The position numbers and the translations under genes are program-made. Shown one piece after another: positions 1 to 64,000 of a stretch of 64,000 nucleotides of DNA; the stretch's first letter is position 1; every line of letters begins with the position of its first letter. The notes under the pieces are model-generated. The model saw only the letters and a list, made by a program, of their open reading frames with translations, did no database searches and had not been told where the DNA came from. The stretch covers positions 806,001 to 870,000 of the forward strand of contig NW_027191456.1 in NCBI RefSeq assembly GCF_011745625.1, read 5' to 3'. The DNA is from Cladosporium halotolerans. Taxonomy: Eukaryota.

Positions 1-1801
1 TCACGGCGTGCACAACTCCTGCGCTGGGCGTCCATCCGGCGGCGCGGCAGCGCATCAGCGTGTGCAAATGGAATGCATCCGCTCACGTCGCGGCAGCCTT
101 CGCGCCTTTCGTCACAGACGCCACAAGCGGCCTCCCGCTCTTGCGGCTGCGAAGCGTAATTCGCATCGGAGGCTGGCTGGCCGGCAAGGTAGGGCACCGC
201 GGTAGGCTGCCGCAAAGGCGCAACTCTAAGACTCAGACAGCGTGGGGCTAGGACAGACACAGGCGGCATGGATACCAGAGCCTGCGCCCGCGTCCGCCCA
301 GCGACCCGTGCCCTGCCGAAGGCCACAACAATGACGCCTGCAAGACGTCTTCACGCCGCGACGTGCAGCGACAACGCGGCGTGATCTTCGCGAACAAACC
401 TTCACCACGCTACCACGTCCACCTGGAGCAGCAGTGGAGGGGAAAGGGTTACGCAGGTTCGCGCGGGGTGTCAGACGCTGCTAGCTGCTAGTCGTGCTCG
501 CCGTCGCCGTTGCGCTGTTCGCACGACTCGATTCGTCCTCTGCGCGAATCTGCTGCCCTCGCATGTCGCACCCCACGACATTTACTCCGACCGTGTCACT
601 CCGTCTCGCGCCGCGCATCCGACGTCAAGCCAGCCAACCACCGCCGCCCAGCTGTCCGTCCGGGCGTTCGAAGCCTCAATGCTCGCTACCAAGTCTACCC
701 AGCATTCTTCCCAACAGCATGCTCCTCGCAGTCGCGCGCCGCCCAGGGCGCCTTTTAGCCTGCGACGATGACGGCACCTGCAGGCGAGCCTTTTGGCTTC
801 TTCGACTGCAAGCCACCGATCGGCCGAAGATCACCGCGGATGGCAAACCCTCTGCGCGCCCCATTGTTCCGCGGCCTGCCTGCCTTTGCGCTTAGCAGAC
901 GCACTTATTACACGTGAGTTTCGCCCGAGTGGGGGCGATAGGACGAGCGAGACGAAACGAGGGGCACGTCGTCACAGCCGTCCATCATCTTCGTGTTATG
1001 CCTATCGCGATCAAACGCCGTGCCCGCATCCCTTCCCTTAACGGGCAGCAAGCTATAGCCAGTTTGCTGTGCTGTGAGAGAGACCCTCACCTCCCCTACT
1101 TTCGATGCACAGGGCAGATCAGCAGCAACCAGCGCACGCATCCTTCCTCGCCTATAGTCGAATCCTCTTTGACTAAAAAATTCCAAACCGCGCCTAATCT
1201 CCCTTTTCGTCTTGGCGCAAGCATCAAACCCAACGGCTCCGAAGGTCTCCTCTCATTCTCTCGCTGCCTCACACACAGCACGCAGCGGCCTGCTGCTGCA
1301 CGCCTTCCCCACGCCTACCATCGCTTCAACGGCCAAGGCAGCGCGCAGTGCCGTGCTTGCCGGCGTGAGATCTTGGTTTTGGGAAATATGCAGGCGGTCT
1401 GATCCTTCCGCGGGGCAGGAGTTGGGTCGCACGCGCTGAGAGGCGTCCGGTACCGTGATTTTCTGTTGCACAGTGCTGTCGGGAGTCGGAAGTCGGGTTG
1501 AGGCTGGCGTTCGCCTGTTTTGGATGTGTTGCACCGCCTCTTGTCTTTGTGGTGTGTGAAAGCGGGTAGGTTGAGATCCGGAGATGCATATATTATTGTG
1601 TACCTTGGTAGTGTGATCGCTCTGTTATTATTATCGTTGATGGAGTGTTGTTGAGGTCTTGGAACTCTGATCATCCGTTTTGATGGCTCGTATTCGTTTC
1701 GCTCGCGCTGTGAACCAGAATCCGTTCAACGCTCCAAAGCGATCTATCTGTTTACTGTATCTCTTCTATTTTCATATCATCGTGACTCTAAATCAGGCCG
1801 T

Positions 1802-3151
1802 TCAGGCATCAACAACACCATACGGCGTCGCCTGCGCCGTCTCCAGGTCGATGTACCCGTACTTCTCCATCTTCGTGTCAGCGCTCATGCCCTGGAACCA
1901 CGTGCCCATATCCTTCTTGAACGCCTCCATATTCTCCTCCTTGCTCAGATCGATCGGCTCCTGATCCTTGCCCATCTGCCTGATCTGCGTGCCCGCCGCA
2001 ACGTTCGTGATGCCGAAATCGTTGTCGTCCATCAACATCTGAATGGCTCCACTGACCCTGCCGGACAGAATATCCGCGCACAGCCTCGGCTCCTGACAAA
2101 CTGGCCTCGCGAGCCCAACGCCATCAACGCTCTTCAGCGCCTCCACCATCGCGCCGGCAGTCTTGAACCCGCCCGTCACGTACACCTTCGTCTTGCTCAA
2201 GGCAGGCGTGATCTGCTCCGCGAAGTCGAGGAAGAACGCCTCGCGCGCCTTGCTGCTCTCGCGCTTGTGCCCGAACGCCAGCTGCTCGTACGTGCCGCCG
2301 GACAGCTCGATGAAGTCGAACTTGTTCGCCTCGAGGATCGCGCCCAGCTGCTTCGCCTCCTCCGGCTGGAAGCCCTTGTCCTGGAACTCGACGCTGTTCA
2401 TCTTGATGCCGAGGATGAAGGACGGCGAGGTGCGGCGGCGCACTTCCTGCGCGATCTCGACGATCAGCCGCGCGCGGTTCTCCAGGCTGCCGCCGTAGGC
2501 GTCCGTGCGCTTGTTGGTCGTCTGCGACAGGAATTGCGCCAGCAGGTAGCCGTGCGCGCCGTGCAGCTGGATGCCGTCGTAGCCGGCCTTCTCGAGGTAG
2601 GCGGCGGCGTGGGCGAAGCCGTCGACGATGCGGGCGATGTCCGCCTCAGTGGCGGCGCGGGGCTTGGCGAACTTCAGGCCCATGACTTCCTTGTCGAGGT
2701 GCACGTCGGAGGCGCTGATGGGGTGCTGCTGGATGCGGGCCTCGACCTGGCGGCCCGGGTGCGAGACCTGCCCGACCATGAGGTTGCCGTGGGCTTTGCC
2801 CTGGCGGGCCATCTCGGCGAAGGAGTCGAAGCGCTCGCCGGAGAAGGGGGCCCCGACGGGGATGATGGGGTTGCCGGGCGCTTCGAGGTGGTCGTACTCG
2901 AACATGATGTTGCCCGTCAGGATGTGGCCGATGCCGCCCTCGCCCCAGCGCTTGTAGACGTTGTGGAGGTTCTTGCTGGGCACGCCGCGCGCCTCGAGGT
3001 TGACGGGGTCCCAGGAGGAGATGCGCTCGGTCATGGCGCCTTTGAGGAAGCGGTTGGGTGCATCGCGGTTGGCGAACTCGAAGTGCAGGGGCTGGCCGAG
3101 GGGAGAGGCGTCGACCTTCTCGGTCGAGTAGCGGGTAGAGGAGGCAGACAT
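1802..3151 (-). CDS. NADH:flavin oxidoreductase / Old Yellow Enzyme family protein (449 aa, intronless)
   Basis: OYE motifs NRFLKGAMTE, QVSHPGRQ, GYDGIQLHGAHGYLLAQFLS, TNKRTDAYGGSLENR; strong GC3 bias. Confidence 0.95.
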   Translation of the reverse strand: MSASSTRYSTEKVDASPLGQPLHFEFANRDAPNRFLKGAMTERISSWDPVNLEARGVPSKNLHNVYKRWGEGGIGHILTGNIMFEYDHLEAPGNPIIPVGAPFSGERFDSFAEMARQGKAHGNLMVGQVSHPGRQVEARIQQHPISASDVHLDKEVMGLKFAKPRAATEADIARIVDGFAHAAAYLEKAGYDGIQLHGAHGYLLAQFLSQTTNKRTDAYGGSLENRARLIVEIAQEVRRRTSPSFILGIKMNSVEFQDKGFQPEEAKQLGAILEANKFDFIELSGGTYEQLAFGHKRESSKAREAFFLDFAEQITPALSKTKVYVTGGFKTAGAMVEALKSVDGVGLARPVCQEPRLCADILSGRVSGAIQMLMDDNDFGITNVAAGTQIRQMGKDQEPIDLSKEENMEAFKKDMGTWFQGMSADTKMEKYGYIDLETAQATPYGVVDA

Positions 3152-3732
3152 GTTGAGGGGTGGCGTTGTTTGTGTAGAGATGTAGTGAAGGAAGGGAGGA
3201 TTGGATACAAGGAAACTGTTTTATGAAGAATAGACTGGAGACACGCAATGCTTACAATTGTTGCCCTACCGTAGTACCCGCGTCGCTGTCTTCGCTCTGC
3301 TTCTCGGCCTCTGCTTAGAAATGCACTTGGACGTGTTGTCGGTGAGGACCCGTTTCCGGCGTGGGACCGGGGATGAGGGTCTTTCGCCTCGGCACATGAT
3401 GTCATTGCGTATTGCGTAGGAGAATTCGATCTGAAGAACGTGGACCCTGATGGACATCGGCGCCAGTGTCTGGAACGAAGACGGATCTGTGCGGTAAACC
3501 ACCAGCAATGTAGTCCTGAGATTTCAGATGAGGCTGAGCACGAGCTGATGCCAATGCTGTGGTCGTCCTGGATTTGCATCGATCCCCAAGATCGTTCTTT
3601 AATCAATTAGATTGGCTGTGCCCGGTCCAGAAAGCGCTGACGTGATCAGCGCGCTTGTCAAATTTTAGCGCAAAAGGATGAAACTCTTGCCTCGGCAGAG
3701 CAAAACAGCAGATCAATTGAGCAAAAGATCAG

Positions 3733-3805
3733 TGCCCTAAGACGGAGTCGAACCGGCGACCTCGTCATTACTAGTGACGCGCTCTACCAACTGAGCTATC
3801 AGGGC
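3733..3805 (-). tRNA. tRNA-Thr(AGT), no intron
   Basis: Minus strand reads GCCCTGA TAGCTCAGTTGGTAGAGC G CGTCA CTAGTAA TGACG AGGTC GCCGG TTCGACT CCGTC TTAGGGC A; one T-stem mismatch; TTTT terminator a few nt downstream. Confidence 0.95.
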
Positions 3806-4131
3806 AAGGGCTTACTGAGCTTTTGTTGAGGTTCTACCCCTCTGTGATAATAATAATCTTTTGACTGTTACCGTCTCGTCCTCAATGAGCAACCATGGTG
3901 CTACGTCCAAGGACCAGGCGAGGTTTTGCTAGTATGCGATTCTGCACTGCCATATGATTGACTTGTAGTAGATTCATGATTCCCAGCGCATCGCTGATAG
4001 GCCGGCATGACAAGCTACCTCAGACTAGATACCTAGGTAGCCGTGTGTGGTGAATTGCGGTAATCTCTCCCCTTCGAGGGTCACTCCAGGCACTATGCCG
4101 GTAGCATTAAGCCAGTAGCTTCGAAATTTTC

Positions 4132-6352
4132 TCAATTACCAGACTGCAGCTCTCCCAGATCAGGGTAGCGTAAATCAGCCTTCTCTTCCAAGAAGGCCAT
4201 CCAGTTCTTCAAGAATTTCGAACCTCTGCTCACCGTTTCTGAGTCGCCGACCACACAGAGGTGCCGTCTCGGACGGGTCATAGCCACTGTACACCGACTC
4301 GTCAGCTTTCACTTCTCGGTTCAAGGAAGCTTGATGACTTACCATTCAAACGTCTCTTCTCAGCCAAGAACCCGACCTCCCGCTCCGGATTGCTTCTCAC
4401 CAAGCTCACAACGACAGCCTCCTTCTCTCTACCTTGGAATCCGTCCACACTGCCTAACTCGACTCCAGGATGCTTCTCCTTCATTTGGTCGCGCACAACG
4501 CCAAGCTGTCCATTGTAAGGTGTGATCACCGCAATATCTTCCTCTCTCACGCCGGCCGCAACGAGCTTGCTCACGTGTAGACGGACGAGCGCGGCCTCAT
4601 TTTCGTTGATCTTGCTGTCCGCCAGGAGCGCAGACTTGCCTTTCGCGCCACCTTCGTCGTCTTCAATCTGTTCCGGGAAGTCGCCACCCTGAGTATCATA
4701 GTACACGAGTGGCACGCTTGTGTCGTCGGTTTCTTCCACTTCGTAGGGCAAATCTGTGAGTAAGCGAGACTTGACAGCGTCAGCCGACACAAGCTCATTG
4801 TTGTATAGCGCTTCCGAAGGGAAAGCATTAATATCCTCGTGCATGCGGTACTGTGTCGTCAACATGCGTTTGATGCCGTCGCCGTACAATTTCAACAGGC
4901 GGTCAAACATGGTCGTTTCCAGCTTCACGTCATCCTCGCTCTTCTTCCCATCGACTTTCAGTCCCTCCATGTTCTTCACCAGGCCTTGCTCAACAGCCGC
5001 TCCTGCGCCACTCTTCATATTCGAGCTCTTTATCGTCGGTGGCAGCTGCAAATGATCTCCAGCCAGCACCAACTTCTGCACGCCCTTGACACCCATCACA
5101 GGGATCCAGCACTGCGCTTCCAACGCCTGACTCGCTTCATCAATAATGACAACATCAAACTCCTCATCCTTGATTAAGTTCCCCCCAGACCCATGCAAAG
5201 TCGCCAGCACCACCTTGCTCCCCTTCAACAACTCCGCCACAACCCGATTCTCCCTCTGCCGGAACTCCTTCCGCAGCTCCTTCATCTCCGTCCAAATCGC
5301 CTTCCTCTCCCTGCCATTCTTCGTCTTCCGCACCGACGCCTGCTTCTTGTCCATCTCGCCACGGATGTCGCGCACAATCCCCGCGGCATCGCTGCTCTGC
5401 GACAGCACGTCGAGGCTGTGCTCCAGGACGCCGGGGAGGAGGCGTGCGGGGTGGCCCAGGCGGACCATGGGGACTTTGTGCGGCGCGAGGCGCTCGACGA
5501 TGTTGTCGACGGAGATGTTGGACGGGCCGCAGACGAGGATGCGTGAGCCGCGGGAGATTAGTTGGAGGATTAGCTCGATGAGCGTGTGCGTTTTGCCGGT
5601 GCCGGGTGGGCCGTGGATGAGGGAGATTTCGCGCGAGGCGAGCGCGTGTTGGATTGCGGCTTGTTGGGAGGGGTTGAGGGAGTCGTTGGTGTATTTTATC
5701 GGGGCCGAGAGGTCTGAGGGTGAGATTGGTGTGGGTGTTGCTTGGTTGAAGAGGACTTGGGTTAAGGGAGAGGTTGAGGAAGGGGTGAGCTTTTGCAGAC
5801 GATTCATCGTCTGCGTGAGGCGTTTGTGTGTGGTTTCGTTGGCAAGTTTGACACTGTAAGGAGAGTTCTATCTATCAGCCTACCTGTCCCTCCGTGTGAG
5901 AGGTCTTTTACGGGCTGCACGTACAGCCATAGTTTGCCGCCGGATGGAATCTCTGCGTCTTCCTTGTCCAGGGCTACGGAGATGTCTTCGCGTCGCACGC
6001 GCTGCACGACACCAGTGACTTTCTTCGCTTCGATTACTTCGCGATCGCGTTTCTTCTCGCTGCCTTTAGGCTGCTCGGCCACGGCGCACAGGTCACCGGG
6101 ACGAAGGCCATGTTCGGGGAGATCGCCACTGGTGATGGCAGGGTCGAGGGCGAGCTCTAGTTGCGTCTTCCCTGCGAAACCAGTACGCTGATTTGCTATG
6201 TGCAGGTTCAGTAGCGCTAGTCCCGCACGCTGGAGGACAGTGGGAGCATGGGTAGATGTGAGGATAGCGGTCTCTTCGATCTCAGCGCCATGTTCGACAT
6301 CGAGAAGTGAGAGCTGTGAGGTAGCGAAAGTGGCAATATCTGTTGGCGCCAT
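4132..6352 (-). CDS. HCS1: SF1 DNA/RNA helicase, Hcs1/IGHMBP2 (SMUBP-2) family
   Basis: Exons 6352-5925, 5853-4343, 4286-4132; introns 5924-5854 (GTACGT..CAG) and 4342-4287 (GTAAGT..CAG) restore KLWLVKLAN and RRLNVAMTRPR; motifs IHGPPGTGKT, IIDEASQ, GDHLQLPP, QYRMH, VDGFQGREKE. Confidence 0.92.
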
Positions 6353-6550
6353 GCTGTCGATATCGAAGCTACCTACGGTCTCGGAAGCGGTGTAAAAAGT
6401 CAGAAGAGTTGATGGGTGTGGGATGAAAATCATGAGTGGATGTTTTGATGCTCTTCAGATGCCCGCATGACGTGCAGATGTGGGGTGCAGCTCGTCTCTG
6501 GCTTCGGTCTTTCACATGCCTGCCTGGCTGGGTGACCTCATTCACGACCG

Positions 6551-6568
6551 ACACACACACACACACAC
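6551..6568. repeat. (AC)9 microsatellite in the divergent helicase/peroxin intergenic region
   Basis: acacacacacacacacac seen directly. Confidence 0.85.
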
Positions 6569-6630
6569 CAGGCCATGTGATAGCGGCACATCTCGCTGCG
6601 CTCGCAGCACCCAGTTTTACCACACACAAC

Positions 6631-8127
6631 ATGGACGATCAGGATGGCGAGGCCATCGTCAACCGTGACGAGACCATCCCAGTCCTCCGCATCCCCTCGC
6701 ACGCATCCCAGAACAGCGCCGACCTCTCCGACACAGACCCGCTTCAGCTTAAGCCAGGCGGTCGCCGCGATCGAATGAAAGAGCACGCGTCAAAGATCAA
6801 AGACCGCTTGGTGACCGATCATGGCTCGCCGTACGCGCCGAGTATACAGGAGCGGCTCTTCAACGGCCTCATGTCCCAGATTATCCCGCCTGAGGAGCTG
6901 AGCGAGAACGAAAACGCACAAGATGATGGGAAGCCAAAGGATAGAAGGAGTAGGCAATATGTGGACAGACCGAACTTCAGCGTTGGCATGATGAGTGGTA
7001 ATTTCCGCCGCTTCAACGCAAGAATTGGTATCGTCTTCGTCTTCCAAAACAGACTGATTCGGCTGTTTACCTGGAAGCAACCAACTGCTACACTGAGCTT
7101 TCTCGCGATCTATACGCTCGTATGCCTGGACCCGGAGCTTCTTCCTTTGATCCCTCTTGTCGCTACTCTCTTCTTCATCATGCTGCCATCCTTCCTCGCA
7201 AGACACCCAGTCGCCGAAAATGAGCTTAGGCTGGACTCTAGATATTTCGGACCGCCCATCGCGCCTCCTTCACGTGTGAAGCCTGCTCCCGAGCTAAGCA
7301 AAGATTTCTTTCGAAACATGCGAGACCTACAAAACTGCATGGAAGACTTTTCCCGCATGCACGATGCGGCGAACGAGTATGTTACGCCGTACACCAACTT
7401 CAGCGACGAGGGCGTGAGCTCTGAGCTCTACCTTGTGCTGTTTGTTCTATCCATCGCAGCCTTCATCGCCAGCCACCTCATGCCCTGGCGTGCTGTGGCA
7501 CTCCTCGGAGGCTGGGCGGCAGTTTGTTCTTGCCATCCGAATGCGCAGAGCATAATCTTCTCAACTGAGAATCAGAAGCACTTTCACCACACTTTCGAGG
7601 GTTTGCAAGCCTGGATCCGCGACTGGGTCGAGCGAGACATCATCCTGGACGAGCCCGCCGAAGTAAGGCAAGTGGAAATCTTCGAGCTCCAAAGACATCA
7701 TGAATCATCTGGCACATGGGAATCATGGCTCTTCTCCCCATCACCTTACGATCCGCTTTCTCCATCTCGAATAGCAGGCGCGAGAGCGAAAGGGACACAG
7801 TTCTTTGAGGAAGTGCAGCCGCCTACTGGATGGAAGTGGAAAGACAAGAAATGGTCTCTCGACCTTTACAGTCGCGAATGGGTGGAACGGCGAATCATCA
7901 CTGGCGTTGAGATTGAGACTGAGGGCGAACGTTGGGTTTACGACATACCGGCCGAAAGTCTGGATTTACCGACCAGCATCGGGAGCCAGAAGAAGCAGAG
8001 AGTAAAGTCTATCCCCAAGAGCGGGTGGGAAGAGGGGAATGGAATGGACAAGAAGGGACTTTGGAGGCGGCGGCGATGGGTAAGGGACGTAGAAAGAGTC
8101 ATCGTGAAGGCAAGTCCGCATGATTGA
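6631..8127 (+). CDS. Integral peroxisomal membrane peroxin, Pex24/Pex28/Pex29 family (reticulon-like + dysferlin domains)
   Basis: ATG in cacaacATGG context; NFRRFNARIG, SKDFFRNMRDLQNCMEDFS, EIFELQR and WRRRRWVR are typical of the family. Confidence 0.88.
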   Translation: MDDQDGEAIVNRDETIPVLRIPSHASQNSADLSDTDPLQLKPGGRRDRMKEHASKIKDRLVTDHGSPYAPSIQERLFNGLMSQIIPPEELSENENAQDDGKPKDRRSRQYVDRPNFSVGMMSGNFRRFNARIGIVFVFQNRLIRLFTWKQPTATLSFLAIYTLVCLDPELLPLIPLVATLFFIMLPSFLARHPVAENELRLDSRYFGPPIAPPSRVKPAPELSKDFFRNMRDLQNCMEDFSRMHDAANEYVTPYTNFSDEGVSSELYLVLFVLSIAAFIASHLMPWRAVALLGGWAAVCSCHPNAQSIIFSTENQKHFHHTFEGLQAWIRDWVERDIILDEPAEVRQVEIFELQRHHESSGTWESWLFSPSPYDPLSPSRIAGARAKGTQFFEEVQPPTGWKWKDKKWSLDLYSREWVERRIITGVEIETEGERWVYDIPAESLDLPTSIGSQKKQRVKSIPKSGWEEGNGMDKKGLWRRRRWVRDVERVIVKASPHD

Positions 8128-8637
8128 TTTGTAGCAGTTTTGGATATACCCTCAGTGTGAATTTGGAATTCTAAGCAACAGGGCTGATATTTATGCTTCT
8201 TTCCAGCGCTCCCACAGACGATCATTGAGCCCTTGGAGTACGCTTGATGCTGGAGTTGTCAACCCTGGTGCTGTTGAGCCTGCCGCTATCAACTAGACTG
8301 CAACTGATCTAGATGACGCCATCCAGTAGTTGTTATACCGCTGTCATTGCAGACCCATTGCAGGCTACCTACGGCATCCTTTTGACCGCACTTCAATATA
8401 CCCATGCCACTTTGACACTGATATTGCCGTCCAACGCGGTGCCGTTCGAGAGCCACAATGGCTCATGGCTGGTATTCTGTATCAATTTTCCTGGCTCGTT
8501 CCTGTCTGCCATCGGGCATCTTGTGGTGATCATAACTGTTCTTATACATAAGGTGATCCGGCCATCGAAAGGGTTTGCACGCCAATGAGCTCATGATGTT
8601 GCAAGTTCTGCATGCTGCTTAGGTCGTGTCTCACTGT

Positions 8638-9555
8638 TCAAGCTCCATCAAGGAACTCTTCGAGAGTGACTAATTTCTCCATTTGCGATTTCCCTTCCAG
8701 TGCCTTGCTCAGCTCGTTTTTGATCTTTTTCGTGTGCGCAATTTCGATTTTCTTGCGTGATTCGATTGCACGTGCAACTTCTTGTTCGCGTCGATGCGAC
8801 CGATGCGCTTGTCCATGGACGAGGCACAGCCAATGCGCCAGGTCTGCGTCGTCTGTGTACCCCAAGCGACGTTCCCTTGAAATCCTTTTCACGGTTTTAT
8901 GTAAATTTTTCAGGGCCCTCATGGTGTTCTGCTCGTCTTTGTGCGTGAGACAGGCTCGTTTTGCCGCCAGTGGCGTGGTCTTACGCCGGAAGAGGAGAAC
9001 AACATTCAGGTGACAGACGTTCATTTTCGTGACAGATCCAAGCTTCTGTAAGCCTGATGAAATTCTACCTGGGGTGCTCGCGCGCTTCTCGAGTTCCAAG
9101 ACGGACTCCAGTGCGCCGTTATCGAGCAGAAAGCGGACGCGAAAGCCATGCTTGGTTTTTTCGCTCAGAGAGTGAAGCAGAGTCTTCGAGAGCACTTCAG
9201 CCAGATCCTCTAGACAGTCAACTTCGTAATTCTCGGCGTCGAAGTTGTACCTTTTCACCCCGGTGATGAGAGCCTTGTGTTTGTGGATGGGATCGAATTC
9301 TGCGCGAAGCTGACGGCAGGTCTGGCTGAGAGGATGCTTGGAGAGAGACTGACGCAAACAGTCGTTGACACTCAGATGGCTGTCTTCTGGCTCGGGTTTC
9401 GTGAGCTGGCGAATGGAGATGCTGACTTCTTCAACGTCCTCAACAACGTGCTGGTAGATCGTGTTCCTCAGCTCTGGAGGAATTCCAGTCAGTGAGGCCC
9501 TTGGAGGAGGCTGGGTGATGGACATTGTTGGCTTTTTCTTCTTGTTGCCTGCCAT
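8638..9555 (-). CDS. Hypothetical protein with N-terminal F-box-like motif
   Basis: ASLTGIPPELRNTIYQHVV then HPLSQTCRQLRAE; likely start MAGNKKKK with a TATA-like box near 9628-9633. Confidence 0.7.
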   Translation of the reverse strand: MAGNKKKKPTMSITQPPPRASLTGIPPELRNTIYQHVVEDVEEVSISIRQLTKPEPEDSHLSVNDCLRQSLSKHPLSQTCRQLRAEFDPIHKHKALITGVKRYNFDAENYEVDCLEDLAEVLSKTLLHSLSEKTKHGFRVRFLLDNGALESVLELEKRASTPGRISSGLQKLGSVTKMNVCHLNVVLLFRRKTTPLAAKRACLTHKDEQNTMRALKNLHKTVKRISRERRLGYTDDADLAHWLCLVHGQAHRSHRREQEVARAIESRKKIEIAHTKKIKNELSKALEGKSQMEKLVTLEEFLDGA

Positions 9556-10246
9556 TGTGTTGGTAGTGCAATGTTTGTCGGTGAATGTTGAATTCAAGAG
9601 TGCGAGGATGTGCAGGGGAGTCTCCTCTTTATATGCGTGGCAGAAGCTCCTGTTCACAGATCGCTGCTACTCATAGCATGTGACATTGTCACATGACGAC
9701 GTTGTTCATTCGCTTCATTGATATGAAGGTTGCTGTACCATGGAGTACCTACTGTCAGCTCTCAGTGAAGACAAGGAAGTCAAGGAACCAGTCGTATTGT
9801 CACAGGTAACGGCACAGCTTGCCCGTCAAAGGGTCCTGGTCTCGTGTACGGCATCGCGGCGTAATCACTTGATATTGGGATTCCAAAGCTGCGGGCCATC
9901 GGCGCAGTCCTCAGTAGTCTTCACCACGAAAGAAAGTAGCGGATTTCCACGGACGACAAACAAACAGCATCGTCCCATATATGGATTGAATTCAGGTACT
10001 CATCAACCAAAAATCACCCGTACGCATGCCTAGTCAATTGAGCTGCCATATCTGTCTGATGCCTCTCCGAAGCTTGCACGCGCGGAGTGAGGCGAGAGGT
10101 GCCAAGCAGTTTGATGCCTGAGGCGCGCGCTGCAGAAATTCCGCCCGGAGAAGCTCTAGCAAAAAGTTCGAATTGAGAAAGCTACTCCAGCCCCGTCGCA
10201 AACCGAGCTCAAACAGACACGCACATACTCGCCGAACACCGCAACA

Positions 10247-10949
10247 ATGGCCAAGACCGAGAACGACATCCGCGAGAAGAAGGAGAAGAAGGAGAAGAAG
10301 CGCAAGGCTGAGGAGGAGGGCGAGGATGTCTCCGCAAAGAAGGACAAGAAGAAGAAGCGCAAGTCCGTTGACGCCGAGGGCGACGCTGTGATGGACGTCT
10401 CTGTTGTTGAGGCTGGCGATGACGAGGTCGTTGCTACGCCCAAGGGCGCGCTTGTTCCTTTTGCGAACCCGCTTGCGGACGACAAGCAGCAGAAGAAGGT
10501 GATGAAGGCTGTGAAGAAATGTATGCGACCGACCTCAATTCCGAGCCGAGCAAGCATTGCAATTACTGACCATGACGATAGCTGCAAAGAACAAGGCTCT
10601 CAAGCGCGGTGTCAAGGAGTGCGTCAAGGCCATCCGCAAATCCCCTGTCTCCCTCCCCAGCGCGAACGGCTCTGCCCCCGGCATTGTCATCCTGGCCGCC
10701 GACATTTCCCCCATGGACGTCATCAGCCACATTCCCGTACTTTGCGAGGATCACAACATTCCCTACCTTTACGTGGAAAGCCGCGCGGAGCTCGGTGCTG
10801 CTGGTAGCACAAAGAGGCCTACGAGTGTGGTCATGATCACCCCCCAGCAGGGCAAGGGTGCCGACAAGGATGCCGAGAAGGAGTGGAATGAGACATACGA
10901 CGAGCTTTACAAGCTCGCTATCAAGATGGGTCAGACCGTCAAGGTGTAA
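10247..10949 (+). CDS. NHP2: H/ACA snoRNP subunit Nhp2 (L7Ae family)
   Basis: Exons 10247-10520 and 10582-10949; intron GTATGC..ACTGAC..TAG; motifs PFANPLA, LKRGVKECVK, AADISPMDVISHIPVLCEDH, TKRPTSVV. Confidence 0.95.
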
Positions 10950-11378
10950 GCTTGTTCAACTTGCTTGTGTGCAGGCGGTGATTTCTTCTGGCTTATTGGT
11001 TGGAGATGGCACGGGAGTCTGGCGTTACAAGCGATGAAAGAGGGTCCATTGTTATTTACTTGAGACAGGGTGTACGAGATATGTACAGTGCGTACTCACA
11101 ATCAAAGCCAGCTTCTTATATGAGGATCAAGATCTCATTTCAAAGACGTGGCAGTCGACGACATGTCTCGAACTGCTTTGTGCTGACCGTCAGGTATACT
11201 CTTCCGGATGACGGGACGACAGAGTCTGTCTTGAATTATTCAGCCACTTGGGTGAAACACAATTGAAAAGGTGATACTCACAGCACAGCCGTCACCTGCT
11301 TGATTTTTCGCTAGCCATGATGGATGATAATCGCTCTTGGGAAAGCTTCGTCAAGCCGTTCTTGATCATTCAGCCATC

Positions 11379-11945
11379 ATGGCTGGGCTCGGGGAATCCT
11401 ACTCAGCCCTTGCACAGCGATCCATTACTCTGTCTCGGACACCCAGACGACGAATTGCTACTTCCACGGCTCCGGACGCTGATTCTCCAAAGGAGTCCGT
11501 TCTAGTCACGCAGAAGACCAAGAGCCACGGAAAATCTCCGCAATCCAATCAAACAACACCAAACGACTCAAAAGGGAAACCCAGAACTCTATTCCAAAGC
11601 ACTCGTGTCGTCCTTATCGGAGCTCGCGCCCCAAGAGCCACGCGCCGCACTGGTCACATTGGCAATTATAATTTCCTTGAGGATCACCCTTACGACATTC
11701 GGGGCATTATGGCGGAATCCAAAAACCACTACAAGATCAGATGGGCTGGAGAAGACCCTGATGGCAACAAATGGATCGACACGTGGGTCCCGAAGGATCA
11801 TGCCGACGAAGGTGCAAAGGAAGATTGGGAGTTCAGAAAGAGTTGGGGAAGGCAGAAGGAGTTTGACGATCGTAGCGAAGATCCTGATCAAGATTCTGAC
11901 GTAGATTCTGACGAAGATTCTGAGGGAAGTTCTGACGAAGATTAG
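11379..11945 (+). CDS. Small chromodomain-like protein with acidic tail
   Basis: YDIRGIMAESKNHYKIRWAG..DTWVPKDH..EDWE resembles the chromo fold; first in-frame ATG at 11379. Confidence 0.6.
   Translation: MAGLGESYSALAQRSITLSRTPRRRIATSTAPDADSPKESVLVTQKTKSHGKSPQSNQTTPNDSKGKPRTLFQSTRVVLIGARAPRATRRTGHIGNYNFLEDHPYDIRGIMAESKNHYKIRWAGEDPDGNKWIDTWVPKDHADEGAKEDWEFRKSWGRQKEFDDRSEDPDQDSDVDSDEDSEGSSDED
11877..11942 (+). repeat. Degenerate 12-bp tandem repeat (~5.5 copies) encoding the acidic tail
   Basis: gaagatcctgat caagattctgac gtagattctgac gaagattctgag ggaagttctgac gaagat. Confidence 0.75.
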
Positions 11946-13155
11946 TGTAACGTGACGGGAGCTCAGAATATCTATTGAAGCTGTGAAAGCGAGAGGGTCG
12001 CATAGAGGAAGAGGGACATGTTCAATGATTTGCTTGCAGACTTCCGCGAGGGACTCTAGTTAGCTCATGTTGTTGATCATAATCGTACTTTGAAGCATTG
12101 TTCTTTGATGGTTCGTGATGAGTAGTTTTACCTGTGTTCCTAGTCCATATGGCCCACCGCTCTTCGATTTTCCACTGCACATCCCTCTGTGGAGTCGTTG
12201 TCACCTTCTCCTCCCGACCAATAACGACTGCCGGCATCTGCTCCCACACTGCTCCTTTCCCGTCGAGCCTAGCCTTCCTCCATCCACTTCAATTCGACAT
12301 CATACTATTTCAGTGTTAATACTGTTTCATACGTCTCTCTTGCTCTTCTAGATAATCTCCGAAGACGATGAGTTCATGACGACCCTAACCCTAGTAACCC
12401 TAATATTCTCTTCCAAGTATGTACAACATCACAGGGGTTGAAAATGCTCCCTCGCCGTAGAAGAAGGACCGCATACGCCTCAAGAACAGATGTCAGAGCG
12501 TGGCCTATCTATGTGATTGACTGTCTCAATGAGAGCTCACCGTGGGGGCGCGAGCGAGGTATGCGTCAGGTTCATCTCAGCGAGCAAACTCGGAGCAATC
12601 GACGGTGATGAGTCCCACAGAGATATCGGCCATGATGGCCAGGACGCAGGGAAACGATTACGATAATAACTGATCGTACGATCGAGAATACTCCTAAGAG
12701 AACACAGTGGGTCACTGATCCCGATATCACACCTCAATGTCTTGATAATCGCAAACAACAGCATCGATCGTGCAGGACTGGATCCGTCGTGATGCCTACA
12801 GATATCATGCAATAAAGTACACATTATTTACTGTTTATGTCTACGAGCCTGCTATACTCGCTGATGTGATCTTCCGCTCCAAGTTGGACATCACGCTTCG
12901 GAGGTCGAAATGAGCAGCTACCGACGAGGGAAACACAGCATGCCGAGCAAGCCGAGCTCAATCGAGCGCGGCATGCTCACAGATCAGATGCCTGCAAAGA
13001 CAAGACCATACTCTGCATGGTTACTACGACGCGACCCTCATATACCCAGCCCGTATCATTTTGAGGTCTGAAAAAAGACGAGACGGAAAAATGTTCTCCT
13101 CAATTGCGAGTGCAAATCGACGTTAGAAATAACGAAAAAATGCGTAAAAAATTGT

Positions 13156-13284
13156 TGCCGGGAGTGGGATTCGAACCCACGCAGGGAAACCCTACGAGAA
13201 TGCTTCCTGTATTGAGCAGGAAAGTCGCAGCATGTGAAGTCTGCTAACTTGAGTCACGCGCCATAACCACTCGGCCATCCCGGC
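13156..13284 (-). tRNA. tRNA-Leu(CAA) with 47-nt intron (13201-13247)
   Basis: GCCGGGA TGGCCGAGTGGTTATGGC G CGTGA CT CAA G [intron] T TCTCG, long variable arm, GTGGG TTCGAAT CCCAC TCCCGGC A; 82 nt after splicing; T-run terminator downstream. Confidence 0.93.
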
Positions 13285-16200
13285 CAATTGATGACGGCAT
13301 AGCAACAAACAAAATTTATATACATAGCTCAATGCAAGCCGACGCTATCTTTAAGCCATGGTGCCGTATCGTGCGGTCGAGGGCTCAATTTGGCGCAAAT
13401 CGGAACACTGCGGACACACCCAGCGAGGCGTGAGGTCGACGGCTTATCTGGGCAAGTGAGCCGAGGGGCGCTCTCCCCACACGCCCATCTGCTCCTACCT
13501 GCGCCCATCGACACAAGGCGCACAGGACCTACTGCCACTGAGAGAGCGCACTTACAAAGCTCTCGAGTGAGGTCACACAAAATCAATTATGTGTATGCAT
13601 CATGGCAAGCCCCGCATGCGCACAGTTACACTGGATTAAATTGCAGGACTGTGCGTGTAACCCTCGGCGACCGTCAGACGCACACCTCCACGGCGAAGGA
13701 GCTCGGCAGCAGTACCGAATCCTTGTCCAAGGCCACTATTGAAGCACGGCCGCTTGCCGATGACCGCACCACAGGATGCGCTCATGGCATCGAGTAATAG
13801 CCAAGCGATGGCGGGCCTACTTTGAGATAGGCACTGCGCACGGTGCGTCTGTATTCGACTTTTCAGGAAGCGAACAAAGCATAGTATCAAGCCCTCGCGC
13901 CGAGAACCGACGGGAGGGTGCGCTGTATGCACGCTGTCAGGGGTGCATGCAGGACTACTGGCGCTGGCGGATGATCACCATTCAGGGCCATCGTTAGATG
14001 TCAAAAGCGCCACAAATACGACCACCTGCCATGCGCGTGCTGGTGCGTTATAGGATGTCAATAATATGCCTACGAGCCGAGCCACCCTCGTTGCGCTGCC
14101 GATTGCTTTCACCTGCACATAAGCGGTGTGTTTGCCGCGCATGAGGGTGTTGTGCAGAGGCATGTTTCAGGGGAGTTGTCGGCGAATGAAGATCGCAAAA
14201 GCTACACCTCGTCGCCCGGCGGTCGCACATGACTTGCGCAAACTGTCGCGCGGCCATTGTTGCGGAGGGATGGCCGAGCGCTTTCCCCATACAGGTAGTC
14301 GACACGACCGTTGACATGTGCATCGCGACATAGCCGCGCCCGACTCAAGCTCGCCCTGGACAACCGTTGGATCGGGCTGACTATCGACCGCCTCTTTGGT
14401 CTATCGAACTAGACTTTGCCGTACGATTCAGAGGCATGCTGGCATCGCCCGTAAACCGTTGACCGGAAGCCTGGGAACGAGAATCGTCGTTGAGAGCACT
14501 GGAGTGGGCGTACCACGTACGATCGTCCCAATGGTGTCAATGAGGATCAACAGACTCCATTCTGACCGTCGTGGAGCCTTCCAATGAGATGTGCCGAAGG
14601 TAGTACGATTCTGCGGCGGGCATCAGGTAGGGTTTCCATCACCAGCATTGGCACGCCCGCTTTTGCGCCATCAATGGCTGATCGGACGCACGCCCCGCTT
14701 CGGCGACGTTCGCTGGCCAGGGCACGAGCACCAAAGTGTGAGATGGGGCGGCGATAGTGGTGCGGAGGGGAGATGGGGCTAAAAGTAGTGGGTGTGTGGC
14801 GTGGCTTTGCGCTCGACTCGCAATTTGATGCACGTGTACAAGGATAAGCGAAGGCTAGAGACAGGATACGGGTCATCATACGGCACAGCAGGCTGCCCAT
14901 GCTTACATTGTCGCTGGCAATACTCCGTTGCGGCACGCATAGCGACGTTTTGCCGCGTGCATGAGCAACGGCGGAGCGTGACGGAAGCGAACCGTGGGAG
15001 CTGGCGAAGTCAACGCAGCCGATGCGTGTCTGGGCCACGCAACTGACCTACAGACGCCATGCGCCGGCGCGTCGTGCCTCTGCATGTTCTTGCCGAGAGA
15101 AACTGCCCACGCTACGCAGGTACCTGCAGCAATAATAGATTGACATAAGACGCACTAGTTTCGCATTGCAGAGGCGAGTGCGCGCAGGCCAATGACGAGC
15201 GCACCGGCAGACGATCCCTGGCGAGCATCAGGCACGAACGTCGTTTCGGCGTCGTTTCGGGCGCGCGCCGTCTGTCGTTGATAGCAGTAGCACGCGCGAG
15301 CGACCGCCGGGCCTCCACTGCTCAGTAGCAGGTGCTGCATGATTACTCGCGCTGCCCCCCAAGGCTCGTCCTCGCCCGCCGCCCCGGAGATGCAGCCGGC
15401 GCGGGTGCGTACCGTTCAACGCTCTTCGGCTCGCGGGCCCGCCGTCGGCCTCGCTTGGATCTCGCTGATGTGCATCGCAATGGCAAAGGCTCTCCAGGCT
15501 CGCAAACCTACGCGCAGCTGACTTGGGAGGGCACGAGGCATTCAGGCTCAAGAGCCGCAGCCGGATTGGTCGGCGAGCACGCAGTAGCGCGCCGGGCGGC
15601 TGCACCTAATCCGCTGGTGCATTTCAAGGCGGCAAGGGGGTTTGCCCTGCCTCCACCTCATGCGGCACCGCTCCAGGCGTTGCATGAGCTGGCCCTCGCC
15701 CACCCGCGCCGATGGAGCGAGTCCATGATACACACCGCATCGCCTAGGCCCGAAAGGCGTTTGTTGCTCATCCGCACTCCAACCTGGCGCCCGTTGCGCG
15801 CTGCTCGTTGGCCGGGGCCTGAACTCTCTTTGCCCTCCGAACACCCACTCCAGCTGGTACATCAGGTACTTGAGTCCCGTGGCAGGACGACCGCGGCCAG
15901 CCCATTCCTTGTCGCTTTCCCTCGCCGCCCCGGCTCTCTTCCTTCTTTCACGGCGATGCGATCGCCTGTGCGGCGCAATCTGAAACATTCTCTTCCCTCG
16001 GCTTAAGTGGCTCGCGCGACTACACCCTGACCTTCTCCACCTGGCCACAGCTCTTATACATGCTCGCGGCATAACACCTGGCTCGTCTGCCAATATCCCG
16101 CCTGGACCACTGGTTCACGTCTTATCTGGAACCCCACTGCAAACGCACGCTTCTCGATGGTCTTCACCTCTCCATTTAGCATCCTGCTTTAACCGTCTGT

Positions 16201-16435
16201 AATATTGCAGAGCTGCCCGTCTTACTCCGCTGGTCGGCACGGGTCTCGATTCCAAATCCCTGATCGTCAGTCCATACGCTTCGAAAAGCCGTCACTCATT
16301 GACCCTGGATGTTGTCCCACAGTCTTTACAGTTCTCTGCGATATCTCTTTTCCAAAGTTGAACGTTAAGACATTGTCTTCGTCGTGAGATCCGAGACAAG
16401 CCAAGACTGCATGGATCTTCAAGACTTAGCTCCCA

Positions 16436-18331
16436 ATGGATCACTCTCATAACGGTTCCCTTGGAGGGATCCAGTTCGAATCCACCCCGAAGCCCACTCT
16501 GCACAAGAAGAGATCTCTGGTGAAGATTCGATCTGACAGCATCAGCAAACAGCCTCGTCCCATAACGACGAGCACCATCGACACTAATGGGGCAACCTTC
16601 CACGAGGTCCGCCTCAATGCTGATTACAGGCCGGTCACCGCTAGCCAACGAAAGGGATCTCTCCGGAATGTCGTGCGCAAGATCTTTGGTAGAAGCAGAT
16701 CCAGCCGGGTCTTTCCACCAGAACCGCATCAAGCAACACCTCCACGGCACAAATACCACAAGAGCGAACCGCCTGGGATGCTTCCTGCTCCGCGAGAGTT
16801 GCCTGATACCGATCGTGAGAGGGAAGACCAAGCCCCTCATCGTGCACTTTCAGCACCCCTACATATCGAAATACCGCAAATCCACAACACTAAAGTTCGC
16901 TCACCGTATGCCGTCGAGTTCCCCAAGAGCGCAAGGCTGAAGCCACTGGACATCAGCAGCCCATTCGCTGCACCAGGACCCTCCCTTCGCCGGCGCAAGA
17001 CCTTACCGAGCATTTTGATCGCTGGTGACGACGCCCTAGCGATCGCCGCCGCGGCCAAAAAGTCGGAGACTCCACCGATGCCCGCAAGAGCAAGTGCAGA
17101 GCTCGTTCGACCAGGACCCGCCTCGGAGATCGGCGTCGCGATAAGCGGCGTAAAAGATAAGAGAAGGTCAAGAAGTGTTAGCGGCATACCCACCAGAGAT
17201 AGCGGTGTTGCCAGCGAGCCTGAACGCAAGAGAAGCGAAGAGATCCGGTTTTGGCGTGAAAGCTACCAGGGCAGTGTTCTGAGAGCGAGCGGTTTCATGG
17301 TCCCGTTCTCGGTGCCTCCGCCTGAAGAGCAAGAGCGTGACGACAAATGGCAGAGGTCGAGAGACGACGAGCAGCGCCCGTTGTCGCCCACGGCACGATC
17401 GGCTGAGAGCCCTCGTGGTATGCAAACCACCTCCCACTCGCGCCAGGACACCCTGAGAACGCTCGACGGAAGCACGCCTCTACACTTCGGCAGCAACTCC
17501 AGGCTCGAAGCGCGCACGTCACGGGATCTCGAAGATCGTGTCGCTCAACTAGAGGCGAACGTGCAATTCTTCCAGCGCTCATTGCAGAAGCTACAAGCCG
17601 ATCGCAACCGGCGGACGGTGATCGTAGGTGACAATCCGTCGACGGCAGATCAGCGCAAGAGTTACCGCACCCCAAGCATGCTCGCAGACGACCTCCACGT
17701 ACCAACGAATTATGCACGAGATGACCTGCAGCCCGAGGTTGAAGCCCCTCGACCAGCGACTGCACCACACCCTCGGTCGCCTATCGCCGAGTGTCCGCCA
17801 GTGCCTCCTCTGCCTAACCAGAGCGACAACTACTCTCCCGAGGCGTCACCCACGTTCCTTCGCCCATCAACCCCTCCGCGAAAGCCATCCAACCTTATCA
17901 CCACGAACCCAAACGTCGCCTTCAAATCGCTCTATCAAATGCTCGCCGACGAGAGGTCTGCTCGCCGTCGCTTGGAGCACCAAATGCGCGCTCTGCACAC
18001 CGAGATCCAGGATCTCCAACAACAAGTCTCCACCACGAGTTACAGCCACAGGAGCAGCTACATGCTCTCGCACGAAGCGACCGTGGCTTCTACACGACTG
18101 CGAGAGCTGCTCCGTGAGACAGAGAGCCGCGGTGGCAGCCCTGAAGACACGCCAAGGAAAACTATGTTCATCAGCCGTTTCTCAGGCAGCACCACGGGCG
18201 GCGTCCGAGAGATCGACGAGGCTGGCAACGACGACGCAGAAGAGGAAGCGCAGACGCCTTGTGAGGAGTACAAGACTCCGCAAGAGGAGCAGAGCCCGTT
18301 CAGGCTTGAGCGGGACGGCGAGATGTTCTGA
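16436..18331 (+). CDS. Hypothetical S/P/R-rich protein with two predicted coiled coils (631 aa)
   Basis: Long ATG-initiated ORF; LEDRVAQLEANVQ and LYQMLADERSARRRLEHQM coiled-coil-like segments. Confidence 0.8.
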   Translation: MDHSHNGSLGGIQFESTPKPTLHKKRSLVKIRSDSISKQPRPITTSTIDTNGATFHEVRLNADYRPVTASQRKGSLRNVVRKIFGRSRSSRVFPPEPHQATPPRHKYHKSEPPGMLPAPRELPDTDREREDQAPHRALSAPLHIEIPQIHNTKVRSPYAVEFPKSARLKPLDISSPFAAPGPSLRRRKTLPSILIAGDDALAIAAAAKKSETPPMPARASAELVRPGPASEIGVAISGVKDKRRSRSVSGIPTRDSGVASEPERKRSEEIRFWRESYQGSVLRASGFMVPFSVPPPEEQERDDKWQRSRDDEQRPLSPTARSAESPRGMQTTSHSRQDTLRTLDGSTPLHFGSNSRLEARTSRDLEDRVAQLEANVQFFQRSLQKLQADRNRRTVIVGDNPSTADQRKSYRTPSMLADDLHVPTNYARDDLQPEVEAPRPATAPHPRSPIAECPPVPPLPNQSDNYSPEASPTFLRPSTPPRKPSNLITTNPNVAFKSLYQMLADERSARRRLEHQMRALHTEIQDLQQQVSTTSYSHRSSYMLSHEATVASTRLRELLRETESRGGSPEDTPRKTMFISRFSGSTTGGVREIDEAGNDDAEEEAQTPCEEYKTPQEEQSPFRLERDGEMF

Positions 18332-18898
18332 TTTCAATTTTCGGCGCAGAGCTGGGCGGACGACTTTCATTGGGTGGCTTTCTTCCTTCCTTTCTCTTTT
18401 CCTAGGTGACACGTCTTGATACCCACACACCTTTCTCCTTTAGTTTATTAATGCTTTGATAGCCCTGCGAGACGACCAGGAGCTGTGTACACTAGGTTAT
18501 GGTGCATAGAGCTTCTTTTATGAGAATATGGTTTGATCAGATCAACTCACCCGGTTTTTTGGGTCATCTCCTGACAGTGAGGCATACATGAGGCTTGGAG
18601 ACTGGGTTGAGCCCGAACATACTTTGAGGATATGCCCTCATATCCCAAGTGACCGACCAAAGCCAAAGAGAGGTAGGTTGGCGTGTCCTCACATGCAAAG
18701 TCAAAAGCAGCCCGTTGCCTCAAGGAGCGAATAAATTGACTGGCAACTCGCGCACTCCTTCTGTTCCATTGTCATCTAGCACTATCCGAACTTGCATCGA
18801 CCATCATCAACTCAAGGAATACAGCCAGCGCTACCCTCGCCAGTCGACAAGACAATACTGCGATCAAACGGCCCACTCGTTCAAGACCAAGCCATAGC

Positions 18899-19624
18899 AT
18901 GAACAACACCTTCCCAATGGCATCCCAACACCCCTCAACCAACAACCCCCTCACCCTCTCCACCACCAACCCCACCGCGCAAGGAGAACAACAGCAACAC
19001 CCCACGCCCCCAACCCTCATGACGCTCCCCACCGAGCTCCGCCTCCAAATCCTCTCCCACGTCCTCACCGACGCCGCCGACCCATCCGGCACCATCAGCA
19101 TCGACCCGCACGCGCACAAACTCTCCAGCGCCTCCATTCCCACAGGCTTTTACCACGCCGACCGCACGCTCACGAAATGGCGCCTGCGCTGCGGCGTCCT
19201 ACACACCTGCTCCGGCCTGCGCGCAGAGGCGCTCGCTGAACTCTACCGGACGGGGACTTTCTCCGCGCGCCTTGGGGGTGTCGCTTTTCGCGAGAAGGCG
19301 TTTGGGCGGTGGGTGGAGGTTCTGGGAGACTAGGGTGCGAGGAGAGTGAGGAGGTTGGTGGTGCTTGTTGAGCTAGGGTGGTTGATCACAGAGGAGGGGT
19401 GCGTGGATTTGGGCGGGGAGATTTGTTTTGATGTGCGTGGTGGGTGGGTTGGGTTGGAGGGGTTTGGGGGGATTGGGAAGAAATTGGCGGTGCGGTTGGG
19501 GGGGTTTTGGAGGAGGGTGAGGGCTGGGAGGAGGGAGGAGGAGGGGTTGGGGGCAGAGGAGTGGAGGACTGTTTGGAAGGAGATTATGGAGGCTTCGGAG
19601 CTGTTTTGGTTGGATAAGTTGTAG
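18899..19624 (+). pseudogene. F-box-like hypothetical gene interrupted by a single in-frame TAG (19331-19333)
   Basis: PPTLMTLPTELRLQILSHVL motif; the frame continues WVEVLGD*GARRVRRLVV to a stop at 19624. Confidence 0.65.
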
Positions 19625-20016
19625 AATGGGGATTGGGATATGAGCTGTGTGTGATTTTCCTCAGAATCGGATGCTGTTTCATACAACCGGTCGCGCCTGC
19701 CTAATGAGTGCGCACGCAGTTACGCTCAATATGTTTTGCGGTTGCTGCCACATCAAGACTAGCCTCCTATCTTACTCGCCCTCATTTGTTGACCTGACAT
19801 CAGTTCACAACTATTTCTGCTTCCTCATTCACCCGCTCACTGAGCTCTGTTCACATCAAATACCGCCTTAACGTCACTGCAACCATGGATTGGCGTAGTA
19901 TGTCACATGTGACGCTAACTTCACTTCACTCACTTACTGACGTGCGCCCAGAAGCGCTCCTGCAGCCAACGCCCAAAACAGACCCGGCCGATTCAACGCC
20001 GCTGTTGCCTAACACA

Positions 20017-20898
20017 ATGTCGGTGTATCAAGCTCCCTATCCCAGTCGTGAATTTTCCATTCCCGGTGCAGCTCCCAAGGTGGCGGGCAAGGCAACGGCA
20101 GCTGTGGCAGACAAGTCGGAGACGGGACCAGGAAAAGGAAAGGGTAAGGGAAGAGGCATGGGCGCGCCGACCACCCGCAGCTTCGAACCGCGTTTTGTCC
20201 CACCGATGAAGATCCTGAAAAGGGAGACTAATCCCATCGACAACCAACTTGCAGCCGGAAACAAAGCCGCGACCAGCAACGGCAATATGCTGCTCAGCAA
20301 CATCAAAGCTCTCACAAGCAACAACACCAAGGGTGCGAAGACCTTCCATCCGGTCAAGAAGCCAGGGTCACTACCAAGAAAGGTCACCCTCATGACCCTC
20401 CCGCAAGAGCTCCGCGACCGCATCTTCTCCTACGCCTTGCGCGCGACAATTGTCTTGCGAGTCCCGCCGTATTTCCCAACAACCGAAGCCCACCCGCCGC
20501 TCTTGCTTGTCTCGCGCGAGGTCCACAGGCAAGCGAAACCACTCTTCTTCTCGGCGAACGACTTCATCGTCATCTTCGGCAAATCGGACAGCCAAGCCAT
20601 TTTCAACGGATGGATGAAACACCTAGGCAAGCACGTCATCAGGCTGAGAAAGATCCTGTTCGTAAAAGCCGACACCGCGGTCGTCATCCACGTCACGCTT
20701 GAGGATCGCAAGGCGGGCAAGATGGAGTTCCATTACAACATGCCAGCTGCGGAGGAGCTGATGGCCTCGACCAGAGAGGCGCTTGAGAAGATGCTCCCGA
20801 AGAGCGGTGGCTTTACCTCGCGCGGCCTGAAAGCGTTCTTCCACACCCTGAGCTACAAGAAGCAGGAGGCCGGGGCTGAAGACAAGTCGATGGGATGA
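20017..20898 (+). CDS. Hypothetical protein with internal F-box-like motif
   Basis: KVTLMTLPQELRDRIFSYAL..PPLLLVSREVHRQAKPLFFSANDF; start at cacaATG 20017 (upstream ATG at 19885 also possible). Confidence 0.75.
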   Translation: MSVYQAPYPSREFSIPGAAPKVAGKATAAVADKSETGPGKGKGKGRGMGAPTTRSFEPRFVPPMKILKRETNPIDNQLAAGNKAATSNGNMLLSNIKALTSNNTKGAKTFHPVKKPGSLPRKVTLMTLPQELRDRIFSYALRATIVLRVPPYFPTTEAHPPLLLVSREVHRQAKPLFFSANDFIVIFGKSDSQAIFNGWMKHLGKHVIRLRKILFVKADTAVVIHVTLEDRKAGKMEFHYNMPAAEELMASTREALEKMLPKSGGFTSRGLKAFFHTLSYKKQEAGAEDKSMG

Positions 20899-21164
20899 GA
20901 GAAAAGTAAGTGCTTGGGTAGGGCGTCCTCTGCCTTCAACTGAAGATGACCGACACGGGGTCATTCGAGCTTTCCTGAGGCGAAGACACTTGGAGAATGT
21001 CAATATCCCTCACGTCGGAAGGGAATCGGTAACTCTGGAAAGTGGTCGTGAGCTTGAAACAAACGGCATTTCTTATAATGCTTGTATCCTACAATGCGTG
21101 GCAAAACAGCCATCTCCTTGCAATCGAATAATACCAATGCAAACAGATCACCTTATTGCTCCCT

Positions 21165-21578
21165 TCAGTGTCCCTTACCGCCCCTCTCATCCTCCATACC
21201 AATCTGTACGGGCGACTCAGGGAACTCCTGCTTCGCCCTGCTCTTAGAGCTCCTCTCGTCCTTCTCACGCGTCGCAGATCCGCCTACGTCCTGTTCGCGG
21301 CCCCTGCGATATCGTTAGCCATGTTCTCTATGGTCCCAATGAGAGTCGATCACTCACTCTCTGCCGCCCTTGCTGTTGTCGGTCTGCACGTCCAGACGGT
21401 CATCCTTACGCGTCGTGTGTTGCGAGTCTGGGTACTTGTCCGTCTTGACCTCGTAATTGCCAGCTTGTCTGGACGCGACTATGCTGAAAGTGCGTGCGGC
21501 AAGAGGCTTTGAAACGGCGTTGGTGTTGCGGAGGGCGCTGGTCGCAGCGCGGCGGGAAAAGGTCAGGCTGTTGGACAT
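21165..21578 (-). CDS. Small hydrophilic protein with mitochondrial-type presequence
   Basis: Exons 21578-21358 and 21303-21165; intron GTGAGT..GCTAAC..CAG; R/S/A-rich N-terminus; ends AKQEFPESPVQIGMEDERGGKGH. Confidence 0.8.
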
Positions 21579-21970
21579 GGTTGCGGCGTGTTGCTTGCTG
21601 GATATTGACGGTGATGCTTTGATTTTTGTGAAGATGAAATTGAGAGAGACCTACAAATCCAAACACAAACAATGGTGTAATGCTCAGTTACAATCTACAG
21701 GCATCGGGCCAGGGACATCGAATGCTCCACGCAACGACGTAGGAGGAGCGTCATTGATCGAGGTCGAAGCCGCGTGATGAGCTCGTTGCTGTCAATCGGA
21801 TCGGACGCCGTTGCGGAGGCGGATCTTGCCGCTGATCCGGGCGAGATACGGGACAATGCAATAGCGACGAGAGGATTGGCAGTGCGAAATGTATTCATGA
21901 ATTGGAAAAGCCTGGTCTGAGCTGTCTGATTACTACACATGAACATCGGAAGCCTGCAGTGAGGGAACTC

Positions 21971-23509
21971 CTAACACGCTGTATTCGACCTGCGAACTTC
22001 TTTGCCATCCTGCACGGCACCAACACTCACGCAATCCTCCTCTTTCCAGCCTCTTAATTGGATCTTCGTCTCGAAACCCATCTTGCTTGCGACGCCACGG
22101 AACTTTCCATTGACATAGAGATTCCAAGATTTTACATCCGTCGCTCCGTTCCAACTGACATAGGCTGTTCCATTCTCGACCGCCACAACAGGATGCCAGT
22201 CTCTCGGCGTGCCGAACCACGCGCCTCGGAATGTCCTGTAGCTGTAACCGCGTTCCTTTTCTTCGAAGCGTGCCTTCCAGACGACACCACCGGCGGCATC
22301 ATACTCAATTATCAGTGGAACTCTGCCACCGCCAAGCAAGAAATTTCCGTTGGGCAGTGCCTGAAGTGAACCTTGGCTGTCGGCGTAAAAGCTCGTATTG
22401 AAAGGTTGTATTACTCTGGAACTCCCTTCTTTCTGGTCAACCTCAAGCAGCAACCCCTGTGTATAATTTCGGCCTTTGTCGTCTTTCATATTATGATTGT
22501 CGAACAAAGTCATCTTGAAAGTACCATCCTTTGTCAGGTTGTGGGCTCTCGCGTGATGCGCCCAACTAAAACCATGCTCATGGCCGTCGATCGTCTGCAA
22601 GACCCTGCCGCTCACGCGGTCGAGTACGTAGCTGCACCACGTGTGTCGACTGTTTATCAATAGCCGGTCCGCACCAAGTGGCTGTATGGAGTTTATGTGG
22701 AAATGGTCGAAAGGTGCCTTCTTCGTGCCATCCCCCATGTATGATGGCAACGGCAAGCGAGAATGCGCAAGAGGTATATGATTGATAGCGCTCCAAGATG
22801 AGATTACATGGCCAGTGAGCGGATCGATTTCGAAAAAGAGACTGTTGGCAAGCCATCCGTGCTTGGGTCCACCCAGAGGTGATAGATCGTAGGGAGTGTT
22901 GTTGTATGCAGTGACATATATTGTGTCAGAGCTGGTCATAATATGCTCGTGAAAGTCCAGATTGCCCGGCGCATCGTCGACGAGAGAAGTCATGGTGGCA
23001 TTTAGATCGAATTCGAATTCTTGATACTCGTTGTCAAGAAAAACCATCTTGCCATAGCCATGTCCGGGATTGGGCGCGCCAGTCGAGTAACCGTGAGAGA
23101 AGGTCAAGCACGCCTCGTTGCGATATGTCTGTGGCTTGAGATCTGAAACGTGATCGTGTCTTTCGTCAACGAAGACCAAATCGCCATCCAAAGTGTAGAC
23201 CACGGGCTTGCTACTTTCTCGGTGAGGCCCTTTTGGGGTCATGAAAAGATATTGCCCAGCCTGATCTGAAGGCTTTCCGGTGGTTCGAAGCGCTGGCGGC
23301 CTAAGCTGGGAACTCTTGAACACGAGGTGTGGCCATTCGCCATTAATTTTTCCATCTTGTTGGACCTGGAGGTGACGTTCAGCCGATTCAACAGTGACAT
23401 GCCCTAAGACATCGCCTTTCGAAGCAGCAGTGTGCAATAAGAATACGACGACCAGTAAACAGAACAAGAAAGAGGCGCTGATCACGCATGGCTCTGATGA
23501 AGAACGCAT
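21971..23509 (-). CDS. Arylsulfotransferase (ASST-like, secretory pathway)
   Basis: N-terminal hydrophobic segment; His motifs LDFHEH, DHFHINSI, WAHHAR; LFDNHN, SQGSLQALPNGN, SYRTFR, YVSWNGAT. Confidence 0.9.
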   Translation of the reverse strand: MRSSSEPCVISASFLFCLLVVVFLLHTAASKGDVLGHVTVESAERHLQVQQDGKINGEWPHLVFKSSQLRPPALRTTGKPSDQAGQYLFMTPKGPHRESSKPVVYTLDGDLVFVDERHDHVSDLKPQTYRNEACLTFSHGYSTGAPNPGHGYGKMVFLDNEYQEFEFDLNATMTSLVDDAPGNLDFHEHIMTSSDTIYVTAYNNTPYDLSPLGGPKHGWLANSLFFEIDPLTGHVISSWSAINHIPLAHSRLPLPSYMGDGTKKAPFDHFHINSIQPLGADRLLINSRHTWCSYVLDRVSGRVLQTIDGHEHGFSWAHHARAHNLTKDGTFKMTLFDNHNMKDDKGRNYTQGLLLEVDQKEGSSRVIQPFNTSFYADSQGSLQALPNGNFLLGGGRVPLIIEYDAAGGVVWKARFEEKERGYSYRTFRGAWFGTPRDWHPVVAVENGTAYVSWNGATDVKSWNLYVNGKFRGVASKMGFETKIQLRGWKEEDCVSVGAVQDGKEVRRSNTAC

Positions 23510-24283
23510 TTCTTTACCAATTCATGCTGCACTGTTCCTTTCCAGAGAATGCGACGAATGCTACACTCTGGATGTCCGATTCATATGAGTATCTGAGGCT
23601 TGGACAGCGTACTTACATACAATAGAAACTCAGACGGCCCGCCATAGAAGCAGGGTTTGCTTGGTTGCAAGTCATGTTTGCCTCATCTGGCTAAGAAGTG
23701 TGACCACGCGATATAGTGGAGTAAGCATTGATATCTAGAGCGGCATCAAGCGGCAAAAAGGCTTTGACAAAAACTTCATACAGCATACTAGTGGCCACTG
23801 GAAGTCATCAACTCAAGAGCGAGCCGCACGCAGCCTCGGAATGGATGTCCGCGGAAGCCGTTGTTAGACGGAACCGAAGGTCTGGCAGTGACCTAGCGTG
23901 TTGCCAATGTTGTAAGCTGCAGTTTTCGGCAAACTCGGGTTCCTTAGATGAAATGCTAGGACGTTCTGAAGTCGCTTGTACTACAATAGGCGACCAAGCC
24001 ATTTCAGGCCGTAAGTGGCATCAGTGTCTTTGAACGCGGTCCGGAGGAGGATTATCCGTGCTCCATGGGCTTCTCTAGAAGCCGCCCCGAAATTATGGAG
24101 ACAGCGTTCACTGGAATCGTGGGGATATCTACCTAGGTATGGCGATTGTGGACTAGGTGCATGATATTTGGATGTTAGAGGGATCCTTCCTTCCGGGCTG
24201 GGAGTTTTCGCGGTGTTCGTGCCACGCGAGCGGAGGTGTCCCGCTCCGGGCTGCAGCTCCCTGACCAGTTTCTCTGCCTCACT

Positions 24284-24790
24284 ATGTCATCAGTTGTCGA
24301 GCAACATCCTAGCGAAACCGACAAAAGCAGCGCTACGACAGATATCATGGCGGGAACCGGTGCGGAGTTTCCATGCACGCTGTACGGATCCGATATTGCT
24401 GTTTTGTCATGCGAAACTGCGCGCTGACCCCTCGCCAGCACCATAAACACGCCTTTTCCCACGAACCGCCTCGCAGAAGCAACCCTCAAATCGCTCTCAG
24501 TCGATGAAGAACTCTCACCTCTTGTCCGGCGGTCATTCTCCCTCGTCAACGCTGCTGGAGAAGAAGTTGGAGATGTGGAAGGAAGGACTATCCTCAGAAC
24601 AGAGTATAAGGCCACTACAAACCGCATGCTTCGCGTCGCTGTGAACGGCTTCTTCGAATCTTTGAATGTTGTCGTACAAGTCATGGAAGAATTGGACGTT
24701 GATGTTCTGCATGAAAAAGGACTTGAAGACCTAGAAGGAGTGCAAGGTGTGGAACAAGGGATGATCGGATCGACTGTTGGCGGAGCATGA
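24284..24790 (+). CDS. PCC1: EKC/KEOPS complex subunit Pcc1
   Basis: Exons 24284-24381 and 24439-24790; intron GTACGG..GCTGAC..CAG; gives FPCTLTINTPFPTNRLAEATLKSLSVDEELS..YKATTNRMLRVAVNGFFESL. Confidence 0.9.
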
Positions 24791-25421
24791 GGCTAAACCA
24801 AGCCATCGGCCCATGACCGAACGACGACATATGATGAGACGAGGTTTCTGGCATTGCTCATACGCGCAATTGGCCATCGATCAAGCGACGACACAGCTAT
24901 AGGATGCGCGCGGCCGCAAACAATGCCCAGATTTGAGAACCGCTACATTCTCTCAGATGGGCAGGAGGCAGCGCCGTGTACCAGCAGGCTTAGCGGCCAC
25001 AACCGAAGGCTAAAGAGTCGCGCGAGCAGTCTTGAAGCATGAAAGTCAATCAAAAGCTGCTTTTACATGTGCACGAGCCGCACGAGCCGCTCCATCCTCA
25101 GGATGAATGCCTAAATTATAGGCAAGGCAAGCGGTGGCCCGTCCACTCTATGGACAAGAGGCATCAACGCTTGATGCCGGCCGTGCTCTTGTCGCGACAT
25201 TTCCGCGCGGCAATTATTATATGGTAAACATCGAATCAGCCGAAGTCGGGCTGCCACCCCTGCAACTCTTATCTATCGACAGCCAAGGTAGCCAAGCTTA
25301 AATATGTCATTGCAGATATGTAACCCGAGAACGGCCATTTCAGTATATGTTCGCATAAAACGTTCGATTCGCCTGCTCATACTTCGCCTTGCCAGTCTCA
25401 CGATATTCAGGGTACCCCATC

Positions 25422-27053
25422 ATGCGCATCGTCGAACTGCTAGCTGCCACGCTTGCATTGGCCCCCAGCACTGCTGCCTTTGATCCACTAGAAGCCACGA
25501 TCGCCTCCACGCATCATGATCTATACACTGGTTTGACGACTTGTCGCGAGATTGTCGAGTCCTTTATATCTCGTATCGAGTCTCTCAACAACCGAACTAA
25601 TGCCATCATTGCACTAAACCCCTACGCTCTGGAAGATGCAGACGATTGTGACAAGAAGCTTGCAGCCAACAATGGCACCTATGGACGCCTTTTCGGCATT
25701 CCTATATTGCTAAAGGACAACTTTGACACCTCATTCATGCCAACAACAGGCGCCAATGCCGACATGGCACATTCACAGCCGACGGTTGATGCACCTTCAG
25801 TCGCAGCGTTCAAGAACGCTGGCGCCATCATTCTCGGCAAGACAAACCTTCATGAGTTGGCCCTCGAAGGAATCAGCGTCTCTTCTCTCGGCGGCCAGAC
25901 TATCAATCCGTACGACTTAATGCGGACGCCAGGCGGAAGTTCAGGTGGCACCGGCGCGGCAATCGCGGCTTCCTTTGCAGTATGGGGCACTGGTACAGAT
26001 ACAGTCAACAGTCTGCGAAGTCCAGCTAGTGCAAATAGCTTGTGGAGCCTTCGGCCTACGAGGGGATTAATCAGCAGGGCAGGTGTGATCCCAATCTCGT
26101 ACACACAAGATACCATTGGACCGATTGCACGCTGCGTTCAAGACGTTGCGACTGCCCTTACTGTCATGGCTGAGGGAAAATACGACGCAGACGACAATGT
26201 CACAGCTCTGGTTCCGGCCGGTATCAAAGGGACCGACTATGGCTCCTCGCTCAGTGCAGGTTCACTGAAGGGCTTGCGATTTGGTCTCTTGGAAGGGTTC
26301 TTCAATCGCACAGCTTCGGACGAGACAACGCCGGTGAACGACGCGATGAGAATGCAAGTTGAAAAGATACGCCGTGCAGGAGCTACGGTAGTGCCCATCA
26401 ACGACACCATATACGATGCCAACAAAATCATCAGCGCCCTCGATGTTCAGCGGTACGAGTATCGCGAGGAGCTGACCAAATACCTTCAAAAGCCATTGCT
26501 TTCCGGTATCCATCCCAATTCGACGGAGGAACTATACGCCAGCGACAAGTTCCTCGTGCTACCTTCGGGCTACGAATATGTAACAACATCGCTTGTATCT
26601 TCTACCTCCAACGCGAGCTATGACACAGCACTCGCTGGCATCCAGAACCTGACTTTGGCTCTCCAGAAGACTTTCGTAGCGAGCCATCTAGACGCTTTAA
26701 TCTACCCGGAACAGAAGAACCTTGTGGTCAAGCTTGGTTCGCCTTCTCAAAGCGGTCGTAACGGCATCCTTGCCGCGTTGACGGGCAGTCCTGTTGTCAC
26801 GGTGCCTGCGGGATTTAGCCCTGCTACAGATACTGCCCCTGATGGCGTTCCGATTGGGATGGAGATATTGGGCAGGCAGTGGACGGAGCAGAAGCTGCTC
26901 CAGATTGCGTATCAGATCGAACAGCTTGGACGGGTGAGGAAAACACCGTCCTGGGCAAGACAGCGCGTGAACGTGCGAAACTACACAAGCGTGCCAACTA
27001 TTGTGCCGAATGTAGGGAACATTCCTGATGAGTATCCTCTCGGGCAGCTATGA
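25422..27053 (+). CDS. Secreted amidase-signature family enzyme
   Basis: Signal peptide MRIVELLAATLALAPSTAA; GIPILLKDN, PGGSSGGTGAA, GTGTDTVNSLRSPAS. Confidence 0.93.
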   Translation: MRIVELLAATLALAPSTAAFDPLEATIASTHHDLYTGLTTCREIVESFISRIESLNNRTNAIIALNPYALEDADDCDKKLAANNGTYGRLFGIPILLKDNFDTSFMPTTGANADMAHSQPTVDAPSVAAFKNAGAIILGKTNLHELALEGISVSSLGGQTINPYDLMRTPGGSSGGTGAAIAASFAVWGTGTDTVNSLRSPASANSLWSLRPTRGLISRAGVIPISYTQDTIGPIARCVQDVATALTVMAEGKYDADDNVTALVPAGIKGTDYGSSLSAGSLKGLRFGLLEGFFNRTASDETTPVNDAMRMQVEKIRRAGATVVPINDTIYDANKIISALDVQRYEYREELTKYLQKPLLSGIHPNSTEELYASDKFLVLPSGYEYVTTSLVSSTSNASYDTALAGIQNLTLALQKTFVASHLDALIYPEQKNLVVKLGSPSQSGRNGILAALTGSPVVTVPAGFSPATDTAPDGVPIGMEILGRQWTEQKLLQIAYQIEQLGRVRKTPSWARQRVNVRNYTSVPTIVPNVGNIPDEYPLGQL

Positions 27054-27504
27054 TGGTGTTAAGATCGCCATACACGGGTTTAGTCGCGGGGACGGACGCC
27101 GTTGTGAGAAACCTAAAGTACTCATGGGTATTACCGATATAGAAATTCACGATGAGCTGCTCAATCAAGAAAAGTCAATAATCGAGGGTATGAGAAACAT
27201 TAATCCGCCCGTCGTGATGCCAAGGCTGGTGGCTGATCGCCGCCTGACATGTCCCTCAGCTGGCCATCCGATATGAGCTGTAACCTCCAAACTCGTCGCT
27301 GACCAGAAGGGAACAGGGTAAAATCTAAGCGACGTCTGATCAAGTGAAGGGTATTTGGGACTCAACATATATGAAGCGCAAACACCTTGGGGCTCACCTG
27401 GAAGACCTGTCACGTTCGACTGCCTGCTAGCTCTCACGTCAAATGCCCGAAATTGGATCCTGCCTTTGCTGCCAAACCGAAGAACAGGACTCGACCAATA
27501 AAAG

Positions 27505-29807
27505 ATGTTCCGTGAGATCTCAGCCCGTCAGCCGCGCGGAAGCTATGCGAAACTCATCTGTCTCAACTGTCGCTCCCGCAAGATCAAATGCAGCCTTCCC
27601 GAAGACGTCGAGATTGAACCCTCGCAGACTCCGCAGCCACCAGAACGAGCCTGCATGCGATGTCAACAACAAGGCTTGGATTGTGTCGTCGACAAAACCG
27701 TTCTCGGCAGGCCGTCACAAAAGCGTCGTCGGCCCGAGCAGACCAAAATCGAGGATGAGGCGCCCGCAGAGGGAAGCGTCAGTCAAGGTTTGGAGTACGA
27801 CGATCCCGACGTCCAAGACTTTGTGCTCTCGGATCTGAGGGCCGAGGTGAATGATATCGACACAGTGCTCTCGCTACCGTCGAGGGCGAAGCCAAGTAAG
27901 CGAGAAGTATTTGAAGCATTGATGGATTCCACGCATCTGTTTTCGGCTCTGATTTCGAGAGATGCGCGATTCGCAACTCGTGCCTTCGGGCTGCATGTGG
28001 ATGCATCAATTGATTGGACCGAAATGTTGGATGGGGAGTTGACTACATCTCTGGACGATCGGTAAGTATCATTTTGGTCAAGAGAGGGCGACAGTCGTGG
28101 GCGCAATAGAATCACCACGTGGGAGCCCTAATCGTAGCATGATCAGAAATCTGACGGGTTTGCAGCCTAGTCTGGCATCGCCTTCATTCTCCGTATTTGC
28201 CGACCCTCCAGCAACTACGACAGAAACTGCTTAGCAGAGGAGACGGACTGCAGTCTACGAAGGCTCTCTTCGCAATGCTTTGCCTGATCTCACTTGACGT
28301 GCCTTCCCAAAGCCATCAATCCTCGCATACTTTGTGGCGGGAGCTTCAAGCTTTGGTGCATTCCTCGTGTCAAGCCCTGTTGTTTGACTTGCCGGTTGAC
28401 GAGCATGCACTCTTCGTCCTGGAATTGATCAACTCTTACAAACCGCTAGCCCTCGCGACTGGGCGAAGCGTTGCTTCTAGATCCATCAAAGGTAGCTTGA
28501 GTGCTACCCTGGCGAAGAATATCGCTCAGAAGTTGGGGTATGACGCTGCAGCTGACCGATTGCAAGCGATGCTCAATGGAAAAGAGGACCTAAACACTGT
28601 TATACTGCTCAAGGCCGTGCTGGAGGCTTTGCAGTGGTGCATGTGGGTGATGCTGGAGTCTATCATTGACGGATATGTCATGAAAGCAGTCACTGAGCAG
28701 TCTAGTCCTTTGCCTGAAGCGAGGAAGATCCTGGCCGCGGTCAAAAGGGCCGTCGATGCTGTTGCCCTTCCGCCCGCGGTACTTTTCATGTACCATCACC
28801 TCACCAGCGCCAGCATCGAAATGCAAGCTGCTGTCATGGCAAAACAGAGATGGCTAGACCTATCAGCTCTAGCCAAGCTCATAGATTCGCATGACGAAAA
28901 GTGTGAGAAACATAAGGAATACATCAAACAGCTTTTGAAGAGGTGTGATCGGAATGATAACCCTTGTGTCGACCAAGAGATCAGAGCAATCATCCAGCTC
29001 CGTACGACAGATCTGAACGCTTCTCATGTCCGCATCTCAGGCTTGTGTATATTCTACGGCCTCATGTCAGGCTTAAGGCCACCGGGCGCCGACCGAGAGG
29101 TCACGCCTGACGAAGCCATGCAGGTCAGTTCCGAGATCATTTCAAATCTCACGACAAAACACCACACGCTCAACGACCCCACTTCGGTATCATCATTCAT
29201 CGCCAAGTACGGCGACCCGCGCTTCGCCAAACAAGAGCAAATCTTGCGAGACTTTATCACTACCGCGGATACATATTACCTGAGGGGCGTTCCTTACACG
29301 CCCCCTTCTGTGCCGATTGTCAGCGTCCTCCTATCTACCTGCAGGGAGATTGTAGAAAACAATGCGACTCGTCTCAAAGGATGGGGCGGCCTGCATCCCA
29401 ACGTTGATGTCCACTTGCTACTACTTCAAGATGTAGCCAAGCGTCTTGAGGGCATGGATGCCGCAGGTGGCTACGCCGACGCCATTGCAAAGGGAAGCAT
29501 CTATGCTTCTGGAGCGAAGCTGGTAAAGAGTCTTTGCAGCATTATTGCTGGATGGCGGAAGACAATTGCAGAACAGGAGGTAAAGAACGCAGCCGCTAGG
29601 GGTGGAAATGAAGAGGCAAAGGCAGAAGCGGCACTACCCACTGAGTTCGACGGGGTAGAAATGTTTCTTTCAGGCGAGCTACTGGACGACTGGGCCGAAT
29701 GGCCGCAGCAAGAAGACCTGGACTTTTCGGAGCTCCTTGCAGATGGGCTGGAATGGGTTGACTGGGCGCAGCTGACACCGCCATCGGACGGTAGTGTTCT
29801 CATCTGA
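27505..29807 (+). CDS. Zn(II)2Cys6 transcription factor
   Basis: CLNCRSRKIKC...CMRCQQQGLDC with an unusually long loop; intron 28062-28165 (GTAAGT..CTGAC..CAG) joins in frame; acidic/aromatic C-terminal activation-like tail. Confidence 0.88.
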
Positions 29808-29866
29808 GATGATTTTGCATTGAACAAGGAATGATCAAGGAAGCTACGGTTACAGAGTGGAGGTCG

Positions 29867-30911
29867 CTAGAAGTACTGATCTAGTACTCTGTTGCGATGG
29901 TTCACCAGATTTTGATGCTGTGCAATTTGTGTTGCGAGGCCGTTGGAACCCCAGGGCAGCTCCTCGTCTAGAATGAGATGAGTGTACGCGAAGATGCTCG
30001 CATCAAGCATGCTGGGCTGCGACTGGCTGAAAAACCACTCGCCTTCTCCCAAGAGTTCTGACAGCGCGGAGAATGCACTTCTAGCATCCCGTATGATATC
30101 CTCCTCTGATACAGTGTTGGAGTAAGAGGATTTGCAGAGCTCGCTTTCCGCCGCATCTCTCAGCTGGTGGTATATTGCGAGTTGGACGGGTAACGTTGAA
30201 GAGCAAGGTGCGACGTAAAGCTTGTGGACAAGAGAAGCATTGGAAGGGTGAAGATATAGTTGGTAAAGCTGTTCGTGATTAGTGAGAAATCCTAGTCTCA
30301 GCGCTTGATCAGGCCGACACACCCATGCTTTTCGCAAAGCGTTGTTCACCAAGGAGGCATATGATTCGTAGCGCAGATCTTCTGACTCTTCTGTCGCTTT
30401 TGATGTCTGGGTAGTTGCCCATTTCCTGAGCTTGTTGCTTGGGACAGCGTCAGGTATAGTCGATGACTCTTTCGCTTGTGCAGCAGGCTGCATGAATGGC
30501 AAGATTCCGGACGGCGATCCATGATTACTTGATGGAATCGTGCTGTATTCCAACCCCGAGAAGTTCAGGTAGGCCTGTACCATTCACGGTTTAGCCTCAT
30601 TACTTCGCGATTGTACCCGGCATAATCCTCACCTGCCATTTTAAACATCCTGGGTTGAAACTTGGTCTTCCCTTCTTTGCATCCTCTAATGTAGTGAACA
30701 CGTGCAGCACATGCTGATCTTTCTGCCTAGATGCTCTCAACGGAAGCTCGTTCTCGCCATATTGGACGAGCGGAAACTTGTCGAACACTCGCTTGAGTGG
30801 GGGAGGAATTCGGAAGATGCTGCTTTGTTGTTGCTGTGACCATGTGGCCGCTGGAGGGCCGCCGGCAGTCTGCGTCATGGAGGTTCGAGGTGGAATATCA
30901 TCTTTGGGCAT
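29867..30911 (-). CDS. SAM35: Mitochondrial SAM complex subunit Sam35/Tob38 (metaxin-like, GST fold)
   Basis: Exons 30911-30633, 30574-30323, 30268-29867; PPPLKRVFDKFPL, PSFNPGCLKWQAYL, SNHGSPSGILPF, LDASIFAYTHLIL. Confidence 0.85.
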
Positions 30912-31000
30912 GGCTGCCTCTTTGACCGATGCCCGCTGTCAACATGTCGCGCTCGGGGGTTTGGACTGCCACGTGCGGCGAGCGTCCCTAAGCAGTTAGA

Positions 31001-31018
31001 CCCTAACCCTAACCCTAA
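31001..31018. repeat. Interstitial telomere-type repeat (CCCTAA)3
   Basis: ccctaaccctaaccctaa ~90 bp upstream of the SAM35 ATG. Confidence 0.85.
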
Positions 31019-31599
31019 AAAAATAAGCGTAACGTTTGCTGAAACAATTATTCACCACATATTTGGGCCTCCATCCACTGATATGTCATTCAACATCCCC
31101 GTCAAAGAGAGGGAAAGACCCTCGGGTGTGCGTGGCTGCAATTCTGTCAAGGGCCGCGAAAGCATAGCGGCTGGTGACAAGGTTCGAACTCTCGTCGTGT
31201 GAGGAACTGGGGACAATCTCTGGGTGTGGACGGCTCCCTTCGTTGTATCTCAAATGCAAGTCAAGTAGCGAAATGACAAACATAACTCAAGGTTTACAAC
31301 TTGACATAGTGTGAACCGTTGCGGGACGATACTCGAATCGTGGGCCATCAAGCAAGGGGGAAAGAAGCGCGATCCCTAACTACGCTCTAACGATGTTTGA
31401 TCGATCGATAAATAAGGTGTTGTGCTGCGTACTTCTGGGTGTAGCGGTTGCTGAACCTCACTAGGTGCAAGCGTTGTACACTATCTGCATGTTCTACAAT
31501 GTGCTTGCTAAGAGCTCCGAATGCCAATCATTATCTGTAGAAATCTTATTAGCAAGGTTCATAACGTTGTCAGGTTCTCCCTAGAAGGCCGGCGTCACA

Positions 31600-31689
31600 A
31601 AATCTCAGGAGTAGATATTCTAAGTATTCGCAGCATTTGCCGAAGCATATGAGTGAGCTGGGTAAACTTAAGTGTTCTCATCTCGGAAG
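31600..31689 (-). ncRNA. Intronic box C/D snoRNA, snR71-like (predicted guide for the LSU rRNA A2946-equivalent 2'-O-methylation)
   Basis: Variant C box GAGATGA (31684-31678); D box CTGA (31608-31605); guide ACCCAGCTCAC (31663-31653) complementary to the conserved LSU sequence GTGAGCTGGGT, followed by T and D'-like CATA; 13-bp flanking stem; lies in intron 31728-31535 (GTATGT..GCTAAT..CAG). Confidence 0.8.
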
Positions 31690-33435
31690 TGACGACGGCC
31701 TTGGGCGGAAGAAAAGTTCGCAACATACCATGTGCGCCAATGTTGGCGGCCCAGTAGGCGCCTGCCCATTGCAGGTTCTCGAAAAGAGGGTGCTGTGTGT
31801 CAGTCCAAACTCTGTGGGACCATCGCGGCCACAGTGAATTGCCGTGTCGCATTGGCCTGGTCCCTAACTCAATCGGAACGCCCTCATAACAGTCTCGCCG
31901 CCAGCTGAACCCTCTAAGCGTTCGCTCTGCTGCCAGTACAAGGTGAGAGGGTCGCCGTTCTTAGAGCTGAGGTGACATAGAGTAAAACGATGCATAAGTC
32001 TGCATGTGATGGGCAAAAGGGCCGGGTAAAAAGGGTTAGCACATCAGAAACGGGAGGATGGTTGTCCGGTGCACTCGACGTCAGACCACAGACGTGCCGC
32101 TGTCAGGTGCGTTCCATCGTGCAAGATGTGCGACAAAGGGGGATCGGACGTGACGCGAAGTACAACTCTGAAGTTGGAAGAAGAAAGCCCCTGCATCAAT
32201 CGAAAATTCGCTTCCAAACCCGGCTTCGGTGGAAAGGACCGTGACCTGCTTGCAAGTTTAGACGCCGCAGGGCTTCCAATGGTGCGTGCGGGCTGCGATG
32301 ATGGAGCTGCCAAGCGGCATTAACCCGATGGCCATCATGCGGCACGACCCACTCAACCGAAGTGTCACCTGCATGGGCGGACCTGCTGCCAAAGCTCGGA
32401 GCCAAGCTTGTTCTACTCGACCGTGTCGACCTGGCGTGCCCTTGGTGCCTGGCGTGCCTGATTGGACCATGGTGGCACTAGACAGACGGGCTGGCGAGTC
32501 AGTCGGTAAAGGTCGGCAAGCTGAGATTGATTGGCGAACGGCCCTCTTTGCGACCTCTCCTGGCTCCTATGATGCATGAGGTGTCGCTGCTGTTGCCGAA
32601 TCTATCTCACCAAGATGCAGAATCTGACCCATCAGGTTGACAACATTCACCCACCACGTTTGCTAAAAGGCCTGCTAAGATCGAATTGCCTTTAAACGGC
32701 AGAGCTTCTTTGGCTTTGGCATCGGTCAACGCCAAAAACGGTTTGCTACAGAGATTCCGCGGGTGATCCACTGTGTTTCTAAGCAGAGGCATCAAGTTGA
32801 ATTCCGTGCACGGGAGATGTTGGACTAAGCTTTGATTACGGGCCCATAACTTTTCGGGTGCCGGGGCAAAGATAGTGGGAAGATCCCCGAGCCGGAGCCA
32901 TCCTCCGAAACCGATTTCCGTATTAGACCTGCATTCGGAAGCGCGAGAATAGCATCAGATGATGAGAGAGTCTTTGTCCGATAGATCCGAAGCATGAAAG
33001 CGACAGTGCACACATGCAAAGCCGCCGGATCGATGCTATCGCAAGAGTGTTGAGCCAGTATGGTGAGAGTCAAGGCCAGCCACCACGTGCCGCCGTTGTT
33101 CCACCGGCTCCGACTTCAGTCTTGGCCAAGCGCTAGGGCTTCTGTTGATTGTCCCCAGGCAGCTCTCCCGGCCACCGCGCTCGAGAGAGACGGCAACAAT
33201 CGCGATCACTAGGATGCGCTATTGCAGGTCGCATCATTGTCCGACCTGTTGGCCGCTGTGGAGAGGGCGCCGGCAAAAGCCACTAGGAAGTAGGCCAGAC
33301 ATAGCAACGGTAGCTGTATCTCTTTCACTTGTCTGTTCCCTCACACCGACACACCTCTGCTCGCTTTGACCGTTGTTCTTTTGCTTTGCTTGGGTCGCAT
33401 CACGTCGCAATCGCAGCTTGGATCGAGAATTCACG

Positions 33436-34014
33436 ATGCCTTTTCAAATGATGGAGAAAAGGGCGACCACTGGTGGAAAGGGAGGCCTTAGCTATGAAGC
33501 AATCACAGCTATCACGATTTGCGTTGCTGGTTTCGTTATGTTGATGGTGCTCGCCTGTGCCATCAATATGCGGAGAAGAAAGGGTGACGAAGGCAAAGTC
33601 GACGCCTCGGACCTCGACCCCGAACAGCAGACCTACATGCGCGACGTCAGATACCGCAACCGCGACACACTTACTGGAACGAACCACTTCACATTGGCCG
33701 CCGGCTCCAACCCGCCCAGTCGTCAACCTACCAACTATATGTCCAGGTCTGGAATGAGCGGTTACGGCTACGACGAAGTCTACACTCCTGGTTGGGAGTC
33801 GGGCAACACGACAAAGCGTAGCAGCTCAGCATACGTCGACCACTCTCCCGAAGGTGGATACTTCAACGACTACGCCGCCCCTGTTGGCCAACCGGTTACC
33901 TACCAAGCTCCCAACGAGATGTCTGAGAAGCCCGCCATGAACGCAGCCGTCCAAGAGGCCGAGCCTACGCCTTACGCGCCCGCAGACCCCAACAACCACA
34001 ACGAAAAGATCTGA
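33436..34014 (+). CDS. Hypothetical single-pass membrane protein
   Basis: TM segment AITAITICVAGFVMLMVLACAI followed by RRRK; S/Y/P-rich tail. Confidence 0.75.
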   Translation: MPFQMMEKRATTGGKGGLSYEAITAITICVAGFVMLMVLACAINMRRRKGDEGKVDASDLDPEQQTYMRDVRYRNRDTLTGTNHFTLAAGSNPPSRQPTNYMSRSGMSGYGYDEVYTPGWESGNTTKRSSSAYVDHSPEGGYFNDYAAPVGQPVTYQAPNEMSEKPAMNAAVQEAEPTPYAPADPNNHNEKI

Positions 34015-34670
34015 GGAAGCTTCACACTACCATGGAACCAGCCTAATCCAGGAAAGAGTACACAGCCCCGGAAGGCTACATAATGAACATAGACGGCTAC
34101 ATTTCGAGGCAACGAACAGTAACGCGTGGAAAGCCACTACGCTGGACGTAGACCGAGACGGGCGACTGCCCATCATGGAACGATTATGCGAAGGCTACTC
34201 GCATTGCATTGGAGTTTAAGAACTTGGGATACATGCAACAGCGGCATCAGTGCAGACAAGCAACAGCTTGCTTTGCAGACATACAAGTACGGACCCTGGA
34301 TGGGTGAACAGCATTAGACATTCCAGGCATTCAAGAGGCCGAGAAGGAAGTTGGCATTTTCGCTAGAGAGGGCTCTCGTATATTTACATATTTTCGAATA
34401 ATGCAATGGCAGGGCTTGCCCACGAGCCTACTTTGCGATGAGAGGGCCATCACCATTTCATGAGACGAATGCGCAGGATGAGCTTAAATACACACGAAGC
34501 TTATTGATTACACGAGAAGATCTTATTCGAAGGTAAGAGATCTGCCGTATCTTGTTGCGCTCAATCATACAGAAAGCAAAAGGGAACATCGTTCATCATC
34601 CCCAACGGCGTCATCATTGCGATCAGCATCATACACATCAAATTGTCAAGAGCGGACTCTTCGACAATCT

Positions 34671-37019
34671 TCAAGCCCTCCCAATGAGCTTCCGAAAAGC
34701 ATACTTCCCAGCGCCGGTGTGATTCCCCGCAACGTGAAAGCGCATCTTCGCGATCTTCGCCTCCCTGTGCTCTATGCCCTTGAACTCGTCCGCGGGCACA
34801 TGTTCAAGCGCAGCAACCAGCAACTGCGTCGAGCTGCGGTGCTTCCTTCGATCAACAAGGCCAAAGACGATTTGAATGAGAACCACGCATACACCCAGCA
34901 AAGCGACGGTGAACCCGAGCTTGGAGGTACGACTGCCCAGGCCGTAGGCCCAGACGTACATCTTCGCGTGGCGGACCAGCAGCGGATGGTCCGCTCTCGC
35001 ATTCTGGAACGTCACGCCGGGCGCGGCCTTCTCGGTATTGAAGTCGATCAGAGTAAGCGCCTGCATGACTGGAAGCAGGGCCACGATGTCGAGAGGGTAG
35101 CTATCATTTCCCCTTGGCGCTATGCCCCAACGCATCTGATCTAATGTGTGGACTACCTCCCTTGCCAAAGTACGATTTGTAGAAACCACGCCATTGTTGT
35201 CCACTGTCCAAGCTGCTAAGATCCAAGCCGGGTCGACGTAGATCGAACTGCCCGTCCGGGGGAGGAAAGCGGTCTGGGCGATCGTTGCTGGGTTCGTGAG
35301 AGGCGATGGATCCACTTGATAGGTGGTGAAGTTGAGGAAAGCAACGAAGTCGACCGTAAATCTGAGGGCGGGCTCATCCTTGCCAGACTTCGTCAACATC
35401 TCAATGGTGGTGACATTCTGAGTGCGATTGAACACGTCATTTTGAGCATCGGTCTCGAACAACCTGTCCCAATCACAGCCGACCGATGCTGGCAATTGGC
35501 CCTCTATAAGACATTCTGGAGGAAGCCAGGATGGTAGTGCGCCGTCTTTGAAGAATTGCGCCTTATCCGAAGAGAATATGGAGACACCGACGTCTGGGCT
35601 AAAGGAACCTGTCCGATTGTCGTGCTCACCAAGGATTGTGAAGTCGTAATGCTTGTTCCTCGGGCTCCAACCCTCACCGGCCCTTATGCACTTGGTGTAG
35701 TTGACACTGGAGTTGGTCACTATGAAAGGAGTAAGTCCCAATTGGTAGCCCAGGTAGCAGCGTATCTGACGGCCGTCGTCGATTATTGTCGTCCTGGTAA
35801 GCTCGTTGTTCAGATCTGCGTGCACCTGGACGAGGCTGCCAAGGATGGGGCCATTTCTTTGGATACTGAGTAGCAGCGACCGATTGTAGCTTGCGTAGCT
35901 CTCGGGCGTGTTCACCAAGCTGCTTTTCTTGGTTATTTTGTACACCTCGTCCAGCTCAGACCTTGCGAAGCCCAAAGATGTCGCCATCATCCACTGGAGG
36001 TCGTCGTCCAGATTGGATATCATTTGTCGAGCAGGGGCCCACCATGTCAGGTCGTAATAAGCCTGGTTGGCGTAGACGTTGGAGGTTGCACTGAATGATT
36101 GGTTGACCATGAACTTGACGTTGAACTCCTGTGTCTGTCCATAGACGTATTCGCCAGATGCAAGATAATCTTCGACCCAGGCGTCTAGCTTCCAGGCGTA
36201 AGGAGCGGCAGCGCAAGATAACTGAAGATTGGTGAAGTTCTCCGACGAGCAATGCGGTGTCCGCCAATAGAAGTAGCTATCATTGAATGGAAAGGCCTCT
36301 GCATTGCTAGACGTGAAAATCTGATCTCCGATCAATGGCGTTTCTATCCACTGCAAGCTTGGGATTGCTAATACGGCAGTCGCAGGACCCATCAAATTGC
36401 AGAGGATGCAAAGGAATACAGTAAAGCCGATGAATAAGTAGACCCGGATGCGGTATCTCATTCGGGAACGCACTGCTTTCAAGTTGAAAAGGCCCGGTAA
36501 AGTTCTCCATAACAGAGGATCTACCATGCTTGGTAGATATGAGAAGTAGCTCGGTCTTGTGAGGAATCCGATGGGGAGACCATCCTTCTTTTCCGCAATA
36601 TGGAAGGTGATGAGATATACCAAAGCCACTGCGATGAGCTCAAACCAGATTTCGAGGGCTTTCGCAGCAAGCTGCAGTCCTCCCAGTAAGTTGTGATCGC
36701 GTCTATCGAAGGACTGCAGGTTGCTTTGAGGAACTGAGCTGACGGGATTGAACCAGCCAACGAAACAGTCCTGATTCGGGCAGTAGGCGCTAGGGCCGAT
36801 GATGTACTTCTTCAGGTTCAGTGTCAAGAGCGCAATGATGGGCAGCATCCAGAAGAAGGATGCTATTTGGACAAGGAGGGTCATCGGCCAACGCCTTTTT
36901 TCCGAAAGCTGCAATTCATTCTCCAGTTCCAGCGTCGCTTCAGAAATACGCCTGTTGCGGTTGTTAGACGGATAGTCGCAAAGGCTGATCGCCTCAACTT
37001 GATCTTGTAGCTGTGACAT
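34671..37019 (-). CDS. Hypothetical multi-pass membrane glycoprotein (782 aa)
   Basis: Long intronless ORF; three N-terminal and one C-terminal hydrophobic segments around a domain rich in N-x-S/T sequons. Confidence 0.8.
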   Translation of the reverse strand: MSQLQDQVEAISLCDYPSNNRNRRISEATLELENELQLSEKRRWPMTLLVQIASFFWMLPIIALLTLNLKKYIIGPSAYCPNQDCFVGWFNPVSSVPQSNLQSFDRRDHNLLGGLQLAAKALEIWFELIAVALVYLITFHIAEKKDGLPIGFLTRPSYFSYLPSMVDPLLWRTLPGLFNLKAVRSRMRYRIRVYLFIGFTVFLCILCNLMGPATAVLAIPSLQWIETPLIGDQIFTSSNAEAFPFNDSYFYWRTPHCSSENFTNLQLSCAAAPYAWKLDAWVEDYLASGEYVYGQTQEFNVKFMVNQSFSATSNVYANQAYYDLTWWAPARQMISNLDDDLQWMMATSLGFARSELDEVYKITKKSSLVNTPESYASYNRSLLLSIQRNGPILGSLVQVHADLNNELTRTTIIDDGRQIRCYLGYQLGLTPFIVTNSSVNYTKCIRAGEGWSPRNKHYDFTILGEHDNRTGSFSPDVGVSIFSSDKAQFFKDGALPSWLPPECLIEGQLPASVGCDWDRLFETDAQNDVFNRTQNVTTIEMLTKSGKDEPALRFTVDFVAFLNFTTYQVDPSPLTNPATIAQTAFLPRTGSSIYVDPAWILAAWTVDNNGVVSTNRTLAREVVHTLDQMRWGIAPRGNDSYPLDIVALLPVMQALTLIDFNTEKAAPGVTFQNARADHPLLVRHAKMYVWAYGLGSRTSKLGFTVALLGVCVVLIQIVFGLVDRRKHRSSTQLLVAALEHVPADEFKGIEHREAKIAKMRFHVAGNHTGAGKYAFRKLIGRA

Positions 37020-37852
37020 TCTGCCGTACGATACTCTTCATGTCAGGTTGAAGGGGAACAGTCTGTAGGCCGTCACTGCGGGAGCGGAGGCTCAGGAGGA
37101 GTCATTAAGTAATCGCCAAATACAAATGGTATGCAGTGCATCGGATCGAGGGCCGCATGTGCTTCCTGAGGCTCAAGGCAGCACAACATGAGGCTTGCCG
37201 GGGGCATGGTCCTATAGTCAGGCCACCTGCACGGTCTGTAACACAACGCCAGGGTAATGCATTGCAGCTCTGTTGAAGGCTGGATAATGACAGCTACCGT
37301 ACCACAGCTGCCTGTCTTGTTCGGCGAATGAGGCAAAGCCCTCAATCGAGGCGGTCGCCACCAGCTGTTGGTAGGACGCGCCGCGATTTTGCCCTCGACG
37401 GTGGAGAAAAAGGTAGCAAGGAGCATGTTCACATAGCTAAGCAGAGTTTGTTATCCCGGAAGAGCTGGGATCTTAGTGTCAAGAAGCGACATGCAGCATC
37501 TGAAAGAAGGTGAGGTCCGGAAGGGCGCCCGGCGGCCAGTCGAAGCCTGGGAATCCGCCAAGCAAAACCGGGGAGCGAGAACATTGGGCAGCGTTCGGAA
37601 CGAGGCAACGCCACGCTGACATGCCTCTGGCCCCCAAAGGTGAGTGCAGGTCGGAGAGACAAGGCTGTGGTCGAGGTGCTTGAACCCACACGAGCCTATT
37701 GGAGAGGCTCGGCCGGCTCACCATGTTACTCGGGTACCTCGGAAATCGACCATGTGGTGCTATTCAAGGATGGCATGAAAATAGGCGTTGGGAAAAGACA
37801 TCGAAGACTCCGATACGGTGCAGTTCTCATGCACAAAGAGCTTTCTAACCGA

Positions 37853-39145
37853 CTAGCAGCCACCGACTGGAACACCAAAAAGCCACGTCAGAGCCAGCAG
37901 CCGTGACCGACCCTCGCTCGCCGATATCTTTAGTAACCTCGTGGCTGCTCGATCACTTGTCTCCAGCCAGCCCAGAAAGAAGGATCTCGTCGAACTGACG
38001 CGCGGCCGTTGCGATAGCATGGCGAGAGAGTATGCAGAGGTCGCCGGACCCTCCTCGCCCTCCGACCGCCTCAAAACCTCCCCCACGCTGAGCTGATTTC
38101 CAACGCCCCTCGCACGCCGGAAAAGCCGCGCCCAAGGCTCCTCAGCCGCAACCAATGCGCGATCGAAAGGCGACGAGGCAACAACAGTCTCGCTCAGCCC
38201 GGCTGACGCCTGACGCAGAAACTGAAGGTACGTCTTGACAGCGCGCAGCGCGTCGTTCGCGCGACAGTCAGGCAGCTGGCCGTTCTTGTGCGTCCACAGA
38301 CTTGAGGCGTGATAGGGATGTTCGACTTGCCGAACATTCCCGAGGTCGCCCAGGCGCCACGAGGCGCTGCTTTGGTTGTCGGAGGGCGCGTCGACGAAGA
38401 TGTTGCCGGGCTTGACGTCGTCGTGGCAGTAGCCCTGCGCGTGGAGGCGTCCGAGAGACCGCAGGAGGTGGTTGAAGCTGCTGCGGTATCGGATGTCGAG
38501 CTGCCGCATGTCCTTGGAGTCATTGCGCCCGCTCCGAGCTAGGTTGTCTGCCAGCGCGTGTAACGAGCCACCCTCCATCAGCGGCGTCACGAGGTGCCAT
38601 TGCGGTTCGTGCATGGGTGGCGTGTCCGCAAGAAACACATCTCGCACAGAAACGAAGCCTTCGTCGTTGCCGAAGATAAGAGTCGCTGGGATTTCTGCTG
38701 GCCATCGCGACGACTTGTCTCTGACTAATGACTGTGCTCTTTCGTTTGGCAATTGACAATTGCGAAACGGACTCTGCTCAGGTTTGAAGGTCTTCACCAC
38801 CTCTCCGTTCCATGCATAGGTGCTACCCTCCCATCCTGATCCCAGCGGACTCCAATCTGGTCTCGCTGCGAGAAGACTGCTTCGTTTGGTGGAACCGATC
38901 CCGTCCGCTGTGTTGACGTATTGCTCGAGCACTTGCGAATAGCTGGAGAAGTCGGTCGCTGTGTATTTCGCCTTCAACGCAAGTATTGATAGAGTATGCA
39001 ACCGAATTATTTGCAGCGTACAGCAAACACCAAGGATCAATGCCAGCCGGCGTATGACGTTGCGCTTCAAACTATATTTGGCGCGTGAATGTCTATACCG
39101 CGTCGTACGCGCTTGTAAAGTGTGTAGTCCCTTGTAGTCGGTCAT
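37853..39145 (-). CDS. Protein kinase-like protein with N-terminal signal anchor
   Basis: LGSGWEGSTY, VVKTF, LVTPLMEGGSL, HDDVKPGNIF, LGDLG; hydrophobic LALILGVCCTLQII after basic residues. Confidence 0.8.
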   Translation of the reverse strand: MTDYKGLHTLQARTTRYRHSRAKYSLKRNVIRRLALILGVCCTLQIIRLHTLSILALKAKYTATDFSSYSQVLEQYVNTADGIGSTKRSSLLAARPDWSPLGSGWEGSTYAWNGEVVKTFKPEQSPFRNCQLPNERAQSLVRDKSSRWPAEIPATLIFGNDEGFVSVRDVFLADTPPMHEPQWHLVTPLMEGGSLHALADNLARSGRNDSKDMRQLDIRYRSSFNHLLRSLGRLHAQGYCHDDVKPGNIFVDAPSDNQSSASWRLGDLGNVRQVEHPYHASSLWTHKNGQLPDCRANDALRAVKTYLQFLRQASAGLSETVVASSPFDRALVAAEEPWARLFRRARGVGNQLSVGEVLRRSEGEEGPATSAYSLAMLSQRPRVSSTRSFFLGWLETSDRAATRLLKISASEGRSRLLALTWLFGVPVGGC

Positions 39146-39635
39146 CAATGCAATCGCCAAACAAATTGTATAGATGGTAAGCCATGATTATCGACAATAC
39201 CGCCGCACGCCTTTTCTTTACATAGTGCTTCCACCGTATCGTCCGCAATCCTGTTTGTCGACGCCGAGCAATCCGGTGTTGGCAACGCTGCGTCCGGCGA
39301 CGCCACAGCAAGGCTGAGCGGAGCGTTTGTTGGCAGCGACCAATGAGTGCTGCAGCAAGACATGCTGGCAAGCTCGCCCGTTGTCGCAAAGCCACGCTTA
39401 TCGGATAAGTCGGTGAATCAAGCATGAATTGTCAATAAATAGTATACTAGCACGTGTGGCTCGGGCAGAATTTGTGCCTGAAACGAATAGATTCCGCGGA
39501 GAGGTTGCTAAGCGCAAAGTGCTCAATGGCTCTCCCAAAAAGTGACGTCGCTCAATAAAAAGCATCTACAATCGCCCGCGGCCGGAGAATTCCTTCCACT
39601 ATGGCTCCGCGCTCCGCGCAACAAAAGCGACCCGT

Positions 39636-40368
39636 TCACTGGCTGTAGCGACGGCTGCCGGTCAACAAAAGCCTTGAGCCCGATGAAGCAGGAGCACGAC
39701 CTAACTGCAAGACGTTCGCGATCTGCCTCGCACCAAGAAAGTCCAGCAAGGTAGCCAACTTGTGGACGCCGTCTCCCCTTGATGCAAATCTATCGCGATC
39801 GCGGAACGTGTCATGTTCTCGAATACCGCAGTCGAAAGGATCATGTGGATACAGCTCGTAGTCTTCAAGAAGGCCATCGAGTAGGCTCTCAGACATGGCC
39901 ATCAGGTCCGACAGACGCATCGGCATCGAAAAGTCGAGGGGATACCGCCCGTCGATGCGAACCTTCGGTTGGATCAAAGTGGTGCGTGTCACGGGGTCGA
40001 TCGAAGCGTTGGTCAGACTTGCGTTTTGATTGATCCTCGAAGGACGTTAGAGTGGTGCCTCATTCGGATCAAAGATGCCCCCATCTAACGAAGACATACT
40101 TTCTAACGAGATCATCAATATCCCGCCTCAAGCCTCCGTAATGCTGCGGGTGGTAATGTCGAGAAGGATGGCTCAATCTTGCGAGCAAATCATCTTGGTG
40201 TCTATCGAAAGATCCGCGGACATAGTCGTCATGTCGTATCGATCGTGGGACATCCTCGGCAGTGTAGAGTTGACTGGCAGGGTCATATTCCAGGCTGTAG
40301 AGACCATTGGCTTCTGAGCGCAGGACGCTGGCGTCCATATACGGACCAGTCCTCGTATGGCGGAACAT
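39636..40368 (-). CDS. Hypothetical two-exon protein
   Basis: Exon 40368-40100, intron from GTATGT (40099) with CTAAC branch to GAG (40036), exon 40035-39636 in frame. Confidence 0.6.
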
Positions 40369-41219
40369 TCTAGATTCTTTCGTCGACACGAGTCTTGATG
40401 TGGCTCAAGACTGTGAGATATATATATTTTTCCGACATATCACGATGAGGATTCATAGATTCATGTGGCAGGCAACCAGTTTCACGGCACCATCATCCTT
40501 GCAAACTCGAGCCTTGTGCTCACTAATGTAGGTTGCCGTTTAGCTGTGTGAGTTGAGGCTTCAAGGCCACCATTCGGCTCTGCTGCCAGCAAGGGGAGGT
40601 CCGCGTAGTTGCGGTGCTGCACCTCCGAAACATGCCAGGGTGATACTAGGGAACCCCGAAATGATCTCTTTTGGGCCGGGTGCATGCTCTCGTGGAGGTC
40701 CCCAGCATTTGAAGGAGGAGCCAGCGCAGGCGTCACCTGAATGCAAAGCCGCGAGCTCAGAGTTCGCGTGCACCGGATAGGGGCCACGATCGTTTCCCTC
40801 TCCAAACGACGCTGGCCCCATTGCTGGAGAAGATTGAGACCATGTCCAGGATACGCGACTAAGAACGAGGTGATTCGCTTCGAATATCATCCAGTGTCGG
40901 GACCTGCACAGAAGTGGCTGGAAGCTTCTGAATAGTTACCATGATAGGTATGGTCGAGGGACCCAAGTGTACGCTGCCAATCTTCGCAAGGTCGAGACTC
41001 CCGTGAATGGCCGTCAGACGCGGGCTATTCCGCAGGTTTTCCGCTGGTTTGCGTTGCACAGCAAGGATTGGTGTGTTGGCTAGAGCAGGAGCTGAGGTAG
41101 CCTCGCGGCCACGGGGGTGTTCCCCGCCGCATCAAACACAATTAAAGAGGCCTTGCCGCTGAGAATTGGATGCCTTTAAGTTACTTCAAGTGTGTTGCCA
41201 AACTAATGGAAAGCCTGCT

Positions 41220-41670
41220 TCACTCGTCGTCATCCACAAACTCAAAGATGGGCCGGCTCATAGTAGCGGTGATAGTGCGTTTGTGACCAGATGTAGTAGC
41301 ACTTTCGTCCTTCTGAACATCGAAATCAGTGGTTGGAGAAGGTACCGGTACTCCAGCTAAGCTGAAGCGCCGCCGATGGCCATCCGGCCGCGCCTTGAGG
41401 CTGGGTGCTCGTGGCCGTTGGTGTCCGCGTGCTCGGCCGCCAACGTGCGGCACGTCAAAAGTTGCAGATCGCCACAAGTATAAGGCAATGTCGTACACCA
41501 ACAGAAGTATCCATGGACCGAACGTGATAGCAGCGAGCAGAAACTGTGGTTATCTTAGTATGGCTTGTACATAGGCATGTGGCAGCAAGCAATTGGTGGC
41601 GTACAAATAATCGGATCAGCCAGGTCTCGACTATCTCCAGAGACTGGGGCAGTATGGAGAAGAGGCCCAT
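41220..41670 (-). CDS. Small fungal membrane protein
   Basis: Exons 41670-41605 and 41543-41220 (intron GTACGC..CAG); MGLFSILP..ETWLIRLFFLLAAITFGPWILLLVYDIALYLWR..GGRARG..RPRAPSL. Confidence 0.75.
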
Positions 41671-42327
41671 GTCCTCGAAATGTCTCGCTATAACGTGGTG
41701 GAGGAAAGACTGAAATACTATGTGGCCATGTGTGGGCGGATTGTGACGATGGCAGCACAAGGGCTGTGAGTGAGAGAGCTTGGACCAGCTCAACGGCGCA
41801 AGCGCAGAGACCCCATGGGCGAGCCAAAGCATACTCAAGCCACCTACAGTGCATGCATTGCTTGCTGGATGTCAGGCCTCTGCTGCCGCCTTCAATGACC
41901 GTACGTACTTCATGTCGCAGACTCCGCAGAGTGACTGCCGCCGTGTACGATTCAGCCGTGGCTGAGCACCGGTGAGGCCGTCCCGCGCAGGTAGGGTGAC
42001 CGCGAGCGCGCATCCAATCAGCTCGCAGCCGCCGCGAGCTTGACGGTCTGTAGGTAGCGAGGCTGCAAGGCATGGAGGGGCAAGGCAGCAGTGTGGCACA
42101 GTGCAGCACAGCACACGGCACACCTCTTCCGGCGCTCTGGTCATCACACGAGGTCGACTTGCGATCTCTCTTCGCTGTGCTGCCCTACTCTCCATCATCT
42201 CCATCATCGTCTCCCTCGCCCATGCGCCGGCCGCGTTGCCGCTCCACGTCTCCTTAGAGCTCACCACCGTGGCAAGGCCGTGAGCTCCAGAACACTGACT
42301 ACCGAATTCGACCAAGGCGCTATCACA

Positions 42328-44175
42328 ATGGCGGCTCAGGCAGGGCAGTGTATGAGTCCCAAGCAGGACAAGATTGTGCACCGGCACGTGCGATCATTGT
42401 CTTGGGAAGGGAATCTCAACCCAGAGAGCTTTGCGGAAACACACCCGGTTCCTATTCTCAGACCTGAAGAAGTAGAGCGGACACATCGTCCAGTGCCAGA
42501 CTCCTTCAACACCTCTACCAGTTCAGTCGTCGATCCACGAGACTTTATCAACTTGCAGCACGAGCTCAAAGGCTTGCCAGTAGGCACGGATACGATCAGC
42601 CACCCTGGACCTCATGGATACATCGATTCGATTGACCACCTTCATGCCTCGATCATTGAAGAGCAAAGCCCTCTCATAGCGGCTTCTTTCGAGCAGTCTC
42701 GATCTGGCAAACGTCTGCACCTTGACACACTATCGTGGCAGACAGCCATGCCCTTCGTTCACTTCCTCTACACCGGCTCGTACGCCATGTCTGGGGACTG
42801 GGAGGATGTTCCCACCTCGGTCCTGCTACACTGCAAGATGTTCCACCTCGGCGACATCTACGACCTCCCAGACCTCAGATCGCAAGCCTACGTCAACGTG
42901 CTCCGTCAGTGCGAGTTCGGCTGCTCGTCGCCAGATAAGCCTATCGAGCTGTGTGCCGCCATCGAGTTCGCCTACCAAAATCTTCCTAGCCAAGCGTCCA
43001 TCACGGATGCAATCGTGCACTACTGCGTATCGTGCTTCCTCAGCCACAGACTAGGTGACGACGCTGGATTCAGGGACCTCTCATACCGCCTCAGAGCTTT
43101 CCACCAGGACCTCGCCAAGGCGTGCATGAGCAGAGGCTTCGCCGACGAGTCCGCTGCAGCTATCATTCAGTTGCCATACAAACACTACACACCAGAAACA
43201 TATGCATCGATAGAGAACCCTGCGATCGCGGGGTTCCAGGACCTCATACACCACTTCCACAGCTCGGACCGCTTCGACGATGACAGCTTGCGTAGGAAAC
43301 GGCAGCGAGTGCAGTTCGGCAAAACGGAAGAGCCATCGGGCAAGTTCGCTATGGAAGAAGAGGATCCAGAAATAAAGCAGTTTTCCCTCGCCTTCCGGCC
43401 CAACGCCGCCGGATCCATGCCGCCCATCACGCAACAGCGTGAACCAGACGCTCACCACTCCACACTTCCCATCCGCTCGCGTCCCGCAAACTCAGTCGCC
43501 ACAGTCAGGAGCATCGCATCCTACAAAAACAAATTCCCATCCATCTTCAAGCGCAGATCCATCGACAAGACGTACGGGAAATCCGCGCCTGGGACTTTCT
43601 CGCAGTTCGTCAAAGCGCATAAAGACAAGATCAAAATCGAAAAGGACGAGGTCAAGAAAGAAGAGTCTGATGAGGAGTGGACAAGCCAGACTCGTCTGCT
43701 CGCGGGACAGGCCAGTAAGAAGAGCAGTGTCGGTTCGAGCGATCAACTCCAGCCGTACGGGTCGGCGGAGACTGCTGGGTCGGATTTCAACCCTGCTTGG
43801 ACGTTTGAGAGATATCAGGCGATCGGGGAAAGGCGCAGCACGACAGACCATTTGCCGGACGAGAGTGACGGCGAATCGCCAGAATATGAAAACTTGCCTC
43901 CACCTGCCTCTTTCGAGCCTCTACCGACCTGCAATGGCCCCTTGCCAGTGTCCTCAGTCGTCTACGACCCTCCAACCGCGCGCGGCACGATCACGCCAGA
44001 TCTCGGCGGGTTTGAGAGCGATGACGAGGACTCGGACGACTTCAGCTGGGTCGATGTGCCTCTGCAAGGGACTGAGGCCGCAGCGGGATCGAATGCCAGG
44101 GCAAACACTCGCGGGAGTGCCAGCGGTCAGTCGTCTGATTCTGAGTGGGATTTTTGCGAGACGCGCATGACATGA
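42328..44175 (+). CDS. BTB/POZ-like domain protein with disordered acidic C-terminus
   Basis: HASIIEEQSPLI..FVHFLYTGSY..LLHCKMFHLGDIYDLPDLRSQA matches the fungal BTB pattern; start cacaATGG. Confidence 0.75.
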   Translation: MAAQAGQCMSPKQDKIVHRHVRSLSWEGNLNPESFAETHPVPILRPEEVERTHRPVPDSFNTSTSSVVDPRDFINLQHELKGLPVGTDTISHPGPHGYIDSIDHLHASIIEEQSPLIAASFEQSRSGKRLHLDTLSWQTAMPFVHFLYTGSYAMSGDWEDVPTSVLLHCKMFHLGDIYDLPDLRSQAYVNVLRQCEFGCSSPDKPIELCAAIEFAYQNLPSQASITDAIVHYCVSCFLSHRLGDDAGFRDLSYRLRAFHQDLAKACMSRGFADESAAAIIQLPYKHYTPETYASIENPAIAGFQDLIHHFHSSDRFDDDSLRRKRQRVQFGKTEEPSGKFAMEEEDPEIKQFSLAFRPNAAGSMPPITQQREPDAHHSTLPIRSRPANSVATVRSIASYKNKFPSIFKRRSIDKTYGKSAPGTFSQFVKAHKDKIKIEKDEVKKEESDEEWTSQTRLLAGQASKKSSVGSSDQLQPYGSAETAGSDFNPAWTFERYQAIGERRSTTDHLPDESDGESPEYENLPPPASFEPLPTCNGPLPVSSVVYDPPTARGTITPDLGGFESDDEDSDDFSWVDVPLQGTEAAAGSNARANTRGSASGQSSDSEWDFCETRMT

Positions 44176-44655
44176 TTCTTTTTCTTTTTCACTCGGTCTC
44201 TCAGTCATTGACATGGGATTCTGGTCGCTGCAAGGGAAAAGGTCCTTGTAAGAGACACAGTGATGGCTGGGGGCGTTGACAGAAACGAAGTCGTCAGGAC
44301 GCGTTGCTTTCTCGATTAGAGTGAAGGGCCTCTTGCAGTCTGTAGCTAATGGATCGATTGTTTTTTACACACACTCCACCAATCATTATGGCTTGAACCG
44401 TGTATGGTAGTAAGAGAGGGTTGTTTTGACACATGGAGAAGGACGTAAAGGCGGCGATGGAGAAAAGTGCAACTTCGAATGATAATGCTTTCGGCTCATT
44501 ATTTACAAAGCCCGTATAAGTTGTATTTTCTAGCATCAAAGAAACAATCGTCGACTTTTGCTCAGCCGAAGAGACCCTTCCACCTTTTTGCCCAAACAAC
44601 AAGAACGCCGAGCCAAATGCAATTGAACTGAACTGATTAGCACAGAGCCCATCGA

Positions 44656-45795
44656 TTAAGCCTTGACGGGCTTCCTGCCGACCATGAGGTACATGGGGGT
44701 GAAGAGCTTTTCCTGGCCACCAGCGACGAGAGCATCGGCGGCAGTCGCGAGCGAGTCGGCGGTCTTCTGGGTGCCCTTGGGCGCGAAGCCGATGGTCTCA
44801 AGGCCGCCGACGAATTTGTGCACGATGCCGCGGCCGAGCTTGGTCATGCGGACGAGGGTGGGGAAGTCCCAGATGCTCTGCATGTACTTGAGCTGGCCGC
44901 TGAGCGGCCAGTACCAGGGCAGCTCGTCGTCGCGGTCCGCCAGGTCCTCGTTGACCTCGAGCTCGAAGCCGGCCGCCTTCATCGCCGCGACCGCCACCTC
45001 GATCTTCTCCATGTTGCTGATGCCGTCGCCCAGCTCGATGCCTAGGCGGATCTCGCGGTGGCGCGGGTTGTCGTTGTCGTACTTGTCCGTCATCAGCCAC
45101 TCGTACACGCCGAAGACGCCGCCGGGCTTGAGCACGCGGAAGATCTCGCTGTAGATGCCCTCGAGGCTGGGGGCGTGGACGGTCGCCTCGATGGCGTACA
45201 CGGCGTCGAAGCTGTTGTCCGGGAAGGCCATCTGCATGAAGTCACCCTTGGTGAAGGAGATCTGCTTGTCGAGGCCCTCCTTCTTCGCGTACGCGGTGCC
45301 GCGCTCGATCTGGTAGTCGTTGTTGTTGAAGCCCATCACGTTGCAGCCGGTGAACTTGGCGATCTCCCTCGCGGGGCCGCCGACACCGCAGCCGACGTCC
45401 AGCACGTTCATGCCCTCCTTCAGACCCATCTTCAGCGCAAGGTAGTGCTCGTGTCTGGCGGTGGCCTGCCTGAAGGGCTCGCCCTTGCTGTAGCGGGAGA
45501 AGTGGAAGCTCTGGCCCCAGCCGTACTCGTAGAGGTCGGTGGCGAGGTTGTAGTAGTGTCTGGTGAGGGTGGCATACTCGTTGCGGCGGGCCTCGCGGTC
45601 GGCGTCGGTCTCATCGGCGGCGGCCTTGTTGTCCCAGTGCTTGAAGTACTCGTCAACGGCGAGCTTCTGTGCGTCCTTGTTCTTGCCCATCATGTTCATG
45701 AAGGCATTGGAGTTCTGGCCGGTCTTGCCGTGCAGCGCGTTCTTGAAGGCGGCATCGCGTTCGAAGTCCTGGGCTTCGAGGGCGGTCTTGGACAT
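44656..45795 (-). CDS. ERG6: Sterol 24-C-methyltransferase (intronless)
   Basis: YEYGWGQSFHF, VLDVGCGVGGP, IEATVHAP, YEW, LFTPMYL. Confidence 0.97.
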   Translation of the reverse strand: MSKTALEAQDFERDAAFKNALHGKTGQNSNAFMNMMGKNKDAQKLAVDEYFKHWDNKAAADETDADREARRNEYATLTRHYYNLATDLYEYGWGQSFHFSRYSKGEPFRQATARHEHYLALKMGLKEGMNVLDVGCGVGGPAREIAKFTGCNVMGFNNNDYQIERGTAYAKKEGLDKQISFTKGDFMQMAFPDNSFDAVYAIEATVHAPSLEGIYSEIFRVLKPGGVFGVYEWLMTDKYDNDNPRHREIRLGIELGDGISNMEKIEVAVAAMKAAGFELEVNEDLADRDDELPWYWPLSGQLKYMQSIWDFPTLVRMTKLGRGIVHKFVGGLETIGFAPKGTQKTADSLATAADALVAGGQEKLFTPMYLMVGRKPVKA

Positions 45796-45982
45796 GGTTG
45801 CGGTTGAATGCAATGGAATTGGAGGGGAGTTGAGGGGCGGGGAGGCGGAGGATGGGTCAAGCCGAGAATGCGGTATGAAACAGATGTGGAGGGTGTGAAG
45901 ACGAACGAATGGGCGGACAGGTGTTTATGTGCGCCTAGGGGTAAATTGCAACCGCGGCGGTCTGTTCAACAAAATTCCCCAG

Positions 45983-45992
45983 ATCGTACGAG
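45983..45992. promoter_or_regulatory. Possible SREBP-type sterol regulatory element upstream of ERG6
   Basis: ATCGTACGAG ~190 bp upstream of the ERG6 ATG, near-palindromic; related CTCGTACCAC at ~46074 and E-box TCACGTGAC at 46111-46119; function is inferred. Confidence 0.3.
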
Positions 45993-46320
45993 GGGCGGCC
46001 ACGATGGCGCGGATAGGCTCTAGGAACAGGTTAGCGCCACCAAGGGTCTGCCGCTGGCTGGGGCTTCGTTCATCTCGTACCACACGTTATCTGGCCTCCA
46101 GGTAGGGCTTTCACGTGACTGTCGGTGATGTAAGCTTGGCGCGGGCCGAGATTTGTAGATGCGCAAGACCGAGCTTGTTACCAATACTGCATCCGTCTCG
46201 GCCTGGCGACCCTTTCTCAGCCCCCGTATCGCCGCCTAAAACATCCTTGAGTCGCTACATATCGCTTGAATCACCACTTCGACTACCAACCGCAGAGCGC
46301 TCCCGCGCCTGGACAGCAAA

Positions 46321-47496
46321 ATGCCGCCGCAGATCAAGCAAGACCTGAACAGGTCAGGATGGGAGACGACCGACATGCCCTCCGTCTGCGAGCGCTGCCT
46401 CCCCGACAACCCTTACGTCCAGATGCTCAAGGAAGACTACGGCGCCGAGTGCAAGCTCTGCACGCGACCTTTCACCATCTTCCGCTGGAAAGCCGACCGG
46501 ACGGCGCGCCAAAAGCGCACTGGAATCTGCCTCACCTGCGCGCGTCTGAAGAACTGCTGCCAGTGCTGCATGCTGGATCTGAGTTTTGGTCTGCCGATCA
46601 CGATCAGAGATGCGGCGCTGAAGATGGTTGCGCCCGGGCCGCAGAGTGATGTCAACCGGGAGTATTTCGCGCAGAACAACGAGAAGGAGATTGAGGAGGG
46701 CAGAGGCTTGGAGGGATATGAGAAGACTGATGAGAAGGCGAGAGATTTGCTGAGAAGGCTTGCGAGTTCGGAGCCATACTACAAGAAACAGAGGAGGCTG
46801 GAACAGGAAGGCGAAGGGCAAAAGCTGTTAGAAGGCGGTGAGAGCTCTGAAGGCGCATCGAGAATAGGACCGATCAGGACGGCGGATGTTAAGAAATCGG
46901 CGTACGGATCTGCATACGCGACGTCAAAGGGCACCGTAGCTACCGCTCGCGGCGGCAAAGGGCCGGCGAGAGCTGGAAGGCCATTCCCGAGCGCGGCTGC
47001 TCTTCCACCCAAACCTGAAGATATTATGCCACCTTCGGACCCGAACATTACCTCTCTGTTCGTGACTGGCGTGGAGGACGACATGCCCGAACACGAGATC
47101 CGGACCTACTTCACACAGTTCGGCGCTCTTCGCAGCCTTGTCTGCAGTCATCGGTCACATTGCGCGTTTGTCAACTACATGGAGCGCGTGTCCGCCGAGA
47201 AAGCAGCTGCGACATGCCAGGGCCGTGCTCTGGTAAAGGGAGTGCCACTACGAGTGCAGTGGGGTCGTCCCAAGCCTTTGGACAGCATGGACAGAGACAC
47301 GAGGATGGAGAATGCGAAGGCGGGGAGGACGGCGCAAGGCACACCGAGGGCGGTTGGCGGGTCGAAAGCACCAAAAGCTATTACTGCGGGCTCTTCTGGT
47401 GCTGCCGCTGCTGGTGATGATCTCGACAGTCTTGCTGCAGTTGCGCCTCCGCCTGGACAGGATGATAAGCAGTACGCCGCTCAAAGCGGAGAGTGA
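46321..47496 (+). CDS. SLT11: Pre-mRNA splicing factor Slt11/Ecm2 (RBM22)
   Basis: WETTDMPSVCERCL, ECKLCTRPFTIFRW, KNCCQCCMLDL zinc finger; RRM TSLFVTG..HCAFVNY. Confidence 0.95.
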   Translation: MPPQIKQDLNRSGWETTDMPSVCERCLPDNPYVQMLKEDYGAECKLCTRPFTIFRWKADRTARQKRTGICLTCARLKNCCQCCMLDLSFGLPITIRDAALKMVAPGPQSDVNREYFAQNNEKEIEEGRGLEGYEKTDEKARDLLRRLASSEPYYKKQRRLEQEGEGQKLLEGGESSEGASRIGPIRTADVKKSAYGSAYATSKGTVATARGGKGPARAGRPFPSAAALPPKPEDIMPPSDPNITSLFVTGVEDDMPEHEIRTYFTQFGALRSLVCSHRSHCAFVNYMERVSAEKAAATCQGRALVKGVPLRVQWGRPKPLDSMDRDTRMENAKAGRTAQGTPRAVGGSKAPKAITAGSSGAAAAGDDLDSLAAVAPPPGQDDKQYAAQSGE

Positions 47497-48257
47497 AAAA
47501 TATCGTGATTGGAAAACTCGAGGCTTTGTGGTTTTGGTCAAGCGAGGCGTCCGGCGTTGTCAAAGAAGGATACGATTTGTATTGCTCACACCCGATCCAT
47601 ATATCGGTTTATCATTAGTTCTTTGCGCATGCGAAGATCACATGGATCTGTTTTCCCGGATGATGTAAAAGACAAAGCAACTTCGAAAAGAATGCATGCA
47701 TGTTCTAGTGCTGATTAGACAATTTCACAAGCTCCGGTCCCTCACGTAGTATGCGCAGCCACTGTTTGAAGCCATTCGTACATGGATCGTAGGCAGAGGG
47801 TCTAATCAAGCAATGCACGGATAGTTCAGCTTCGGAGATATAGAACTCGCTCTCGAAAGCTGTGAGAAAAGATCGCCGTGCCACTGAAGCGCGTGTTTCT
47901 TTCGTAAAGGGAGGAATAAGCATTTCAGAGACTTGGGGAATTTATACGCATTTTAGTAGCTAGTATACACTCGATGAAAAAGCTAATACATAGATTTCAA
48001 GTGTTGGGTTTCTTAATTGATCTTGCACATAGACGTTCGTTTGATTATCAGCCTTTTCGCGACGTTCGATGCAGCTGTCTTCCGAACCCGACCGGCGAAA
48101 ATAGTCCGCAAAGGTTGAGGTCCCAAAGCTTTGAATCGCCAACAACACCAGCCTTGCTCCCACCACCACCGCACCACACCACCCCTCTTTCACTCGCTTA
48201 TACCCTCCTACCCTCACCCTCACTCCCCGAGCCACCAGGACTCTCACATCCGCGACC

Positions 48258-49597
48258 ATGTTCGGTGCTCGCCTGTCCCGCGCTCTGCGCGCCACCCCCT
48301 CCGCAGCTTTCCCGAGATCTCAGACTGCTTTCCAGAGAATGCCCGCCCTGAGGGTGCAGCGCGGCTACGCTTCGGCCGGTGGTGTCAAGGAGATGGCTGT
48401 CCGTGATGCGCTCAACGAGGCCATGGCCGAGGAGATGGAGAGGAACGATAAGGTTTTCGTCCTGGGTGAGGAGGTCGCTCAGTACAACGGCGCGTGAGTC
48501 TACCCGTGCACATGCATGGCCGCAGCAGAGTCGTTTCGGATCGCTTGCAGAGAAAGAGCTGGGGTATTGTGTTCGCGACCGAAAGCTTTGCGTGCCGATC
48601 GCATGTGCGGCGCACAGATGGTATGCAGGAGAAAGCAAGCTGACAGGACACCTTCTACAGCTACAAGGTCACCAAAGGCCTGCTCGACCGCTTCGGCGAC
48701 AAGCGTGTCATTGACTCTCCTATCACCGAGTCTGGTTTCTGCGGTCTCACCGTCGGTGCCGCCCTCGCTGGCCTCCACCCCGTCTGCGAGTTCATGACCT
48801 TCAACTTCGCCATGCAGGCCATTGACCAGATCATCAACTCTGCCGCCAAGACCCACTACATGTCCGGTGGTATCCAGCCTTGCAACATCACTTTCCGTGG
48901 CCCCAACGGTTTCGCCGCTGGTGTCGGTGCCCAGCACTCCCAGGACTACTCCGCCTGGTACGGCTCCATCCCTGGTCTTAAGGTTGTTGCGCCCTACTCT
49001 TCCGAGGATGCCAAGGGTCTCCTCAAGGCCGCCATCCGCGACCCCAACCCCGTCTGTGTCCTTGAGAACGAGCTCCTCTACGGTCTTACCTTCCCCATGA
49101 GCGAGGAGGCCCAGAGGGACGACTTTGTCCTTCCCGTAAGTGCTTGCGATATATGAGTCCAGACGCCAGCTTCTCTAACAACATTCCAGATCGGCAAGGC
49201 CAAGATCGAGCGCCCCGGCAAGGACCTCACCATCGTCACCCTCTCCCGCTGCGTCGGCCAGTCCCTGGTCGCCGCCGAGGCCCTCCAGAAGAAGTACGGC
49301 ATCGAGGCTGAGGTTATCAACCTCCGCTCCATCAAGCCCCTCGACGTCGAGACCATCATCAACTCCGTCAAGAAGACTGGCGCCATGATGGCCGTCGAGT
49401 CCGGCTTCCCCTCCTTCGGTGTCACCGCCGAGATCATCGCCCTCACCTCCGAGTACGCCTTCGACTACCTGAACGCCCCTCCCGTCCGTGTCACTGGCGC
49501 CGAGGTCCCCACCCCGTACGCCGAGAAGCTCGAGAAGATGTCCTTCCCCGACGAGGACCTGATCGAGAAGTACGCCGCCAAGCTCCTCAGGGTGTAA
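48258..49597 (+). CDS. PDB1: Pyruvate dehydrogenase E1 beta subunit, mitochondrial
   Basis: Exons 48258-48493, 48661-49135, 49190-49597; [44 protein letters not shown]. Confidence 0.97.
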
Positions 49598-52500
49598 GCG
49601 CGCAGTTTCCCCCACAGCTTCACGAGCGATGATACGGGAACGCGAGCTCGAGGAAGGCAAACAAACTACACGTTGCGTCGCAGTGAGTCGTTCCGAGCGG
49701 GCGCCGCTCACGCGATGGCAACATAATGGGGCGTCAACGGTGTTGGAAAAAAGCGTCTGCTCGGCGCGCTGGAAATGAGATGGCGGAAGGTTCTCCCCTG
49801 GCTGCCACGAGAATGGGCCGTGCAAGGGACGCCGCTTGTATTGTACGCGAGCATTGGTGTTGTCTATGCTGTGTGTGTCTTTTCCCCCTTACCCGGTATA
49901 CCGATCGAGTTGGTAGTGACACAGCTACTTTTTTATTGTTACATAAACGTCGTTTATTTGCTAGCCGCCCCCTCTGTATCTAGGTAGGAGTCTGCGCGAG
50001 GGCATAGCGTGGGCTTCTTGATTATATCTATCTCTATGACCCGCGTCACGTTTCACTTTCTCTCCATCTGGTGGCGGAGTAGCTGCTTGCGAATGAACGT
50101 GGTCCCCTCATTGGCCGTGGCTACATTGACGCACATGGCTTTCTCTTTGGCTCGACGATGGCTGAGTTCCAAGCATGGCTTGAGCAGGGACTATCACCGG
50201 AAACTGCACAAGTGTCTTCATGTGCAGGTATTATTCGTACGTGTCGCGGGGAGCACTGCCTCCGCCTCCCCGTGCCGTCCATGCTGGATATCCAGACGCT
50301 TCTACAACCGGCCAATAAAGGCATTGCGGCATCGATACCGGTGCGCCGTCAGTTTCGACTCGTGACCGCCGGCAACAGAACATTCTGACCCGTAATCTCT
50401 GAAGGATTTGACCCGCACGTCACGGCGGGCAAGGCAGGAAGAGCAGCCCTAGGGTAAGAAGCAGAGGGAGTATCATGCCCAGGCCCGAAGCACGATTGAG
50501 ACGTCATGGCATGCGGGACAGCTGCCCTCCCCTGGCAGCAGGAGATATATCAAGCCACGTCGGACGCCACGTCTGAGGGCGCAGGTGAGACATGCGCGCA
50601 GCGTGCTGCTGGCCTGTATGTACTGTATAGCTAAGTTAGGGCTCTAAGCGCTTTGTGCGACCCCAATGCCAGGCATCTCCCGCGTCTGCCAGCTCGCACT
50701 CGCTCGCGGGCTTCTAGCGAGCTTCTGTCTGGTCGGAAAGGTTTCTTCGCTTCTTTGGCGGGGCGGAACCGGGTTCATAGAGCGTTGCACGACGGCAGGC
50801 AGGGCGGCACGGCAGGTTATCGTTGCTCAGGCCATGTGGGAGACACGTGCGGGTTTGGCTGGCGGGACCCTTGGTGCATGCGGCGCCTGCATGGATGGAG
50901 TTCCACACGCGATTGCATCTGGCAAACTCCGTGGGTGGCTGCTTGAGGGCTGAAGAATAGGAGGGGAGAGGGATTGGGGGCGAGTCATTGCTCCGCTGAC
51001 TGGTTTGAGACGGGCATGCTGGGGTGTTGTCTGTTAGAGGCAGAGATCGACGTCGATAGACAGGCGAAGCTTCGAAAATACGATTTTACGTGACACGACG
51101 CCGTTTGACGTGCAGCAGAAGGGTGGCACGATATCATTGTCGAGCGACGACGACGTATCTGGCCTCGTGGCGCGCACGCGAGGATCGACGGTGCGGCGGC
51201 ATAACGGGGCGTTTTGGACATCCGCTACTGGACGTACGGGTGCGACAGCTGGCTGCGGACTTCACGTCTGGATCTAGGGGCGCCCCCGGCCTGATCCGAG
51301 ACGATTTGAGCTATACTTTGGGCCCAGGGCGGCTGGTAGCGAAGTATCAGGTTGATGCTGTTGGGTCGGAAATGCTCGGCGGAGAGCTGATGTTGCGGGC
51401 GTTTTAAGATGACATGTGAGCATGAAGGTAGGGGTATCGTGGCATAGACGGAGACAGCGCCATTTCCAGATCGTCTCAGACGCTCTCTTCCGATAATCGA
51501 ATAGGCAGGATCGTAGATAGAAGGCATTAGGTATGTGGGGTGGCGTCCAGAAGCATGTTCGTCCGATGTTTAGCGCGCGATCTCCCGATCCCAGCGCAAA
51601 GGTTCAGCGAGGCGGGCCCACAGCTTTCCGTTGGCGCGGAAAGCTTGGAGACGACGCGCTTCACTTCACTTTTGCCTGATGATTTCGCAACCCAGCAGGC
51701 AGATGAGACACGTCCATGGAATAGTGCACTGCATAGTCACCGAGCCATCCCTGCGACGACATGCAGATGCCATGCCCTGCTAGTGCTTCCTCATCCCGCG
51801 CACGGAGTGCTCCATCTTCCTCTCTGCTATTGGCCTTTTATACACTAGTCAGGAGCAAAGCTTCAGCCGGCGTGCAGCGGAGTTCCTCGGATCTGCTCGA
51901 TCCATGTCCGGTGCCTACAACATCCTATACCTTCGACCAGCCATGCTTTGCACCAGCCTAGGGCAATCCACTTCTCCCACCATCCGTCCCAGCGGCGCGA
52001 TTTTCGCAAGCTTTGTCACGCTCTAGGTGGCTGCCGTATATGCTCAGGCCATCCGGTGGCTGTTCGTAAGTCCACCGGAGCTCTGTCACACGATCGCCCG
52101 TTGCGGTCCCGTTTGTCTGCTTGGATGGATCAGAGCCGAACGCGAACCTGTGATGCCTGACGCTTTGGAGAAGCCTTCCCGCCTGACAGACTCCACTGCG
52201 TGAGTGGCTAAACTCTGCTTCTTGCCGTGTCCGCCTGCAGGGGCATGTTGCCATGTATGACGATACCTGCACGATCGCGTGGCATCCGACCAGGTACGAT
52301 GAAGAGGTGATAGACGGAAGCCACGTCGGCTCGCCCGCTTAGCGAGGCTGCTCACATTGGCCATGCTGTGGCAGCCATCAAGCCGCGCGATATCGCGACG
52401 GAATGCAGCGATATCAATGCCATACGCGATGGATGTTATGGCGCTGGCATACCCTAAAAAGTGGGACGTCCGTAGGATTTGATATATCTGCAGGCAGGCT

Positions 52501-52756
52501 CTTAAGGGTAAGTGACAACCGTTGACCTCTGCCGCGCCACCGATGCTAGTTCCGAGTACGAAACATCGTTGGGTTCGTGCAGAATTCCATCATAAAAGGG
52601 CACGGCCTGATAGTCGCGACCCGGCCATCACCGAGCGCACCATACGAACCAATCTCGTCCGTTGTCACACGCACTTTCTTCGCTCACACACCTTCTTCAT
52701 TCTGCGTCGACTAGCATCCCCGCCACCTTAACCCATCGCACTATCAAATCACAATC

Positions 52757-53494
52757 GTGGCCTCACAACTGCTCCAGCTCCCTCGCGAGCTGCGCGAGTA
52801 TATCTGTCTCATCGCCCTTCAGAACACTTACACGCCCATCTCGCTGCTCACAACTTGCCACCAACTAAACATGGAAGCCCAACCACTACTCTACCACCGA
52901 CCGATCAAACACTCCTCCCAATCCAAACTCTTCGAATGGATCAAACGAAGCCGGGCCCAAAACCTCAAACACGTCCGCAGCCTCACCCTCCACCTCACAG
53001 ACATCGACCTGCAAACCATCCTCCTCTCGCCAAATCGACGACCACCAACACAACCTCAGCACCAGAATCCCAATCAGAAATCAACCCAACTCCCTCCACA
53101 GCACCACCAAACCACCCCAACAGCCTACTCCCTCTACGAACTCGAACTCTCCCACCTCGACTCCTCCCTCCGCGCCCTCCCCAACCTCGCCGAAATCACC
53201 CTCGTGCCGCCCAGAGCGATGCACTCCCAGCTGCTCCGCGGCATGTACCTGTCGCTTCTGGCCCTCATCCCCCGCTTGCACCCGGGCCTGAAATTGCTCG
53301 TCGTCCACGATGACGCGGCGGTGCTGGATATCGTCACGGCGCTGCGGGATCTGCCGAGGGTGCTGTTCAAGGACTCGCACGGTGGCAAGGAGGGCGCGGA
53401 GGGGAGGGGAAAGAAGGCGGTGGGGGCTGCGGCTAGGTGCAAGGTGTTGAGGGGGAGGGAGGTTGAGGTTAAGGTTGAGAGGGAGGAGAGCTAG
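52757..53494 (+). CDS. F-box-like hypothetical protein with apparent GTG start
   Basis: ASQLLQLPRELREYICLIAL..LLTTCHQLNMEAQPLLY; in-frame stop at 52712-52714 and no ATG before the motif. Confidence 0.65.
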   Translation: MASQLLQLPRELREYICLIALQNTYTPISLLTTCHQLNMEAQPLLYHRPIKHSSQSKLFEWIKRSRAQNLKHVRSLTLHLTDIDLQTILLSPNRRPPTQPQHQNPNQKSTQLPPQHHQTTPTAYSLYELELSHLDSSLRALPNLAEITLVPPRAMHSQLLRGMYLSLLALIPRLHPGLKLLVVHDDAAVLDIVTALRDLPRVLFKDSHGGKEGAEGRGKKAVGAAARCKVLRGREVEVKVEREES

Positions 53495-53761
53495 CGTTTG
53501 GGGTTTGGTATGCTTTCGGATGCCGATATGTATTCGCGGGGTTTTGTTTTAAATCAACGGTTGCTTTCGTTTGTGAGGGAGATATGCGGCCGGTGCCACT
53601 GAAGGGGTTGGTGGTCCGATGATGTAATTTACCTTGCGACGATACGAGGCGTGAGACTGAAGGGGAAGGGAACGCATGCATGTAATGAACCGCTTGCATT
53701 GGGCATCGCCGCTAAATGATCATGAATCAAAAAAACCCAGAATTCCGAATCCAAACCCCAA

Positions 53762-56700
53762 TCACGCCAACTGTTTAAGCGCATACCCGAACAAACCGCC
53801 CATACTGACCCAGCCCCACCCGCTCTTATCCAAGAACGCCTTCACAACGTCCCCACACACCGCGAAGCGCTCCCTGTTCATCCCCGCCAGCACCTTGACC
53901 TTCTCGTTCTCCCCGTTCTTCACAAGACTCTGAGCCATCTTGTCCAGCGTCTTGTCCACGTCGAACATGCCCTGCAAGTACAGCAGCTGGTTGTACAGCG
54001 CCTTCTCGGTGTACTCGAACGCCATGCGGCCGGAGCAGCCGTACGCGAGGCCCTTGGGGCCCAAGCAGCGGTGGCCGTAGACGGACATCTGCCGCGTGCG
54101 GGCGTTGCAAGCTGCGTCGTCGCAGACCAGCCAGCCGGAGTAGTAGCGCGACGTGTGTTGGCGGATGGCCGTTTCGAGCTGCGCGCTCAGAGTGAGCGTT
54201 GACATTGGCTTCTTGCAGTTTGCGCGAGGGCAGGTGAGGCCGTTGTTTGACAGGACGCTGAGGGGCACCAGAGGCTCTTCGTTCGCGGGGGGAGTGTAGT
54301 TGAAGCCACGGTACTCGAAGTGGTGCTTGCAGCCCAAGCAGAGCAAGTTCAGCGGCTCGCAGTCCTTGAAGCGAATGTGATCGGGGATCTGGCTTTCCAG
54401 CGTCGTGATCTCGTTCGTTTGCTCGCCGGACTTCGAGGCGCTTGAGACGCGGTACTTGCTGGTGTCCAAGCCTAGACATTCCGCCAGGAGCGTGACGTTT
54501 GTGCCCGTGATAGGGGCGCAGAGACGCTCGACTGGCGGCAGAATCTGCTTGTGCAGGTAGTAATCGACGTCCGGAACGAGGTCAGAGTCCTTTGCCAGGA
54601 CCTCGTCCATCGGATGAGCGTTCTTTGCCGCATGTTCTGCCGAGTTCGCACTGTTTCCGCAGATGACGAAGCTCATCACGTCCTTGGCTTTGACGACCTT
54701 GCCCTTTGCCATGAGCTTGAGAGCAACCTGTACTGAGGGCATGGAACCACCATTGGGGTAGTCTTGAGGGTTCTTGCCGAGCTGAGTGTAAATCGTGTAC
54801 TTGTACGCAGGGATGGAATTGCTGCGCATTCTCTCGCCCAGATCGCGGAGGTAGTCGTGGACTTGAGAAACGACCTTTTCTGGATCTTCGCCTGAGAGAA
54901 GATGCTTCAGAAGATCTCTGTTTGGGAAATTAGCATATTGTACGTTTAGTGAAGCCTGGGCGAACTTACTCTGAAGTATCCTTGGACAACTGACAGTATT
55001 CTCTGCGCTTCATGTCCAGACCCTTGACGTCCAATTTTTCCTTCCATACACCATCACTTTCGGTCATTGTGATGGCTGCGTACTTCTTCTTCGCATGTAG
55101 CAACAATCTCCTGAAGATATGATCGATCTCAATCTCCAGCAGCTCATACTGGTCGTTGACCGTCTTCTGGAACTCCTTTGCCATCTTCACAGCATCAGAA
55201 ATGTTATCCATGTTGGTGTTGACCATGACGGAGTCAGTGTCACCGTAGATGACGCGAAGCGCGTGCTGGCCCTCAGCAATATCCTTTGTTGACCTGAGAA
55301 TCTCTCGACCTTTACTGGTCGTAAGAGCTGCCAAAGGTCGAGCATAGAAGCGAGATTTGGTGTAACCCAAGCATCCGTACATAGAGTTGGCCGTCAACTT
55401 CAACGCTTGTTGTTTGACGTCCCATGTGGCTCTCTGATCTTCGGTTGCACTCTTGTCCTTCATAAGCTTCTTGACTTCTCTTCTCCGGCTGACCAGAGTT
55501 CGAATGAGCCTGGGAAGAATGCCCTTGTTTGCGGTGTTCTCGGGCACTTCAGGAACCCTCTCGTCGTCTTCGCCGATGTCGCCTCGCTCGATTGTCGTGA
55601 AGCAGATGTTGAACTCCTGGATGATACTGGGGTACAGCGAGTTGAAATCCATGACCATGATGAACTTGTCGTAGAGGCCCTTTTCGGGCTCGAAGACGAG
55701 ACCACCCTTGAACTTGTCTTTCTTCTTGCTCTCGCCGCCCTCGTCGCCTTCGGGATTGGCTTCTTCCAGCTTCTTGTTTGATGCGCCTTTGCCGTATACC
55801 TTGTCGGGGCAGATGTACTTGTTGCGGTAGAATTCGTGGAGCAGAATGTACTCGTTACGCTCGGCTCTCGTACCACTAAGTGTACGTGCCCAAGAGTTAC
55901 CAGCCAAGTTGGTCAGCACCTTTGTAAGAGGAAGCAGTTGACGCTTCAGTGCGAGTGCTGCAATGAAATACGTGTCGGCCTCGCAGAGCTTGACATAGTT
56001 GATCAAGCCTGCCCTTGACGTGGCCATGGCGAGCGCCTTGTCACTGTCGATTTCTCTGCGCTTGTTGTTTCCACCCAAGTGCAAAGCCACCATTTCGTCC
56101 AGACTCCAGCTTTGACACCCGGTCATGATAGATTTACCCATGTCGTTCGAGATGTCACAGAGCAATCGACCAGCGGCCAAGTGCCGTTCGGCGAAAAAGC
56201 TTGCGCCTCCCTTACCGATATTTTTTGGCCATTCGCTACGCTTCAGCCTTCCAATGCGGTGCCAGCCAGGAGTCTTGCGGTCTCGCATTCTGGTCAGAAG
56301 TACGTTGAAGTCAATGTCATCCAGCTTGTGGCCCATTATCGCGTCAGGGTCGTATTTCTGGAAGATGGCGAGCAGCTTGCTCAGCAAAGCGCCCTCATTC
56401 TTCTCCATGCTGATGATGGAGCCCCGGTGCTTTTCAGCCTCCAGCTTGAACCCGATAGGGTACTCGCCATTTGGACGCATCACCGTGAATGATCGAGATG
56501 CCATTTTCTCGGGTGGAGTTGTGTCGGTGAGCGAGACATCTTCGTAGAATCGGACATTGGCTACAAGAATCTCATTCTTGTTCTCCTTTGCGTTCATCGT
56601 GGTCCGAAGCGCTATCGACATGAGAGTGAGTGGTGGAGCATCCAGGTTGTCCGTGTCGCCCAACGTAGAAATGTTGTTAGGCTTATCAACCTGCAGCTCA

Positions 56701-58283
56701 AGCTTGCACCAAGATGCGTTGTTGACGGCATTGAAGTTGCCATTCTCAATCTTAAGCCAGCAAGGTCCCATGATGTTCTTCCACATCACGAACTGTTCAA
56801 AAAGCGCGGTGTTGGTGCCGAAAACATGCGAGAAGGTCTGGCCGCTGAGATCCATAGACAAGGCCGGCTTGTTGTAGGGGTATAGCAGCTTCAGGTACTC
56901 TGCCTCCCTGGGCACCTCGGCCATCTCGAAGGCGTATTTGCGGGTGCAGGGCTTGATCTTGTGCATTGTCACGTTTGACTTTGACATGAGCTCGTCCACT
57001 TCGCCGTAGACGTCGCCCATCTCAACTTCTTCGTCGGTGTCTCTGCCATGGCGTTTTCGGTATTCTCGAGGAAGGAAGTACAATTTGCGCAAAATGTTGT
57101 CCACTTTTACAAAGCATGACACAAACGCGCCGGTGTTCTTGTTCTTGACCTTGCCAAAAAGGCATAGACTGCCATTGACTTCGGTATAATCGGTCCAGAA
57201 GAATCGGAGGCTGCCGTCTTCCTCAACTGCGTCCTGCTCGCTGATTTTGCCAGCAGCAACAGCGCCTGTTTGGGGGCTGCTGAGGATGTTCAGTTGCTCT
57301 GTGACATTGTTGACTGCAGACATGTCGATGTCGTCGATCGGTGCTCGTGTTGGCGATGAACTGGCCGGGGTAGGGTAGACAGGCTGTGCGATCTTGGGGA
57401 CTGGTCTACTCCCTCTCATGTTGATGTTGGCAGCCTTCAAATTCGAGTGTGCGGCGACCTCTGCAACCTCCATCAAGTCATCCTCTTCCGTCGGCTCTTC
57501 TTTGATCGTTGCCTGTTCTCGTCGCTCTGCAGCTTTTACAGCAGGTGATGAAGGTAGGGCTGGATCGCTCATTGGAACGTCGTCTTGTTGTTGGGGAACG
57601 AAGTATGCGTCGTCATCGTCTTGAGTCGAAGGAGCGTCTGCTGTTGGCAGGTCGGGTTGCTCTGCATGGCGACTTCGTGCAGGCGCCCTATCCTCCACTG
57701 GAGGAGAGAGGACCCTGGTCTTCCGTCGGTCGCTGCTCTTCACGGTCTTGCCATGAGATGGTGCTTTGCTCGGAATGTTAGTGTCGACTTCGCCTAAGAG
57801 ACTCGCCATGAAGGCATCGTCGTCGGCTGTGCGTGCAAGCTTGGGCTTTGGAGCGGCTGTGGCGGTGTTTTTGCTGAAATACTTGTTGATCCCCTTGTTC
57901 AGCTTCTCTTGTCGCTCCGCATCTTCTTCGCGCTTTCGTTTCGCTGGGTCTCGTCAGAGTGCAAGATTGCAGGTATAGCGGATGCGTAGAGACATACCTG
58001 CTTTGCTATGTTTTGGCAGATCTCCATCGCTTTCGCTATCGTCGTATGCTTGTTGCTCGTTTTGCCAATCCTCACGACCGTCGTCCACATATCCTTCGCC
58101 GTTGTCGTCTACAACGAAATCATCTTGGTCCAATCTGCTTCTCACAACTTTCTTGTAGCCTTCTTCGTCGACAGTCTCGTACAGGTCTTTTGCCTCCTCG
58201 ACTTCATATGTGTCGAATCCAGTCTTTCCAGCTGCTCGCAGAGCGCGAAGTCGTGCAAGAGCGTCGGCTCTGGAGGGAGCCAT
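53762..58283 (-). CDS. POL1: DNA polymerase alpha catalytic subunit
   Basis: Exons 58283-57998, 57943-54970, 54917-53762; [40 protein letters not shown]-terminal zinc fingers. Confidence 0.97.
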
Positions 58284-58430
58284 GGTGATTTAATATATTA
58301 TTGTGTAATGCGTATGCAATCGTGTCGGTGCCAGAGAGGGCTTCACATCCGGTGCAGCATGTGAATATGCTGGAAAACGTGGGGCGATGTCTTGTAGTGA
58401 GGACAATCAATATGCTTGGTAGAGGAAAGT

Positions 58431-58508
58431 ACGCGGTCGTCGGAGGGGAACTCGAGCACGCGAACGCGCCTGCCGCTAAAGTGGAAACGCGACGCGGAGA
58501 GGTCGCGT
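58431..58508. promoter_or_regulatory. Cluster of six MCB-like ACGCG cores in the POL1/RPL13 divergent promoter
   Basis: ACGCG at 58431, 58458, 58464, 58487, 58492 and CGCGT at 58504; POL1 is a classic MBF target in yeasts. Confidence 0.6.
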
Positions 58509-58690
58509 TCTGCGCTAGCATCCACTCTGGGCCTAGTGCCGGGAGCACCCTTCGACCCACGCCAAGATTCTGCGGCCCGCGCACAGTCGACGCAGAAATG
58601 GACTTTTGCGAACTTCGCAGCTGTGTGATCTTGCGAAACGACACCGACGACCCTTCGACAAGACCGATCGCTTGATCCAATACCGCAAAA

Positions 58691-59537
58691 ATGGCTATCA
58701 AGCACAACCAGATGATCCCGCACAACCGTAAGAATTCGCCCCCGCCGCGCATGCGATGAGACGAAAATATTTGGCAGGCTCTGACATGTTGCAGATTTCC
58801 GCAAGGATTGGCAGCGTCGCGTCCGCGTGCACTTCGACCAGGTAATTCCCCTCTCACCTTGAGAGCAGCGGCGCCTGCAGTGCATAGATCGCAAATGTCC
58901 TGACACAACCTTTATAGCCTGGCAAGAAGGCCAGCCGCCGTGTGCACCGCCAGGAGAAGGCCGCCAAGGTCGCTCCTAAGCCCGTCGACAAGCTCCGCCC
59001 GGTCGTCCGTTGCCCCAGCGTCAAGTACAACCGCCGTGTTCGTGCTGGCCGTGGTTTCTCCCTCGCTGAGCTGAAGGTACGACTGAACTTTTTAAAGACG
59101 AGATCGCAGGCACAGTGCTAACAAAGCTCCCACAGGAGGCCAACATCCCCCGCAAGCTTGCGCGCACCATCGGTATCTCCGTCGACCCCCGCCGCCAGAA
59201 CCTGAGCGAGGAGTCCCTCAAGGCCAACGTCGAGCGCCTGAAGGCCTACCAGCAGCGCCTCATCCTCTTCCCGCGCAACTCCAAGGCCCCCAAGAAGGGT
59301 GAGGCCAGCGCTGAGGAGGCTAAGGCCGCCAAGGAGGGCAACAACGTCCGCCTCACCGGCCAGGCCTTCCCCATCGACAACAAGGTCACCGTCCAGGAGG
59401 GCAAGCTCTCCGACTACCCCTCCACCGAGAACGCCTACCGCACTCTCCGTGACGCCCGTTCTGAGGCCCGCCTTGTTGGCAAGCGCGAGAAGCGCGCCAA
59501 GGCCAAGGCTGAGGAGGAGGAGGCCAAGAAGAAATAA
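58691..59537 (+). CDS. RPL13: 60S ribosomal protein L13 (eL13)
   Basis: Exons 58691-58727, 58795-58841, 58918-59076, 59136-59537; [44 protein letters not shown]. Confidence 0.97.
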
Positions 59538-60070
59538 GTGTAGAGCGCGAAAATCGCACTGCATGGAAATTGGTATCTTAGCATGTTCGGCGTTTGAGGG
59601 ATGGGTTGATACCTTAGCGTTCTGGAAATGGGAAAAAGCTGCAAAAAGCAGCCATAGTACGACCACACAGGCGCTCCATCTACCTCATCACGGGCTAGAG
59701 AAATCGAATTCCTTCTTCCCGCCCATATGATGTCCCTGCTTTCTATTATTGTCTCTGTCGTAGCATTTTGTAGCGCTTTGCCCGCGGCACAATCAACGCG
59801 GATTGTCGGATGCTGAACCAAACCCCAAATATCGTCTTGTCCTGTTCGACATTCCCTGTATGATAGCTAGGTTACCTACAAGGCTGCTTCTGATGTGCAA
59901 ATCATATAAGTCATCAGTGCACAGCGAAGACGTCGGACTCCATCACCGAACCTCCCTCTCCAACAAACGCCGCAAAGTCCGGGGATCCCACGCCGTGACG
60001 TCCACGCCGCATCCCATCAGGCCCCGAAACCGCCACCTCGCTATACAATCCCTACACAGCTCCAACAAAA

Positions 60071-60642
60071 ATGTCAAAACCCCTCACAACCCGCCTCCTC
60101 TCATCAATTCCCCGAAATCTAGCAAAACCCCCAACCCCAACCCGCACCTTCACCACCACCCCCAACCCAATGGTCTCCCCCGACCAGCTCTCGCCCTCCC
60201 CCGGCGCCGACCCCGCCGCCCTCGCAGCCCAAACCACGCAACTCGTCGACCACGGCCGCTGGCGCCTCTGGGGCGAAGGCAAAGGCCTCGAGCGCCAGTT
60301 CCGCTTCAAAACGTTCAAAGCGACCTGGGTAATGCGGCGCCCCCAAAATCCCTTCAGAAGCTCGCTAACGCTCGCCGATTCGTTAAACAGGATTTCATGT
60401 CCGCGGTGGCCGCCGAGTGCAAGAAGCAAAAGCACCACCCGGAGTGGACGAACGTGTTCAACAAGACGCACGTGCGCTGGACGACGCATGCGCCGGAGGG
60501 GCTGAGCGAGAGGGATACGGCGATGGCGAGGTTTTGCGATGAGGTTGGGGCGCGGTTTGGGGAGGTGGGGGAGGGGGAGGTCGTGGGGAGTTGTGCTGGG
60601 CCTGCTGGTGGTGGGGGGACAGGAAAGGGAGAGGGGGCGTGA
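60071..60642 (+). CDS. Pterin-4-alpha-carbinolamine dehydratase, probably mitochondrial
   Basis: Intron 60329-60390 (GTAATG..GCTAAC..CAG); LERQFRFKTFKATWDFM, KHHPEWTNVFN, WTTH..GLSERD; presequence-like N-terminus. Confidence 0.9.
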
Positions 60643-63600
60643 GGGGAGGTTGAGTTTCAGGCTTGTTGGTGGATGGTGGGTTGGGTCGTGTGTCTTGATA
60701 TGTGAAGGATGGTGGATTCGGGTAATGTGTGTTTGAGTGAATTTATGGTTGAGATATCTATGCTACCACGCTCGGTGCCATGTAGCAGTTGACTATGAAC
60801 GCGGGGCTACCTTAGTTGTCGCGCGCAATGGATAATTCATTATACGGGCAGTCTCTCAAGGTGAGGTTACGTCCTGCATCTTCAGCTTTTCTATGCAGAG
60901 CTTCACCGACAAGATGCAATGTGCCGCAATGCGCTTTTTCGTATTCAGAAAGTTGCTCGTAATACAGTCAGAAGTCGTAAACTCTCCCAGCATATTTCGG
61001 AGAAATATGACATTAAACCTCAATAATGCTGCATCACAGTCAGCGTAAACTTTTATAGTAGGTCTTGCAGGCATCCACCTTGTGGAACGCGATCTGCATA
61101 TCCATATGCATGAAAACGATAAAGTCAGCTTTCAGCGCTTCATCGCAAGCGGTCGCAGCCGGCCGTAAATACCCGAGCAAAAACGTAGCGTGTGTTCAAT
61201 ACAGCTGAATTCAATCGTGATGCCACGTCAGGTGGTGATACTACAGAACGCTCGGCTCGCCCCATGCACTCCTCTGAATAGAGCTGCAATTGATGGAATA
61301 TCCGGATTGAAGTCTTGGTCCTTCGGACTTCCGGATGTGACTACGAGTCCGGGACGAGGACACGTAGAAGCAATAAACATACATTTTCAGAATTCAGGTA
61401 TTGGGTACGGTGATCTACGGGCCTTAGCCTGGGCTTGATGATAACAAGGCTTCAGAGGAAGGCTGCCCGAATTGCAAAAGTAGTGCCTGAGGAATCATGC
61501 ACCCTGGATTACCTCGGGAAGCTTAAGGCCTGCTTCCACCCGATATCACGTATCATCGCTTTCGCAGCTACTGTTGACGATTCATGACATCGTTCCGCGG
61601 CGACCCGAAGCCGCATCTCATGTGATTCCGAAGCATGAAGTAAAGTTGTCGCTCGTAAGGAGCTTTGTCCGAGGGTGTTGTCAAAGTATCCCATCACGGT
61701 GGAGACCATGTCCGTTGACCAGGCATCTAGCTAGAGCAGTTGTACAGCATACCCTGGTCTGCGGATATTCATAAGCTTTTGCGATGTCAGCCGGCGGTCG
61801 CGTAGGATGCTCGTGTCGGGGGTACGTCCGCACATATAAGATCAAATACACATGTCAAGAAATGCAGATAAATGATCAGTCGTCTGCGCTTTCGCATGCG
61901 ATCCGTACAAAAGATCATAAAGTCTAGATTCGTAACGACGTCTCGCTCACGCGAGCTGCAGACGGAAGCTGATCATATTGCAGATGCTTCTATCGCCGTG
62001 ACATATTCTTGGCGATGACACCGCCGCATTCGCCAAGCAGACAACGCAGTCGCTAATGCACGTCTCGGGTGTTGCAAAAGATCAGCGTATAGCAGAAGGC
62101 GCATGCGATGTGCTCCTGGACGAATTCGTACACAGGTCCGAAATAGCAAAAGAAAGCAGTCGTCACAGTGTGATGAGATAAGGCAGCCCAAGTCGCGTAC
62201 GGCCGACATCCCTGTCCCACGTGAGTTTCGGGGACCGCTCCCGGAATCCTGCCTGAACCGGCCGGCGGAGCAGGCCATCAGTGCCAGCCTGCCAGGGAGT
62301 TAGGGACGGCGCGCGAGCAGCACCAACAAGCGCGTCCACGTGCGCGCACCGCCCGGACGAGGTTGCTGCCCAAAAGTACGGTGTGATGTGGTCATGCAAG
62401 CACGGGCGGGCAGCGACCAGGAAATTGGGAAGCGAGACGTCTGGGCAGCGCGCGGTGAGGGTGGAAATGTGAAACATTCCGACTGCCGCGGGCGCTAGCT
62501 GAACGGCGCGCGAGGTTAAACAGACGGCGGACGCGGCGGGAGGAGTGTCTTCTGCGTCGAGCAAGACGCGACACATGTCGCGGGCGGTCGGGTGCGGCAG
62601 GGTATGGGCGCGCGGCTGCAGAAGCGAGATGCGGTGGACGCAGACGCGGTCGGATAAGGTAGTGTTGATGGTGGTGCAGCAGATGCGACTCGTCCACACA
62701 GGCGGCATCTCGACACACGTTCCACGGCCAGCCACAGCAATCTGCTGCCCCGTCAACGCGGACCAGCCAGCCTTGCGCGGCCGCAAACCCAAAGCAACGG
62801 AAGCGCGCCAGGCTAATGCCGGCTGCTCGCCTGGGGCGCTTCTAGCGCGGCGGAAGGACGGTGCGGTGGCAGTAGTGGCGTGGAGGCGGATGCGCATCCC
62901 TGCGCGAGGGCAGCCGCGCGCAAGGCCACAGGCGCGGTGAGGTGCGAAGACAGGAGATCTGGCGGCGGCGGGCGGTGGTGGAAGGGTTGGCGTGCATGGG
63001 GGGTGGCAGATGCTGGCAGACGGCCGGCGTGCTGATTCATGGCGCTGCACTACCGGCCCTGCCATGTGAGTGTGGGTGCACGTGTGGCCGCTGCCCTGCC
63101 CGCCCGTCGTATCGCTATAAGGGTGGAAGGCCTGGCCGGCGCGAGTCCGACGGCACCTGCTGCCTCTCACATCTCCTACACCTCTCCGCCTGCTCGCGTC
63201 GCACAGAGACCCCTCATCGCCTCACTTCATCCATCCCGGACACCGCCAGGCACACCACTCAGGCATCCAACTCGCCGTCATCACCTCTCCGGCTCCCTCT
63301 CTGCCCTCCCCGGATCGGATCTGTCTCACACTTGGACCACCGGCGCACTTCCAAACCTCTGACACCTGCTCTCAACCACGGCGCGTCCATCACCCTGTCT
63401 CTCTGCCACCCAACCAAGCCTCTGGACCAACCGACCAAGCCTTCCCATCGCCAATAATCTCGCCATCCACGGCACCCAAGCTTATCACAAGCATTATTGG
63501 CAACGGCGCCACCCAGCGAAATCATCACTGACGACACCGAAACTCTCCTCATCCCAGCGTAGGGATAAAGCCTCCATCCTCCCTGCCCAGCCGGCGGGCC

Positions 63601-63681
63601 TCCGGTTCCACTCGATCCTGCATACCGCCAACCCAATCTCTACCCGTCTGCCAAGGACATCGCCTTACCAAGCCTTCCACC

Positions 63682-64000
63682 ATGTGTGTCGCCGGTCTGC
63701 ACGTTTCCACTCAGCCCTGCCGGCACCGCTGGTACGAGCTCCTACGCGCCTGCAGCGACGAGCACAACCTGGCCAACTGCCCTCAGAAACTCCGCCTCGA
63801 GGGCTGGGAGACTCGAAGAGAAAGCTGCCCATGGTGTGAACCCAACGCAAACGACGACGAAGTCGCCATCTCAAACTCCACGCACCGCCTCTTCGGCAGC
63901 ACATCCTCAGCCAGCAGCTCCGTCTCCTCATCGCCCATCCTCCCTCCTGCAGGCAGACCCCAGATGCTTCGCTGCGGCAGCGACGGCACCCTGAGTACCC
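63682..64000 (+). CDS. 5' part of a hypothetical Cys-motif protein running off the window
   Basis: caccATG; MCVAGLHVSTQPCRHRWYELLRAC..NLANC..EGWE..CPWC open to the window end; not in the ORF track because it lacks a stop. Confidence 0.7.
   Translation, partial: MCVAGLHVSTQPCRHRWYELLRACSDEHNLANCPQKLRLEGWETRRESCPWCEPNANDDEVAISNSTHRLFGSTSSASSSVSSSPILPPAGRPQMLRCGSDGTLST

What the first reader, a model, noticed from the sequence alone, without database searches (positions are those of the whole stretch)
31535..31792. Hidden non-coding host gene with an intronic snR71-like box C/D snoRNA carrying variant boxes
Seen (minus strand): a 64-nt exon (31792-31729), then a 194-nt intron (GTATGT 31728, GCTAAT 31553-31548, CAG 31535), about three times the local intron size. 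Inside, a stem AAGGCCG-T-CGTCAC / GTGACG-C-CGGCCTT brackets GAGATGA...CTGA, an 11-nt guide ACCCAGCTCAC and a TGC-TTCG-GCA hairpin. Known: GTGAGCTGGGT is conserved LSU rRNA near the peptidyl transferase centre, methylated in yeast by snR71 (Am2946) and snR69 (Cm2948). Inference: with D'=CATA the D+5 rule gives the A (snR71); reading CTCA as D' would give the C. Both C and D' deviate from consensus, and the flanking exons have no credible ORF.
Basis: partly seen in the sequence, partly recalled or inferred. Interest (0 to 1): 0.75.

Follow-up and report, generated by a model that had tools for sequence, protein, structure and literature searches.

The report
Fungal snR71-type methylation guide snoRNA
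This is an ordinary member of a well-known fungal small nucleolar RNA family (snR71/U29) that guides one ribose methylation of large-subunit ribosomal RNA, unusual only in sitting in an ORF-less transcript rather than in the importin gene intron that usually hosts it.

Summary
Rfam gives no hit here. A covariance model built from 14 independent metagenome homologues does: one window hit, 31597-31692(-), 68.9 bits. The RNA is the orthologue of S. cerevisiae snR71, human U29 and N. crassa CD27. The published snR71 alignment already contains both "variant" boxes: box C AGAUGA in 2 of 24 Pezizomycotina rows and D' CAUA in 3 of 24. The A-or-C double reading was already printed for N. crassa CD27. 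Separate snR69 genes are listed for many Pezizomycotina, so the A (yeast A2946) is the likely sole target. The intron is supported by comparison: box D to the 3' splice site is 67-70 nt in 12 of 14 homologues and 70 nt here. The covered transcript has no ORF above 54 aa once spliced. In 12 of 14 homologues the host is an importin beta-4 gene intron, so this copy has changed host. It also carries a lineage-specific 13-bp external stem. Verdict: real, a new member of a known kind, low interest.

The parts
31410..32166 (-). Stretch covered by RNA or RNA-like contigs; the putative host transcript. Its ends are only a weak hint.
   Evidence: X4 (oligo-dT RNA) contigs cover 31586-31733, 31757-31907 and 31999-32149. 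X1 (guessed to be RNA) contigs cover 31410-31611 and 31654-32166. Strand is inferred from the snoRNA and the splice signals.
31535..31728 (-). Putative 194-nt intron: GTATGT 31728-23, branch GCTAAT 31553-48, CAG ending at 31535.
   Evidence: by eye; the geometry (5'ss to box C 44 nt, box D to 3'ss 70 nt) matches the homologues. No junction was seen in RNA.
31689..31702 (-). 5' arm of the external stem.
   Evidence: duplex -24.3 kcal/mol, 0/300 shuffles as good. Absent from all 14 homologues.
31602..31689 (-). Predicted mature snoRNA, about 85-90 nt; the ends are inferred.
   Evidence: Custom model R1 hits 31597-31692(-) at 68.9 bits, E about 4e-12. N. crassa CD27 is 85 nt.
31678..31684 (-). 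Box C, GAGAUGA (A in place of the consensus U at position 2).
   Evidence: The same variant is in L026 and in 2 of 24 Pezizomycotina rows of the published alignment.
31666..31671 (-). 5' half of a weak inner helix, pairing with 31625-31620.
   Evidence: helix 22-27/77-82 is 66.7% paired, and 2 pairs change on both sides.
31653..31663 (-). D' guide ACCCAGCUCAC, 11 nt, complementary to LSU 5'-GUGAGCUGGGU-3'.
   Evidence: Invariant in 15 of 15 rows of A1, though the search pattern forced this. The target is as printed for N. crassa 26S and in the yeast snR71 header.
31648..31651 (-). D' box CAUA. The overlapping alternative CUCA lies at 31650-31653.
   Evidence: It aligns with CAGA of yeast snR71 and N. 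crassa CD27.
31638..31647 (-). D'-C' hairpin, UGC-UUCG-GCA.
   Evidence: 95% of cells paired, 3 of 4 pairs change on both sides, 0/500 shuffles reach the score.
31628..31636 (-). C' box region, AUGCUGCGA.
   Evidence: nearly invariant TGCTG; aligned under the RUGA-UGA consensus.
31610..31616 (-). AUCUACU element next to box D, taken as accessory ('extra') base-pairing to the LSU.
   Evidence: the same element in Pezizomycotina snR71 rows stands over the consensus-line label L2920-14. The window shares it with N. crassa CD27 and with L002 and L003.
31605..31608 (-). Box D, CUGA.
31585..31598 (-). 3' arm of the external stem.

Best explanation
The locus encodes the snR71/U29/Nc-CD27-type box C/D snoRNA of a Dothideomycete-like fungus. 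It lies inside a roughly 0.75-kb ORF-less transcript read from the minus strand, between intron signals. Those signals place it 44 nt after the 5' splice site and 70 nt before the 3' splice site. After splicing and debranching, or by a splicing-independent cut, exonucleases would trim the RNA down to the ends protected by the snoRNP. Next to the boxes there is only a 2-bp terminal stem. A 13-bp external stem would therefore bring the AGAUGA box C and the CUGA box D together so that Snu13, Nop58, Nop56 and Nop1 can assemble. The 11-nt D' guide pairs with LSU 5'-GUGAGCUGGGU-3', and Nop1 methylates the A at the fifth pair from D' (CAUA); this is yeast A2946 and N. crassa A2904. The AUCUACU element next to box D adds accessory pairing about 30 nt upstream in the rRNA. 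What is shown: the motifs, the homology, the conservation and covariation, the transcription of the stretch, and the conserved intron geometry. What is inferred: the splicing, the mature RNA, protein binding and the methylation.
For: Identity. Searches give the N. crassa CD27 sequence and its duplex drawing; it shares ACCCAGCUCACUCA and AUCUACUCCUGA with the window. One search is the published snR71 alignment, in which the Ncra row equals CD27 and yeast snR71 carries the same CAGCTCAC-T-CAGA; a model built from 14 homologues without the window gives a single hit at 31597-31692(-), 68.9 bits. Conservation. Of the 36 pattern hits, 22 have the full snoRNA layout, and 14 of those are unique. The hairpin covaries. 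Other organisms' contigs in X2 and X16 share the core 31619-31694. Intron; box D to the first AG after a CTRAY branch motif is 67-70 nt in 12 of 14 homologues and 70 nt in the window. A GTRNGY 5' splice site lies 37-49 nt before box C in 11 of 14 homologues and 44 nt before it in the window. Transcription; contigs of X4 (oligo-dT RNA) and X1 cover 31410-32166. Non-coding host. The longest ATG ORF is 54 aa in the spliced form. The 3 small ORFs match 0 Pfam families. The flanks have no similarity to the homologues' exons. Target A. Separate snR69 rows exist for Ncra, Smac, Foxy, Gzea, Acla, Afla, Nfis, Bfuc and others.
Against: No Rfam family reaches E<=10 at the site or its gathering score anywhere in the window. 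The homologues reach only 19 bits against SNORD29, whose gathering score is 48. No splice junction appears in 0 of 4 runs, and the RNA contigs of X1 and X4 contain the intron and cross both splice sites. No run can show an 85-90-nt RNA, because all four were laid as contigs. Box C lacks the consensus U, D' lacks the GA dinucleotide, and the terminal stem beside the boxes is only 2 bp. The organism's own rRNA could not be read because no genome is held, so the target sequence is taken from the N. crassa and yeast drawings.
Confidence: 0.72

Rival explanations
1. One guide, two sites. The overlapping D' boxes CUCA and CAUA let the same guide direct methylation of both the A and the C two nucleotides downstream, so the RNA does the work of snR71 and snR69 together.
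For: Liu et al. 2009 predicted exactly this for N. crassa CD27. Yeast snR48 methylates two Gs two nucleotides apart through overlapping D' boxes.
Against: The published snR69 alignment lists dedicated snR69 genes for N. crassa and many other Pezizomycotina, so the C has its own guide. CUCA is equally present in yeast snR71, which is listed under L2946 only. Whether this organism has an snR69 could not be tested, because no genome is held. The window itself holds no snR69-like site beyond chance: 4 matches at 3 mismatches against 3.87 expected, and the best of them has no boxes.
Confidence: 0.1
2. The snoRNA is real but not intronic in practice. It would be released from the unspliced 0.75-kb transcript by endonuclease and exonuclease processing, and the splice-like signals would be unused or relics.
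For: Every RNA contig that reaches the splice sites runs through them, and 0 of 4 runs show the junction. The long external stem could serve as an entry site for processing (this is inference).
Against: GTATGT, GCTAAT and CAG are all intact. The 44/70-nt geometry equals that of homologues lying in a true coding-gene intron. Contigs drop rare forms, and depth was only about 4-6. A spliced non-coding host RNA may be short-lived (inference).
Confidence: 0.13
3. A redundant, decaying paralogue. The working snR71 sits elsewhere, in the importin beta-4 intron, and this copy with weakened boxes no longer forms an active snoRNP.
For: Box C is AGAUGA, D' is CAUA, and the adjacent terminal stem is only 2 bp. 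X2 and X16 hold extra contigs that share 31619-31694 and then continue with the other type of D guide. In X16 their depth (10.9-17.1) is close to that of the flanks (15.7-17.5).
Against: The same box variants occur in other species' listed snR71 genes. The accessory element, the hairpin and C' are intact, and a strong external stem has been added. In the relatives' contigs no difference is listed between 31563 and 31734, while X2's flanks differ at about 8%; that table is truncated, so this is weak. X2 and X16 are large mixed contig sets, so the extra contigs may come from other fungi.
Confidence: 0.05

Closest known systems
N. crassa Nc CD27 (EU780951; Liu et al. 2009, PMC2780460)
   Same: Box order, D' guide core, CUCA overlap, D'-C' hairpin, C' box, the AUCUACUCCUGA 3' end and the intronic position. 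It is 85 nt long.
   Different: CD27 has box C UGAUGA, D' CAGA and a 15-bp guide. The window has AGAUGA, CAUA and 11 bp, plus a 13-bp external stem. An 11-bp guide is the norm in the other homologues.
S. cerevisiae snR71 (25S Am2946) and its fungal alignment (van Nues et al. 2011, PMC3116282, Suppl. Fig. S1)
   Same: Same target, the same CAGCUCAC-U-D' arrangement, and an accessory pairing element before box D.
   Different: I recall that yeast snR71 is independently transcribed; I did not check this here. Its accessory elements are UUUCCUA and UCCAAC rather than AUCUACU.
Human SNORD29 (U29), Rfam RF00070
   Same: Equivalent guide, and an ACUCCUGA 3' end in the model consensus. Liu et al. list U29 as the human and plant equivalent. 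I recall that U29 lies in an intron of a non-coding host gene (UHG/SNHG1).
   Different: The window gives no Rfam hit. The homologues reach 19 bits against a gathering score of 48.
snR69 (25S Cm2948)
   Same: It pairs with the same rRNA stretch, offset by two nucleotides.
   Different: snR69 rows have a 5' hairpin between box C and the guide, a guide ending in CCCAGCUC(U/G), and D' UCGA. The window has none of these.
Non-coding snoRNA host genes of N. crassa clusters I-V (UHG/gas5-like)
   Same: Canonical intron signals around the snoRNA and only short ORFs: 159-267 bp there, at most 54 aa here.
   Different: Those hosts carry several snoRNAs and were confirmed by RT-PCR. Here one snoRNA was found and no spliced RNA was seen.

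Membership tests
Box C/D snoRNA | Box C RUGAUGA near the 5' end | tested here: inconclusive
   The window has GAGAUGA, with A for U at position 2. The GA and UGA parts are kept. The same variant is in L026 and in 2 of 24 published Pezizomycotina snR71 rows.
Box C/D snoRNA | Box D CUGA near the 3' end, brought next to box C by a terminal stem | tested here: met
   CUGA lies at 31608-31605. There are 2 bp next to the boxes and a 13-bp external stem of -24.3 kcal/mol, with 0/300 shuffles as good.
Box C/D snoRNA | A guide of at least 10 nt ending next to D/D', with the target at the fifth pair | tested here: met
   There are 11 Watson-Crick pairs to the printed 26S target, and the A is fifth from CAUA. 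The organism's own rRNA was not available.
Box C/D snoRNA | A stable RNA of about 70-120 nt bound by Snu13, Nop56, Nop58 and Nop1 | not testable with these tools
   All four runs were laid as contigs, which cannot show ends or small RNAs.
snR71 / SNORD29 / Nc CD27 group | Sequence and structure match to family members | tested here: met
   The custom model from 14 homologues gives 68.9 bits, full length, as the only hit in 64 kb. About 20 of the 97 model positions were fixed by the search pattern that found the homologues.
snR71 / SNORD29 / Nc CD27 group | Rfam model score at or above the gathering threshold | tested here: not met
   No snoRNA family reaches E<=10 at the site. Canonical homologues also fail: SNORD29 scores 19 bits against 48.
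snR71 / SNORD29 / Nc CD27 group | Accessory pairing element before box D (Pezizomycotina form AUCUACU) | tested here: met
   It lies at 31616-31610 and is identical to the element in the Ncra, Vdah, Bfuc and Pans rows.
snR69 | 5' hairpin, guide CCCAGCUC(U/G), D' UCGA | tested here: not met
   The window has CUCAC-UCAUA and no 5' hairpin (one search compared).
Intron-encoded snoRNA in a non-coding host gene | Spliced host transcript | tested here: inconclusive
   Splice signals and geometry are conserved. The junction is seen in 0 of 4 runs, and the RNA contigs are unspliced at depth about 4-6.
Intron-encoded snoRNA in a non-coding host gene | No protein-coding capacity in the exons | tested here: met
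   The longest ORF is 54 aa spliced and 85 aa unspliced. There are 0 Pfam hits and no exon similarity to 14 homologue loci.

The most novel reading that the evidence does not exclude
The family's ancestral home in Pezizomycotina is one intron of the importin beta-4 gene. This copy has left that intron, probably as a paralogue that coexists with an importin-intron copy carrying a U95-like second guide. It now has its own ORF-less host transcript, and it kept the 44/70-nt intron geometry. It also acquired a 13-bp external stem that makes up for a weakened kink-turn (AGAUGA box C and a 2-bp terminal stem). If so, this would be a caught-in-the-act case of a non-coding snoRNA host gene arising by duplication of an intron.
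Probability: 0.35. Interest if true: 0.4.

Novelty: new member of a known kind. Interest (0 to 1): 0.2.

Why it matters
The finding adds an unannotated but expected rRNA-methylation guide to this genome. It also shows that the 'variant' boxes are normal variation within the snR71 family. The one point with some wider value is evolutionary. The same snoRNA sits in an importin beta-4 intron in 12 of 14 other fungi, yet here it sits in an ORF-less transcript with an added external stem. That makes it a compact case for studying how snoRNAs change host and how flanking stems compensate for weak box C/D motifs.

Tried and rejected
- **Whole genome:** none is held for this window. The organism's rRNA, an snR69 gene and a second snR71 copy could therefore not be sought.
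- **Earlier findings of the scan:** nothing by place, sequence or words.
- **Rfam:** only a 19-bit SNORD73-like match at 31022-31063(-), E 8.1, judged chance. The whole window holds only two tRNAs.
- **snR69-like motif in the window:** 4 matches at 3 mismatches against 3.87 expected. The best, at 37457-37471, has no boxes.
- **Guide 11-mer with 1 mismatch:** 2 matches against 1.57 expected, so this search is not informative on its own.
- **Single-sequence fold of 31590-31705:** z = -0.27, uninformative, and it cut off part of the outer stem.
- **Intron-flank homology to the importin-intron copies:** only L014's 5' flank stands out, with a 12-nt exact match and 0/300 shuffles. That is 1 of 28 tests, so it is at most a hint.
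- **Pfam on the two L028 exon translations:** nothing useful.
- **PDB sequence search:** 0 hits for L028 exon 1. There was one weak Importin-4 hit, E 0.14, from an L036 stretch whose frame I had not checked. I used it only as a lead, later settled.
- **Read laying coverage:** X1 and X4 give no cover in 30900-31409 or 32167-33450. That is not evidence of transcript ends. The stops of two studies at 32149 and 32166 are a weak hint only.
- **The fungal snoRNAome (PMC5824354):** snR71, snR69, CD27 and 'host gene' do not occur in the main text. I did not open its supplements.
- **Not used:** structure prediction, complex prediction and the protein atlas, because no protein is at issue.
Full report
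**Observation.**
- GTATGT at 31728-31723, GCTAAT at 31553-31548, and CAG ending at 31535, giving a 194-nt interval.
- GAGATGA at 31684-31678.
- ACCCAGCTCAC at 31663-31653.
- CATA at 31651-31648, overlapping CTCA at 31653-31650.
- The hairpin TGC-TTCG-GCA at 31647-31638.
- CTGA at 31608-31605.
- Two arms, 31702-31689 and 31598-31585, that pair as 6 bp, one T.C mismatch, then 7 bp.

The arm duplex has -24.3 kcal/mol, and 0 of 300 shuffles are as good. The neighbouring gene's intron is 58 nt by eye, so 194 nt is indeed about three times the local intron size.

**Database models.** Rfam finds nothing at the site at E<=10. The only match in 30500-33000 is a 19-bit SNORD73-like one at 31022-31063. 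Over the whole window Rfam finds only two tRNAs. This is a weakness of the models rather than of the locus. Fourteen homologues with canonical boxes also reach only 19 bits against SNORD29, whose gathering score is 48.

**Identity from the literature.** I read passages of Liu et al. 2009 (PMC2780460) and its Additional files 1 and 4 in full.
- They list N. crassa CD27 as 85 nt and intronic.
- It shares with the window the stretch ACCCAGCUCACUCA and the 3' end AUCUACUCCUGA.
- Their drawing pairs the guide with 26S 5'-GUGAGCUGGGUUUAG-3'.
- They predict two targets from one guide: Am2904 with D' CAGA (equivalents snR71/U29) and Cm2906 with D' CUCA (equivalent snR69).

I also read passages of van Nues et al. 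2011 (PMC3116282) and parts 14 and 15 of its supplementary file 1.
- The snR71 alignment includes the CD27 sequence as row Ncra. It shows that yeast snR71 itself has CAGCTCAC-T-CAGA under the header L2946.
- Among the 24 Pezizomycotina rows, D' is CATA in 3 (Pbra, Acap, Aapi).
- Box C is AAGATGA in 2 (Pnod, Ptri). My reading of these two abbreviations as Pleosporales species is from memory.
- So each 'variant' box has a published precedent.

**Which nucleotide is methylated.**
- With CAUA as D', the fifth guide position upstream is the U at 31656. It pairs with the A of GUGA*GC.
- With CUCA as D', the fifth position is the G at 31658. It pairs with the C two nucleotides on.
- The same supplement lists dedicated snR69 genes for many Pezizomycotina, including Ncra, Smac, Foxy, Gzea, Acla, Afla, Nfis and Bfuc. 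They have a guide ending CCCAGCTC(T/G), D' TCGA and a 5' hairpin.
- The C therefore has its own guide in this group, and I take the A as the sole likely target.
- A two-site mechanism remains possible in principle. Yeast snR48 uses overlapping D' boxes to methylate two Gs two nucleotides apart (van Nues and Watkins 2017, PMC5389607; abstract, sections 10 and 3).
- The window holds no snR69-like site beyond chance. The rest of the genome could not be searched.

**Homologues.** I scanned metagenome contigs for GATGAG, a gap of 9-19 nt, then ACCCAGCTCACTCA.
- The scan gave 36 loci.
- By inspection, 22 have the full snoRNA layout and 14 are chance hits in bacterial-looking sequence.
- Eight of the 22 duplicate another core, leaving 14 unique homologues.
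- In the alignment with the window (A1), box C has U at position 2 in 13 of 14 homologues and A in L026 and in the window.
- The two free D' positions read GA in 11 homologues, AA in 3, and UA in the window only.
- The D'-C' hairpin is 95% paired, 3 of its 4 pairs change on both sides, and 0 of 500 shuffles reach its score.
- A weaker inner helix is 66.7% paired.
- A covariance model built from the 14 homologues without the window (A2, R1) finds one hit in 64 kb: 31597-31692(-), 68.9 bits, rough E 4e-12, full length. About 20 of the 97 positions were fixed by the search pattern; the remainder is independent.

**The 3' half.** The homologues fall into three types before box D.
- One type has AGAGGCUGUUU, which matches the SNORD95 3' guide. 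That would be a second methylation guide.
- A second type has AUCUACUC. The window, N. crassa CD27, L002 and L003 belong to it.
- A third type has AUCUA(C/U)AUU.
- In the published alignment the AUCUACU element of Pezizomycotina stands over the consensus-line label L2920-14. I take this to mean accessory ('extra') base-pairing to 25S 2914-2920, the kind that paper shows can raise methylation up to five-fold.
- An 11-bp guide helped by such an element is the family norm. N. crassa's 15 bp is the exception.

**Is it in an intron?**
- Comparison says yes. In the 14 homologues the distance from box D to the first AG after a CTRAY branch motif is 67-70 nt in 12; L036 has 61 and L021 has 102. The window has 70.
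- A GTRNGY 5' splice site lies 37-49 nt before box C in 11 of 14. L013 has 85, L021 has 58, and L004 has none by this expression. The window has 44.
- Liu et al. cite work showing that this distance to the 3' splice site matters for processing. I saw only their sentence and the reference entry.
- RNA does not yet say yes. I laid four runs at 85% likeness or better, and none shows a joint at 31729/31534.
- X4, a true oligo-dT RNA library, has 151-nt contigs at 31586-31733, 31757-31907 and 31999-32149.
- X1, only guessed to be RNA, has contigs at 31410-31611 and 31654-32166.
- Depth is about 4-6, and contigs drop rare forms. This therefore shows an unspliced precursor; it does not show absence of splicing. 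The 64-nt exon has no support.

**Host.**
- The covered stretch 32166-31410 has no ATG ORF longer than 85 aa unspliced; that ORF runs through the snoRNA. Spliced, the longest is 54 aa.
- Three small ORFs match no Pfam family.
- Similarity between the window and the 14 homologue loci is confined to 31714-31605, at both DNA and protein level.
- By contrast, in 12 of the 14 homologues both flanks are open in the same phase, with 0 stops in 12 of 12, and the flanks are alike among the homologues.
- The L028 upstream exon matches proteins of about 1100 aa that sources name importin subunit beta-4 or importin-4: 110 of 129 candidates at E<=0.001, best 2e-47.
- The window has no such exons. The best tblastn E is 0.003, elsewhere, at 24283-24399.
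- So the usual home of this snoRNA is one intron of the importin beta-4 gene, and here it sits in a different, ORF-less unit. L004 and L021 also have other hosts.
- One literature search (snoRNA, importin, intron, Pezizomycotina) listed 2 papers. Neither is about this by title or abstract, and I read neither. I claim no more than that.
- A neighbouring 510-aa ORF is closest, among named proteins, to a Cladosporium protein at 68% identity. The organism is therefore probably a Dothideomycete.

**A possible second copy.**
- In X16 and X2, which cover the whole stretch like DNA, extra short contigs share 31619-31694. They then continue with the AGAGGCUGUUU-CUGA type of 3' half (loose ends).
- In X16 their depth (10.9-17.1) is near that of the flanks (15.7-17.5).
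- This fits a paralogue in the relatives' genomes. Both runs are large mixed contig sets, however, so other fungi in the sample are an equally simple source.
- One 12-nt exact match between the window's 5' intron flank and L014's is the only sign of intron-level homology. It is 1 of 28 tests.

**External stem.**
- None of the 14 homologues has anything like the window's flanking duplex. They have 4-7 bp terminal stems directly beside the boxes.
- In the window only 2 bp (UC/GA) adjoin the boxes, by eye.
- I infer that the external stem substitutes for the missing terminal stem and helps a box C that lacks the consensus U.
- That flanking inverted repeats can do this for intronic snoRNAs is recalled from the literature; I did not check it here.

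**Verdict.** It is an expected member of a long-known family. Its box variants and its double reading are already in print, and ORF-less host genes are known from N. crassa. What remains open is the RNA-level proof: the mature RNA, the junction and the methylation. Whether this is a relocated or a duplicated copy is also open.

Noticed in passing
window 31018-31001 (minus strand): Three perfect telomere-like TTAGGG units lie about 90 nt upstream of the ATG (30911) of the next minus-strand gene. That gene's two ORF pieces match SAM35 and Tom37/GST-like domains. Contigs of X2 and X16 break or diverge right at 31021-31022. This may be a promoter element of the kind bound by Tbf1-type factors; that idea is from memory and was not tested.
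   Followed up: partly
L001, L002, L003, L006, L007, L009, L013, L014, L015, L026, L028, L036: In 12 of 14 unique metagenome homologues the snR71-type snoRNA lies in the same phase-2 intron of an importin beta-4 gene. One literature search did not turn up a description of this.
   Followed up: partly
L001, L007, L009, L014, L021, L028 (3' half of the snoRNA): These homologues replace the AUCUACU element with AGAGGCUGUUU-CUGA. That matches the 3' guide of SNORD95/U95 and resembles the D' guide of N. crassa CD28. It amounts to a double-guide fusion of two functions that sit in separate snoRNAs elsewhere.
   Followed up: no
window 31684-31678 with 31656-31650: RNAalifold pairs the invariant GAUGAG of box C with the CUCA(C)UC at the guide's end and D' in all 15 sequences. 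Every column is invariant, so this says nothing about function. It could be an inactive fold of the free RNA.
   Followed up: no
window 13156-13284 (minus strand): A tRNA match 129 nt long against a 71-position model (46 bits), which suggests a tRNA gene with an intron. A second, ordinary tRNA lies at 3733-3805.
   Followed up: no
window 31022-31063 (minus strand): A 19-bit SNORD73-like match, E 8.1, outside the RNA-covered stretch. It is probably chance.
   Followed up: no
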